64,000 bases of DNA from Ylistrum balloti (lineage: Eukaryota): the NCBI RefSeq assembly GCF_031769215.1, contig NW_026781993.1, positions 434,001 through 498,000 on the forward strand, written 5' to 3'. Below the pieces are notes generated by a model. It had not been told where the DNA came from. It saw nothing but the letters and a program-made list of their open reading frames with translations, and made no database searches. Shown here piece after piece: positions 1-64,000 of this stretch (positions are counted from its first letter, which is position 1; every line of letters begins with the position of its first letter). The position numbers were made by a program, and so were the translations under genes.

Positions 1-590
1 CGCCATCAGATCAGATATCCGTGTCTCTAAAAAAATGGAATTTCATAAATCACGTGCACATTTGTATACATGTATATAGGAACCTTTCTTGCAAAAAAAA
101 AATAAATAAATAAAAATTCAATTGTAATGAAAAATTTTGAAAATAGTTTTGATTTTAAAATATTCCGAAACTAATTTGAAAGACCTAGTAAGTTCGATTC
201 TCATGTAGTTAACGATTCATTGGAACCACTGGTGTTATTTGCTAAGTACAGACAGAAGTGGTCGATTGAACTGATGTTATCTAGTTATACAATTCTCTAC
301 ATTGTATAAGTATATGAGAGAAAACAAATCTCATTGTTACTGAAGTTTTGTCACGTAGACGAAGAAGTTTTGACCCCGGGACACGGTTAATATTTAAACT
401 TAAATCGATGTAGCTGAAAAGTTTTGAACATTCTGTATTACTTTATTGGAATTCCAAAACTGACTATAAATGTAGAAATAGGCAGTATCTGATATAGCCC
501 TCCGGCTCCTTTCTTCCTCTTTTCTCCCTCTTTAATCCGTCGCCTTTTCTCTCCTTTCTCTTCTGCCCCACCCTTTCCCATCTATCATAT

Positions 591-1145
591 TTATATGTAT
601 GTTTGTGTGATCGTGTGTGTATTTGTGTGAGGGAGGGTGTGTATGAGTGTTAAGGTGTGTGTGTATGTGTACTCATTCCATAGCATATATAGGATGGGCC
701 AAATTTCATAGCCACCTCTATATGCTGGTTCAGAGTTTGTCAATTTTCTAGCTTGATGATTACAATGATGATGATGATATTTGAGGNNNNNNNNNNNNNN
801 NNNNNNNNNNNNNNNNNNNNNNNNNNNNNNNNNNNNNNNNNNNNNNNNNNNNNNNNNNNNNNNNNNNNNNNNNNNNNNNNNNNNNNNNNNNNNNNNNNNN
901 NNNNNNNNNNNNNNNNNNNNNNNNNNNNNNNNNNNNNNNNNNNNNNNNNNNNNNNNNNNNNNNNNNNNNNNNNNNNNNNNNNNNATATGTATATTATTTA
1001 TGATGATGATCATCATTAAAAGGTGACTAGAGTGAAAATTATATTAGGCCCTTAAATATCGTGGTGTGTCTGTGTATTGGTGTGTGTGAGGGCGTGTCTG
1101 TGTACTCAAACCATGTGTGAGTGTGGCGTTGGCATGGGTGTGAGT
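591..1145. repeat. Low-complexity GT-rich and (GAT)n simple repeats around an assembly gap
   Basis: GT/GTGT-rich runs at about 591-670 and 1062-1145; GAT triplet runs at about 756-780 and 999-1014 flank the N block. Confidence 0.7.
787..984. other. Assembly gap (198 N)
   Basis: Run of n characters. ORF-track entries that span it are artefacts. Confidence 0.99.
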
Positions 1146-1779
1146 GAAATATTTATGTTTTGAAAAATCGTCGAAAAAAAATTATGAATTATGTGATTGG
1201 AATAACAATAAAAAATTGATGGAACAACAAAAATATCAAAGCTGTCCTCATACATGTCTTGTCTTATCATCATCACTCAGATCGAGAAGGAAGTGCTCGG
1301 TATTGTTACATACATACATTGTTATACCACGTGGCCACCTCCCACTGTGAACCCAACCACTAGCTCATATCAAATAATCAAGATCATAATAGTATTTTAT
1401 TGGACGTGATTCAGATGTTCAAGAAATATACACCAGATAGCTAACATATTGAATTAACACATGTTGGTACGTGTGTGTGTTTATTTTTTCCAGTTTTTAA
1501 CACTGGTATACAAACAGACATTACAAAAAACCTATCATAGTACATCACACTGACATGTTTACAAGTTCAATATTCCTCATCATACTGCATATAGTTCAAA
1601 ACGCAAGCACAGACACTCAGACATTAACACTGTCCTTTTACACTCTATCACAAACACCCTTATCAATAGTGGTTGTCCCTAGTACATATAAAATTAACAC
1701 ACTGAGAAAGATAGGAGGTAATGAAGGTGACAACGAACATTTGACGATAGTCTTCATAAAATTTCATTATGTAATCAAA

Positions 1780-2390
1780 TCTGACTGCGTGACCTTGCAA
1801 TGACGTCAAGGTCATTTATTCAAGGAAACTGTAGCACTCCCTTCAAGGTAACTACTGCCATCTGAAACTTGAGAATATTATCAAAGATTCTTAGTATATC
1901 CGACTCCAGTGACATTGAAAGCTTGATAAGAAAGCTTTCAGCAAGCCATTCTCGGTATCTGTTGTCAAAGTACCCGGCCCGTTTGTCTCATGCAACTTGA
2001 AATGATGATTCCTTAGTTTTTTTAACATATTTGGCTCCTCCTCTCCACACACACCCCGTTAAGCCTGATAGTAACCGAAGTTCATTTATAAATGGAATCT
2101 ATGTATATTTAGCGCTTTATCCGAGGTACTTGCCAGCAGAATATCGGGACATAAAATATCCTTGAAATTGTAGATATCCTTTAAGAATCTGAACAATTGA
2201 CCTCTGTGACCTTGAAAGAAATTCAATGGCATACAAAGTAAGCGCTGAAGCATTTAATTTCCGGTACCTACTACCTAATTATCTGACAAAGTATGAGGCC
2301 ATGAGTGCTCTGACACTTGATAAGGAGACAAATCTAGCCGTTGTGACTTGAAAATAAGTAAATGTCATTTATATCAAGAAACTGTGTAGA
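1780..2390. mobile_element. Degenerate interspersed repeat of the gtcaaggtca/gtgaccttg type
   Basis: Recurrent motifs gtgaccttgcaatgacgtcaaggtcatttattcaaggaaactg (about 1790), gtgaccttgaaag (about 2207) and gtgacttgaaaataagtaaatgtcatttatatcaagaaactg (about 2343). Similar motifs occur at 5480-6450 and about 13598. Family assignment is inference. Confidence 0.35.
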
Positions 2391-2434
2391 TTTTCTTTTT
2401 TTTTTTTTCGTTTTTTTTTTGTAGACAAAATCAG

Positions 2435-2466
<32 letters not shown>

Positions 2467-2491
2467 CCAATTGATAATATATATATATATA
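2435..2491. repeat. (CAT)n microsatellite followed by (TA)n
   Basis: About 10 CAT units at 2435-2466 and a TA run at about 2477-2491. Confidence 0.9.
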
Positions 2492-3779
2492 GATATAAAT
2501 AATTATGATATGAAGTTAATACTTATAACGCTATAACATAAACAGTCTATCCTTGGCCCTTGCTAGCAGTGCTATGGGTTTTCCTGAAATTTGTGAAATA
2601 GAAGTTGTAATGTCGTAAAGGTTTTACATGTAATCCCTCTGACATTACAGTTAGAACAAGTGAAAGCTATGACCATGGAGTAAATGGTTATTTGGGAGGG
2701 GGGAGAGGGGGGGATATTCATCCGTAGCGCCGAGGCGATATCGATTTTATTATAGTGTAACAGTATCTTGACAATATATCAGGTTTTAGTTTAAATATCG
2801 ATTTGAAATGTTGAGGGAATTATTTTCTCCTGTATCGTCGTCATATTTTGCTGTGGTTGTGATCAATAAATCAGACATGTTCCGTCATCACATTGGGCGT
2901 CATAAATTATTTAATTTGTAAACGATCATGGTTTTCCTATTATACCATTCAAATGAGATTGCGTCTATAAAAGAATATTCTCGCTGTGGGTATAGAAATC
3001 CGATATATTTCCCGAGTGTCGTAAGAGAATTGGACTCCAGCAGTTTAGGTGAACGGCGAGTGCGTTACACACAGCATGAACTTTAACACAGCTGTATGTT
3101 ATTGATGTTGTGGCGTCACCTATTTGTTTTCGTCAGCTTCCATGTCATAGACATATAGATCAGTAATTTTCCAAATAATCACAGGGTACATTGTATGGAC
3201 TGATGTGAGAAATTCCAGCTCCTTGTCATTGATCTAATCACTTTGCATTGTTTTTTACCGCGCCCCGAAATGGACGTTTCCTGTCAATCAAAATCGCGTG
3301 ACATCGTTTCAGGACCAATCAATTTTGTTTTTATTTCAGTTCATTTCAACAGACCCGAGGGTCCAATTACAGAATTGATAACATTGGAAACAAAGGTATA
3401 CTAAAATATCACAGGTACACATCTATACAAAGTTTGTAACAAGGCATGTAACGTAATGACCATTTAAAACATGTTGCATTAAGGCGATATTTAAAACATA
3501 TATATTCCACATTGCTTACAGCCGTTGCTGTTAAAGGAATTCACTGCACGGTTAAAAGTATTGTCCTACTAGGTGAAGAAAGAAATGGTAAAACTCCAGG
3601 TGAACGTAAATAGGGGATTATGTATTTACTTTTTGTATGTTTCAGACCTCCATCATTTTGGATAATAAAGTTATCTGAAAATAGTATCGGCCTACTTATC
3701 TGGTAAAGATCTTCTGGGGACTAAAATACCTATTTTTCTACTAAAAATGAACAATCAAAAAGTCCATGAATACGTTTAG

Positions 3780-5250
3780 AAACGAATTAAATATCCATAT
3801 ATTGCTGTCTGTTTACTGAAATCAGCATAAGATAATCAAAGCTCGCCTTAAAAAACATCAATTTCAAAAAATTTCTTTGGACCGATTCAAGTTGGTGAAT
3901 TAAAGTAGTTTGGTGCGGTGACCAGATCTCACTGCAGTATTCCAACTGACTTCTAACTAAACTGATATATAATGACCTTATCACAGAAACATTTTTGAAA
4001 TATTTACATGATCGCTTTAAATATCCAAGCATTTGCATACCTTTCGACACAACTTTTTTGACATGGTATGACAAGTTGTAATTGTCAGAGATCCATACTC
4101 CTAGGTCTTTAACCCCATATCCTGTAAGAGTAGATGAGAGGAGAACGTTTTAAAGAGAATCTTATGGTACAACATTGGTCAATATTGACTTGCATACGCC
4201 ATATTTATAACAGTCAAACACTCTATTGATGTCGTCCTGTAATTGCTTACATTCATATATAGATGTTTTTTTGTGCAAAATTTACTGTCATCAGCAATCA
4301 TAAAACATGTAGAATGTTTCAAAACAGCAGGTAAATTATTGTGAAATATCATAAATAATTTGGGCCCTAAAATAGAACCTTAGGGGACACCGGAAAAAAC
4401 ATTACACCACCCAGATGTCGCTCCATTTACTGTTACTCTCTGTCGCACAGTTCATGTGACCATTCTTTAAAAATTATACCAGAGATATTATCATATCCAC
4501 AAGCTTTCTTAACATTAATATTTTTTAAAAGCTTTAGTACTTTGGTGCATTCAATTTCAATGGAAGGAAGGGGATTTCCAACAGAGTTGTGATTTAGAAC
4601 ATCGATAAATGGTCTAGTGTGAAACCTTTATCAGAAGGCTCGGGCACATACTGGTGTATATCGTGCTCAGGCAATAATACAGGCAATAATAGATGTGTAA
4701 TTATAATTGGCTTTATAATTCAAATTGCAGTTGAGCATGCGTAAAATTGCAAAGCTTCGATTTTAAATGGTGTCTTATGCATAAAAAGCCCAGTTTTGAG
4801 TTGCACAGGTTTGAACGAGAATCCCGAGAAGAGTAAACCATTGTCAACAGAACGAACAAGGACATCTAAGGATACTGAACATATTCATGCGTACAAAGTA
4901 GACAAAAATTACCAATGAGAACACGCAGGTGTTATTGACTGTGTGGTGAGCGTTATTATCGATGTGTTAAATGGCTGATTTTTTTTTTCTTCGGATTATT
5001 AATTTTTTCAACTGGTGTTATCCACGTAATTTATTGATTGAAAAACGTTTGTAGAATCTTTAATATCACAACTCCGTCATTGCCTTAGAAGCAGCTGGGT
5101 TTGTACCGAGACAATTTTACACGCTCTTTTCCCATGCTTCTTCAGGTCATAAATTATTAGAAACATGAATGGCATTATGTACAGGATCATACAGTCCATG
5201 CTAGCGAGGTACGTTTCTCGAAGCCTATGTATCCTTGTTGGTTGACAGTA
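3780..5250 (-). mobile_element. Decayed non-LTR retrotransposon (LINE, CR1/L2/Jockey-like) reverse transcriptase fragment
   Basis: Minus-strand conceptual translation gives GVP*GSILGPKLF (PQGS motif with Q changed to stop), IADDSKI (YADD-like motif), LQDDINRV, a KDLG-like motif, and the thumb region HVKKVVSKGMQMLGYLKRSC...YISLVRSQLEYCSEIWSPHQTTLIHQLESVQRNF (ORF 3787-4074). Upstream are KACGYDNISG and WITPVEKI, which resemble the linker between endonuclease and RT. Stops and frameshifts are present. Confidence 0.8.
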
Positions 5251-5479
5251 GTGTGAGGTAGATCTATTTTTAATGTCGTGAAAGGCTCCTATGTTTACAT
5301 ATAAACATAAAAGCCTTTCACAACACCAAAAATATTAAGTCCAAGACATGGTAAACAAGACGTCGAATGACATTAACGGTCATCTGACTATAAAGACTTA
5401 TATATACAATGAAAAGGCCAAATAGGCCTATGTTGCTATACTACCTTACATCTTAGAAAGAAGGAATTACTGATTCATA

Positions 5480-6740
5480 AAAACCTTTTCTACAAACTTG
5501 AAATCCTGTTTCTTGTACATGCTACTACACAAAAACCATGACCTTGGATTTATTGCTTCTTTCAAGAAGCAATTTCGAAATCTTAACACAATTGACCCCA
5601 AAGGCATTGAAAGTAAGTCAAGGTGAATCATTTGAATTGATTTGGTTGCCCTTCAACCATATGTGTTAAAGAACTGATGTCAACAGCCCAGGCCTTTTAG
5701 TTATTGAGAAGAAGTCGTTAATTTTTTAACACATTTGACCTATGATAACTTTAAAGGAGCAAGGTCACTAACACGAACAAACTTGGAAGCCCTTTTTCCC
5801 AGCATGCCATAGACTCAATATCAGCATCCTAGGTCCTTTGGCTGTTGAGAAGCAGTCGTTTTAAAAGTGTTGGAGGGATGAAGTCAATCATATGAACAAA
5901 TTTGGTGTCCCCTTATCCCAGCATACTTCATATCAGCAGCCTGGGCATTTTAGTTATAGAAAAGTTGCTTAAAGATTTTAAACTCACTTTATAATTGTGA
6001 CATTGAAAGTGGGTCAAGGTCAATAGTTTGGAAAAATTTGGTAGCCCACCATCCCAACATGATACAGGTCAATATCAGCATTCTGGACTATTTTGTCATT
6101 GAAAAGATGTTTAAATATTTTAACAAATTTGACCCATGTGATCTTGAAAAATGGTCAAGTTCATTCATTTCAACCAGTTTGGTTTCTCTTAATCCCAAGA
6201 TGCTACAGGGCCTATATCAGCACCGTGGGTACTTTGGTTATTGAGAAAAAGTAGTTTAAAGAACACAGCTGACTTCTGTGACATTGAAAGTGGGTAATGT
6301 CAATCATAGCAGCAAACTTGGTAGCCCCTCACTCCAACATGCTTCAGGCCTAATATTAGCACCCTTGTACATTAAGTTATTGAGAAGACCCTTTGAGTCA
6401 GTATAAAAACAAACCAGCATTAAATTGTCACAGCAAATCTCTAATAACTGTGTATACCTAATAGGAGGGGTGTTGGATGTATACTTATATGGTCTTAGAA
6501 GCCAGAAAATTACCTCTAAAATTTTATTAGCCAACTTTTGATATGAGAAGGGAATCCAAAAAAGCATTAAATTGATATATCTAATTATTGCATACACCAA
6601 GTAGGAGGGGTATGTTATGTACAGTTATGGACTAAGAAGTCGGCATTGTCTCGGGTGTTACTCGGTAATCAGTGAACTAAATCTCTGGAAATACATGTTG
6701 AAGAGGATCATGAGGTTTTTTGACCTCATCATGATCTCGT
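5480..6740. mobile_element. Non-autonomous repeat element with an internal degenerate ~135-bp tandem array and a terminal hairpin (Helentron/HINE-like, tentative)
   Basis: About 7 diverged units with core gtcaaggtcaatcatttgaacaaacttggtagccc...atatcagca...ttattgagaa at about 5617, 5760, 5880, 6013, 6153 and 6293. Inverted repeat gatcatgaggt-tttttg-acctcat(cat)gatc at 6706-6736. Confidence 0.45.
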
Positions 6741-6802
6741 TGGACAATAAACCCCTCCCCCTCCTCAATCAAATAAGAAAACAAAAAATTGCACTTTTAC
6801 TT

Positions 6803-6912
6803 TTTATTTAAAAGAAACAAACATTATTTCATACTCTTGTGTACATTTAAGTATTCAAACAGGCTAACACAAAATTCAAAGAATGAAAACAAATTTTTCA
6901 TATTGTTTTATT
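6803..6912 (-). terminator. Candidate DLEC1 polyadenylation signals
   Basis: AATAAA on the minus strand at 6907-6912 and 6803-6808, 320-430 nt past the stop codon. The second is followed by a U-rich tract. Confidence 0.5.
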
Positions 6913-7235
6913 TTCCATTTCAAATTTGCTGAATTTTCTTCTCAGAAAAAGTTTTTTAAAAGTATTTTGACAAAAGTTAATATTTTCTTCTAATGACAAA
7001 AAAGTTTTCAATACACATTGCTGTCATACAAACTTCAATTATATACATCTGCAATACCAGCTATAAAACTGTATTCTAAATTTGGATGGATGGGAATCTA
7101 ATTATGACTGTTACAGTTAAAATTATAAAAAGCTCAGTGTGGATTCTTCAACATGATAATATCACAAAATAACAAATCAAATTTCACAGTCTTCTCATAT
7201 ATCACAGGCTAAGTATACAAATATAAACTGTCAGA

Positions 7236-10200
7236 TCACACATTGAGTAAAGCTTCATAACGACCATCATATGACCCTTGACCTTTGATGACCAGTCTCT
7301 GAGGCGTTTCTCCCAACACCCCTTTGAAAACAAACACAGCCTCGTAGTATTCTGCATGTCTGCAATAAATAAAACACAAATATGAAATAAAAACATATAT
7401 AGTGTACAGTGAGGTATGACTAAATAAGACAGTCTTACAATGACATATGTAAACTATTCTCCAATGGTTTATTTCCTGTTTCAGTAGAGACAAGTCTTAG
7501 CATCACAGACATGCCTACAGTGTGTATATTCATATCAAGTAGATTGTGGAAGGGAACATCTCAGCACTGTGTATGATGAAGACACAGACATATAGAACGC
7601 AACTGAATGATATTGGTTTCTAGAACTTAATACAGCATTTCAGCATCTTTGTCTCTATTGCAAACTGACTGACATACTTGATATATTCTATTACTTTGAG
7701 GAAAATACTTCTGATTCTGGTAACTGAAAATACTTCTGATTCTGGTTACTGAAAATACTTCTGATTCTGGTTACTGAAAATACTTCTGATTCTGGTTACT
7801 GAAAACATTTCTGAAACTATGTGTCATCTATCTTTCTATCCACTGTCCAGCTGTTGAATTGAGAAAGTGATCTGATTAAGTTGTTCCAAAATTTGTTTCC
7901 TTGATATTTACATAACAATATTCATATGTTTACTTACTTGGCAGTGAAGAAAACACGGAGAAGTGTTTTACTGTCACTGATATGAGTGATATGTGCCTCA
8001 AGCTGACCACTAGATGGTGTTATCATGAATGTGTCTTCACTGCATCCTGGTGACATTGATTCTGAAATATATTTATCACAGATTATTTTAGAAGTCTATT
8101 GAGTAAGTAAAATAAAGATCTCTACTAATGGACACATAACTTAATGATCTGATACCTGTATAAAGGAATTCATTCAGGCATATTAATCTGACAGAGACAA
8201 TGACTTTGTGACTGAATAACAAACTCAGTAATGGAATATCACATACTTCAGATGAGCATCTTTAAAGTTTTAAAATTCTTTAGCTGTACGTTACAGTTCT
8301 AGCAGCTTGCATAATGTATTATAGCTATTTATTATTTAACATAAAAAAACCATGTCTACCTAATGTCCTACATCACATGTAGTTCTGTTACAAAATCTTA
8401 CCTTTCTTTACTGTCCAGAAGCTGTGTGATGCTGTCAGATTAGTGATAAGAAGCTGTAATTCTCTTTGTTGGCCTACTAAACAGGTCCCAAAGTCCAACT
8501 CTTCCTTGGACAACTCAATCTTGGGTACAGACAGGCTGGCATGCAGAGGTATTCTCTGTACAGATACAATTCATATCAACTGAAGTTTATGACTCATAAA
8601 AGTTAACGAAATGTGAAATGTATGGAGACTATTTTTGAAATCTGAATCCAATGCAGTCTTCTAAAATGGCCCCATTATTTTCCCTTATCATAGCTTTAGT
8701 TTTGTAATTATCTCACCTGCGCAGCAGAATTGTTAAATTCCACGAGGACGTGATCCATTATTTCGATCTTATGATTTCTCAATCTATTGTCAGATGTTCC
8801 ATTTTCCTCTGTTCCGTCTCCAAGCTCCAAAAGATCAATGGATGTTTGGAAAGCAACTTTCACCTACAAAGTGATGATTGATATCTTATCAACTGCACAG
8901 TAAAATCTGGTCTGCAACTATTCATAGAAAGAGGTTTATATGGCCTGTAACACTTATCTTGCTGTCTGTTATCAATTACAAATTATCAAAGTTTGAAATA
9001 CATCAACTGGTGGAAACAGAGGGATTAAATATCGATCCGAAGCAGATATTTCTCACCTTAAATACGAGATATAAATCATGATTGAAATACTGAGTTGTTA
9101 ATACATGGATTCTTTAGACTAAACTCACTAGCAGGTTGTGTTGTGGTCGCAGTGTTTGCATCTCGGTCTCCTGGATAGATGTTGCTCCATCACGGTTGGT
9201 TGTAGGGTTGAGATCAACTAATACAAAAGGAGGCTTGGTGATCAGCTTGAAAGTGAGGGGAGTTTCTGTGTGGTTGGCTAGCACGGCACTGCATACCTTG
9301 GAACTTTCTGGTTTTGTCTGAAAATGCAATACCATCAGGTCCAGTAAATAGTTGAAGGATCATGTTATAGGATTTCAATCACAAATAACTTTGCCAAAGA
9401 TCATTCTGTGCAATCCATATTGCCATACTTTTAAGTTGGCTTCTGATAAAACCATCCCTAAAGAACAATGACACATATTTCCATTTATCTAGATCAAAAC
9501 TAAAAAATATACATAGATGTGAAAAATATTCTTTCTTTCTGATGCATCATGTATCTACTCTAGTCTTTTTTTTTACTGACCCTGCCTCCTTCTAGGAGAA
9601 GATCACTCATGGCTGACCGGTACCTCATGCCTTCCTCATCAGTGGGCTCAATGTTCAGTCTGAAATACCATTATGACCCTGATCATGGCAGTTTATGTGG
9701 TTGACCCATATTCAACATTTTCATTTTGCATACTGTAAAAGGTTTTTTTTATTTAAGCACAAAATATTAAATGCATCATCAAACAACTCAGTGCAATGAT
9801 GAATTCATGCACTCCCAATAACTTCCATGATAGACAGAAACAGATCAGCCAATCATATTTTGGCACAATATCTGTAGCATGAAAAGTGCTAAAATAAGAT
9901 TACAGGTAAAATAGGTATATGACAACAGCAGTATGATCAAACAATGCTAACACATCAAAGACACTATTTTTGTTCCAAATTTTGCATGAATTTGAAACTA
10001 GCAGCAGTATACTTATATGACAAATTAGGAATTTGTATTACTCACAGTGCAGGTTTCAGATGAGCTGTCATGTCAAGTCGAAGACTAGACATTTCATAAC
10101 CTTGAAGCCGACTCACTTTGTTTTCTGTTTGAGATATTTTACCCTGAAATAAATACAAATTATTCATAAAGGCATCAACTTTTTAAAAAAAGAAAAACAT

Positions 10201-13200
10201 ACAAAATGTTACTATCAATAGTTACATTTCAGCATTAAAGTGATTTATGATTAATCTTGATAATCTTAAAAAGAAATTAAGTCTATATTCTCCAAATCTA
10301 CACATATATGTCACCACATACATATATCATATATCTCGTTATAAATCACCAATAAACAAAAGAAGAAAAAATTCCATCCAAGATGGCATTTAAATGAAGA
10401 GGTGAATATATTGACCTAAGATCTACAGGCCTCTTTTAGAAACTGCTGATGTGTTCTAACTTCTTCACTAGCTATGTTACCATATTCTTAACGAAACTCA
10501 CATTGTCCAAGCTCATGTATCCTTGGGCATATCCAATACAGTCCCTTTCCTCGGACACCTGTCCTGTTGGGAATGGGGTAAAGCTGACATTGACACTGGC
10601 ACTTCCTCTAGCAGGGATTACCTAAAAGACAAAAGTCGATATCTTTGGGTACATCAGGTTCCCATGAATTTCCAACCAACAATGTGCTATTCAACAGGTC
10701 TTTCTTAATATCACTACAATCCTCACAATGTTCAATTTGTATGAATTTTATATGGAAAGATACTTTATCCTTTTCTAAAGGTGGTGTCAGTTGAAACTAG
10801 TTCACGGTGAACAAGATAAAAATAATAACTAGTGTTTGTTTTCTCCAGTTTTAAATTATTAAGATTTCAGCATTATTGGTGAAGATTTTGTAGGAAATTC
10901 TAGAATTGTTTACAAAAGAAAGATCTATTAATTATACATACCATTTGTTTGTTTTTGATACTGTAGGGATTCTCGCTAGGTACACCTTCATGTGAACGGA
11001 CAAAAACTGACGCAAACTTAATGAGAGGTTCTTTTGGGACTGGTTCTGCACCTGTGGCTGCAGGTGTGTTGATCACACGAGTTACCTCCCTTGTCAGAGT
11101 AGGTAAGGTGTCAGGAGAATTGGGTATGAACTCTGTAGGCATCCTCTTTGGCATCTCCGGCACTAGGGACAAACCATTTTATATCATACTGATATAACAT
11201 CATTAATGAGAAGAATGCATTTCTTAAACCAAAGATGATTGATGAAATATTTTTGAGTTGTCTCATAAAAGCAGCAGTTGATTGTTCTTTTCCATACCTA
11301 ACCTTGTCGATCATGTAACTTGTCTTTACTATCTAACTTAATCTTCTGCTAACAATCTACAGCAGCATCAACCAATCGTATTTCACCTCCCTTATTAACT
11401 CTACAGGAAATATGTACCAAAAGTTAACGTCTATAGCTTCAGGCTTGTAACACAGATCAAACCAGAAATTCATTTCTCGTATTCTATGATTTCAGTCAGT
11501 TGTTTGGAATTTTTCCCTTTCACTAAAAACACACATTTGACAGACACATACCCAGTATGTTTTCAATGATACCAGATAAAAAAGCAGAAATGAAAACTCA
11601 ACTGTGTATATAAGATATTTACAAAAAATGGCAATAAATTATCTAAGTAGTTGATTATATTTCAAGAGTATAAAGAAGAGAATTCCTGCTTGTCAAACAG
11701 CTAATAATTTTCTGATGTCCGCACTTGTTTCTCAAAATAAATGTGTTTAAAGATGAAATAATAAATAATTGAAAAAGTTAAAGAGATCATTAAAGTGAAG
11801 ACAAAGGAATAAACATCAACACCACAAATAAGGAGAGGTGGACATGCAGTAAGTAGGGATAGCAAGCTGAGTGTAGTAAGTCCTTAAGTCAGTTGTTCTG
11901 TCCAAGGTATGCACTCATTTCAAGCAGTTAGGTCTTAGGATAGTCACTTCAGGCGTACAGACATTCAATGACACAATACAGTCATTACAAGTGTATGTAT
12001 ATTTTAATGATATCACCATTTAATTTAATTGTAATTTAAAGCACATCTACAAATGGTTAAAAAAAATCTTGGAAATTTAAAATCAGATATTTCCATTAAA
12101 GATATATATCACATAATTGGAAAAAGTTGCAAACTAAGACATATAACATATAAAATCTCTAAGTTAGTGTCAAGGTATCAAAACAACATGCAGTTTGATA
12201 GGAAAGAGTCTTTGTTACATAGTTTGTAGTACATGCAGTGAGTCAAATATAGAGGACTGAATAACACTTTAAATAAGTGAAAGAAAAATTTTAATAAAAC
12301 ATTTTATATAGTGACAAAAAAAATAAAAAATAAAAAAATAAGAATGGATAGTTGATGTATTCTTACCAGGAGTTTGCTTCTCATCTACAGACCAACAGTA
12401 TCACACACAGGTTACTACACAAGATTCTTAATTCATATCTACCATCTTACACAGTGGTCTACAGACCAACAGCATCACACACAGGTTACTACACAAGATT
12501 CTTAATTTATATCTACCTTCTTATACACTGTGGTGTCATATATCTATCATAGTACACAGTGTGGAGTTATATATCTATCCTAGTATACAGTGTGGTGTCA
12601 TATCTAACTTATCCAGTGTAGACTATAGTGTTATATTTAACCTGGTGTATGATGGAGAATTTAATGTTAAATTTAACCTGGTGTATGATGTAGAATACTG
12701 TTATATCTAACCTTGTATGTGATGTAGACTGTAGTGTTATATCTAACCTTGTATGTGATGTTGACTGTAGTGTTATATCTAACCTTGTATGTGGTGTAGA
12801 CTGTAGTGTTATATCTAACCTTGTATGTGGTGTTGCCTGTAGTGTTATATCTAACCTTGTATGTGATGTAGACTGTAGTGTTATATCTAACATTGTATGT
12901 GGTGTTGACTGTAGTGTTATATCTAACCTTGTATGTGGTGTAGACTGTAGTGTTATATCTAACCTTGTGTGTGATGTAGACTGTAGTGTTATATCTAACA
13001 TTGTATGTGGTGTTGACTGTAGTGTTATATCTAACCTTGTATGTGGTGTAGACTGTAGTGTTATATCTAACCTTGTATGTGGTGTTGACTGTAGTGTTAT
13101 ATCTAACCTTGTATGTGATGTAGACTGTAGTGTTATATCTAACCTTGTATGTGATATAGACTGTAGTGTTATATCTAACCTTGTATGTGGTGTTGACTGT

Positions 13201-16200
13201 AGTGTTATATCTAACCTTGTATGTGGTGTTGACTGTAGTGTTATATCTAACCTTGTATGTGATGTTGACTGTAGTGTTATATCTAACCTTGTATGTGATG
13301 TAGACTGTAGTGTTATATCTAACCTTGTATGTGATGTAGACTGTAGTGTTATATCTAACCTTGTATGTGATGTAGACTGTAGTGTTATATCTAACCTTGT
13401 ATGTGATGTAGACTGTAGTGTTATATCTAACCTTGTATGTGATGTAGACTGTAGTGTTATATTTAACCTTGTATGTGGTGTTGACTGTAGTGTGATAGTT
13501 AACCTGATGTATGATGTAGACTAGTGTTATAGTTAACTTGGTATATGGTGTAGACTATAGTGTTACATTTAACTTTAAGAATTAACCTTAAAACTGAGTC
13601 AAGGTCAAATCATTGAAAATCTCTTTAGCCTATCAAACCAGTAAGCTAGCTACAATATCAAAACTCTACTCTTTATCAACTTTCAGAAGAACTTGTTCAT
13701 TAAGTTGCTGGGGAAAAGGTGCCAGTTGTCAGGCACTTTTTACTGGATGAGCTAAAACAGTTCTAAAGACAAAACTGCTAATTTTAATCATACTGTTTAC
13801 TCACTTTTCCATGGCGGAATCACTTCCATGCCATTTTCATCACGTTTAGGGAAAGCTTCACCAAAGCCGACAATGAAATCCAGTATTTTTGTATCCTCCT
13901 CCTCTATGTTATATAACTGCCAATCCAGACGGATATCTGAAAGGACACCGATTTTGAACGAGATGTTTTTAGTATGATAAGTGTATTAACCTGTTAGATG
14001 TCTAAAATAAACAAACGACTCAGGACTTATTTCAAGATAAATGTCTGAACTCAAACTCAGGGAAATTGATAGCAACTGTTTCACTACATAATTTATCCAA
14101 GTATGAGAACAACTACTGAATTCTGTACTTAGGTAAATTAGATAATATTCATAGAATAAATTCTTTTTAAAAATATTGCATTGCAGTTCAATGTGAGCAC
14201 GAGATTGAGATGACTTGTAGCACAGTTCAAATTTGACATAATTTTGTAACACATTACATTACACTGTAATTGTATACCCAAAAATGATTTCAGACATTTT
14301 TACCAAATGACTTTATTTCAACAGCTAGATTTAAGTATAAAATTGTAGCCCATTATTTGTACTTTTTCTAAGAATAACTTTAGAATAAATGTTACCCAGT
14401 GGACTGGTGTTGTTGATCCTCATGGTGCGACTTGTAGGTGCCACTCCAGACACATGTGTCCCAAACCTTGAAAAGTTATCAAATTAGAAAGTTAATACAT
14501 TAAAAAGAAATGTCAGACTGTCTATGTAGTACTTCCTTTAAATATAATTAAACTATACAGTACCCTGGGTCTAATCTCATAAGCAGCATGGATAACTAGA
14601 TACATTCTAAACAGTTGTAGGAATTTTGTTGTTACTCCTGAAAATTTATATAGGTAGAAGCACTCACAATGACCAAACCTAATTATCCATTTCAAAATAT
14701 AACTTCAACTTGATATTTCCATATGAATTATAAAATTGTCAAATTATAGTGTTACTGTGTGGTACAGAACAATCAACCAGATTTGTAGAGGACTGTTTAA
14801 AACCATATTATCCCTCACCTCACAATAGGTTTTTGGTCAGGTTTGGCTGCGGTCATCTGGAAGCAGAGTGGACATCCAACAACATTCATCTTGACTGGTA
14901 TGGCCACGACATCCAGATCTCCAATCTAAATGACAAACCAGTGAAAAAGACAAGGGTACAAAGGTCATCCATACATGTTGATGTAACATGTGACACACAA
15001 TATAATGAATTTCATCAAAAAAGACTTGACATTAAAACACAACAACAATGGTATTTAATTCAGTTAAACCTGTCTTAGAGACCACCTGAATTAAGTATCT
15101 TCCTGTCATATGTGACTGTAATTTTTCTGTCTAATGTAATTTTCTATACAAATGATGCAACTGAGCTAAAATAAAAAGGATATGATAACCAATATTTCAT
15201 CTTCTACCATATCATTATAAACATGAATTTATCATAATCAATTAATTTTTTTGTTTATTTTTCAATGCACTTGCATTCAGAGACCATATTCATATGACCT
15301 TATTTACCAGTATTACCTCTCTTTAAAAGTTAGATATGACAAGTTTGACTGTACATTTAAGATATTACACATGTCAGAATAGGCCCCCAACTCTAAAGTA
15401 CAATTACACTATGTTAGTGTCCATACCTGACACATCAGGTTATCAGTGTAGAGGCCCCACATGTCAGAATAGGCCCCCAACTCTAAAGTACAATTACACT
15501 ATGTTAGTGTCCATACCTGACACATCAGGTTATCAGTGTAGAGGCCCCACATGTCAGAATAGGCCCCCAACTCTAAAGTACAATTACACTATGTTAGTGT
15601 CCATACCTGACACATCAGGTTATCAGTGTAGAGGCCCCACATGTCAGAATAGGCCCCCAACTCTAAAGTACAATTACACTATGTTAGTGTCCATACCTGA
15701 CACATCAGGTTATCAGTGTAGAGGCCCCACATGTCAGAATAGGCCCCCAACTCTAAAGTACAATTACACTATGTTAGTGTCCATACCTGACACATCAGGT
15801 TATCAGTGTAGAGGCCCCACATGTCAGAATAGGCCCCCAACTCTATAATCTGCTCCCCAAATGGCTGTAATACTCCAGACCCAGGTGTGGGCACGAAGGA
15901 AGCTCCAAGCCCAAGAGATAACATGGCTTTACACAAATCTGAAAAAATTTTTTATATTAAATCATCACCAACACTTTTTTCAATATGGAGGAATATCTTA
16001 TTTTCATGATTTAAACATTCAAACATCATGAACATTTTATGGATGATTACTTCTGAATTGAATGTAATTTATGTAATATTGAATATATTTTGTTCTTTTG
16101 AAGCTTAGAATCTTGCAATAAAAATAATATATGTATTTTTTTTCTTTTCAGTTTTTGTTTTGTTACAATTTTTATTTTGACAATTAGTGTCACCATCTTT

Positions 16201-19200
16201 TGACGATTAGTGTCACCATTAAGTCTACAGAAAATGATGCTTAAATCTTCCAAGCTAATGCTGTACTAACAGTGTTGTCTTGAGTATAGAAAATTTGTAT
16301 AATGACATTGTAAAGATTCCTACCTTGTTGTGCCTTTGTCTGTGTCTTGCTGAGAGGGTCTGCCAGGTTAGGTGTTCGACTCAACATCAGTCGCCTCTGC
16401 TGGCTATCAAGTGAGGACAAAATGAGTGTTAATATACCTTAATACCAGTTAAATTATCACTGAACACATTAACAATCTATACTCAAAATAAATCTGAATA
16501 GGTGCTAATACTTTTCATGTGCTTTTAATAGCTTAAAGAAACACTAATAGCTTATGCAATAAGCCCACAGGGTACCTGCTGGTCTAAAGTAAAGGGTAGA
16601 GATAACTAGTAGTGCAAGAAAATAATCAGCATTTGTTAGCAATTTTACTGAAACTGAAAATGTGGATAAGCTTATTATAATTATCAGACATAAGCTTAGT
16701 GTCAGATGTATACAAATATCTTATTTCCATTATACATGTTCTTTTAATTCAGTCTCTTGAGAAACACAAGTTGTATGCTGTTAAGCTACCAAAGCTAAAT
16801 GCAGGCAGATATGCCATCTTAACATATAAAACAACAATGTATTTCAAACCTCAGAGATGTACCTTTTTGAGATGTTTGGGTCCTTGTTACCCGGTGGTGT
16901 TGGTGGTTTGGCCATGAAGTGTTCCATGTTAAGGTTAAATGGAGCTGTTATTCCAGATTCATTCCGAATGTGTAAAAAGACTTTAGGTGTTGAACCGAGG
17001 TCCACCATCTCTCCATAGTCCAAACAAACATCTTCAAAGTACTCACTGAAAATAAAAGCATTCATTATCAGCATGACTCTATCATAAAAACACTTTCATC
17101 TATGTAACTGATAAAAAATTCAAAATAAATGTGTTATTGAAGCAATATAAATAATCTACATTTTTACATTTCTTTTGCTCAATTTTGGTTTGCCTCAGTC
17201 ACCTCTTTGGTTTCAAAATTTTCGCTCAAGACTATCCTTGTCGAGAACTTGAAGGACAAAACAGCTGTATGATGATTTAATCTTATTATCTGGCTATACT
17301 GTATCTGATCATAAATTTGTATTTAAAGGTACTATTCACTTGTGTCTTTTGATACCTTCCCTACTAATGTTACCTGGAAATATATATACCAACAAATGAA
17401 ATAGAAAAAGTCTTCAGAATTGGTGAACACATTAACATACTTGGAGAGTGGTCCCAAGGCTGATGTCTTGTAGGTAATGGAGAGGCCTTTAGCATCACAG
17501 AACAGACCTAAAAACAATAACTGTTCCATCCCTGCTACTTCACAAGGAATTCTGACATCGGAGATCTCTCCCTGTAATAATGTACAAAATTAAAATAGTA
17601 AATCTCAAGAAAGCTGTCTTCATGATACCAGGGACGTATAATATATACTATGGGATGGAGTGGAAATGACACACAAATGATAAAATCTATGACACACTTT
17701 GGATGGAGTTAACGTGATACTCCAAGATTGAAATCTACATACAACTCTCAGGAAAGAACAAAAAACAAATTAAAGTCAATAAATAAATAACATCAGCTAA
17801 TCTCCAGATGTAATCTACAAGAGGAAGGAAATAGGTGAATACCTCTCTGTTGGCCATGAAGCGGATCTCTATAGTTTTTTCCTCTCGTGGTCCCAGCTCA
17901 CCATATGGAGGGTCCAGCTCGATCACACAATCCCCAGCATGACCTCCCTGAATCTGAAAAGAAACAAGTTTAAAAAAAAATAAATAAAAATTATGATCTT
18001 ATAGAAACAGCAGTGATTTTCCAATGTTAATTCACTTTGATAATCAATTTATCAATAAAATTAATCAATTTATGATTTTATAGCAAAAACTGAATAGTAG
18101 ATGAGCATACTTACATGTCCCCAGGCAAATGATGTAGGTATCAGTGTCTGGTTAATGATTGTGGCCTGACAGAGGACTGGAACTCCTTTATACACATCCT
18201 CCATACATACTTCACAGGATGACAGACAGACACATGGTTCCTGTACCTCAGCTGTTGCTCCAATGTTACTGAGATATACAACAATGGAATCTTTGTCAAA
18301 GTCATAAATCATACTAAAATCACTGTGTTTTAAAACCTTAATTCAACAGGACTTTCTAAATGTTAACCATGTGTGTTCTTTGTAACCTTGTTTAAACTTA
18401 ATTTGTCATTCTTAATATCTAACTTTTCTCTTCTGATAGTCTGCTTACATAAATATGAATGCCCTCATTTGTAACAAGTATTAAGTCACTGTTGTTGAAA
18501 GGCATTAAAATAAAAACAAAGCTTTAATATAGTATCCCTTTGCCATACAATTATAGAAAGACACAAATTACATTTAAATATCAATAAGTTAATTCTACAT
18601 GATATGACAAATCATCCTTACCATTCACTACCTTCCACCACATTGACAGTAAACACACGCTTGATTGTCTTTACGGCTGTTGGTATGAACTCTATAGAAA
18701 TTGTCTTTTGTTCCAAGGGAGACAACTCCCCATTGGCTGGAGTGAAAATAAATTCACTGGGATCCTAAGAAAAAAGATTTTGAAATTCCATCTATATTTT
18801 TCATTTTTGACATTTTCCTTAAGATATATATATCAAAATATTTTTGGGGTTGACAGGAACTAAAAGATTTAATATTCATCCATCCTTGAATCAAATGTCA
18901 AATAACTGATTTTTTTAACAAGATAAAACATCTTAACCAATGAACACTTACATCACCATTTTCAAGGTCAATGAATTCAGGACTGTCATGAATGCTCCAT
19001 TTGGTTGTGATTTGTGCCAGGTTTGTCAGTGTGATCTGTTTAGTAGCCTGATTTCCCAGACAGACAAGACCAAAGTTGATATCTGGTTCCTCAATCATTA
19101 GCTCTGGACCCTGTAAATAGATACTTAAATGGTTAGTTGCAGACTCAGAATCTCAATAACACTGAAATTCTAAACATTGTTTCAAACAATTGCACTCACT

Positions 19201-22200
19201 CATAGTTAGCTATAGCCTGCTGTCTTGGAGACTTTTTCAGCCCGACTGACAGGGGACAGGTTTATGTTAGTGGTGTTCAGTCACATAACCATGAATTATC
19301 CCAAAGTTATATTACTGAACAATGCTAGCATAGGTGGCAGGCAGGGTGTGGCATATCTTCTGTCCTTGTTGAGAACTCTATTAGTTATAATACTTTGAAA
19401 TCTTTGGCTAACATAGTCATTCTGGTTTAAAGTCAGTAGGTGTTCTTATATAAAACAATGACACAGTTTTTGTTAATTATTCTACTGAGAATTAAGCATA
19501 TGTGGGTTATTACCAGGCATGAATTTTCTAACAGAAAGACATGGAACATATAACTAACTTCTCTGTTAGCTATAAAAGCTGTATATACAATCACTTTCAA
19601 TGTTAATCACCAATTCATTCTATGTCAAATAATAATTTTCCATAAGAAAGAGGTTATAATTTGTGTTTAAAGCTCGTATTGTTCATCATTCTCCCACAGA
19701 CATCCTTTTTTATGGTCAGCTGTGGCATATTTACCTTAAATTCAGCTTCTACATGGAGATGGAGAGGTTCGGCCATGTTCATCACATGACAGTAAAGGGT
19801 GTGCTTGATCTTGCCTGGTGTGCCTCCAGTTATACCCAACTCAAGGTCCATGGCCATTCCTGGATCTGTGGTGACAGAGACACTATCATGTACCAATGTT
19901 GTAACAGAAATATTTCAGTAGTTCAGGCTCTTTATAAAGTTACAGAGTAATTCTCAAACTACTAGGTATTCCTTTCATTGATACCACCAACCAACATGTA
20001 TATCCTACTTTGATTTACTCTTTAATATGCAACTATGACCTGCTAGGATACATCTAGAAAGGTATTCAAGGGTAGGTATATATATTCTCATATGAGAGAT
20101 ACCAAATTAATTTTCAACAGTCTTCACCTGGGAATGGGGTTCCTTCAAATACAGCAAGTCTATTGAACATAGGTTAGTTAGCTATACACAATGTATTGAT
20201 GAAAACAAAGCCAGCCAGATGAGAGCAAAGAAGGAAAAACATGCCCTGATATACAAGAATGTGAGAGATTGATGCCATAACCATTATTACTCTTACCAAG
20301 TTCACCAAACGGTGGCTCCATCTCCAATATATACCCTTCACTGTACGGCTGCCATTGGAAAGTGATAGTAGATCGACTGTGATTGGCCATCTAAACAAAA
20401 CCCAATAGTCATAAGTTTTGTTCTAGTATAATGTCAGATACAATCGTTTTTACATGGTCAATCAATCTGATTGTATACGACACAGAAATTATGTATCTTA
20501 TAATAAGCCTTGATGATACAGATGTTTGTTATTTATTTATCAAATACAGTTGGCAAGAAGAACTAAGATAAACCATAAAGATGGTATCCGTATCCTTTAT
20601 CTAGCTATGCTGCTTCAAATACTAACTGTGACTCTTTTCTTGATGGTGGTCTCCATAAGGCTACGACCAGGTACATACACAGCGTAGGGATGTAACACCA
20701 CATTCAGGGGCACGCTGTTACCTTTCACCTCTATCTCCATGGCAGTGAGGTCATGTAGTTTTCTCACTATTGATGTAAAACAAAATTTTACTTAAAACAA
20801 TTTATGAAACTTTGAACAACCATTTCCTTTTGCAAGTTACTATAAAGAGTATTTAAAAGGAGTTTCATTTTTGAAATCTATGTAGAGATAAAAAACATCT
20901 TGAAAAAGATACAATAAAAAATCAAACTACAAGAGAAAATTATGGTTCATTGCATAACACCTGCTAAAATTTATTTACTTGTAAAACTACAAAAATTTGA
21001 ACCAATAAAAAAACATCCTTGACAGCATTTTTTGGCCTGTACTTTTAACACCTACCACCACTTGATGGAGGGAAGATTTCAGTGGGTTCATCTTCCTCAT
21101 CTTCATCATTACTGAGGTTTGACTGCTCACGTAGGGCACGCCTGTTTCGTAGCTTTGCTGAGTCTCCATCCTCATACTGCGGGATTTGCTTCAGCAACAT
21201 GTGTAGTACACTGTGGAACTCATTCACCTAGAAAACAAAACACCTGTCTCTCAATCTAGGTAGACAAAACACCTGTCTCTCAATCTAGGTAAACAAAACA
21301 CCTGTCTCTCAATCTAGGTAAACAAAACACCTGTCTCTCAATCTAGGTAAACAAAACACCTGTCTCTCAATCTAGGTGAACAAAATACCTGTCTCTCATT
21401 CTAGGTAAACAAAACACTTGTCTCTCAATCTAGGTAAACAAAACACCTGTCTCTCAATCTAGGTAAACAAAACACCTGTCTCTCAATCTAGGTAAACAAA
21501 ACACCTGTCTCTCAATCTAGGTAAACAAAACACCTGTCTCTCAATCTAGGTAAACAAAACACTTGTCTCAATACAGGTAAACAGGACACCTGTCTCAATA
21601 TAGGTGAACAGTACACCTGTCTGTCCAAATAAGACAATAGGGCACCTGTCACTCAAGACAGGTAAACAGGACAAAGGTCTCTCAATAAAAGTAAACATGA
21701 CACCTGTCTCTTGATATAGGTAAACAAGACACCTGTCTCTTGATACAGGTAAACAAGACACTTATCACTCAGTCTCTGTAAACAAATATCTGTCATTCTG
21801 CTTAAAAAATAAACAAAACACATACCACCCAGTTTATGTAAACCTGTCACTTAGTCTAGGTAAATAAGACACATCATCAAAATTACCTCCAATACAAAAC
21901 TTCTGTTTACAAAGGACAACTGTATATAAAGACTTTTATTTACTTAGATGTGCCTTATACAGTAACTAAATAATAAAGCCATATTCTTAATTAAGATCAT
22001 TTAAGTACCCGGAGCCATGGTAACTATAAGTAGGATAACCATGCTTAAGCAAGAAATATTGCCAGCTTCATAAGTAAAATGCCAAAATCCATTACTTCTT
22101 CAAAAAAATTTTTTTTTTTTCAATTTTCATCTACCAGGTAGGTTTCTTTTTCTGTCAGAGTAAATGTATGTAACTTTCAAACATGGGATAAGCATTTTGG

Positions 22201-25200
22201 TTTTTATCCTTTCAAATATCCATTGACTTGTACTCTGGTATTGGACAGTGAGAGTACATACTTAAGACATTCATTTTGTACCACACATATTGCATGATAA
22301 CATTAATAGCAATCTTGACCTAAAATTATGACAATAATTACCAGAGGTGGTGCAAATGTGACACGGAACTCCAAGTCACCCGCAGGAGGTAGATTGCCTG
22401 TGGGAGGGTGTACACTGAACACAGAATCAACATCCTGGACACGTACAACCTTCCTCTGTCCTTCATTATCTTCTTCTTCTTTCATCTCTGGCTTGTAGAT
22501 CATCCATTGGAATGGCATCTGTACATTTCTGTAAAGATAAATTTGTTCTTTCTCTTACACCAATCTATCAACATAATAGGTATTCCATACCATATATTTT
22601 ACATTTATCCTGAGACTACTGAGGGGTGAGAGGAGGGGGGGCAACCTTTACCTCTGATTCAAAGTCTTATTCTTGGGTAAAGAAAAAATCTACGATGGAA
22701 CTTCTATAGTACAGTTAGGAAACCAGATGGGCTTCGTACATGGTAGTAATATAATATAACTTGAAAAAACAGGTCAATGTTTCATAATATTTTTAATATA
22801 TCTATATCTTTTATTTCCAATTGAAAGACTTTTTCAATAAAAGACACTAAAATATTTGATCAGATGAATATAAGCTGTTATCAGACACCATTAGGAGTTA
22901 CGTACGTGCAATTTTTCACTACCACTGTACGATCAGTGTATGTGAATGGGTTGAGGTCATCAAATCGAATCATGTGTTCAGCAGTGTTGTCTGTCATCTC
23001 TCCTGGTGCAATGCTACCTTCTCCTCGCTCTACCATAACTAGATCAACGGCAGCCTTCTGAGCAACACCTACACACCACAGATAACCATAGTTAATTTAA
23101 CAGACCTATGACCAACAACTAAATATTTAGTTGCTCACAATGCTTAGTGGAACTATTTTTACATCAAACTTTAGTGTCATCAAAGGGTTTGTGTAACTCC
23201 ATAGGAATGAGAAAGGATCAGGGATCTAATTCCTAGGGATATTTTTAGTTAAGTTTGATATAAACAAATGACATGGGGATGAATGAATATATTTTCCATA
23301 CCCTGCTGTCTTTTTACTTTTGCCATGTTACCATTATCTCAATGTCAGGCAATGTTAAAGTAAGGTAATTAAATTTTTCCATATCATACAATTGGTATGG
23401 TGAGGAAACTCTCGACTCTTACCAAGAATGATACATAAATCTTGTGCCTTATTTCTCTTTCATCCAGAAGTAAGGATGAGGGAAATATTAATTGTTGTTA
23501 TTTTGATATATCTCTACTTTGTTTACTAGAAGTAACTGGTTAAATTGATGATATCCTTACTATTGGCTCAATTTCACTTAGCTCGGTTTTAGTGTGAGAA
23601 CTAAAACCTGTAGAATTAAAATACCCTCGAACGTGTTCCCATCAAGCCAATGAGGCGAGATGATGGTGGAGCTTGCTACTGAATACCTTACCATGTGCAC
23701 ACAACACTTCTCCTATAGAAACTATGACAGTCACAAGGTTTGTGGACTCAGGCAGGTGGCCTGAGAAATCGTCTTAAGAAAAGGCGTATTACAAATTACT
23801 CTTCTAACAAAAAAAGATATTGGTTTGTATTAGTATCGTAAAACAGTTATACTATATTGAGCTTGAGGGATATATGTGTAGCAAGTTCCTGATTTCTCTA
23901 GAGGAGGTCTATTTCGTGAGCCTAAAACTTGTCATATCCCTCCAGCCCATATTTTATGATATTTTGTTGCTCAATGCTGTTATGTCAGGCAGGTCTTTTA
24001 GATAGATACCTTTAATGGTGAAGTGCTTGACATGACAATTGTCACAGACAAGGGTGACCTCCTGGCTGTAACTCTTCACAGATGGAGGGGTGAAAATAAT
24101 TTCAATCACACCACTCTCTCCTTTCATCAATTCCAGTACAGATGGACGAATCTCAAAGGGTTGAATGCTTACGCTGCCATTCCTCACAACAGACTGTTGG
24201 AAAATAAAACATTAAATACAAGTTTGGGTTTGGGGTTTAATGGCCAAGATAATTTGGGGGTCTGCTAATTATGTTGCATAAAAGATTTTTCTTTTCAAAA
24301 TATTCCTTTAAAAGTAAAGGATAGACTATGAAGCCAGCTTTCAATCTTACAATATTAATTTTGAAGACTTAGACACTATGCATATTGGACTAGAATATCA
24401 GTAATGTTGTGTTACCTTGAAGTTGGTAGCTGGCCATGAGGATCTGGGCATTATACAGAATCTGCCATTGCCTCCAATGTTCCTCACAATGAACTGTACA
24501 ACGTGATAGCTTCCAACTAGACAGTACCCTACATCCAAGACTTGCGGCACTGTTAATATAAGATAAACACAATTAGACTCCCAAAGCTAAATACTGGGGT
24601 TCAACATAGTGTGATATCTGTCACACTTAATGTGTAAGAAGTGTGATTGTTATATATGTTTCTGCAACCATAATATTATTATAAAAGTCTAAATCTTTTG
24701 CTCCTAATCAAGTATGTGTAATTAATATTTTCAATATCACAAAAAAAAATATTAAAAAAAGAAAATGATTCATTTAATAATAGTTTTAACTTAAGATACA
24801 GACATTCTTGACCAAATATGAACGAAGAAACATTTATTTCGCTGTTAACATTTAACCAATACTTACAAGTTAAATTTGGGGGCTGTCTGCGACCCTGTAA
24901 AGGCACAATAACAGAGGTAGAAGACTGAGTCTGGACCTTGATCTCATCATCAAAGTCTCTCAGTGAGTCTGGGGCAAATCTGATAGCATAGTGACAACTC
25001 ATTCCTGGAGCCACTAGACCATGTTCACCTGGGAACTGACCTGTCAACAGGAAAATGTCAACATGAGGAAAACTTTCTTTCTTCTCTACAGGTAAAGGCA
25101 GGAGTGAGAACACTGATAATTATCATTTATTGTACTTTATGCTGCAATAAACCAAAATGTTTAATTGTCACTTATCTTTGGCTTTAAGTGGAGTAATGGG

Positions 25201-28200
25201 TTTATTATATGATAGTATTTGTTGGTATTCTTACCCAGTCCAACAGAGAAGAATGGTGAGGTCGGTGGGAGAACTGCACACTGTCTCATCACTGAAGAAA
25301 CATTCTTCAGCTCCAAAGTCAACTGAAGCATAAAAGTGTTGTTACTTTACACAAGAAGAGTTTGTACTCACAGTAAATTATTACAGCAGAGCAATTTAAA
25401 AAAATCAATCAAGTTCATTATGAAAATCTTACATATGCAATAATCAATCAACTCTGTGTGATGTAGAGAGACATCTTAACCATACAGATAAGATTTCTAT
25501 ATGTTATTACTGATCTACAATGAAAATTACAGCTCTGTTTTAGCATTTGAAAAGCTTATGTTTTAACATACCTCAAATTGATATAGTCCCCAACCACTTA
25601 CCTCATAAACCTGGCCAACTTTGTAATCTGAAAATTGAACTGTTGGTGGAGAGACTAAGAAAACAACAGATGGTTCCTTTTGTCTGAAACATAAAATTAA
25701 AACATTTATGATGATACCAATTAATTTCATTAGCTATTAACAATCAAGTAACTACCATACAATACCACATGGTTCAAACATGAAGTGTTTAGCGTTACTT
25801 AAAATTAATATGTGTACTCATCATCAGGATGCATTTGGATGCATTTATTGCCAGATAAGTATGGTACATGTAAAAGTACATCAAGCTGATGATCAAGTCC
25901 CTGAGGTTTGTTTGTCACATTTTACTTCTCTCAAATAGTGGCACAGTTCAGAAAATACACATGTACTTGACACTATTCTAAAATTATCTGATGTATGAAT
26001 ATTGCGAAATTTATCTAATTATGGGGCTGCTGCACCTGAGTCCTACGCCTGGATTTGGACTTTCTTTCAATCACTTTGGATTTTCCTTAGTCACCTCTTA
26101 GGCTTCAAAATTTAGGCCCTTAGCATCACCGACAAGTCCTAAAAGGACGAAACAGCTGTATGATGCAGTTTAATTCATGGTTTGGGTCTACTTTTCACTT
26201 GTATATCTTTTGTACAATCCTTTCATAGAATAAGCATTATCAATAAATAGTACTTACTTTCCCATATCAGGTTTACTTTGTATTCCTATTTCCTTTGGTT
26301 TGGGACGACATGGTTTTATCAGAGATTTTCCACCAGGTGGTGCTGATGGTGGTACAAATCTTGGATTACGAACATAGTTCACACGAGCCTGAAGATTTGC
26401 AAGGTCTTTTCTGTCCACTTCTCGTTGAGCCTCACTCATGTGGATTTTCCATCCTCCTCGTTTTGGAAACACAACCTAGAAATATACCATGACCTTTGAC
26501 TTCAGACCTTTTAGTAAATAAATCTGGGTATTACCTTGCCTTATTCCTTTTCAACTAATATTTCACAGATCTGAAGTTTATCTTTCATAACTTAAGTCCT
26601 GCATGTATAATGTTTCTCATAGAGATTCACATTCAAAAACTGAAAATTTGGTAACTGGGAATTACAATACATCTCTATAGACTTAAAATTAATAAACCAT
26701 TCCATTTCTTAATATTTCCTTTTACTGAAAAAATGTTAAACCATGGGATTAGTTATTTCATAACTAAAGAAACTCTTTCTGTGTTATTTTTTTCAATGAA
26801 AACAAACTGAAAGATGCTACAACAATGTCAAGTGATTCTATCATACTGACTGATTCTGCGTCATCTGAGGCAGGCTCAGACTCCAGAATGTCCTGCTCAA
26901 CGTTGATGCTGTCTGATACATAACTTTGTTGGACCAGGTCGGATCTACTGTTAAAGATCTGAGGCTGTGGTGTTTCTTCTGGCTGGTCAACAGGACGAGT
27001 TCGTTGCTGTGAAGACACTGTCTCACGTGCATAGCTTGGCACCTTGGGACCTTGTATAAAGCAATCATAAATGAACATCTTCATTTCTTTCTAACAAAAG
27101 AAAATGTCAATCAGTTTCAGACAGAACTAAATTATCAACCATTTATTCAACAAATACCCTGCATGCATAGTAGTATATTCAGAGTGACTATCTTAAGATC
27201 TATACTACCTTTCCTTACAGAAGAGACACTGTCTGTATGTATACACACCATGTGGTAGTGGCACTGTTAGCTGTTCTTCTGTAGCATAGTCTTCTGGAGA
27301 CAACAATTTGTGTTTCCTCAGCAAATCCGAGTCAATGCAGGATCGGAAATGAGAACGACCTGGAAAATCATATTTTTCTTTGGTTTACCATTTTCTTCAC
27401 ATAAAAATAAAACACTTTTCTTCAGTAATTTCATTAGACACAAACAATTAGTGGGCATTGATTCTCCTGACTTACCAGGAGGTAGCCCCAGCTCAGAGTA
27501 GTTGTCACAGCTCTGTGTGACCCTGTTCAGCTGACGTTCATCTGCTGACATGGCACGGGCCTGTGCCTGCATGATATGACGTTCCAGTTTAGCTGCCTCT
27601 TCTAGTCGCTTCTGTCGTTCTTCAAATACCTGTTATATAAAAGTTTACAAACTTGAAAACAGGTAAATCTAACAGCTAAAGGCAGTAAAAATGAACTAAA
27701 ATAACAAAAATGTTATGTGTTTGTCTATCATACCATTGATATCTACTCAACTGTATCTAGGTTATATCACTTTTACAAAATCAAACAGAAATTTACTTTG
27801 GACATAATATACCTGGTAACTCTTCCTGAGGTGTGCCACTTTGAATTAATTCATTGCCTTGTGTTGCACGATATTTTTGTAACAGTTAATATATCTGACA
27901 TTTGTTAAATTGATGGAATCCAAATTAAGTTCATGTCAAATTATGCACATGTACAGTAACATCATTACAAAAGTTTAAAGCACAAGTTATATGCTATTTT
28001 ATACAGATGTATTGATAAATTTTCCTTCATTAAGATATATATTAATCAATTCTAACAACTACATATATATTAAGAACCAAGCTTGTATTCTTTAACTATC
28101 GCAATTAATATGTAAATCTGATTCAACAGAAATTCCAAAGCTTACTTTCTCTAGAGCCTCCACATAGCGTTCATGATAAGGGTCATCACCATGTTTAGAG

Positions 28201-28361
28201 ACACCAAGATTTGCTACCGTGTCAGCGCTAATAGCATCTCTAGTGTATAATTCTCGAAAAGTCTTCGCTAATATGTGGCGCACATCTTGTGATTTGCCTG
28301 TGGATGGCCGCTGGAGGAACATTGGGGGTTCCTCCCCTCTTTGAACTGGCTGTGTCTTCAT
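7236..28361 (-). CDS. DLEC1: Deleted in lung and esophageal cancer protein 1 / cilia- and flagella-associated protein 81 orthologue, about 1708 aa, 36 coding exons
   Basis: Phase-consistent GT-AG exons in transcript order: 28146-28361, 27476-27629, 27249-27359, 26851-27050, 26258-26475, 25602-25683, 25235-25322, 24867-25040, 24416-24549, 24010-24193, 22906-23068, 22342-22528, 21056-21227, 20627-20766, 20297-20390, 19735-19865, 18952-19110, 18622-18764, 18115-18268, 17843-17953, 17441-17571, 16863-17045, 16324-16403, 15787-15938, 14819-14925, 14396-14466, 13805-13936, 10942-11162, 10502-10621, 10046-10143, 9581-9659, 9129-9317, 8717-8863, 8402-8555, 7938-8061, 7236-7359 (sum 5127 nt). Peptides match what I recall of vertebrate DLEC1: SQDVRHILAKTFRELY, LERHIMQAQARA, CIDSDLLRKHKLLSPEDY, GQFPGEHGLVAPGMSCHYAIRFAPDSL, LVCDNCHVK, DMWGLYTDNLMCQIGDL, RFGTHVSG, DIRLDW, and C-terminal GVLGETPQRLVIKGQGSYDGRY. 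Confidence 0.93.
7701..7815. repeat. 25-bp minisatellite, about 4.5 copies, in the last DLEC1 intron
   Basis: Unit gaaaatacttctgattctggt(a/t)act, period 25. Confidence 0.9.
12530..13565. repeat. 36-bp minisatellite, about 24 near-perfect copies plus degenerate flanks, intronic
   Basis: Unit gatgtagactgtagtgttatatctaaccttgtatgt, period 36. It accounts for the repetitive ORFs 12609-13001(-) and 12967-13524(+). Confidence 0.95.
15368..15845. repeat. Perfect 90-bp tandem repeat (5.3 copies) made of the 3' end of DLEC1 coding exon 24 plus the start of its intron
   Basis: Period 90 (atgtcagaat at 15371, 15461, 15551, 15641, 15731, 15821). On the minus strand the unit is 56 nt of exon (AG TTG GGG GCC ... 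ATG TGT CAG) plus 34 nt gtatggacactaacatagtgtaattgtactttag. Confidence 0.97.
17195..17282. repeat. Short dispersed repeat fragment, related copy at 26085-26174
   Basis: Shared agtcacctctt..g.ttcaaaattt...aaggac.aaacagctgtatgatg...ttaat between the two DLEC1 introns. Confidence 0.55.
21228..21860. repeat. 29-bp minisatellite abutting the acceptor of DLEC1 coding exon 13
   Basis: Unit ctaggtaaacaaaacacctgtctctcaat, about 11 near-perfect copies at 21228-21565, then about 9 degenerate copies. Confidence 0.95.
26085..26174. repeat. Short dispersed repeat fragment, related copy at 17195-17282
   Basis: Aligns by eye with 17195-17282 (agtcacctctt...ttcaaaattt...aaacagctgtatgatg). Confidence 0.55.
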
Positions 28362-29162
28362 TTCTATGCAAATGAAGAAAGAAAAGAGATTGTTTAAAAT
28401 GTTCTGCTAAGATAACAAGTAATCAAATAAACCATACTGGTTGCTCAAACATTTCTGCATTTCCTATCTTGATTTTAAGGTTTCCTTCCCAAAACATTCA
28501 TCATTTATCATATTAAAAATGTTGTTCATAAACTACTGCAATATTGCTGACACACTTGATTTTTTTTAGGTCAACCTGATATTGGCCATATCAGAAAATA
28601 ATGAAAAATGTCATCATCATTTGATGTTTCTTTACTTTTGATCAATATTGAAAATTTTCAATTTTGGACCTAATGTTGTCAACATAATGTTCACAATAAC
28701 ATATAATCCCATCTAAAAACACTCAATTGTGAGAATTACACAACAGATTTGTTTAAATTATTTATAAGGTATTTTTTCCCATAATGTCGCATCAAAATAA
28801 ACCTTGATTTTGAAGGGCTATAACCAAACATAAGATGACTACTGCAGTTGATAACACTGTTAAGGTGTGCTTTATATACAGGAGAAAAAACACACACACA
28901 TTGTATAGAATTCTGGATGTAGGTTCTAAAGCCTTCCAAATTGTCCACTGTTGCAAGGTGGGTGTTTAGTCCCATCCGTGATAGTCCCCTGCTTTATCTT
29001 GTTATATAGCTACACTAAAGCATTTGGCTTTGTCAATGCGTTCACGATAGAGACCGTGTAGATAAATAGGCTTGTTCTTCTTTTACTTTTGGAGTAATAC
29101 AACTTCGACACTCACTGCTGACTGAGCATCAACGAATAAAAATCATATTATGAATGACTTAC

Positions 29163-29290
29163 CCTCTTGCTATAATTATTCCAGCAGTATTCAACAAGTT
29201 TGTGCTATGTAAGGAAATACTAAAATTAAATTAACAAGTTTTCCTTTACGTCGTCGCCATTTTTGTTTCAGTGTTGCTAGGTTTTATGCA
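29163..29290 (-). promoter_or_regulatory. Probable non-coding first exon and core promoter of DLEC1, with an RFX-type site and a YY1-like AAAATGGCG
   Basis: Strong donor GG|gtaagtc at 29163/29162. ACCTAGCAACAC (minus strand, core 29273-29281) matches the RFX half-site motif. AAAATGGCG at about 29255-29263 also begins a 4-codon uORF (ATG GCG ACG ACG TAA). The next exon begins AA-ATG at 28363. Confidence 0.55.
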
Positions 29291-30348
29291 CCTCCGACGG
29301 TAAAGAGTTCCAAATTTCAGTTTGGCGAAAACTCACAAAACTTGAGATTATGTTGAACAACCAATATTGTATAAAAACTAAAAGATTATAATGAATGTGT
29401 ATGAAAATAAATCTACCCTAATTCCAAAATGGCATGGTACTAATAATTAATGATTGAAATAATCCATGCACTTCAGATTTGGAACAGGTGCGCGAAGGGA
29501 AATAACCCTTAAAATCATGAAAAAAAAATCCAGAGGGTCTCCAACTTCGTAACTTTTTTCTTCGTTTTTCGAAAGTTTGGATTAAAACGCTTGTCAGTTC
29601 CATAGACTTAGATAGTGATCAATACATGTTTTCCCCTATATATAAATGCTGATTTATGTCATTATTTACATTCGTGTACCATTAACAAAATTTGTATGTA
29701 ATTAAAAATGTCGCAACCCCATCGAAACAAATATGAAGGCCATAAAATTAATAGTCATCAGTGCTCTGTTCACCATTACTTTGATGAAGACTATTTTTTG
29801 ATAATACATTCTCACTTTTTAAATTTCTATTTCGCTTTGCACTGTATTCTAGTCATTTAAGGTTTTGCTTGTTGGACCGTCAGCTTACAATTCATTTATT
29901 TTTAGCGATGAATTTTATTTACTATTTAGATTTACATTTTTCCCTGTATCTACAGACTACAACTTGCATTTCAAGACGTAATTTACCTTATAGGTAGCTG
30001 TAGGTGTAATTGGAATAGCGAGACAATCCTACTAGATTCAGAGTTCTTTTCCTACAATACATAAATACTGTAAAAGTATCTACTTTAATTGGCTTTCAAG
30101 AAATGTGCACAGCTGAATTGGTTACATTCGTGTCAGTTAACATTTGAGTCTGACCAAAATCTGGGCTTTATACATAATTGTTAATTATTATCTTGCATGC
30201 TCTTTATGTTATAAACATTGGTACAGAACTCCGTCTTGATCTGGTAACTCAAAAGCCTTGAAAAATGTACCAGTTTTATCCACATTAAAAGATAGTATCT
30301 TTATATAGTTGTCTGAAAAAATACAAAGATAAAAGTTTGTCTATGATC

Positions 30349-30354
30349 TTTATT
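30349..30354 (-). terminator. Candidate distal RAB30 polyadenylation signal
   Basis: AATAAA on the minus strand followed by U-rich ttttatctttgtattttt. No coding potential was found between here and the RAB30 stop. The assignment is inference. Confidence 0.3.
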
Positions 30355-33300
30355 TTAATATTAATATGACATAAAACAAATCTCAATATCGGATAGACTT
30401 GCAAAGCAACAAATTTCAAGCATGTTCTTACTAATGAATCTCTGTACTATAGATGTACTGTGAGTGAATAACATTCTTTCTTGCTGTTGTGATCCTTACT
30501 TTTATATGATCATTCTGTAGTTGGTCTTTTTATATAAAAAAACATACTAGGTATTAACTCTTATGAATGCCCAACACATGATGTACATGCTTTACCAAGA
30601 TCTAACAATTTAAATCAATCACTGTTTCAAAGAACATGACTTTTTTTAATCCCAAACACAAACATTTGAACAAAACAAAAAGGTTTTCACTATAATTCAC
30701 AAGTAAATTGAAAATGAATTGGAAGAAAAAAAGCCATTGTAGAAGTCCTGTGTCTCTATTTCTCTACTAACTAAAGAATCAGAAACATGCTGTGAAATGT
30801 CAATGTTTTTGTTTTGGTTAATGTAATACATGTAGTAATTTTATTTCTAACTTTTAAATCATGAGATAGGAGACACTGTTCTCTCCTTTGAATAATTAAA
30901 ATGGTAGCTAGGCATGCACATGTATTATTTTATACATGGTTTTTAAATAATAAAACAAAATCACAGAAATTTCCAAATTCTTGACTGGAGTTCATATTTA
31001 AGGTGTCACTAAAATTTTATCACTGGATTCTATAATCAATGTTCTCTGAGAAGTTATTTAATAAAATGATTCACCATAAAATATCAATTATAAATTGTAG
31101 TTGGATAAAAAATTCAAAACACTTTCACTAGCATTCACTAGTATTTTTCCATATCATGCTGAGTTAGCCTGTATAAAAAAAATGAGACAATTCTAAGTAA
31201 AAAAGGTGAAAATGTAAAATACAATAAGAAATAAGGTAAAATGAGATTGTAAAAAATACTTAAAGTATTACATGCATACAAGGGAAAAGTATCTATTATT
31301 TACAAAACGAAATCGTAGTAAGCATAATTAACATAATGAGGTTAAAAAATGAAATATCATTTTGAGTATTTTGGAGGGATTTATTGTCAGTGATGTAAAG
31401 TAAGTTGACAGGCTTGGTACATCAATATGTACCTACCTACTTGTTTACATTCCTCAATGTCAAATACCATATTTATCTGGCAATAAGGTTGTGCCTGGTA
31501 ATAAGCCTATAAACGTATTGTTGTCTAATGACAAATTACTAATGTTTTTTTACCATCCTGTAATAATCCCATATACAGACTTAATACACTGGGTCATTGG
31601 GCATCTCAGCTTATTGCAGGATAATAATGGTATATTGATCACTTCTCTTGCTCACATGTAAAATTTATTTGGATTTCAAATGATTACATATTTCATTTTA
31701 TTTATATCTAAAAGGAATGGAAAATGTCCTCAATTAAAATACAGTTTGAACTACATCAAACCACAATTACTATCAATTAAGGGATAGCACATGATCAAAA
31801 CATGTCTTAATGCCACCATATTCACATTATTAAAGTGGTATTTCAAGCCTTCATAACATGAAGATATATAAAGACTAGAAAGGACTTGTAAAAATACAAA
31901 CCGATGAGACAGAAATAGAGACAGATATCTCTGGTTTCTATTATAAGCTAGTATAAATAGTCTGTAGTTTAGAAGGTAAATTTGGCTACAATGATATCTG
32001 CAGTGTAATTGCAGCTTTAAATAAATATTGACTAGATCACATAAAATGAATGTGGTAATTGCAAAAGCACAAAAATAACAATACGTACCATCTATGACAT
32101 GTCTCAGTTAGCATGGCAACAGTTAGTCCTAAAGGAACATTGGCAGTAAAGTTCAACCTCGGTCTATGCATTAACTGCAGTTTTAACAAATGAGATATTT
32201 GATCAACATTCAGTCTGCACTGTATTAGGGCAATCCCAAATACACAGAGGGAATCCAAAAAATGGCTATATCAAAAAAATTTCTATGATGTTAGTTTTTT
32301 TTTCTCCTGAAATGAAATCCAATATACCTCCATTATAACGGGGATATAATTTGAAATGGCAATATTAATGTATATAAGCTGTCATATAATTAAAACATAC
32401 TTCAAAACTATTTATGCGACTAGATATATTTGGTGCATCACCATTTAAAGTAAAAGTTAAAACAAACACATTTCTAGTGAAATGATGGTAAATAACTGAA
32501 CACAACGAATGGTTATAACAATGGAACACATCATGAAAAAAACCCTCTAAAACGAGTTAAAAATTCAGCCTTTCAGAACACTATCTTCATCCTCAATAAT
32601 AAGAATATATACAACAAATACTTCTCTCTTCAGGATAAAACCTCATTTACCATATTAGGAAATCCTAGGAACGTCTTTATTTTTAAACTTTATGAACAAA
32701 CCAATACACTGAAATGCTGTGACTTGGTACAAATTCCGATCCTCACAGTCCATATGTTTACTGTTTTTGTAATAACAATAAGACAATGCCTGGTAATAAG
32801 CCCATCCTAATGTGTTGTTATTCAACAGAATTTCCTGCAAATGTCACGTATAATCCTATACCTTGACTTTCTAGGCTTTTAGTGAGTTTGCCTCCCAGTT
32901 TTTTTCATAAAAACAATAGATAATAGGTATGTACTGTGGGGTTGAGAATTTCAGCCAAGTCTCAATCTGATAACACAACTGACCACCAATCACAGGCCAC
33001 ACATACACAGAGTACATTATGTACTAATGCTGAACTTTGTAATGCACATTCTCAAACATCGTTTTACATATAGATGCTCACACAAGACAAATCACCAACA
33101 GCCCCTAGCAGCTGATTATAAGTTCTGTATATGCACAACCAAACTTTGTTTTTAATAATTACACACAGCAGCCTTAACAAGCTACATTATCAACATTAGT
33201 TCAACTACCACAGGCTTATTTACCAAAAAAAACCCCCAAAAAACAAAAAAAACCCAAATCATTTTAAGGTGTTGCATGAAACTATTCCAAAAATTACTTG

Positions 33301-35439
33301 ATCAAATAAGAAATTTTGCATTTTTTTCTTTCTTTTTTCATTACCTTACAAATGTTCATAATACCTGGTTATACAAGACTGAAACACATCATTATCCAAC
33401 ATGTCAGATGGTTAAACAAAATCAGGTTAATCTACTTCAAAATTTTGAGAGTCAAAATGAATTAATGTATTTTGACATAAAGCATTGAAAGTATTCATCA
33501 TCATCAAACTTGCATGTCATCTTTCTGAAAACAATCAATATTTTCCACATAATATTAGTAAGTATGTATTTGTTACTTAACCTTCTAAACTAACAACCCT
33601 ATTTTACAAGTTTGATCAATTCTATTCAAACAAAAACCATTTCAAACTTTTGATTCCAATACAAAAATACAAATAACTTCAACATCAAAAATTTTTGATC
33701 ATATCCTAAATTTCAATTATCATAGCAATCTGTGCATTGCTTCAAATATATATTTTATCCTACCAGGGGTCAGCCCCAGGTCAAAAACTGGGACTCTTAG
33801 GTATATATGTAAATTAGATATAATCATGATTCTATAGCCATTTTGTTATGCAGTCTCTCTCTTTTGTCCAGTTATTCATTTTTGTCATTGCTTACAACCA
33901 TGAACAAGAAGAGCAATATTCTATTTCTATAGAATAATCTATTTTCCAAGCACACTATCAACCCTATAACTGAACATTCTAATTCATTTGTTCTTTCCAG
34001 AATACTTAGTTGTTCACTGACAGGAAGACATACATGTATATACTGGGTATATATGGCACAAGTTAAAAAAATACATTAATTAACAAAAAAAAAAAAAAAA
34101 AAAAATGGCATACCCATTCTTATGAGTTTGCTGTCAGTGTAATATCTATCATATACAATGACTTTTCATTAAATGTTTCCTCTTTGATAAACAAAAACTC
34201 ACCATTTACATGTTTGACAATCGTGTAAGGAGAATCCACTGGTCCAAGAAAAAAAAGTGGAAACAGAGAACACTTCAAGATAAATCAAACAAGGAATCCA
34301 AGTGAGTGATTAACATAACGGAAACATTTTCTTAAAACAATCCAAAACATATCAAAATTTCCTCAAAGTCAAGTCTTTCAGAGAGATAAATTACAACTGT
34401 ATCTACAAAGATATCCAAAAATTGCATTTCATAATTATTTTCAGCTTTAAAGTAATGTCCAGCATCATTATTCTAGGTATTAACAATTAAGATTTTCTTC
34501 ATTATCCAAGATTTATAGATTGTGTTGTAACATCGCTGCAAAACATGTAAACTCATTAAGTTAAAACTCTAGGTTTGTAGTTCTAAAACTAGCTGACAAA
34601 ACAAATATGTAAATAATCTGTACAACAGTAATGTAAAAAGTATAATAGTTAATGTGAATGTTTACATATTCATTATTATTTATGAAATTTCTTTGTCGAA
34701 ATTTTATTTTGGTTTTCCTTGGTCATATGAAACAGAGATGAAGACAAATTCAAAAAAAAAAGAAATATTTATATAATCAATATAGCAAAGGACAGGAAAG
34801 TTGATCTGTGCCTGGCAGTATCTGTACACCGTTAACTTATCAATAAGTTTAAACAGGATTTTAATTTTGTATTCCATAATGGGCTAACAAGTGTGAATAA
34901 TATCAGTTGAAGGGACTTGTTTCACTGTTGTTGTAAAATAAATCAAGTTGTATTTATATATAGTATTTTACAATGACAGTGTATGCTCTGAACAGGTTGT
35001 AATGTGTGAAAATTATCCATGAAGTTTCATTTATTCTACAATGCTTATTCCCCTTTTCAAGTTACTGTTTCCTAAAGTTTTCCTTAATCAATGTGGATGA
35101 AACTGCGGGAAAATTGAATGTCATATGCATTCAAACAAAAATTTTACATGCACTGAATCAAATGGAGTGCTTGCTATTATGTTACATTGGCAACATTGGT
35201 TCATCTGTTGCTGAATTGCAAAACAGCCAGCTGAAGCAGATGCCGAAGAAAAATAGTGTACACTACCAAAGCAGATTATAGATACATTTGTTTAGCTCAG
35301 ACAACCAGTACTTTTTGTTTAGTCTACTATATGTAGACCCTTGATACAGAATTCTAGACTAGAATCTTCACGAGAGAGACTATTCAACATTCAAACATTC
35401 TGATAATGCAATCCGTTTCTAAACTCAGTGACAGGACTA

Positions 35440-37555
35440 TCAAAACTTTAAGCAGCCTGAACAGTTGGAGATATTTGTTGTGTTATTCGCATTGAAGCTG
35501 ACTGGTTTATCAACCTCCAGTTCCTGTTGTTTGGCTTGGGCAGTCAATCGATGTGCAATGTCAAAAAACAGTTTATCAACATTGTCTGCTTCTTTTGCAG
35601 ATGTCTCCAAGAACTTCATTTCATAACGGTCTGCAAACTGCTGACCAATAGATTGTGGGATTTCAATTTGGTTGATCTGGTCAATTTTGTTTCCTGTTAA
35701 AAAATAAAGAAATAAGTATAGACAATAAAATCCAACATCAGCTGAAATTCTTAATTAATCTTTTCTGTGTCGAGTTATATCAGAATTCAATAGTTTTATG
35801 AATATCCTGTGTGCTTAACCTATAGATATCTTCATCTCTTACATTAGATATCGGAAATGATATAAGTCAACAGTAAAAAGAAAAAAAAATACATCAATAC
35901 TGAATAACCAAGCCTGGGAGTTTCTTACGTTGAAATGATCAAAAAGCAGTTACAGTAAATAAAACAACAAATTTGCTATGATATATTTATGAAAAATGTG
36001 ATAATTAAATTATTTATCATTGAATGCTTAAATATCTTTTTGACTTCAACAGAGTATACAAAGTATTCAAGATCATTTGAAATTCTCAGTAACTATAATG
36101 TTACCTATATATATATGGTAACACAAGTGACATTGGAAAACAATTTCTGACTCATGTCTGGCCAAGAAATTTGACAAATGCCAAACCAAATACACCACTC
36201 TGACATCCTTTAAATGTATGTTTGGAAGTTGTGGTGATAGACAGCAAAAAATTCTTGACATGATCACAGTGGCAAATTGTCTATTACACAATGTGCATCT
36301 GGATTGCAAAGTCTATATATACATGGATACGAATAATACAAATTATATATAGATACAGATATATATGAATTTGTGACTATATACAAATTGCAGGAAATTA
36401 TATACTGTATTTCCCTGGTTATAAGCAGCATCAATTTATAAGCCTCAGGGCCAGTTTTAGGTGTGGCTTAAAATCTGGAAAATATGGTGTCTACTGAACT
36501 GACCAACAAGGTAACTATAGACTTGGGTGCTGGCATATTTCTCTATTTCCTCTATCCACATCGGAAGACTGTCAAAGGATTGTTGACAGCAAACATCATA
36601 TACAAGAATCAGGGCATTAGCAGAGTGGTAGTAACTCTGTGTGATGGAGCGAAAGCGTTCCTGACCCGCTGTATCCCAAATCTGTAGCTGTAACACAAAC
36701 AAATATAAAATGTAGGTGTGTGTAATGGCGTGATTCCTTTTTTGACTTATTATTTATAACGTAGAACAAATGTGTACAAATTTATTGAAATATTCCTCAA
36801 ATCTAGAGTCATTATACACAATAAGTGTACTGACTGATTGTCAAAATTACAACTTATTTCATATTGAGCAATGAGTTTTCAAAATCAACTACCTTGACCT
36901 TCTCGCCATCTACTTCTACTGTCTTGATCATGAAGTCAACACCTATAGTTGCTCCTTGGCCAGGTGGAAATAAGCCCTAAAACAAAACACAGCCTTAGGG
37001 TATGAAGGGATATCAGTTATGAATGTGAATCAACAATTTAAATGAACATTCTTCACTAGGACATTTCACATCCCATTTTACAAGTTGCAAGACAATTCAA
37101 TGATAATTAAAAATAATCATTGTCAATGTCTCTTTTAATAGATAATGAGAACAGTCTTCAATGGTTTTTAGATCAAATATTCATAATTAATTTGTAATTA
37201 ATGGAAATTTAATATACTATATCTTTTGCATGACATGGACATTGTAGATGTTTTATATCTGATAACCAAAGAAGTACGACTTGTACTCCACAAGAGCTAC
37301 TTTGAAACAAAGCATTTTTCCAACTAGGTAACAGAAAATCCCCCATTTAGCAATGCAATTTTATGGCTTCTGCTTTATTTGTATTTTCTTCACTTTTTTT
37401 TCGGAGTGTAGGTTTGAAACAGAATTTTTTTTACTGAAAATAAGGAGCACTTAATATCTACAACATACCTGAGTAAACCTCCTCACAAGACATGTTTTTC
37501 CGACTCCAGCCTCACCAATCAGAACTACTTTGAATAGGTATTTATAATCTTCCAT
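35440..37555 (-). CDS. RAB30: Ras-related protein Rab-30, 202 aa, 4 coding exons
   Basis: Exons 37469-37555, 36893-36976, 36504-36687, 35440-35693. Protein: [29 protein letters not shown]|[28 protein letters not shown]|[31 protein letters not shown]...|GNKID...[16 protein letters not shown]...SNCSGCLKF*. The segments [24 protein letters not shown] and [12 protein letters not shown] are diagnostic of Rab30. An acceptor at 37576 implies an upstream non-coding exon. Confidence 0.96.
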
Positions 37556-38837
37556 TGTACTGCTTTATGGAAATGCCTATAAATTAAGTAAAGATCAACT
37601 AATATAAAATTTGCCACACCATATGTACTCAGTGATTTATACTTCAATTAAAATTTTCAATTATCATTTTGCAACATAAAAGACAAATAATTTTTCAATT
37701 TTTTTTTTCTGTGCACTACGTACAACAAGTCCTCCATATTTTGATGTTTGGACAAACAAAAACTCACAAAGAGTGTAGCGTCCCTCAGTCAAAAATCCAG
37801 TTCCGGTTTGATAATTAATATTAATAATAATAGTACAACACATGCACATTCAACTCAGTCAGGCACAGAACCTAAACAGGTATGGACAATATCTTAATTT
37901 TGTACAACCACTTTTCTTCACAACTTCCCAATTTTAGAATTTCAATTGATACTTCAAATATGTTTCAATTTTTTATTAAAATACATACACTTAGACAAAC
38001 TACTGCAATTTCAATTTAATGACGTCACATATCAGAAGATGAATTACTCATTAAATATAAAGATAGATAGATTTTGATGATTTCCATTTCAAGAAGTCAT
38101 GATTATGATTACAACATTTTATAGCTGGTTTACATAATAAACTTATCTGATTGTTTCATTATAAATCTTGGTCCTGAAAAGAAGAGAGCAATAAAAGGTC
38201 CGGGGAAAAGTAAAGATCTTGTAAAGGTACTGAAATGTCTGTCTACCGAAACAACCAAGTACTAAAACGTCTTACACTGTGTACAGTTACTTCTCACTGC
38301 TAAAAACAACCCTTGTATAAAATGGCCCTACCTTTGGTAAGGTTGTACTACTCTGATATAGTACCACTAAGAGATGTTAATTAAACATTCATAGTGTTAT
38401 GAAGTGCATACAGATAAATAATGAAAAGAACACTGCAGACTAAACAGCAGGAAAATGTCTTTCTCGAATATCATAATATACACTTGGAATAGCCTGCCAC
38501 TGGAAGTAATATAATCACACACAGTGAAAACTGAAATCAAATTGGGAAAATGGGAAAATGCTGAAATTTAGTAAAATTACACTACAGTACAGAGTCTGAC
38601 ATAGTGGCCATATAATTGGCTAGCGTCCACTGAAGATCTTAAGATATCCTTAGCTGTTATCCTATAATTGACAGTCGCCAATGATGTGTTTCAGACATTT
38701 TTTCCGAATAGGTTCGAGTTTCTTATTCTTTATTTATTAGACCTGCAACATAAATTCACAATGGCCATCTCCCTATGGTGTCTATAGTATGGATGAGGTA
38801 GCATTGAGCTCTCATTTGCTCAAATACGGGCACATAC

Positions 38838-39437
38838 CAGTTTCTTTAAAGACAATCACCTGTATATTGAAAAAAAATCCTATGGTTTCAACATTGCTCC
38901 ATGTTCTTCACTTGCAAAGTTTCATCGTACAGTTGGTCGACTGATGACGGGTCTTCAGATTTCACATAGCTCAATACATTTCAGATAGAAAATTATCATC
39001 CACCCGGAAGTAAATATACTTTTGGATACTCTCTGACTTTATTCGTCAATCATTGCTATATTGGAAAGAATAAAAATAAAAGGAAGAAAGTTTCATTTTT
39101 TTTTTGTTTGAGACAACATCGAATTGAAAACGCTTGTGTTTTGAGTTTCCGAAAGTTATCTTCCACTTTCTGTGGAAATTTGATATTTTTCATATAAATT
39201 TGAAAGCACGTATGCCATCTTATAATATAACAAAGATGTTGATTGGCACACTCACCGAAGAGTAACCAATCACATGTCGCCTTACAAATATTGACGTCAT
39301 CGATAGAAATTCGCCATTTGCAATGTACGAGGAACAAGGAAGGTTGTGTGGAGTGGCATTTTGTTTTTCATTATGAACATTTTTGGCCTGTGATTACACC
39401 ATTTGTGTGAAAGACTTTTACTAATTCGTACGTGAAG
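38838..39437. promoter_or_regulatory. Compact bidirectional promoter region between RAB30 and PCF11
   Basis: ETS CCGGAAGT at 39004-39011, opposed CCAAT boxes (ATTGG 39242-39246, CCAAT 39266-39270), palindromic CRE TGACGTCA at 39292-39299, YY1-like CGCCATTT at 39312-39319. Candidate minus-strand donors for the RAB30 non-coding exon at 38860 (CAG|gtgatt) or 38838 (CTG|gtatgt). Confidence 0.6.
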
Positions 39438-42400
39438 ATGGAGAACGAAGTTATCAGCGACTATCAGTCGTCCCTGGTGGATTTGACGTGCAACAGCAAG
39501 CCGTTGATCAACATGCTGACCATGCTGGCAGAAGAAAACGAGCAATATGCATCGCATATTGTCGAAGTGATCGAATCGCATATAAATCAGGTCTTCTATT
39601 ATTTTTTCGATTTATAATACTATGGTTATAGCAATATAGTCTATTTCGCTTCGTTGAATTGAATGATGTGTTAGTCTGTATAGTCGTTCTCGTTGTTCAC
39701 CCTGTTTAGTCACGTGACTGATCACAAGAAACAGCTGTTCATAAATTAACAACTTCGTTTCATGCTTATTTTGCTATTTTGTAATGTGTCTTTATTTGTT
39801 TATTCTAAAGAAATCTTCTTATCCCTTCTCTACTATATTAATTTGTTTTTCAGGCTATATATTGTTGTCTTTATGAGTACATATCTTTGGCATTGTATAT
39901 TTATTGTGTACAACTTGCTGATATATGAATAAAGATGACATTGCAGTGTCTGTATTTTGTTAACAGTGACGCTTATGATGAGCCAATAACAGAATGGAAA
40001 GTTTCTTTGAGAAATCCAATGATAATTTTAGGACTGGAATTTTTTGAATTTGTAACCATTTACATATCAGCAAATCCAGTTACCATATGTGCATTTCATA
40101 ACTGGATTATGTACCTACTGACAGATAACAGTGATCAATCTACATGTCAGTCTTGAGTCCTGGACTTATGGAATTTTCATGGAACTCAGAAATACTTTAA
40201 AATTTGCATTGCGGGACCCATTGTTTTAGCAATATTAGCATAAAGTTGAAAAGGACTCATGAAAATAAATTGTGGACTGATCACTGAGATAAGCAAAAGC
40301 ACTGGTGATAACTAATATAAAGTTAAAGTATCCTTGATATATCACGTGTGACTTGTCAATATCAGACTACCCCAACATACAGGAACCAACCCATAGACAT
40401 ATAGAATGCTAGTAATGTGACGTTTAAGGTGGAAGAATTTCTCATTCGTGAAATAATATGGCACAAGTATTTAAATAAAAATCTCCGAAATTTGTTGGCA
40501 GTATTGCAACTACATTAATCTAAACCACCAAATTTAAATCAATAATATTCAGAACCTCTTTGTGAGTGCAAGTGTAGTCAAATGTGTTATGTTTTTATTT
40601 AAAAAGTTAAAAAATCAATATTGACCGACTGCATTTCAGAGACAAAGTGGTATCATAAGTATTTTAAATAGAGTAAGTATAAGATTAAAATGCAATACTT
40701 CAAAAGATTGTTGGAACTGAAAGTTTGCTGAAGCAGAAGTGCTCATGTGTTCCCTTATAAGTTAAGGCTTTGCATAAAATTTGTAATGCTTAGACTGCAT
40801 CATGTCTATTTGGTCAAAAAGGTTATCAAATACTTCTTACATGAATTGTTTAAGTGTTACTTTTCTGTTATAGGACAGAAATTAGTAGAAGTTAAACTAG
40901 CAGTTGTATAAAATTAATGCAACATCTCACATATAAAACATTATATTTACCCTAATATTTATGAAATTCTTGAAATAATTCTGGAAGACACCATGACTTG
41001 TTTCTTGCTATACTATAACATGTCTGGTTGAAAATTTGACTGGCCTGGACAGCAGGCCTCTGAACCATCACCCAAATTATCTAAAAACATACCACAGAAT
41101 GACTTGCTCAAAACAGAGAAGAATTTTTCTCTTTTGATTAATAAAAAAATTTAATGCTGACAACTTCAACAAACTTTCCCTTTTAAACTGACAGTGTTGG
41201 TTTATATTAGTAAAGTTTAATTGCATACTTAGATGAGGTCTGTTTTAAAAAGTGGAATACATTTATTTTCTGCTAAGCTGAGAAATCTTAGCATAATTCT
41301 ACCTAACTTATTTTGAAGAGAACCATAAAGAAAGTTATGGTCACTTAGTCTTCAATTGTATGGATGGTTTTACCAACAGAACTACTGCAGTGTAATTGAT
41401 GTTATTGTGTTATGAAAAATAATTTGTTTGAAGAATAAAAGAAATGAAGAAGATATTTGATGAAGACAACTGAAGAAGTGATGTGATGGCGAAGACCAAT
41501 GAAGAGGTGATTGATGTGGTCAGCTGTGACAGAAATGCCTGAGAGATGATGAGGTTCAGTCAAGCCAGATGGTGAAGAAGACTGGAGAGTCTATGATGTA
41601 TATGTTCTGTTCACACTTGTTCATACTTTCTGTATTGTTGCTATGTACTTGTGTGTTTTCCCAGCTTAGCGGTTTTAGGGCAGTGATCTAGCCCATTATC
41701 ATTTGTTTCTTTCTTTTTTTCGCTGTAAGATTATCAACTTTCATGTAAGTAATTAGTGAACCAGATAAATATATATGCAAAAACTTGAAATTTTTTTAAA
41801 AGTTGTGATTTAATTGTTTTACTAAAACCCCATGGGAAAACACTATTTATATGGTCTGGTGGTGAATCCAAGGAGCATTGTCCAGACTTTGTTTGTGATC
41901 TGCAGTAGTTCTGATTGTCATGTCATCCATATCATAAAAATTGAAGTCAAGTAGTAATTGAACATTATTCATGCTCAGAAAAGGTAATGGCAGTGCCAAC
42001 TGAAACAGATTTCTTCTCTTAAAATGACAATTTAATCTATAATCAAAATCTAATTTAAATGACTTAAAACGTTTCATGAACACAGGAGTACAGTTGGTTT
42101 ATAACATCTTCTGAGACCCGGTTGGTTGTAATAAGAAAACCAACTTTGATATGTGAATAATTTGCAATAAGGACATTCTCTTTTACTAATGAAATCATTG
42201 GATGTTTACCTTGCGTACTCGTGATATTTGACAAAACATGACATGTAGTTTGAAGTGATACATCGAGAGCACAAAGGGTATGAGTAACTGCTAGTTTAAA
42301 ATCCTTCCCTTCTTCCCCTCATAAAAGAAATCATGTGACTTATCTCGCCATAAATTATCTACTTTCATAAGCTTATGAAGAAAATTGCAATTTCATGTGG

Positions 42401-45400
42401 GGATGAAATGCACTGGTCCCGATACAGTTTGAAACCTTTATGAGAATAAATGGTTTGTACTAGTTATTGCTGGAACATTGTATTCATACTAAAATATATG
42501 TTTTCCTGGTATTTATCATGCACACACCGCATTAGTTGTGAAGACTTCAGAAAAAAATAATAAGTATGCACACTAAAAGTAGTCTGTACCAGTTTGTAAT
42601 ATCAGTTGGGACTTGATATTCATCTTGTGTCCAAAGAAAATGTTGCATAATCTGTTATTTACATTGTGGAATCACAGCTAACAGGAAAGTACATGTCGTG
42701 CTCATTATGACCATGGTTACAAAAAAATAGGTTCCTTAATGAGGGTCACTGAATGCAACCAATGTACCATCTCTCACAAGTTACTACGCATACTTAGAAA
42801 AACATTACTTGTGTATTATCTAGAAATTACTGTAAATGTGAATAGCTAGTACATGGCACTGAATAAGTGATGGACATGATGAAAGCATACCAAATGACAT
42901 AATCACTGATGCAGATTTTCCTTGACCTTTATATGACTACATATGCTTTAAAGCGATCATGACAAGCTGACAACAATAAATCTAGACAGAATCGGACCAT
43001 TTTGATAAAAATCCACATGTCCATGTTCTCTACAATATTTAAACATCAAGATTCTACTAATTTAGAAATACGCACTTATTCTGAAAAAGTTTTTAAAGGA
43101 AATGTAAACTGCATCTGATGACATTTATTTTGGAGAATTTATTTCATTCCTGAATGGATATACTAATGTAATGTATATAGATCTGCTTTGATTTCTATAC
43201 ATGGGTCAGGAGGGAAATTCTGTAATATGGAATATTTTTGGCATGGTCGTATGGATTTTTGTCTAAATTTGATCCCTTACTGTCCTCTGTACAGTAATTT
43301 TTGACTTGAATTCGCTGTCCCATTCAAAGACACAGATATACATACCGGAGTGTAAATTCTGTGTTGATAGCTGTAGACATAAAAAGACGACTCAACCAAA
43401 GGAACCAGGTTTCCTGCTTTCTTCAGCCCCGTGGCTGGAATGACATGGACTGTTATATAAATTTTGAAATAAAGATTTTCAACAAATTATTTGTCAGAGT
43501 TTGATATTCCTTGCCCACTGAATTTGGCATGATTCTGAATATGGTTGCAGGGATTTTTCATGTCTCTTATAAGCATATTTAATAGATTTGTTGACCCTCT
43601 AGAAATTTCTAAAAAACATACCATATTTCATGAAAATGCAACCTTTTCAGGTTCATGTCTGGAATTTCATTCACTTCTGGTACCCTAGATGCATGGCTTT
43701 TTTTCCTTGTCGGTCCATGATGTATCCATTTTCATATTTGGTCATTTTATAATGAATAAAAAAAATGTGTGAATGTGTCAAGCATGCAAAGTATTGAAAT
43801 TCTGACCCATTTGGAAGTAATGACTTGGAAAAAGCCATGCAGTGTATCAAACATTCATATATACTTGGATCATTCATTTAATATGTAATGTATTCATTCT
43901 GGAATCAGAATCTATCTCAAACAATCTAAATATTAGAATTTCGGACACAGCTTGATCTGTAAATTCATTTTCAATTTCAATCATATATGGTGAATAATGG
44001 TGTAATTTTATCTGCTTCTGTGTAATGAATGAATACATTACATAGACATCGGAAGATACAAGGTAGACTGTAGCTTCCATATGGTACAAGTGAATCAATT
44101 GATCGCAGACTTCTTACTGTAAATTACTGGACTGATAGTATACAGAGGGTAAAAATTGAAGAATTATGATTTGTGAACATATTTTGACATTTGCATTGGT
44201 TATCACGATAGTTTGCAATCCATAGTGGAATATTTGAAGAATTGATGGAAATACATCAGGTGTACTGATAAGCATTATGTGCTTCAGACCTTTGACATGT
44301 TGAATGAGACACAACAGACCAATTATACATGATGTAACATTTCCATAGCACCATACTAGTAATTTTAGTAATGGGAGAAATTACAACAGTGTATATGTGA
44401 ATTAGTCAAGTTTTTGAAAAGTTTTGTAATTAATGATCTAGTTAATGAGGTAGTTGGTGTTACAAATTGGAAAATGTTCACCATTAATTGGTTGTGCACT
44501 TTCAGGGATCATTTTGTATACAAAGTGGTATTTGATCTGGGGAAAAAAGTTTTGCTTTAATTTGGTAGCAGTCCATAGTATAGATATATACAGTGATATT
44601 CTGGGACTCCGCTATTTCAGCCAGGACTTGTGCTTTTCAGATGGAACTCTGGACTCACCTGAAAAAATCTTTTTAAAAATGCAATATATAACAACTACTA
44701 AATTTATTTACCTATGCATAGGAAACATTTGAAAGTGAAAGAGATTTATTTGTGAAATAATTTGTGTAAATGGAAAGTTTTTTTGGGGGAATGAAAAGGT
44801 CATAAACCAAACAACTTGAAACTAAGGTTTGATACCTGAAAGTGTGCACTCAGAATGTTGTACAGCCAAACATGACATCTGACTGCCCAATTTGAGTGAT
44901 TATACTGGATTTATATACAAACTGGAGATGTCCAATATTTCTATAGTATGAATTGATATTGACCAATTCAACAAACGATGTTAAAGAATATCTGATTGCA
45001 AGCGAGAAAAAGAAATAACAGCATGCCAAAGTTTTCAAAAAAAAAAGTATTCATAAGTAATTGTAGTTCAACATTATTGAAAGTCATTTTAATGATATAC
45101 AAAACTAAAAAGAGAAAATTTCAAAATAATCCTGTTTTGGTAAGTATAAAGTGCAATATTTTCAAAAGAGATTAAAACGATTATTTCTGATATCTTTCAA
45201 TGGTTTAAATCTCATATCTTACAGGTAATGTAAAACATAATTTCATGTTGTGTTTAGAACAACATGGAGGGGAAGAAAGAGTGGGCTGTGGGAGCCTGGT
45301 TTCAGATTTTACTGTATATCTTTTTATAGCTGTGCTTTCTCATTGCAGATTTTCAAGGTCTGGACTGTTTCTGGAGATGAAGAAGGATTTATGTCTGTAT

Positions 45401-48400
45401 TTCATGTTTTCTGTTTTTGTATTAACAGGCGGATGAAAAGAAGAAACTGCCATCGCTCTATCTAATAGACTCCATTGTCAAGAATTTGCCCAAGACCACA
45501 TATCCAAGTCTTTTTTCTCACAACATTGTCTCAGTGTTCTGTGGAATGTTTGAAAAGGTTAGCATCCAGTGTCATCCTCACATGTAACACAGTGTACATA
45601 ATGATTCATCATGTTGATCCTTTGAAGACGAATGATGTCTTTGAAAGTGTTTGACAGAATGTTTCATTGAAAGAATGAGTGAATAAAAATATTTCATAAA
45701 TATGTATGATGTATATATAATCTAATGGATAATATTGAATCAATAGGGATTTGTGCTAGAAACTGCTGTACAATTCATGTCAGAGTTTTGTATGAGCATA
45801 TGTCCCTTGAAATTTTTTACTGCATATCTATTCATGCAAGGTATTGACCTGTTGTAATATGATTGGGAATGAGAAGTTTTGTCACAGTGAGGTAGCATAT
45901 GTGCCGCAGTCATTTAGAAAATTATTTTGTAGGGAATTATATTTTATTGCAAGACTCTGAACAGATAGTTGTGATGATACGAGGTGATGGGAATGTCAGT
46001 ATTGGTGAAAGTGAGGAATTTCTTTCAGTGAATCACTTTGATAGTGTTTTTGGTATGTTGGAATATTAATAAAATGGTGTTTGAATCTTGTGTTCAATAC
46101 ATTTCAAGTCTTGAAGCTTAATGATTTGAGAGAGTTTGAGTTTGCATGTCTTACAGATCCTTTTTAGAACTAACAAAATGCATTCAGTAAAAATCCAAAA
46201 GAAAAAAAGCATTGTATTGAAGTAACTTGTCTAGTCAAACTAGCATTAAGAAGTTTGATAAGGAAATTATGGCAAAAGAATATGGAAAGAAATTTTTTTT
46301 AAAAGTCCGATCATTCTGATACCATGTACCATGCTGAACAGAGGAGAAAATGTTCATTAGTATTCATCAATCATCATGCAGTAACACATTTCATACTGAT
46401 AATCATTTCTGTTTTGAATATAAGGAAAGAAAGAAAAATTCCATGTGTTAGTGCAAAAATAAAGTTATAACGTGGATATGATGAATCACATTTCTGAAAA
46501 TGTTCTTTTGGGGCAATCAGATTTGTCTTTTGTAGCCTGCTAATTGTACAAGTAAATGGACCCAGCGATTCACAAAAGAGTTTGAAAGGAAAGTAATAAA
46601 GGTGAAAAACTAGCTGTTCATATGAGAAAATCAGAGAAAAAAATCCAACTTTAATAGAACCAATAAAAAGACTAAGGAACCTCTTGTTATAAGTTTTTAT
46701 TGTTCTGCTGTTATTCAATCGACTGCATGCTAAGTTATACAAGCATTTGTTTCCAGAAACCTACAATCTTAAAATCTTTCCGATATAATTTCTTGACATG
46801 GAAATGATGGGCAACTTTCATTTGACAGTTTACAGCCAAGTCATTAAGGTAAAATCCTACTTAACAGAAGTATGATTTGCTACAAGGGTCCCATTATTTG
46901 AGGAATCACTCATCTCTTTATCTTAATTTTATCAATCTTTTCTTGTTATTTGCTCACCAGAGACTCCCTGTAATGTAACCTTTCATACAACATGCATGAA
47001 ATGACAATGAATTTAGGATTTCTGTCTTTTTCTTTGGTCTCTTATTATGAATTGATCTAAGGAATATGTCAAATCCCGCTTATCTTTGAAAATAAAGAGG
47101 AAGTCAGGACAGGAAATGCCTAACCTATGAGAATATTGGTAAAACAAATACTTTTTCAGAAGAAAATGTTCTTTGCATACTCTCTTCCATTTCATATTTG
47201 AAATTTTCTTCTATGACTGGAGACAAACTATCTTTTCAGGATACTTGGTTTAATTTAAATTTATTTTCTTTCCTTTTCATGGAGATATCAAATGGAAATT
47301 GAGATGTTTAGTATGAATTCATCAAATTCATAAATATATATATGAGTAAAGGAATCCTTTCATTCCAACACCATCACATGTGACATTGAAATTGTGTTAT
47401 TATTTAACTCGGTACTCTGATAATGTTGTTAGATTAAGCTATGATACTTTCGTTGAGATGGAGACATGCCCTTCATCTTGAGACTATTATGGAACCTGCA
47501 GGTATTGAATTGAAGTGGTAAAATTGAGAAGAAATAAAATGAAATTTATGTACTTTCCTGAGATTGCACACACTGCAGTACATGGTACATTTGTTTCCTG
47601 GTGGAATATAAGTCTCAGTGTATGTACAGGAAATTGTACTTATCCAGGAGATGGACTGTGGAACAGATGGAGAATTTGGTACTTAATCTAGGACTTGCCA
47701 TTTAAAGGAAAGAAATTCTTGTTATATTCAAAATGAAAACACTAAACGATATGGCAGTGTGGTATGTTTACAACAAGTCAAATAGATGAAAGGATTTCTA
47801 AATCAGAAATGTAATGGAGTCAAACTTACAACAATCTGACCATCACTTCATGGATTTACTAACATTAAAGAGCAAACAATTGTCTCTTATCTCTGGATGT
47901 TTGGAAAACAGCTGCCTTTGCTCAGGAGTGAAAATGTCCACGGGACTTGTAAAAAATATTTAAGTTATTTTTTTCCAGTATTCGTATCTGTCATCTGAAT
48001 TCATAGTCACAGTTAATTTCTAATTCTGAAATCATCACATCTATCAAATATAATATCCAAGTTGTCAGTTCTGAAGTAATTGAAAAATCTTGAACCACTC
48101 ATTGAATATTGGATCCAATTTCGTATGTGCGGTTATCACCTTGCAGGACATTTTGTCTGAATTCATGCACTTTACATACGACTCTAATTTCTTTTCCTGG
48201 TTATAAAAAACAAGAAGAAAACATGCTGTTTTCATTGTTACCTATTTATCCTTCAAGGAAGCCTACTTGGATATTGCCTGTTTATTGAAAGTATATCTCA
48301 TTTTATGTTCAGAGTTAACACTCTTGGTTTATGTAGTTGAAAAAAGCTAATACATGATATAGTCTTGTATCAAATTTAAAGTCATTGCTCTCATATGGCC

Positions 48401-51400
48401 TCTGCACATATCGGTTCAAGACCATTAAACAGGTCAGTTTTATATCCAAGATTTTGCCAACTTTTAGCACTTTTCAGGTTTGATAACATGACACTAGGTT
48501 TATGATCCTCCACCTGACACTTAATGAAGTTTGACTGTTCAGCAAACACAATTCCATTCTAACTTGCATGTCCTTAACAGCTTGTCTTTCAATTATTGAC
48601 ACATTGTGGAGGTCATGATTTTGAAAACAAACACTTTAACTGGTCATTACATAAGTAAAACTGGTCATTACATGCAAACAGTACAACTGGTCATGAATTA
48701 CATACAGTACAACTGGTCATTACATACAAACGGTACAACTGGTCATTACATACATACAATATAACTGGTCATAAATTATTTGCAGTACAACTGATCATTG
48801 ATTGAATACAGAACAACTAGTCATTAGAGTACAACTGGTCATAAAACTATAGGCAGCACTACTGGTCATAAGTTATAGGAAATAAAACTGGTCATTTATT
48901 ACCTGAAAGAAAACTGGTCATCCTTACATACAGTACAACCGGTCATAATTCATATGCAGTAAAACTTGTCATCCTTACATACAGTACAACCGGTCATCCT
49001 TACATACAGTACAACTGTGTAAATGGTAAAAAAATCATTGCTGCTTAAATGTTGCACAAATATCTGTACAATACTTGTAAAGTATGAGGAAAACCATTAA
49101 ATCTGTTTCAGGTTGAGGTAAAATCTATTCAAGTATTTAAGATTGTTAAATTGGCTTTGTAAGAACTTTTTCAGGATATCAAAGTCTGTTGTTCTGGTCA
49201 AATTTTTGTTACCCATATATAGGTGAATGTGACATGCCTCCAAGAGGCTTGAATAGTTGGTGTTCTTCCTGTATAACAGATTTTGATCAAACTTCACATA
49301 GTATTGTCTCCCCTGGTTAAGGTCAAGGACAAAGCCATCACTTCTATCACCAGATATTCTGTTTAAATACAATTTGAATGATATTGCTATACATTGAGGT
49401 CAATTTCAGCTATGAAACACAGGTCATCATTTTAGTATTAATTGGCAGGTGTCTGTTAACCAACAGTATCGTGAAGCAACTAAGTTAAATCTTAGAAGTG
49501 ATCAGTATTCTGTCAGCTAAAGAATCTTTGATTACCGCATTTTAAATGTAATAACTGATGACGAATATTAGCTTCAAAATAAATATTATTTGAAAACAAA
49601 ATAATAATAGACATTTGTTAAACTTGATGTTGAAATAATAATAATAGAAAACTATGGTATACAGTTGTTGTTAGAGTATTAAATATTTGTATCACAAAAG
49701 TGATCAAATGATTAAATATTTGATTATATCTAATTTGGAAGAGAAGATATCTGTTCATGTTTTGCAGAAAAAATGTTTGTAATATGATGTACAGGATAGT
49801 CCAAACTGGAATATCAAATTCAACAAGGATGCGTGGGGGAATGTGTTGATCTTACATGGTTGTGATGAATTTGATATTCACATTAGGAACAAGGACAAAA
49901 ACAAGAATCGGTAAAATTAAGGAACTGCGATGATTTACCATTACAATTTTTTTTTTTTTGAGGGAGTTGGGCAGAGGGGGTATTGATCACCATACCTCTG
50001 CAGGATGACTACTAGAAGGGTGTGTGAAACTAAAATTGCATTTTAATTTATAATAACACTATCTGGTGCTCTGGTTGCCTTCGCTAGGTGGATGAGAAAA
50101 CAAGACAATGTATGTTCAAAGTACGACAGACGTGGAACGAAATATTTCCAAATAGGAAACTATATGCTGTAGATGTACGAGTGAACCTTGTGGATCCAGC
50201 TTGGCCGATCACTGCCCAGCCACCTGTTGAGTCTAGTATCCATGTCAACCCAAAGTTCCTGGCTGCAAAGGTAGGCTTGGTTGACAGGTGTTGTATAGTA
50301 CTAAATAATTACTATTCAATGTCTCCTTAAGATTTACACTTAAATGATAAATGGTAGAAATTTACTGGAAAAATATCCAACCTGTCATCGTTTTTGATAT
50401 TAAGTGATCTTGATCAGCCTTTGATTTCACAATTTGATAGGATTATTTTGGGGAGGGGGAAGAGGTAAGTAGTTGCAGCATATTCAGGAGATGTTGGGAG
50501 GGGGGGGGAACATGATGAATGAGAAAAGTGAGAACAGTAATATTGCATAGCAAGTGTTCATCAATAAGCTGTTGGTGGCCTGCTCGAATAGAATTTCTTT
50601 TTTGTTAAATAGGTGTTTTACATTTGAACACTATTATATTGATTTTCAAAGGTTAGCACACAAAATAGTTTTTAAAGTTCTAAAATGTTGCTTTCTCGGC
50701 TAATGATCTGTCAATTCTTGTTTGTAAGAAACATAGTGCTAAAAGAGAATAGTCTGCTGTATATTGGATAATAAGTGTGATTCTCACAAGGTGACAAGAC
50801 CAATATACTTACAGACAATGCAATGTAAGTGAAGTTGGAGGTATATTTTGCATTTTAAACCTAAATCCTGTTAACTGCTTTGTCACCAGGTCCAAAGGAC
50901 CACGTTGGTCTTTGTAATTACTGTAAGTCACATTCTGACTAAATCTTGTAGGCTTGTAATCCAGTCTTAGACTGGATATATTTCAATTTCAAAATTCATG
51001 TTTTTAAATCGTTATGGAAATAACTTTTTGGTAAGATAAATAGTGGGTTTTTTTTTTCAGTTTTAAATGAAGTTTTTTGAAACAAAAGTGCATTCTGTAC
51101 TAGTTATGGAAACTCAATTGCTGTACATTTCCATGAACAATTTGGACATTTCATCAAATGTTGCATCCACCTTGAATTTATCAGGAATTTTCACACATGT
51201 TAGATATTTAAAGGAAACAATTGTTATTTTAATAGCAGAAAGAAGAAGAGATTTTGGACGACGAAGATCTCATCATCCACGACACTGTAACTGAGGAACA
51301 GGAGGCGTTGATGCGCCAACAACTAATTGCTAAACAACAGGAACTACTCAAATTGCAGCAACAACGTCTCGAGCTTGAACTGAAGGAGACTAGAGCCAAA

Positions 51401-54400
51401 CTAGATCAGCAAAAACAGGTAAGTTCAAGGATCATGGTTCGGTGCAGTGGAATCTGACCCCACAGTCTGTATGCTACACACAGGACTCTATTAATGAGAA
51501 TTTAAGTCTCTAGGAGATCAAAGTTAGTGGTTAACAGTAATAGAAATATTTTGTAATTTTTATCCTAATGTTGGTCATTTTAAGTTGTTTCTTGTTGTAT
51601 AGACTCGCATCACAGTAATCAATATCAGGATAATGTATTGGTGAATGTATTTACAGGACTAAAAGTTTTGCAGTACCAATAAGAATACAAACTTTTGTTT
51701 TTCAGCTCAATTCTGGTAAATCCCAGCCTTCTGAGGATTTGCCAATAGATCCAGTGGAGATACCGAACCCACCCATCCTTCCTACCTCAAAGTCCTTAAC
51801 TGAGACCTCAGTACCTACTGTGACTAGTGCTCCTAGTCGACCCACCACCCGAGACCCCCGCCTAGCCTCCAGGGATCCTCGTTCAGTCCGCAGAGACCCT
51901 CGTCTTAAAGGCAAAAGTGTTGCTGATTCTACACCACCGCAGGTGTCAAAGTCAGAAAGTAGTCCTGCAGCTGTTGAGAATTCTGAATTGACCTCTGTAC
52001 CTACTTCTATGGTTGTACCTACTTCTCTGATGGCATACCCACCGCCTCCCTTGCCAAACATGATGCCACCTACTGTTGCTGGGATGATGCCACCTGGCAT
52101 GGTACCAGGATACATGCCACCTGTGATGAATATACAGCCACAAACAAATATTCTTCCTCCTGCAGGTGGACCTGGACGATCTATTGTGCTACCAGGCATG
52201 CTTCCCTTTCCCATGCCAACAGCTCGAATGGGTATACCAGTGCCTCCACCTGTTGTCAATATCAACAACCAGGCCATCCCTAGTAAAGAGGAAGATCCAA
52301 AGACTGATAAGCATAGTCATGAGAAATCAAACAGTAAATTGAGTAAAAGCTCTTCCTTGCAACATTTGTCTCAGAAATCCAGTACTGACCACAAGTCAAA
52401 GGATGGGAAGGAAAGTTTTAGATCAAGTCGTGATATGCGTGCTGATCGTAAACACAGCGATAAACGTGATACCAACAGCACAAGTGCTAAAAATAATAGA
52501 CATTCCGAATCAAAACGTTCATCTGTGGAGAAAGATCGTGATCAAAAAGACAATAAAGATGGTAAGGATCGTAAGTCATCATCATCTTCATCTTCATCAT
52601 CATCAAGTCGACGAGAAAGTCCAAGAACAAGCTACAGTAGCAGTGGTTCAAAAGAGGAAAAGCCTAAAACGAGAAATGACTCTAAAAGTGAATCAAAGTC
52701 AAAAAAAAGTGACAAGGATGATATCCGTCATAAAAGAAGCAGCAGAGATTCTGATGAAGATAGCAGGAAGAGTAATCGTAGTGATGACTCGGATGATCGG
52801 CGACGAGAAAGTACGCGCTCAACACGTGGTTCAAAAACTAGAACAAGGTCACGGTCACCAGTGAAATCCAAATCTCCAGAGCCAAGAAAATCTAAAAATA
52901 AGGCAAAGGAGAAACTGGACAGAGGAGAGAAAAATGAGAAAAAGCCTTCAAAGGAAGGAAGTAAAAAACTGTCTCCTTCGAAAAAAAGTAAAAAAGTAGA
53001 GAAGGGGGTCGTAGAAAAGACTACTGAAGAGAGTGAAAAAGTTGAAAGTGTGAAAGTAAAGGAAGAACCTGTTGACATGGATACTGACAACAGAGAAGTA
53101 CCTAAGATAGAGGAGCCTGAGAAAGTGGAGGAAATAAAGAAAGAAAAGGTGGAGGAGACAGCTGTTGAACCCTTACAACAAGATGTGCCAAAAGTAGCCT
53201 CCCAGTTAGAGGACATGGATGTCGATGACCGACAGGTTCCCACTCAGACTCCGGAGAGTCTGAAGCGAGATCTTGAAGATAAAAAGGAGGAGAGTGATGT
53301 TACAGAGGATGGACCAAGTTCAAGTAAGAAAGCTCGACTGGAAGAGGAACCTGAACTTAGTACAGCCAAGGTTATGGATGAGGACCTCAGGTTAGTATTA
53401 CCTGTGTTAACTAATGATACATAGAAGTAATCATCTGGAACTGGTTTTGAATGAACAGAATTAGTATGATATATAGATTTATTTTGTCATTGCTGATAAT
53501 CATTTACAGCAACAATGCAATCCAATGAAGAGTAATATATTGTTATTTATTTTACAGCTCCTTGTTTGGGTCTGAAGACCAAGACTACAGAAGCCAAAGG
53601 GATGGCCCTGTTCCTCCAATGAAAAGTCCCTACCATGATAAGTGGATGAAGTTTAGAGAAAACCATCCAGGTGACTTTAAATATGAGTTGGATCTGCAAA
53701 AGGGTAGAGAACTGGCTGCCCAGGATGTGGACCACCGAAGAGCAAGTTCTGAATCTGACCCTCTGAAGGATGTGGATCATAGACATGAAGGATTCCCTCA
53801 GGATACAGATCTACGGTCGTCCACAACTCGTAACACCCTAGACCACGATGTACAAGACTACGACAACCGACCGCGTCCTAAACCCGTCCATATACCTGCA
53901 GCCCTACAGCTGGATCATAGGGAGGAGATTCTTGAACAGATTGAGCAGCGTCGGAGGTCTGGTGATTTGAGTCATGATATGCATCAGGAATTACTTCACC
54001 AACTTTCCAGATTGGATAATGTACAACGCCAGCAAGACCGGCTTGGGTTCACTGATAATGCCCAGAGGCATGGTAGTCCTATTCGTGATACAGACCGCCG
54101 CGGTAGAGATAGCTGGCAGTACAGATCACCACTCAAAGACCCACCCAACAGCAGATCCTATGAAGGGCGACCAGACTTTCAGAGACCTAGTAGATACAGA
54201 GACGGACCTCTCAAGGACTTTGATGACAGACATGGATCTGACCGACGACGGACACCTCCTTTAGATCATTCTGGTCCCCTGCGGGATAGAAACAGAGACA
54301 TAGATATTCGACACGGTCCTGAATTTGGTGACAGGCGTAGACCACCTAATCACATGGATGGACCCAATAGGGACTATGACAGTAGACTTGGACCACCTAG

Positions 54401-57400
54401 GGACTTTGATAGACGACGTGAACCTCTAATGGATGCCAACCGTCCTCCTAGAGACTGGCAGGGACCAGATGGCCGTCAGAGGTCAGGACCCAACCGTGAT
54501 CATAATCGAGACTGGAATTATAATGAAAACGGAGGCAGGGGCTGGCAGAATCAGGGTCACTGGAATGATGAGCCTGGCTATAGAAAGGATGGTCCCCCAG
54601 GACGGTATCATGACCCGCGGTCAAGGTATAGAGATGAAAGAGGTCCACCAGATGGCCCACAGGGTAGGAACGGACCATACAATGACAGAGGGCCACATAT
54701 GGGTCCACCAGGACATAGAGGTCCAACTCATCAGCACCCATTTATCAAACGGCAACAATCCACAGACCCAAGGTGGAGAAGGATTGTTGGCTATCGGGGA
54801 CCTGACGAAAATGAGGAGTTTGTTATTGACGGACGACCCTTTGGTATTGCTGTTGGACAACCAGCAAGGAAGATTAGGGCAGCTGGACGGACTATAGAAG
54901 TTTTTGCAGATCCAAATGAACGTGCAATTCGTCTGGATGGAGCTATTGTATACAGGTTTGGGGATATGGTTAGAGATGTAAACATTGGCCGTGTGAATGT
55001 TAAGATATTCTATCATGGTTTGCCACGCTCTATTTGGATTGACGGCATAATGAGGGAACTACGTGTCGATGCACCACCAAAAATTATAAACATTAAGGAC
55101 AAGGAGCATACAATGCGCATTGATGGGCGAGATCTAATGATCCTGATAGACAATAAAGAAATGGGTGTAGTGGGGGGACCACCTAGATATGCCTTTATTG
55201 ACAATAGCCGTTGTGAGTTCAGGTTTGACCCTCCTCCTCGCAAGATCTTAATTGATGGCAATATGTGTGAACTGAAGCTAGACAGAGCTATCCCCTGTAT
55301 TGTAATCAATAACAAAAAAAGGGGAATACGCTTTGATGGTCCCCCGAGAGAGATCATTGTAGACAATATCAATTACCTGGTTCCTGTCGACGATTGTGTG
55401 AAAATACGAATCAACAACAGGCCTCATTACTTGGCACTTGGAGGACCAGCTCACGAGGTGATTCTGGATGGCAAATGGTTCGAAGTGAAATTTGGTGGGC
55501 CAGCCAAGGAGATCTCCTTAGGAAACCGTGTGATATATGTAAGGCTAGAAGGACCTCCACCAGAAGTAAAGATTTTGGATGAAATTATTGAAGAACCTGA
55601 ATCTGTGCAAATGCGGTATGAGAGTGGCCCTCCAGCAATGCAAGATCCAAGACCCAATGGTCCAGTGCAGCACATGCAGCCCTCTGGGCCAGGACAACAA
55701 GGCCCTTCAGTAATGGTAATGGGCAGTTCCATGGACTCTCAGCCACTGATGCAGCAAGGAATGATGCAGCCACAGCCAGGACAGGTCATGATGAACCCCC
55801 TCCAACAACAACAAGTAGTGGCATCCCAGGGACAGCCAGGGTTTGGTGGTGTGATGCAGCAAAACCCAATGCTTCCCACACAAATCCAAGGTAAGCAGAG
55901 ATAATATAACATGATGAATTTATTTTGATTTTATCAATGTAAGTGGTCAATTCAATTTTGAATGTGCATATTGCTCCATCATTACAGCCTACCCTTTTTC
56001 AGGAGGCTGAACCAATACACGTTTTAATAATGTTCTGCTAACTATCGACTTTGAATATTTCCAGTGAATTTGATTGTGTTTAATTCACTATTTACTGAGG
56101 TCTTGATATAACTTAGAAAAGTATTGCAAGATTGGCAAGTGATTTTAAGAATCCTTCAGAAAATGAAAGTTAACCTTAAAACTGTGCCAATATAAGAATC
56201 TGATGATTTTTTTTGTTGAATCATCGAAAATTGAACAACACTTAAATATAATGCAAAGCCAGGAGGTACATTTGAAATCTTTGAAAGCATATTTATAATA
56301 AATGCTAGGTATCTTATTTGTTTCAATGAATGGCATTTTATGTGGAGGGTGTATACATTCATAATAAGCAACATGTCTTGTTGCAGGTCTGATGCCTGCT
56401 GTGTCTAGCACAATGACCACTGGTTTCCCTAGTCAGGCACCAGGTAAGTAGGTCACTGTGACTCATCAGTCAGCTTCCATCTTCATCAGAATTCAATTCA
56501 CACATTCACCAAGACCATTCATGTTTTAAAGCATAACTTCAGTTGTTTCTTGTTAAATAGTGTAATTCACAACTTCCATTAAAAGATGCTAAACACAAGC
56601 ATGTTATAAAAATAAATCATGTTATATAACAAACAAAAAAATATAAATTTTCTGTTGGTTATAATTATTTTGAAAGAAAAACAGAAGTAAAAAAGTTTTC
56701 ATTGTGAGAATTCTAATCATATCATTTAATGAATTGCAGCATATTTGCTTTTCAATATTTCCTTTAGCAGCATCGAAGATTCATGAAAAGCTTAATATTT
56801 TGTTTTCAATGAAAGTATGTTTTATTTCACAGTCCAACAGGCACCAACTAACCAGTTGAATGTAGACTCACTACTTCAGCGTCTCATGGCTACTGGTATC
56901 ATCCCAGGCAAGGTCAGCAGCGACAAGGACACCACCGAAACAGCCGAAACGCCTAAACCACCGGAGATAAGTGGCAAAAATGTGAATAAAAAGACGACTG
57001 CAAAGGATAACTTCATTAAGCCAGTGAGTACAGTTTTTATACCGTTTTTATCATACTAAGAATGTTGTTAGTTGTAGTAAAATGTAGCAGTCCAATAGAG
57101 TTTTTTCTTTTATTAAGAATTTTCAAGTTGTAGCTGTTTTATTTTTTTAAGTGTCTATAATTTTAACAGATCATATTTAATTTCCATGATGTAGAAGTTT
57201 CATTGAAGATGATTTTAACAGACCAAAATTTTATTTTATAAATATATAAATGTACAAATTATACTCCTGGTGTATATGATTACAACAAAGAAACTTTTTT
57301 TTCACAGGTGTTTAAACAAGTTAAGATAAAAGATGTACCAGATCTGACCGAACTAAAGACAGAAAAACTGAAACAGTAAGTGTAATATTGATGAAACCAG

Positions 57401-60400
57401 AAAACAATAGGGCATCAGATTATACAATCACACTCCCAAGTGATGAGGAATAGAGCAACTTGGTATTGTTGACATTACCTGTTATATTGTTATATTTTGT
57501 TGACTTGGGGGGGAGGCTTAGTAGTTAGCAACTAACCTGTTCTTGGAAGACACAATAGAGTGGGGAAAAGACTTAATTGTGGTGAAATACGGTATGTCAA
57601 TATGAAGAACTTAAAAAAAAACTTGGAATGATGAATTAGCGCAAAAAATTTTAAACAAACATCCTGGATATAATTGCATATAGCAGTAGGCGACCTTTTT
57701 TTGACCTTATAAAGTCCAAATCAAGACATAATTTATCTTATATATAACCAAGCTTTGCTTTATGATGATAAGACTAAGGTTGCAAGGAAATGTTTCTGGT
57801 ATTACTTGTAACGATGTAAACAAGATGAGGGCTGCAAGGAAATGTTTCTGGTATTACTTGTAACGATGTAAACAAGATGAGGGCTGCAAGGAAATGTTTC
57901 TGGTATTACTTGTAACGATGTAAACAAGACGAAGGTTGCAAAGAAACAATTCTGGTATTACTTGTAACAATGTAAACAAAAAGTGGTAAAAGAAAGAACA
58001 GAACCCCTGAATAGTTATTTAATTGATATCAATCATACAAATCTGTTTTTTACAGGTTTCATGAGGGAGTTATACAAAGTCTGTTCTCAGGGATTCAGTG
58101 CTCAGCTTGTGGTCAGCGTTTCTCTGCTCAACAGACTGAGAGGTACAGGGAACATTTAGACTGGCATTTCCGACAGAACAGGCGAGACAAAGATGATGCT
58201 AAAGTCACTAAGTACAGACGGTGGTACTATGATGTTTCAGTAAGTAGGATATGATAATATGATATGTTGATGATGTTGATAAGTCATTGAAGAAATGTGA
58301 TGAAATAGAAAGAAAACTGAAACTTCTTGAGTGTTACGTGCAATTCTAATCATTTTATTAGCAAGTTTTGACATTTAAATCAATGAGATTTTGTTTAATA
58401 TATCTTCTGTTTTAATTTATTTCCTTGCAGGACTGGATAACATATGAAGAAATAGATGAATCTGAAGATAAAGGTAAAAAGTTATATATTTTCAGTATTA
58501 GTATATTTAGAGTTTCTTATAAAATTGCCCTTTTATAGTTGTCAGGTAAAAAGGATGGCAAAGACAATCTGGGGAAATGTTTTGTCTTTTTCTGGAAACA
58601 CCATTTGGTATTTTACATTGGCTTACTGGGTCAATGTCCAATTTTAAATATACTATGTTGTTGTTTTTTTTTTTTTTCTTTTAACAAAGGTTCAAATTTT
58701 TATGTGGAAGTTATGGAACATAAGATAATTTTCTTTGCATGTTTTATTTTGAAGGTATCTTATGTGATTTTTTAATCCATTTAAAGAAAATTACCATAGC
58801 TGTTCATTTTATGTCAAGCAAAATCAAAGGCTATATTGTACACGAAGGATGAACTATTGAAAATTCCATGATGATAGATAAATGATACTTATTAAATAAT
58901 ATTTTACATTTTTCTGTCCTAAACATTCTAAGTTACATGCTTTCTTGTTTTTCTCCTCTCAGGTCGCAGTAATGTGTTTGAGAAGATGTTGGCTATGGCT
59001 TCTACAGCCAATGCCCCAAGTATTACCCAGGAGACTGTAGTGAATGCCCCTGAGGGTTCAGACATCATCCATTGTCCCCCAGCTACTGGAGAGGAGAAGG
59101 GAGACGTAAGTACTGAAGAAAAATACAGCTTTAATACATATATATATATCTATCATTCTCACCTTCTGTCTAAATTGTAAACTTTGTCTTCAACCTCCTG
59201 TTTCATGCAAATATGTTTGTGATTATTATTAAAGTATTTAAATGCTTGTTAATACTGTTTACCAATTATGAAACAATATTATAATCAATTCAGAAATCTT
59301 GCATGCTTTGATCTCAGATCTGTTTTTGACACAAGTTGTATAAGTAAGGTTTGTGATTTCATTTAAAACCAAGAGGACAGATATCTTTGATACTGATTTA
59401 GGATGACTTCAATGAAAGATTTGATGAGCATTCCAATATTTTTTGCAGATGTGTGAGATTTGCAGAGATCCATTTGAACAGTTCTGGGATGAGGACCAAG
59501 AGGAGTGGCACTTGAGGGATGCCATTCGTGTGGAAAACAAGGTTATTATCTATTTACAATTTACCTAGATTTGTTATTTATGTGGATCGAAAGCCATAGA
59601 ATTACAATAAGGACATTTATATACCTTGTTAGATTTGAATGATCAAAATCAAACTTCAACTGTTTTGAAGTAAACTATTGTTGTACATAGCTTTTAATGA
59701 ATGCCTGAACAGATTCGTCATATTTTTGTGGCCATCTGTCATGACTGTTGGGGTTAACTAAAGTTTCATGTATTTGGTGAGAATGAAGTCACTGCCTTGT
59801 TCAGTTCCTGTGTAGAGGATAATATTCCTAAAACACCGAAACTAGATAAAAAATTTGATGGACATGAAACTGAGTTTTCTAATGTTGAATTCTAACTTCA
59901 GGTTAGATTCTAACAAGACACAATTGAAGATATTTTAAATGTTAACTTAGAGTGTTTATTTCTCTAAGCCAATGTGTTCTGATGCTTCAATTAATGTAAT
60001 ATAAATATATGTTTACACTTTTACAGACATACCATCCTATCTGTTACGAAGATGAAAAAGAGGTCAGTAGTTCACTTTGTGCCTTAAGTATTTTCAATAA
60101 CAGCAGTCCTAGCTTAAGTCTTAGCTATTTTAGTTGAAAATAATTTTCACTTTTTCAATTGAATAAGTATTTATACCTTTCATTAAGTACCAAGACATGA
60201 TGTTTGGTATGTGACACCAGAATGAGTCGTGTAGTTAACTGATATTGAACTGTTAGAAAAGTTTAAAGATATAGACAAGAACTGAGTGAGGAGTTAAGAA
60301 GGAGAGATGGTATGTTCATAAAATCATAAGTTTGTGTTGATTTCCTTACAGGGCAGTATATTGGAGCCCACACCCACACCCATCAAGGCTCCTTTGGAAA

Positions 60401-60705
60401 ACCCCCTTGCAAAACAGATTCAGGAAGAGGCCAATCCCATCATCTTACAGATTCGACAGGAGCTAGGTGAGCTTCCAGTCTCTGCCATCGACATGAGTAA
60501 GGTCAAGGTGAACAAGACCAAGTTATTTGTTCCAGAAGATGATGAAGAGGAGCCAGCAGCAGCAACAGAGGTGAAGGAGGAGCCTGTTCAAGGAGAGAGT
60601 GAGGAAGAGGAGGAATCAGAGAGAGACAGTGTTATGGCAATCATTAAGTCAGTGGTGAAAACAGAGCCTTCCTCTACTTTGGTGAAAACAGAACCCGGGC
60701 TATGA
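39438..60705 (+). CDS. PCF11: Pre-mRNA cleavage complex II protein Pcf11, about 1943 aa, 15 coding exons
   Basis: Phase-consistent exons: 39438-39590, 45429-45557, 50088-50270, 51239(or 51236)-51418, 51706-53390, 53558-55890, 56387-56443, 56833-57023, 57308-57375, 58056-58239, 58431-58473, 58963-59105, 59449-59541, 60027-60062, 60352-60705. Recognised motifs: CID domain (DYQSSLVDLTCNSKPLINMLTMLAEEN; KLPSLYLIDSIVKN; TWNEIFPNRKLYAVDVRVNLVDPAWPI; SSIHVNPKF), coiled coil (LIAKQQELLKLQQQRLELEL), RDPR motifs, charged S/K/R region, zinc finger 1 (CSACGQRF...HLDWHFRQN), Clp1-binding RRWYYDVSDW, zinc finger 2 (CEICRDPFEQFWDEDQEEWHL...YHPICYED). Confidence 0.96.
39854..39960 (+). terminator. Candidate intronic polyadenylation site and alternative terminal exon in PCF11 intron 1
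   Basis: Acceptor tttgtttttcag| at 39853; TGTA at 39677, 39780, 39894 and 39907; AATAAA at 39928-39933; CA at 39944-39945; GU/U-rich gtgtctgtattttgt at 39946-39960. Confidence 0.5.
48638..49016. repeat. Degenerate ~22-bp minisatellite in PCF11 intron 2
   Basis: About 15 copies of acagtacaactggtcattacat-like units. Confidence 0.85.
54813..55583 (+). other. Beta-rich ~35-aa repeat module within PCF11 exon 6
   Basis: Translation EEFVIDG...GPPPEVKILDE shows about 7 repeats of P-R-x-I-x-I-D-G...P-P-x-x-I-x-I-N-x-K...I-R-F-D-G, embedded in otherwise low-complexity sequence. Confidence 0.7.
57780..57978. repeat. 52-bp tandem repeat, about 3.8 copies, in PCF11 intron 9
   Basis: gcaaggaaatgtttctggtattacttgtaacgatgtaaacaagatgagggct at 57782, 57834 and 57886, with a diverged copy at 57938. 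Confidence 0.9.
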
Positions 60706-60718
60706 CATATACTTGAGC

Positions 60719-62530
60719 AATAAACTGGGCATTTTCCAAGTGGATCAGTCAGGACCATCATCAATTAAGTCACCCATCAACATTTGCAGTGAGACAGAAG
60801 AAAATTGTGATTAAAGGCATTGTCTGTCCTGCATTACTAGTCAGATTATAGTCTCCATTTCTATTGCTGTACCAACTCTTCAGGGTCACATCACGTGAAG
60901 TATGATATGTGTGAAGGATTTTGTCCAGAATGTTTACAAAACCCCATGCTGTTGGTACAGCTTTCATCCACAGATTCCAAAGCATTATGTGATAAAATGG
61001 CCTTTACTGTTGTACGGGTAAAATATTTGCAAGGTCATTCAAAATTGTAAGTACAGCAGTGTTTGTATTTTTTTTTTATAATTGATAAATTCGTAAATAT
61101 TTATTTTGATTACTAAGTGATTACAGTAATATGTCAACTAGTCCATACGCTGGAGTTCCTGAGGCAAAGTGTGAATATCACAATATTCTGTGTGAGGTCA
61201 TGAGGAAATAGGATTTCTTCCCACCCAAGGCAGCCTTCATTACAAGTTTCTTATGGTAAAACCTTATATGGAAATCAGACTTTAGGAGTTAGGAACTCAG
61301 TGATTTACTCTCATTCTGTTTTGTGAAATGTATGTGTTTTTTTTATGAAGTAATTATCCTGTATTTATGAGTTGTTTTGTAAATATGCTGTACATTGTTA
61401 AAAATTAATTTTTTTTTCTTAATTATGGAATTTATTTTTCCAGTCGAAGTTCTAGATTTTAAGTGCTTTTAAGTGTAAGTCCAACATCCATTGACAACAA
61501 GAAGAAACTGATGAGCTCAGAGGTGGTATGATTCTGTTCCAAAACTGAAATGGGACAGATAAGATGTACAGATTTACAAAAGTGTTGAAAACTCTCAGCT
61601 GTCCTCCATTAGATTTCCTTAGTTATTTGATGTTACAGGGTAGTATTGTTTTTGTTTGTGTTTTATTTTGATATGTGATTATGATATTTAGAGGATGTTA
61701 AGGGAGTTTTCAATACTAAAGGGAGAAGAAAATCTTTTGTTCGTTTTCTGTCTCCTGATATGTTCTGTCTTTTTGTAAAACATACAAAGTTATCTGCTCT
61801 AGTGAACAGGTATCAGTTGTTTTCTTATTTATTAATGAGAGAATAGAATTGTAAATTTGCAAAAACGAAGTAATTTTCTCCGGCAAACTAATGACCTAAC
61901 AATCAATACTTGCTTACAAGAGCAGATAACTCTGTGTTTGGAAACAATGGAATTGATAATTGAATTAATCAAACCCTAAGGGGATGTGCTATATTCAAAT
62001 GAAAAGTTTGATGATGGTGGACAAACTCCGTAGTTTTTTTGTATGTTGACACTCGAGATTTCTGATTCTCAGGTCGCCTAGCTTGACCAGCACATCAAAT
62101 GGTAGAAGTAAGGTATCAGTAGTGAAGTCTTCAAAGTGATAAGACAGCCTAAAAAGCATGATTGCTTTGTGCTTGTGTCAGTAACTATCCAGTGAGACTG
62201 GAATTATAATAGAAAATTATTGGAAATTTGAAGCAGTGCTTAGTGTAGATATATTGACGAGAGAGTTATGTTACATATAAAAAGCAGATAGCACTATTTA
62301 TGATGTCCAAGGATTTATGAATTAGAAGCAAAGCATTTAGAATGTGGTTTAAAAGAAGTGCTGGTTGTTAGAATGTGGTCCACGTGTGATTAATTTGTCT
62401 GAATGTGTCTGAAGACATAAATGCTTGAAATAAATGATTGTATGGAGGGTAACTGCATAGTTTTATATATATGAATGGAAAAAAATAAACAGGTATACAA
62501 AAAACAAAGCTGATTGTTGTTATCATTTCA
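60719..62530 (+). terminator. Candidate tandem 3' UTR polyadenylation signals of PCF11
   Basis: AATAAA at 60719-60724, ATTAAA at 60810-60815, AATAAA at 62429-62434 and 62484-62489. The last is followed by GU-rich tgattgttgttatcatttc. Confidence 0.5.
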
Positions 62531-62639
62531 TTGAGACAGGTGACACATTATATTGTCTTGTCTTCTGTCTGGTACTATTGTAACTTGTTAGTAATTGTCT
62601 GTGTGTGTTAGGAAGAGTATCTATAGACAAATGTTTACA

Positions 62640-64000
62640 GCAATAGGGAAGACATCAACGAGCAAGACAATTTAATACGAAAACTTGTCAATATCACAAA
62701 GAAAATTAACATATTGAAATAAGATATTTTCGGAACCAAGGAATAAATGTTATACTGTCTGAATATCTCACATAGATGCGATGACGAACAACAGAACGGT
62801 GTGGCAAGTCTGAGATACCAATTAAGGCTTACAAATCAGAAAATGGCACAACATGATACGGAGTACAAGTAACATGATACGGAGTACAAGTAACATGATA
62901 CGGAGTACAAACAACATGATACGGAGTACAAACAACGTGATACGGAGTACAAGCAACATGATACGGAGTACAAACAACACGATACGGAGTACAAACACTT
63001 AGACGAATCCATAGAACTTGTCGACTCTTCAAAAACAACGAGCTCAAAAAGATGGTTTCGGAGGACACAACATGGTGAATCAAGGGACACGACAGCAACA
63101 CATCCAACACAATCTATCAAACAGAATTCAAGTATTAAACGACACCAGCAACAATAAGCAAAAGAAAGTGAAACTGTCAATATATTTGCAAGTGACGGTA
63201 CGACAGACAAACGAGAAGCCAAAACAGATACCAGTTCATTGCCCTTCATCTGTGCAGAAAAATCTCATCTAGGAAAATCTACAAACGATAATATCAGGAG
63301 TAAACAGACACACGAGAAACCGAAACCCATACCAGTCCATTATATATTGTATTAGATGACGAAGCTATAAATGTGTCTGAACCTAGCCCTATAGTATGTT
63401 CTATAAAGGTCTCATCGTTGTCATCTTGGTGTAATACATTAAATTTTGTAAAATATGATTGGAAAAAATCCCTGTATGACGGTAGTGTTAATAGTTGTTT
63501 TCTGGAGTTGGAAAATAGCCTGAAGTTAATAGAAATTACCGACGGAAAATGGAAAAATGTTTAACGAATGTATAAAGATATTACTTCAGCTATAATACAA
63601 CCCTTTAACTCTACTTGGCTATAACAAAGTACAAAATTTACTTAAAACCATATTGGTCGAAAGAATTGTCAGAAATATACACTACTGTATAAGTCAAAAG
63701 ACAAACACGGATAAATGAAGGGAAACCTCGAAATTTCCTGCAGCACAGAGAGTAAAACGTCTTTTAGAAGAAAGCCTCTGGGCCATTCAATAGGTCTGAT
63801 CAGTTTAATGAAATAGAAAAATATAGTGAACTTGACCAGAATTTATTCTGACAGTTATACAAAGGAAAATCATGTAAAAACAGAGCACTTCAGATGGAAA
63901 TGAAATACAACAATGTGATGTTACGAGACCTTGCAAAAACATGGGCGTCACATCTCGAAAATTTGTTCCATGGTAAATCAAACGAAGAATTAGACAACAC
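62640..64000 (+). mobile_element. Decayed LINE remnant (ORF1-like part, end of endonuclease, EN-RT linker), running off the window
   Basis: Conceptual peptides LSNRIQVLND (NRF.VL-like ORF1 motif), NVSEPSPIVCSIK (degenerate SDH.P end of an APE endonuclease) followed by KYDWKKSLY, and DLAKTWASHLENLFHGKSNEELDN (W..HF..L linker). Many stops. Similarity judged by eye only. Confidence 0.4.
62850..62996. repeat. 21-bp minisatellite, 7 copies
   Basis: Unit aacatgatacggagtacaa(g/a)(t/c). It accounts for the CTPYHVV and CCLYSVS repeat ORFs on the minus strand. Confidence 0.92.

Follow-up and report, generated by a model that had tools for sequence, protein, structure and literature searches.

PCF11 locus and the boundaries of intron 1

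The window, that is, the whole 64,000-nucleotide stretch of Ylistrum balloti DNA analysed here (contig NW_026781993.1, forward strand), carries an orthologue of PCF11 on its plus strand. Exon 2 matches the Pfam CID, and the exon-1 peptide retrieves PCF11 N-termini. The full-length proteins of relatives are named Pcf11 and contain Pcf11-specific Pfam domains. All positions below are those of the window, in which a run of N occupies 787-984. The features at the 5' end of the gene are as follows.

39438-39590, plus strand: coding part of PCF11 exon 1, 51 codons, N-terminal third of the CID (direct reading, ORFs)
39591-39619, plus strand: 5' splice site GTCTTC, very weak, and the U-rich tract behind it (conserved in the related contig L001 as GTCTTT with the same T-run)
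45429-45557, plus strand: PCF11 exon 2 (CID), to which exon 1 is normally spliced (Pfam CID match)

Exon 1 opens with the ATG at 39438 and closes in phase 0 with the CAG ending at 39590. A word search with the exon-1 peptide returned, from many invertebrates, 37 homologous short ORFs that continue past exon 1 into the intron, and the exon end is identical in all relatives compared. With exon 1 ending at 39590 and exon 2 starting at 45429, intron 1 therefore spans 39591-45428 (5838 nt); exon 3 starts at 50088. Unspliced read-through meets a stop at 39615-39617, giving 59 aa counted from the ATG, as a first-pass annotation of this DNA had stated. The coordinates it gave for the donor, the acceptor-like CAG/G, the TGA, the hexamers, the TGTA motifs, the CA and the GU-rich run were likewise all correct on direct reading.

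A very weak intron 1 donor

The donor of exon 1, CAG/GTCTTC (39591-39596), matches the consensus GTRAGT at the GT only and at none of positions +3 to +6. The 13 donors that could be placed in PCF11 were scored with a rough position matrix, so that the scores are approximate. Exon 1 scored lowest (about -2.9), which bears out, for the donors placed, the earlier claim that this donor is the weakest in the gene. By the same rough matrix the donor of exon 12, AAG/GTTATT, ranked second lowest (about -1.4) and the remaining donors scored +1 to +8.8; that of exon 10 reads AAG/GTAAAA. The exon 12 donor (59541/59542) lies just past the second zinc-finger-like exon.

A scan of metagenome contigs provided 44 further loci. 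In about 17 of 19 lineage groups, the donor at this very exon boundary either begins GT-pyrimidine or has some other base than G at +5; the forms seen include GTTTTA, GTTTTT, GTTTAT, GTTAAC, GTTCAA, GTTTCC, GTTTAA, GTTAAT, GTCATT, GTTCTC, GTCTTG and GTTTGT. Departures from this are confined to a gutless-oligochaete clade, in which GTRAAN is seen and twice GTAAGT, and to a single GTGTTG. In the tarpon (L061), intron 1 lies at the same residue and in the same phase: in both species the exon ends 33 residues past the NSKP motif, in phase 0, and is followed by GT. The tarpon donor is AAG/GTTTTT, and its 2.3-kb intron contains a lone AATAAA, 1072 nt from the start, which has a U/GU-rich tail. Since the pattern recurs in protostomes and in the tarpon, the weak donor is not an oddity of the scallop, and it fits the report that the 5' splice site of mouse PCF11 intron 1 lies at the 3rd percentile (PMC6428223).

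An arthropod-like relative (L058:709-820) has an intron 1 of about 100 nt that contains ATTAAA and starts with the donor GTTTGT; a proximal-site device of the scallop type would hardly fit into an intron of that length. When full-length proteins were searched for other bivalve PCF11 loci, the matches listed comprised only arthropods and one fish.

A candidate poly(A) site in intron 1 and its conservation

Within intron 1, 338 nt from the donor of this 5.8-kb intron, lies the feature on which the analysis centred.

39898-39965, plus strand: conserved poly(A)-site block (local alignment and blastn against L001)

The block comprises a U-rich/UGUA upstream element, the hexamer AATAAA at 39928-39933, a CA at 39944-39945 and a GU-rich downstream element at 39947-39961. 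TGTA motifs precede the hexamer at 39677, 39780, 39894 and 39907. The hexamer by itself is about as common as the base composition would give: the plus strand of the window contains 90, with 85 expected, and intron 1 has more copies at 40264, 40474 and 41140, as the first-pass annotation had cautioned. A context score, ad hoc and set post hoc, required at least two UGUA within 100 nt upstream, a downstream 15-mer of at least 87% G+T, and a CA; of the 90 plus-strand hexamers, the one at 39928 was the sole site to pass it.

A structured RNA gene in the intron (snoRNA, miRNA or another Rfam family) was considered and found no support. An Rfam search of both strands returned no family match for the block, the best hit being a chance match elsewhere (E-value 0.26), and no stable fold was found there, with z-scores of +0.2 to -0.7 over both strands and both species.

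The nearest exon-1 ORF (P0001, 88% identical) is carried by two Logan contigs, L001 and L002. When L001 was compared by blastn with 8 kb of the window, only three pieces aligned: the promoter with exon 1 and the first 29 nt of the intron (to 39619, 76% identity), an upstream block at 38989-39051, and 39916-39965 (84% identity, E 1e-8). The surrounding intron and most of the upstream region are no longer alignable. A global MAFFT alignment mis-aligned the block, and a local alignment was used instead. In it, the 68 nt of 39898-39965 scored 60 against L001:1239-1299; 1000 dinucleotide shuffles averaged 22 and peaked at 37, none reaching 60. L001 is identical in the U-rich/UGUA piece, in the hexamer and the bases flanking it, in the CA column and in the spacing from the hexamer to the GU run; the bases that differ fall where cleavage would occur. 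A cross-species comparison, of the kind proposed in the first-pass annotation, found the hexamer and the upstream UGUA element preserved in one relative. The description in that annotation of a weak donor combined with a genuine-looking poly(A) signal in PCF11 intron 1 is supported.

The conservation of the block is that between the window and L001. In L003, whose exon 1 is 78% identical, the comparison with the window block gave p values from about 0.07 to <0.003, depending on scoring, and nothing was found between the L003 and L001 blocks. Extension to L004-L008 gave scores within the noise, and comparison of L004 with L006 showed nothing.

It is extremely unlikely that the block amounts to chance motifs with residual, unselected similarity, or that it marks a minus-strand poly(A) signal (TTTATT at 39900) of an antisense transcript. 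Chance would fit the near-expected number of hexamers. The third positions of exon 1, which are synonymous sites, are 80% identical between the window and L001, so the two species are not very distant, and the minus-strand AATAAA is likewise kept in L001. Nevertheless, similarity can no longer be aligned elsewhere in the intron or over most of the upstream sequence, and no shuffle matched the score of the block. TTTATT has no conserved downstream element on its own side, and conservation continues past the plus-strand hexamer, to the place expected for a plus-strand GU-rich element, not leftward as a minus-strand signal would need.

Searches of sequencing runs with the intron-1 region and with 4.2 kb of large exons each returned a single run, X1, which is genomic DNA from another individual. 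Over 39480-45479 it gave a continuous contig with no splice joints and about 0.6% differences. The differences nearest to the block are at 39621, 39653 and 39813, and none falls in 39854-39965. Outside the conserved block, X1 differs from the assembly by a 77-nt skip (40162 to 40240) and by insertions of 10-11 nt after 40118 and 40186. The segment 40240-40291, a dispersed repeat of short length, is the only place matched by dozens of unrelated X1 contigs, and the summed depth there is 92, against about 10 elsewhere.

Conserved DNA-level elements near the block

Further short motifs are shared with L001 on both sides of exon 1.

39004-39011: ETS-like CCGGAAGT, conserved with L001, within the upstream block 38989-39051
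39292-39299: CRE TGACGTCA, conserved with L001
39312-39320: YY1-like CGCCATTTG, conserved with L001
39710-39718 and 39730-39739, no strand assigned: two palindromic E-box-like motifs, TCACGTGAC and AACAGCTGTT respectively, both present in L001

The promoter motifs suggest a transcription start near 39300-39330. TCACGTGAC is an E-box of the CLEAR/USF/MITF-TFE-like type, and CACGTGAC also occurs in L003, about 330 nt into intron 1. Conserved transcriptional elements are common in first introns, and the conservation of the E-box-like, ETS-like, CRE and YY1-like motifs means that DNA-level elements exist near the block. The block itself could therefore be a transcriptional element about 600 bp from the start site, its AATAAA forming part of an AT-rich binding motif with no role in polyadenylation. 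The promoter motifs and the E-box-like motifs 200 nt upstream are what such an explanation can appeal to. Nevertheless, it seems unlikely. The pattern of conservation is that of a poly(A) site, with an exact hexamer, a fixed spacing to the GU run, a CA column and variable bases at the place of cleavage. Ticks conserve a comparable element (below), and an intronic poly(A) site is a known regulatory device of PCF11 in vertebrates and flies. The E-box-like motifs at 39710 and 39730 are probably transcriptional and separate from the poly(A) site.

The proposed mini terminal exon

According to the first-pass annotation, exon 1 would be spliced to a small terminal exon that ends at the poly(A) site. 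Two features of the window correspond to this proposal.

39841-39853, plus strand: candidate 3' splice site, T-rich tract and CAG, weakly supported (similar string in L001)
39854-39928, plus strand: proposed mini-exon reading frame, 24 codons and TGA, not conserved (direct reading)

The TGA (39926-39928) overlaps the hexamer (39928-39933). Use of this exon from 39854 to about 39950 would make it an alternative last exon and yield a 75-aa product. Such an arrangement would suit terminal-exon definition, which links the recognition of a 3' splice site to that of a poly(A) site, and a similar string of 13-14 nt, a T-rich tract with CAG/G, precedes the hexamer in both species, by 74 nt in the window and by 58 nt in L001. 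Nevertheless, the similarity of the two acceptor regions is at the level of chance (204 to 781 of 1000 shuffles were as good), and under a strict polypyrimidine criterion, by which 12 other sites in the window qualify, the acceptor is rejected. In L001 the frame has 17 different codons and a different stop. Among proteins of 28-89 aa in a collection of 5.8 billion proteins, a search for the product of exon 1 and the mini-exon returned only ORFs that read through from exon 1. Neither a 75-aa nor a 68-aa product was present among the short exon-1 proteins of this collection, which seemingly holds no RNA of these species.

The mini terminal exon as first described is thus not supported, and this route is judged very unlikely. 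The weak donor gives it no advantage over splicing to exon 2; such a donor favours cleavage of the unspliced transcript, not the choice of a nearby acceptor over exon 2. Because the frame is not conserved, the acceptor similarity is at chance and the donor is weak, a read-through transcript was rated above the spliced form. As read from the DNA, an unspliced short transcript of the vertebrate type is more likely than a spliced mini terminal exon.

Intron 1 in ticks, oligochaetes and a Daphnia-like animal

Four tick contigs were 92-98% identical and too alike to inform, so Ixodes scapularis (L060) was used instead as the partner of a metastriate tick (L054). The best internal alignment of their first introns, 40 nt long, begins at CAATAAACTGTT (L054:4845 and L060:6888). 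This best-conserved internal piece of the intron carries AATAAA; it scored 35, with a maximum of 32 in shuffles and none of 500 reaching the observed score.

The gutless oligochaetes (L010-L029), whose intron-1 donors are nearer to consensus (GTAAAG, GTGAAA and even GTAAGT), served as a negative control. In six pairwise comparisons of four of their introns, no score exceeded those of shuffles and no hexamer was found. This clade may be a lineage that relaxed the device.

A Daphnia-like animal, whose CID is 87% identical to that of Daphnia carinata, is represented by two transcript contigs, L036 and L038. L038 selectively keeps intron 1 (347-1000, 654 nt, donor GTTTAA, with an immediate in-frame stop), its later introns having been removed. 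L036, from another sample and starting at the same first base, is a fully spliced 5.4-kb mRNA. Intron 1 is thus inefficiently removed in an invertebrate. The retained intron has no AATAAA, and it therefore supports the weak-donor part of the proposal, not polyadenylation.

The Daphnia-like transcript speaks for another account, in which the weak donor acts alone: intron 1 would be spliced slowly or detained, its retention, with the in-frame stop that follows at once, would lead to nuclear retention or decay, and the AATAAA block would be incidental or minor. The weak donor also reaches across many more lineages than does any poly(A) block that can be aligned. Nevertheless, this account is judged improbable. 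It leaves unexplained why AATAAA lies in the most-conserved internal intron pieces of scallops and ticks. Moreover, slow removal of the intron is compatible with a poly(A)-site mechanism and does not exclude it.

Proposed mechanism

The weakness of the donor and the conservation of the poly(A)-site block together suggest that PCF11 intron 1 holds a poly(A) site that is functional, with probable negative feedback; on the sequence evidence, a probability of roughly 0.55 is assigned to this. A deliberately weak 5' splice site would slow the splicing of intron 1, so that the cleavage and polyadenylation machinery could cut the nascent RNA near 39945-39955. The predicted product would be a short transcript of exon 1 and about 350 nt of intron, with the 59-aa ORF, and transcription would end early.

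PCF11 is a limiting cleavage and termination factor whose dosage sets poly(A)-site choice genome-wide. Since the factor is itself limiting, more PCF11 would mean more use of the site and less full-length mRNA. The level of PCF11 would in this way govern the use of the proximal site and, through it, the amount of full-length mRNA, closing a negative feedback loop. We infer both the use of the site and its dependence on PCF11 dosage.

Relation to known systems

In mouse, the weak 5' splice site of PCF11 intron 1 is combined with a strong intronic site in autoregulation (PMC6428223), and the intron-1 PAS1 mechanism is established for human and zebrafish PCF11 (PMC6458999). The arrangement in the window resembles vertebrate PAS1 in affecting the same gene and the same intron, the CID being split after exon 1 in phase 0. 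Both have a donor of the very weak class (AAG/GTTTTT in the tarpon, 3rd percentile in mouse) and an AATAAA-type site in intron 1 that is conserved between species and whose use would truncate the CID. Unlike the human site, for which tandem hexamers are reported, that of the window has one hexamer. Its distance from the donor is 338 nt, within an intron of 5.8 kb; in the tarpon the distance is 1072 nt, within 2.3 kb. The block of the window is without sequence similarity to vertebrates and is known here from comparison of sequences.

The earlier statement that such regulation had not been described outside vertebrates is outdated. In Drosophila, PCF11-RC is an annotated 819-nt isoform that encodes part of the CID (PMC11368245). 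Its premature site depends on the levels of PCF11 and Cbc, in which Gallicchio et al. (2024, PMC11368245) see a parallel to the vertebrate loop. With this precedent, a claim to the first invertebrate case fails. The fly and the scallop share an invertebrate PCF11 gene with a premature site very near the 5' end and a transcript that contains part of the CID only, both of them predicted in the scallop; a vertebrate-like feedback has been proposed for the fly. They differ in that one is an arthropod and the other a lophotrochozoan, and in that the fly data are RNA-based while those for the window are comparative only.

A further parallel is CstF-77 / su(f), likewise the gene of a cleavage and polyadenylation factor, whose expression is restrained by a conserved poly(A) site in one of its introns (Luo et al. 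2013, as cited in PMC6428223); as described in that citing paper, the site is U1 snRNP-sensitive and conserved from flies to vertebrates. The gene and the intron are different, and it is a mechanistic analogue only. New here are the lophotrochozoan candidate, the conserved tick element and the GT-pyrimidine donor found across phyla.

Implications

The GT-pyrimidine donor and the proximal poly(A) site may tentatively be regarded as an ancestral bilaterian self-limiting device that pre-dates the protostome-deuterostome split, kept in molluscs, ticks, flies and vertebrates, with some annelids having relaxed it, their donor now stronger and no conserved block left; this is a possible history, held with less than even confidence. 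If the brake is common to molluscs, ticks, flies and vertebrates, few feedback circuits known to act in mRNA 3'-end formation would be older. Its concrete and testable signature is the recurrence, at one and the same intron position in different phyla, of a GT-pyrimidine donor, which also indicates that purifying selection can keep a non-consensus splice site weak. For the annotation of the scallop genome, a short PCF11 transcript is predicted that gene models would miss.
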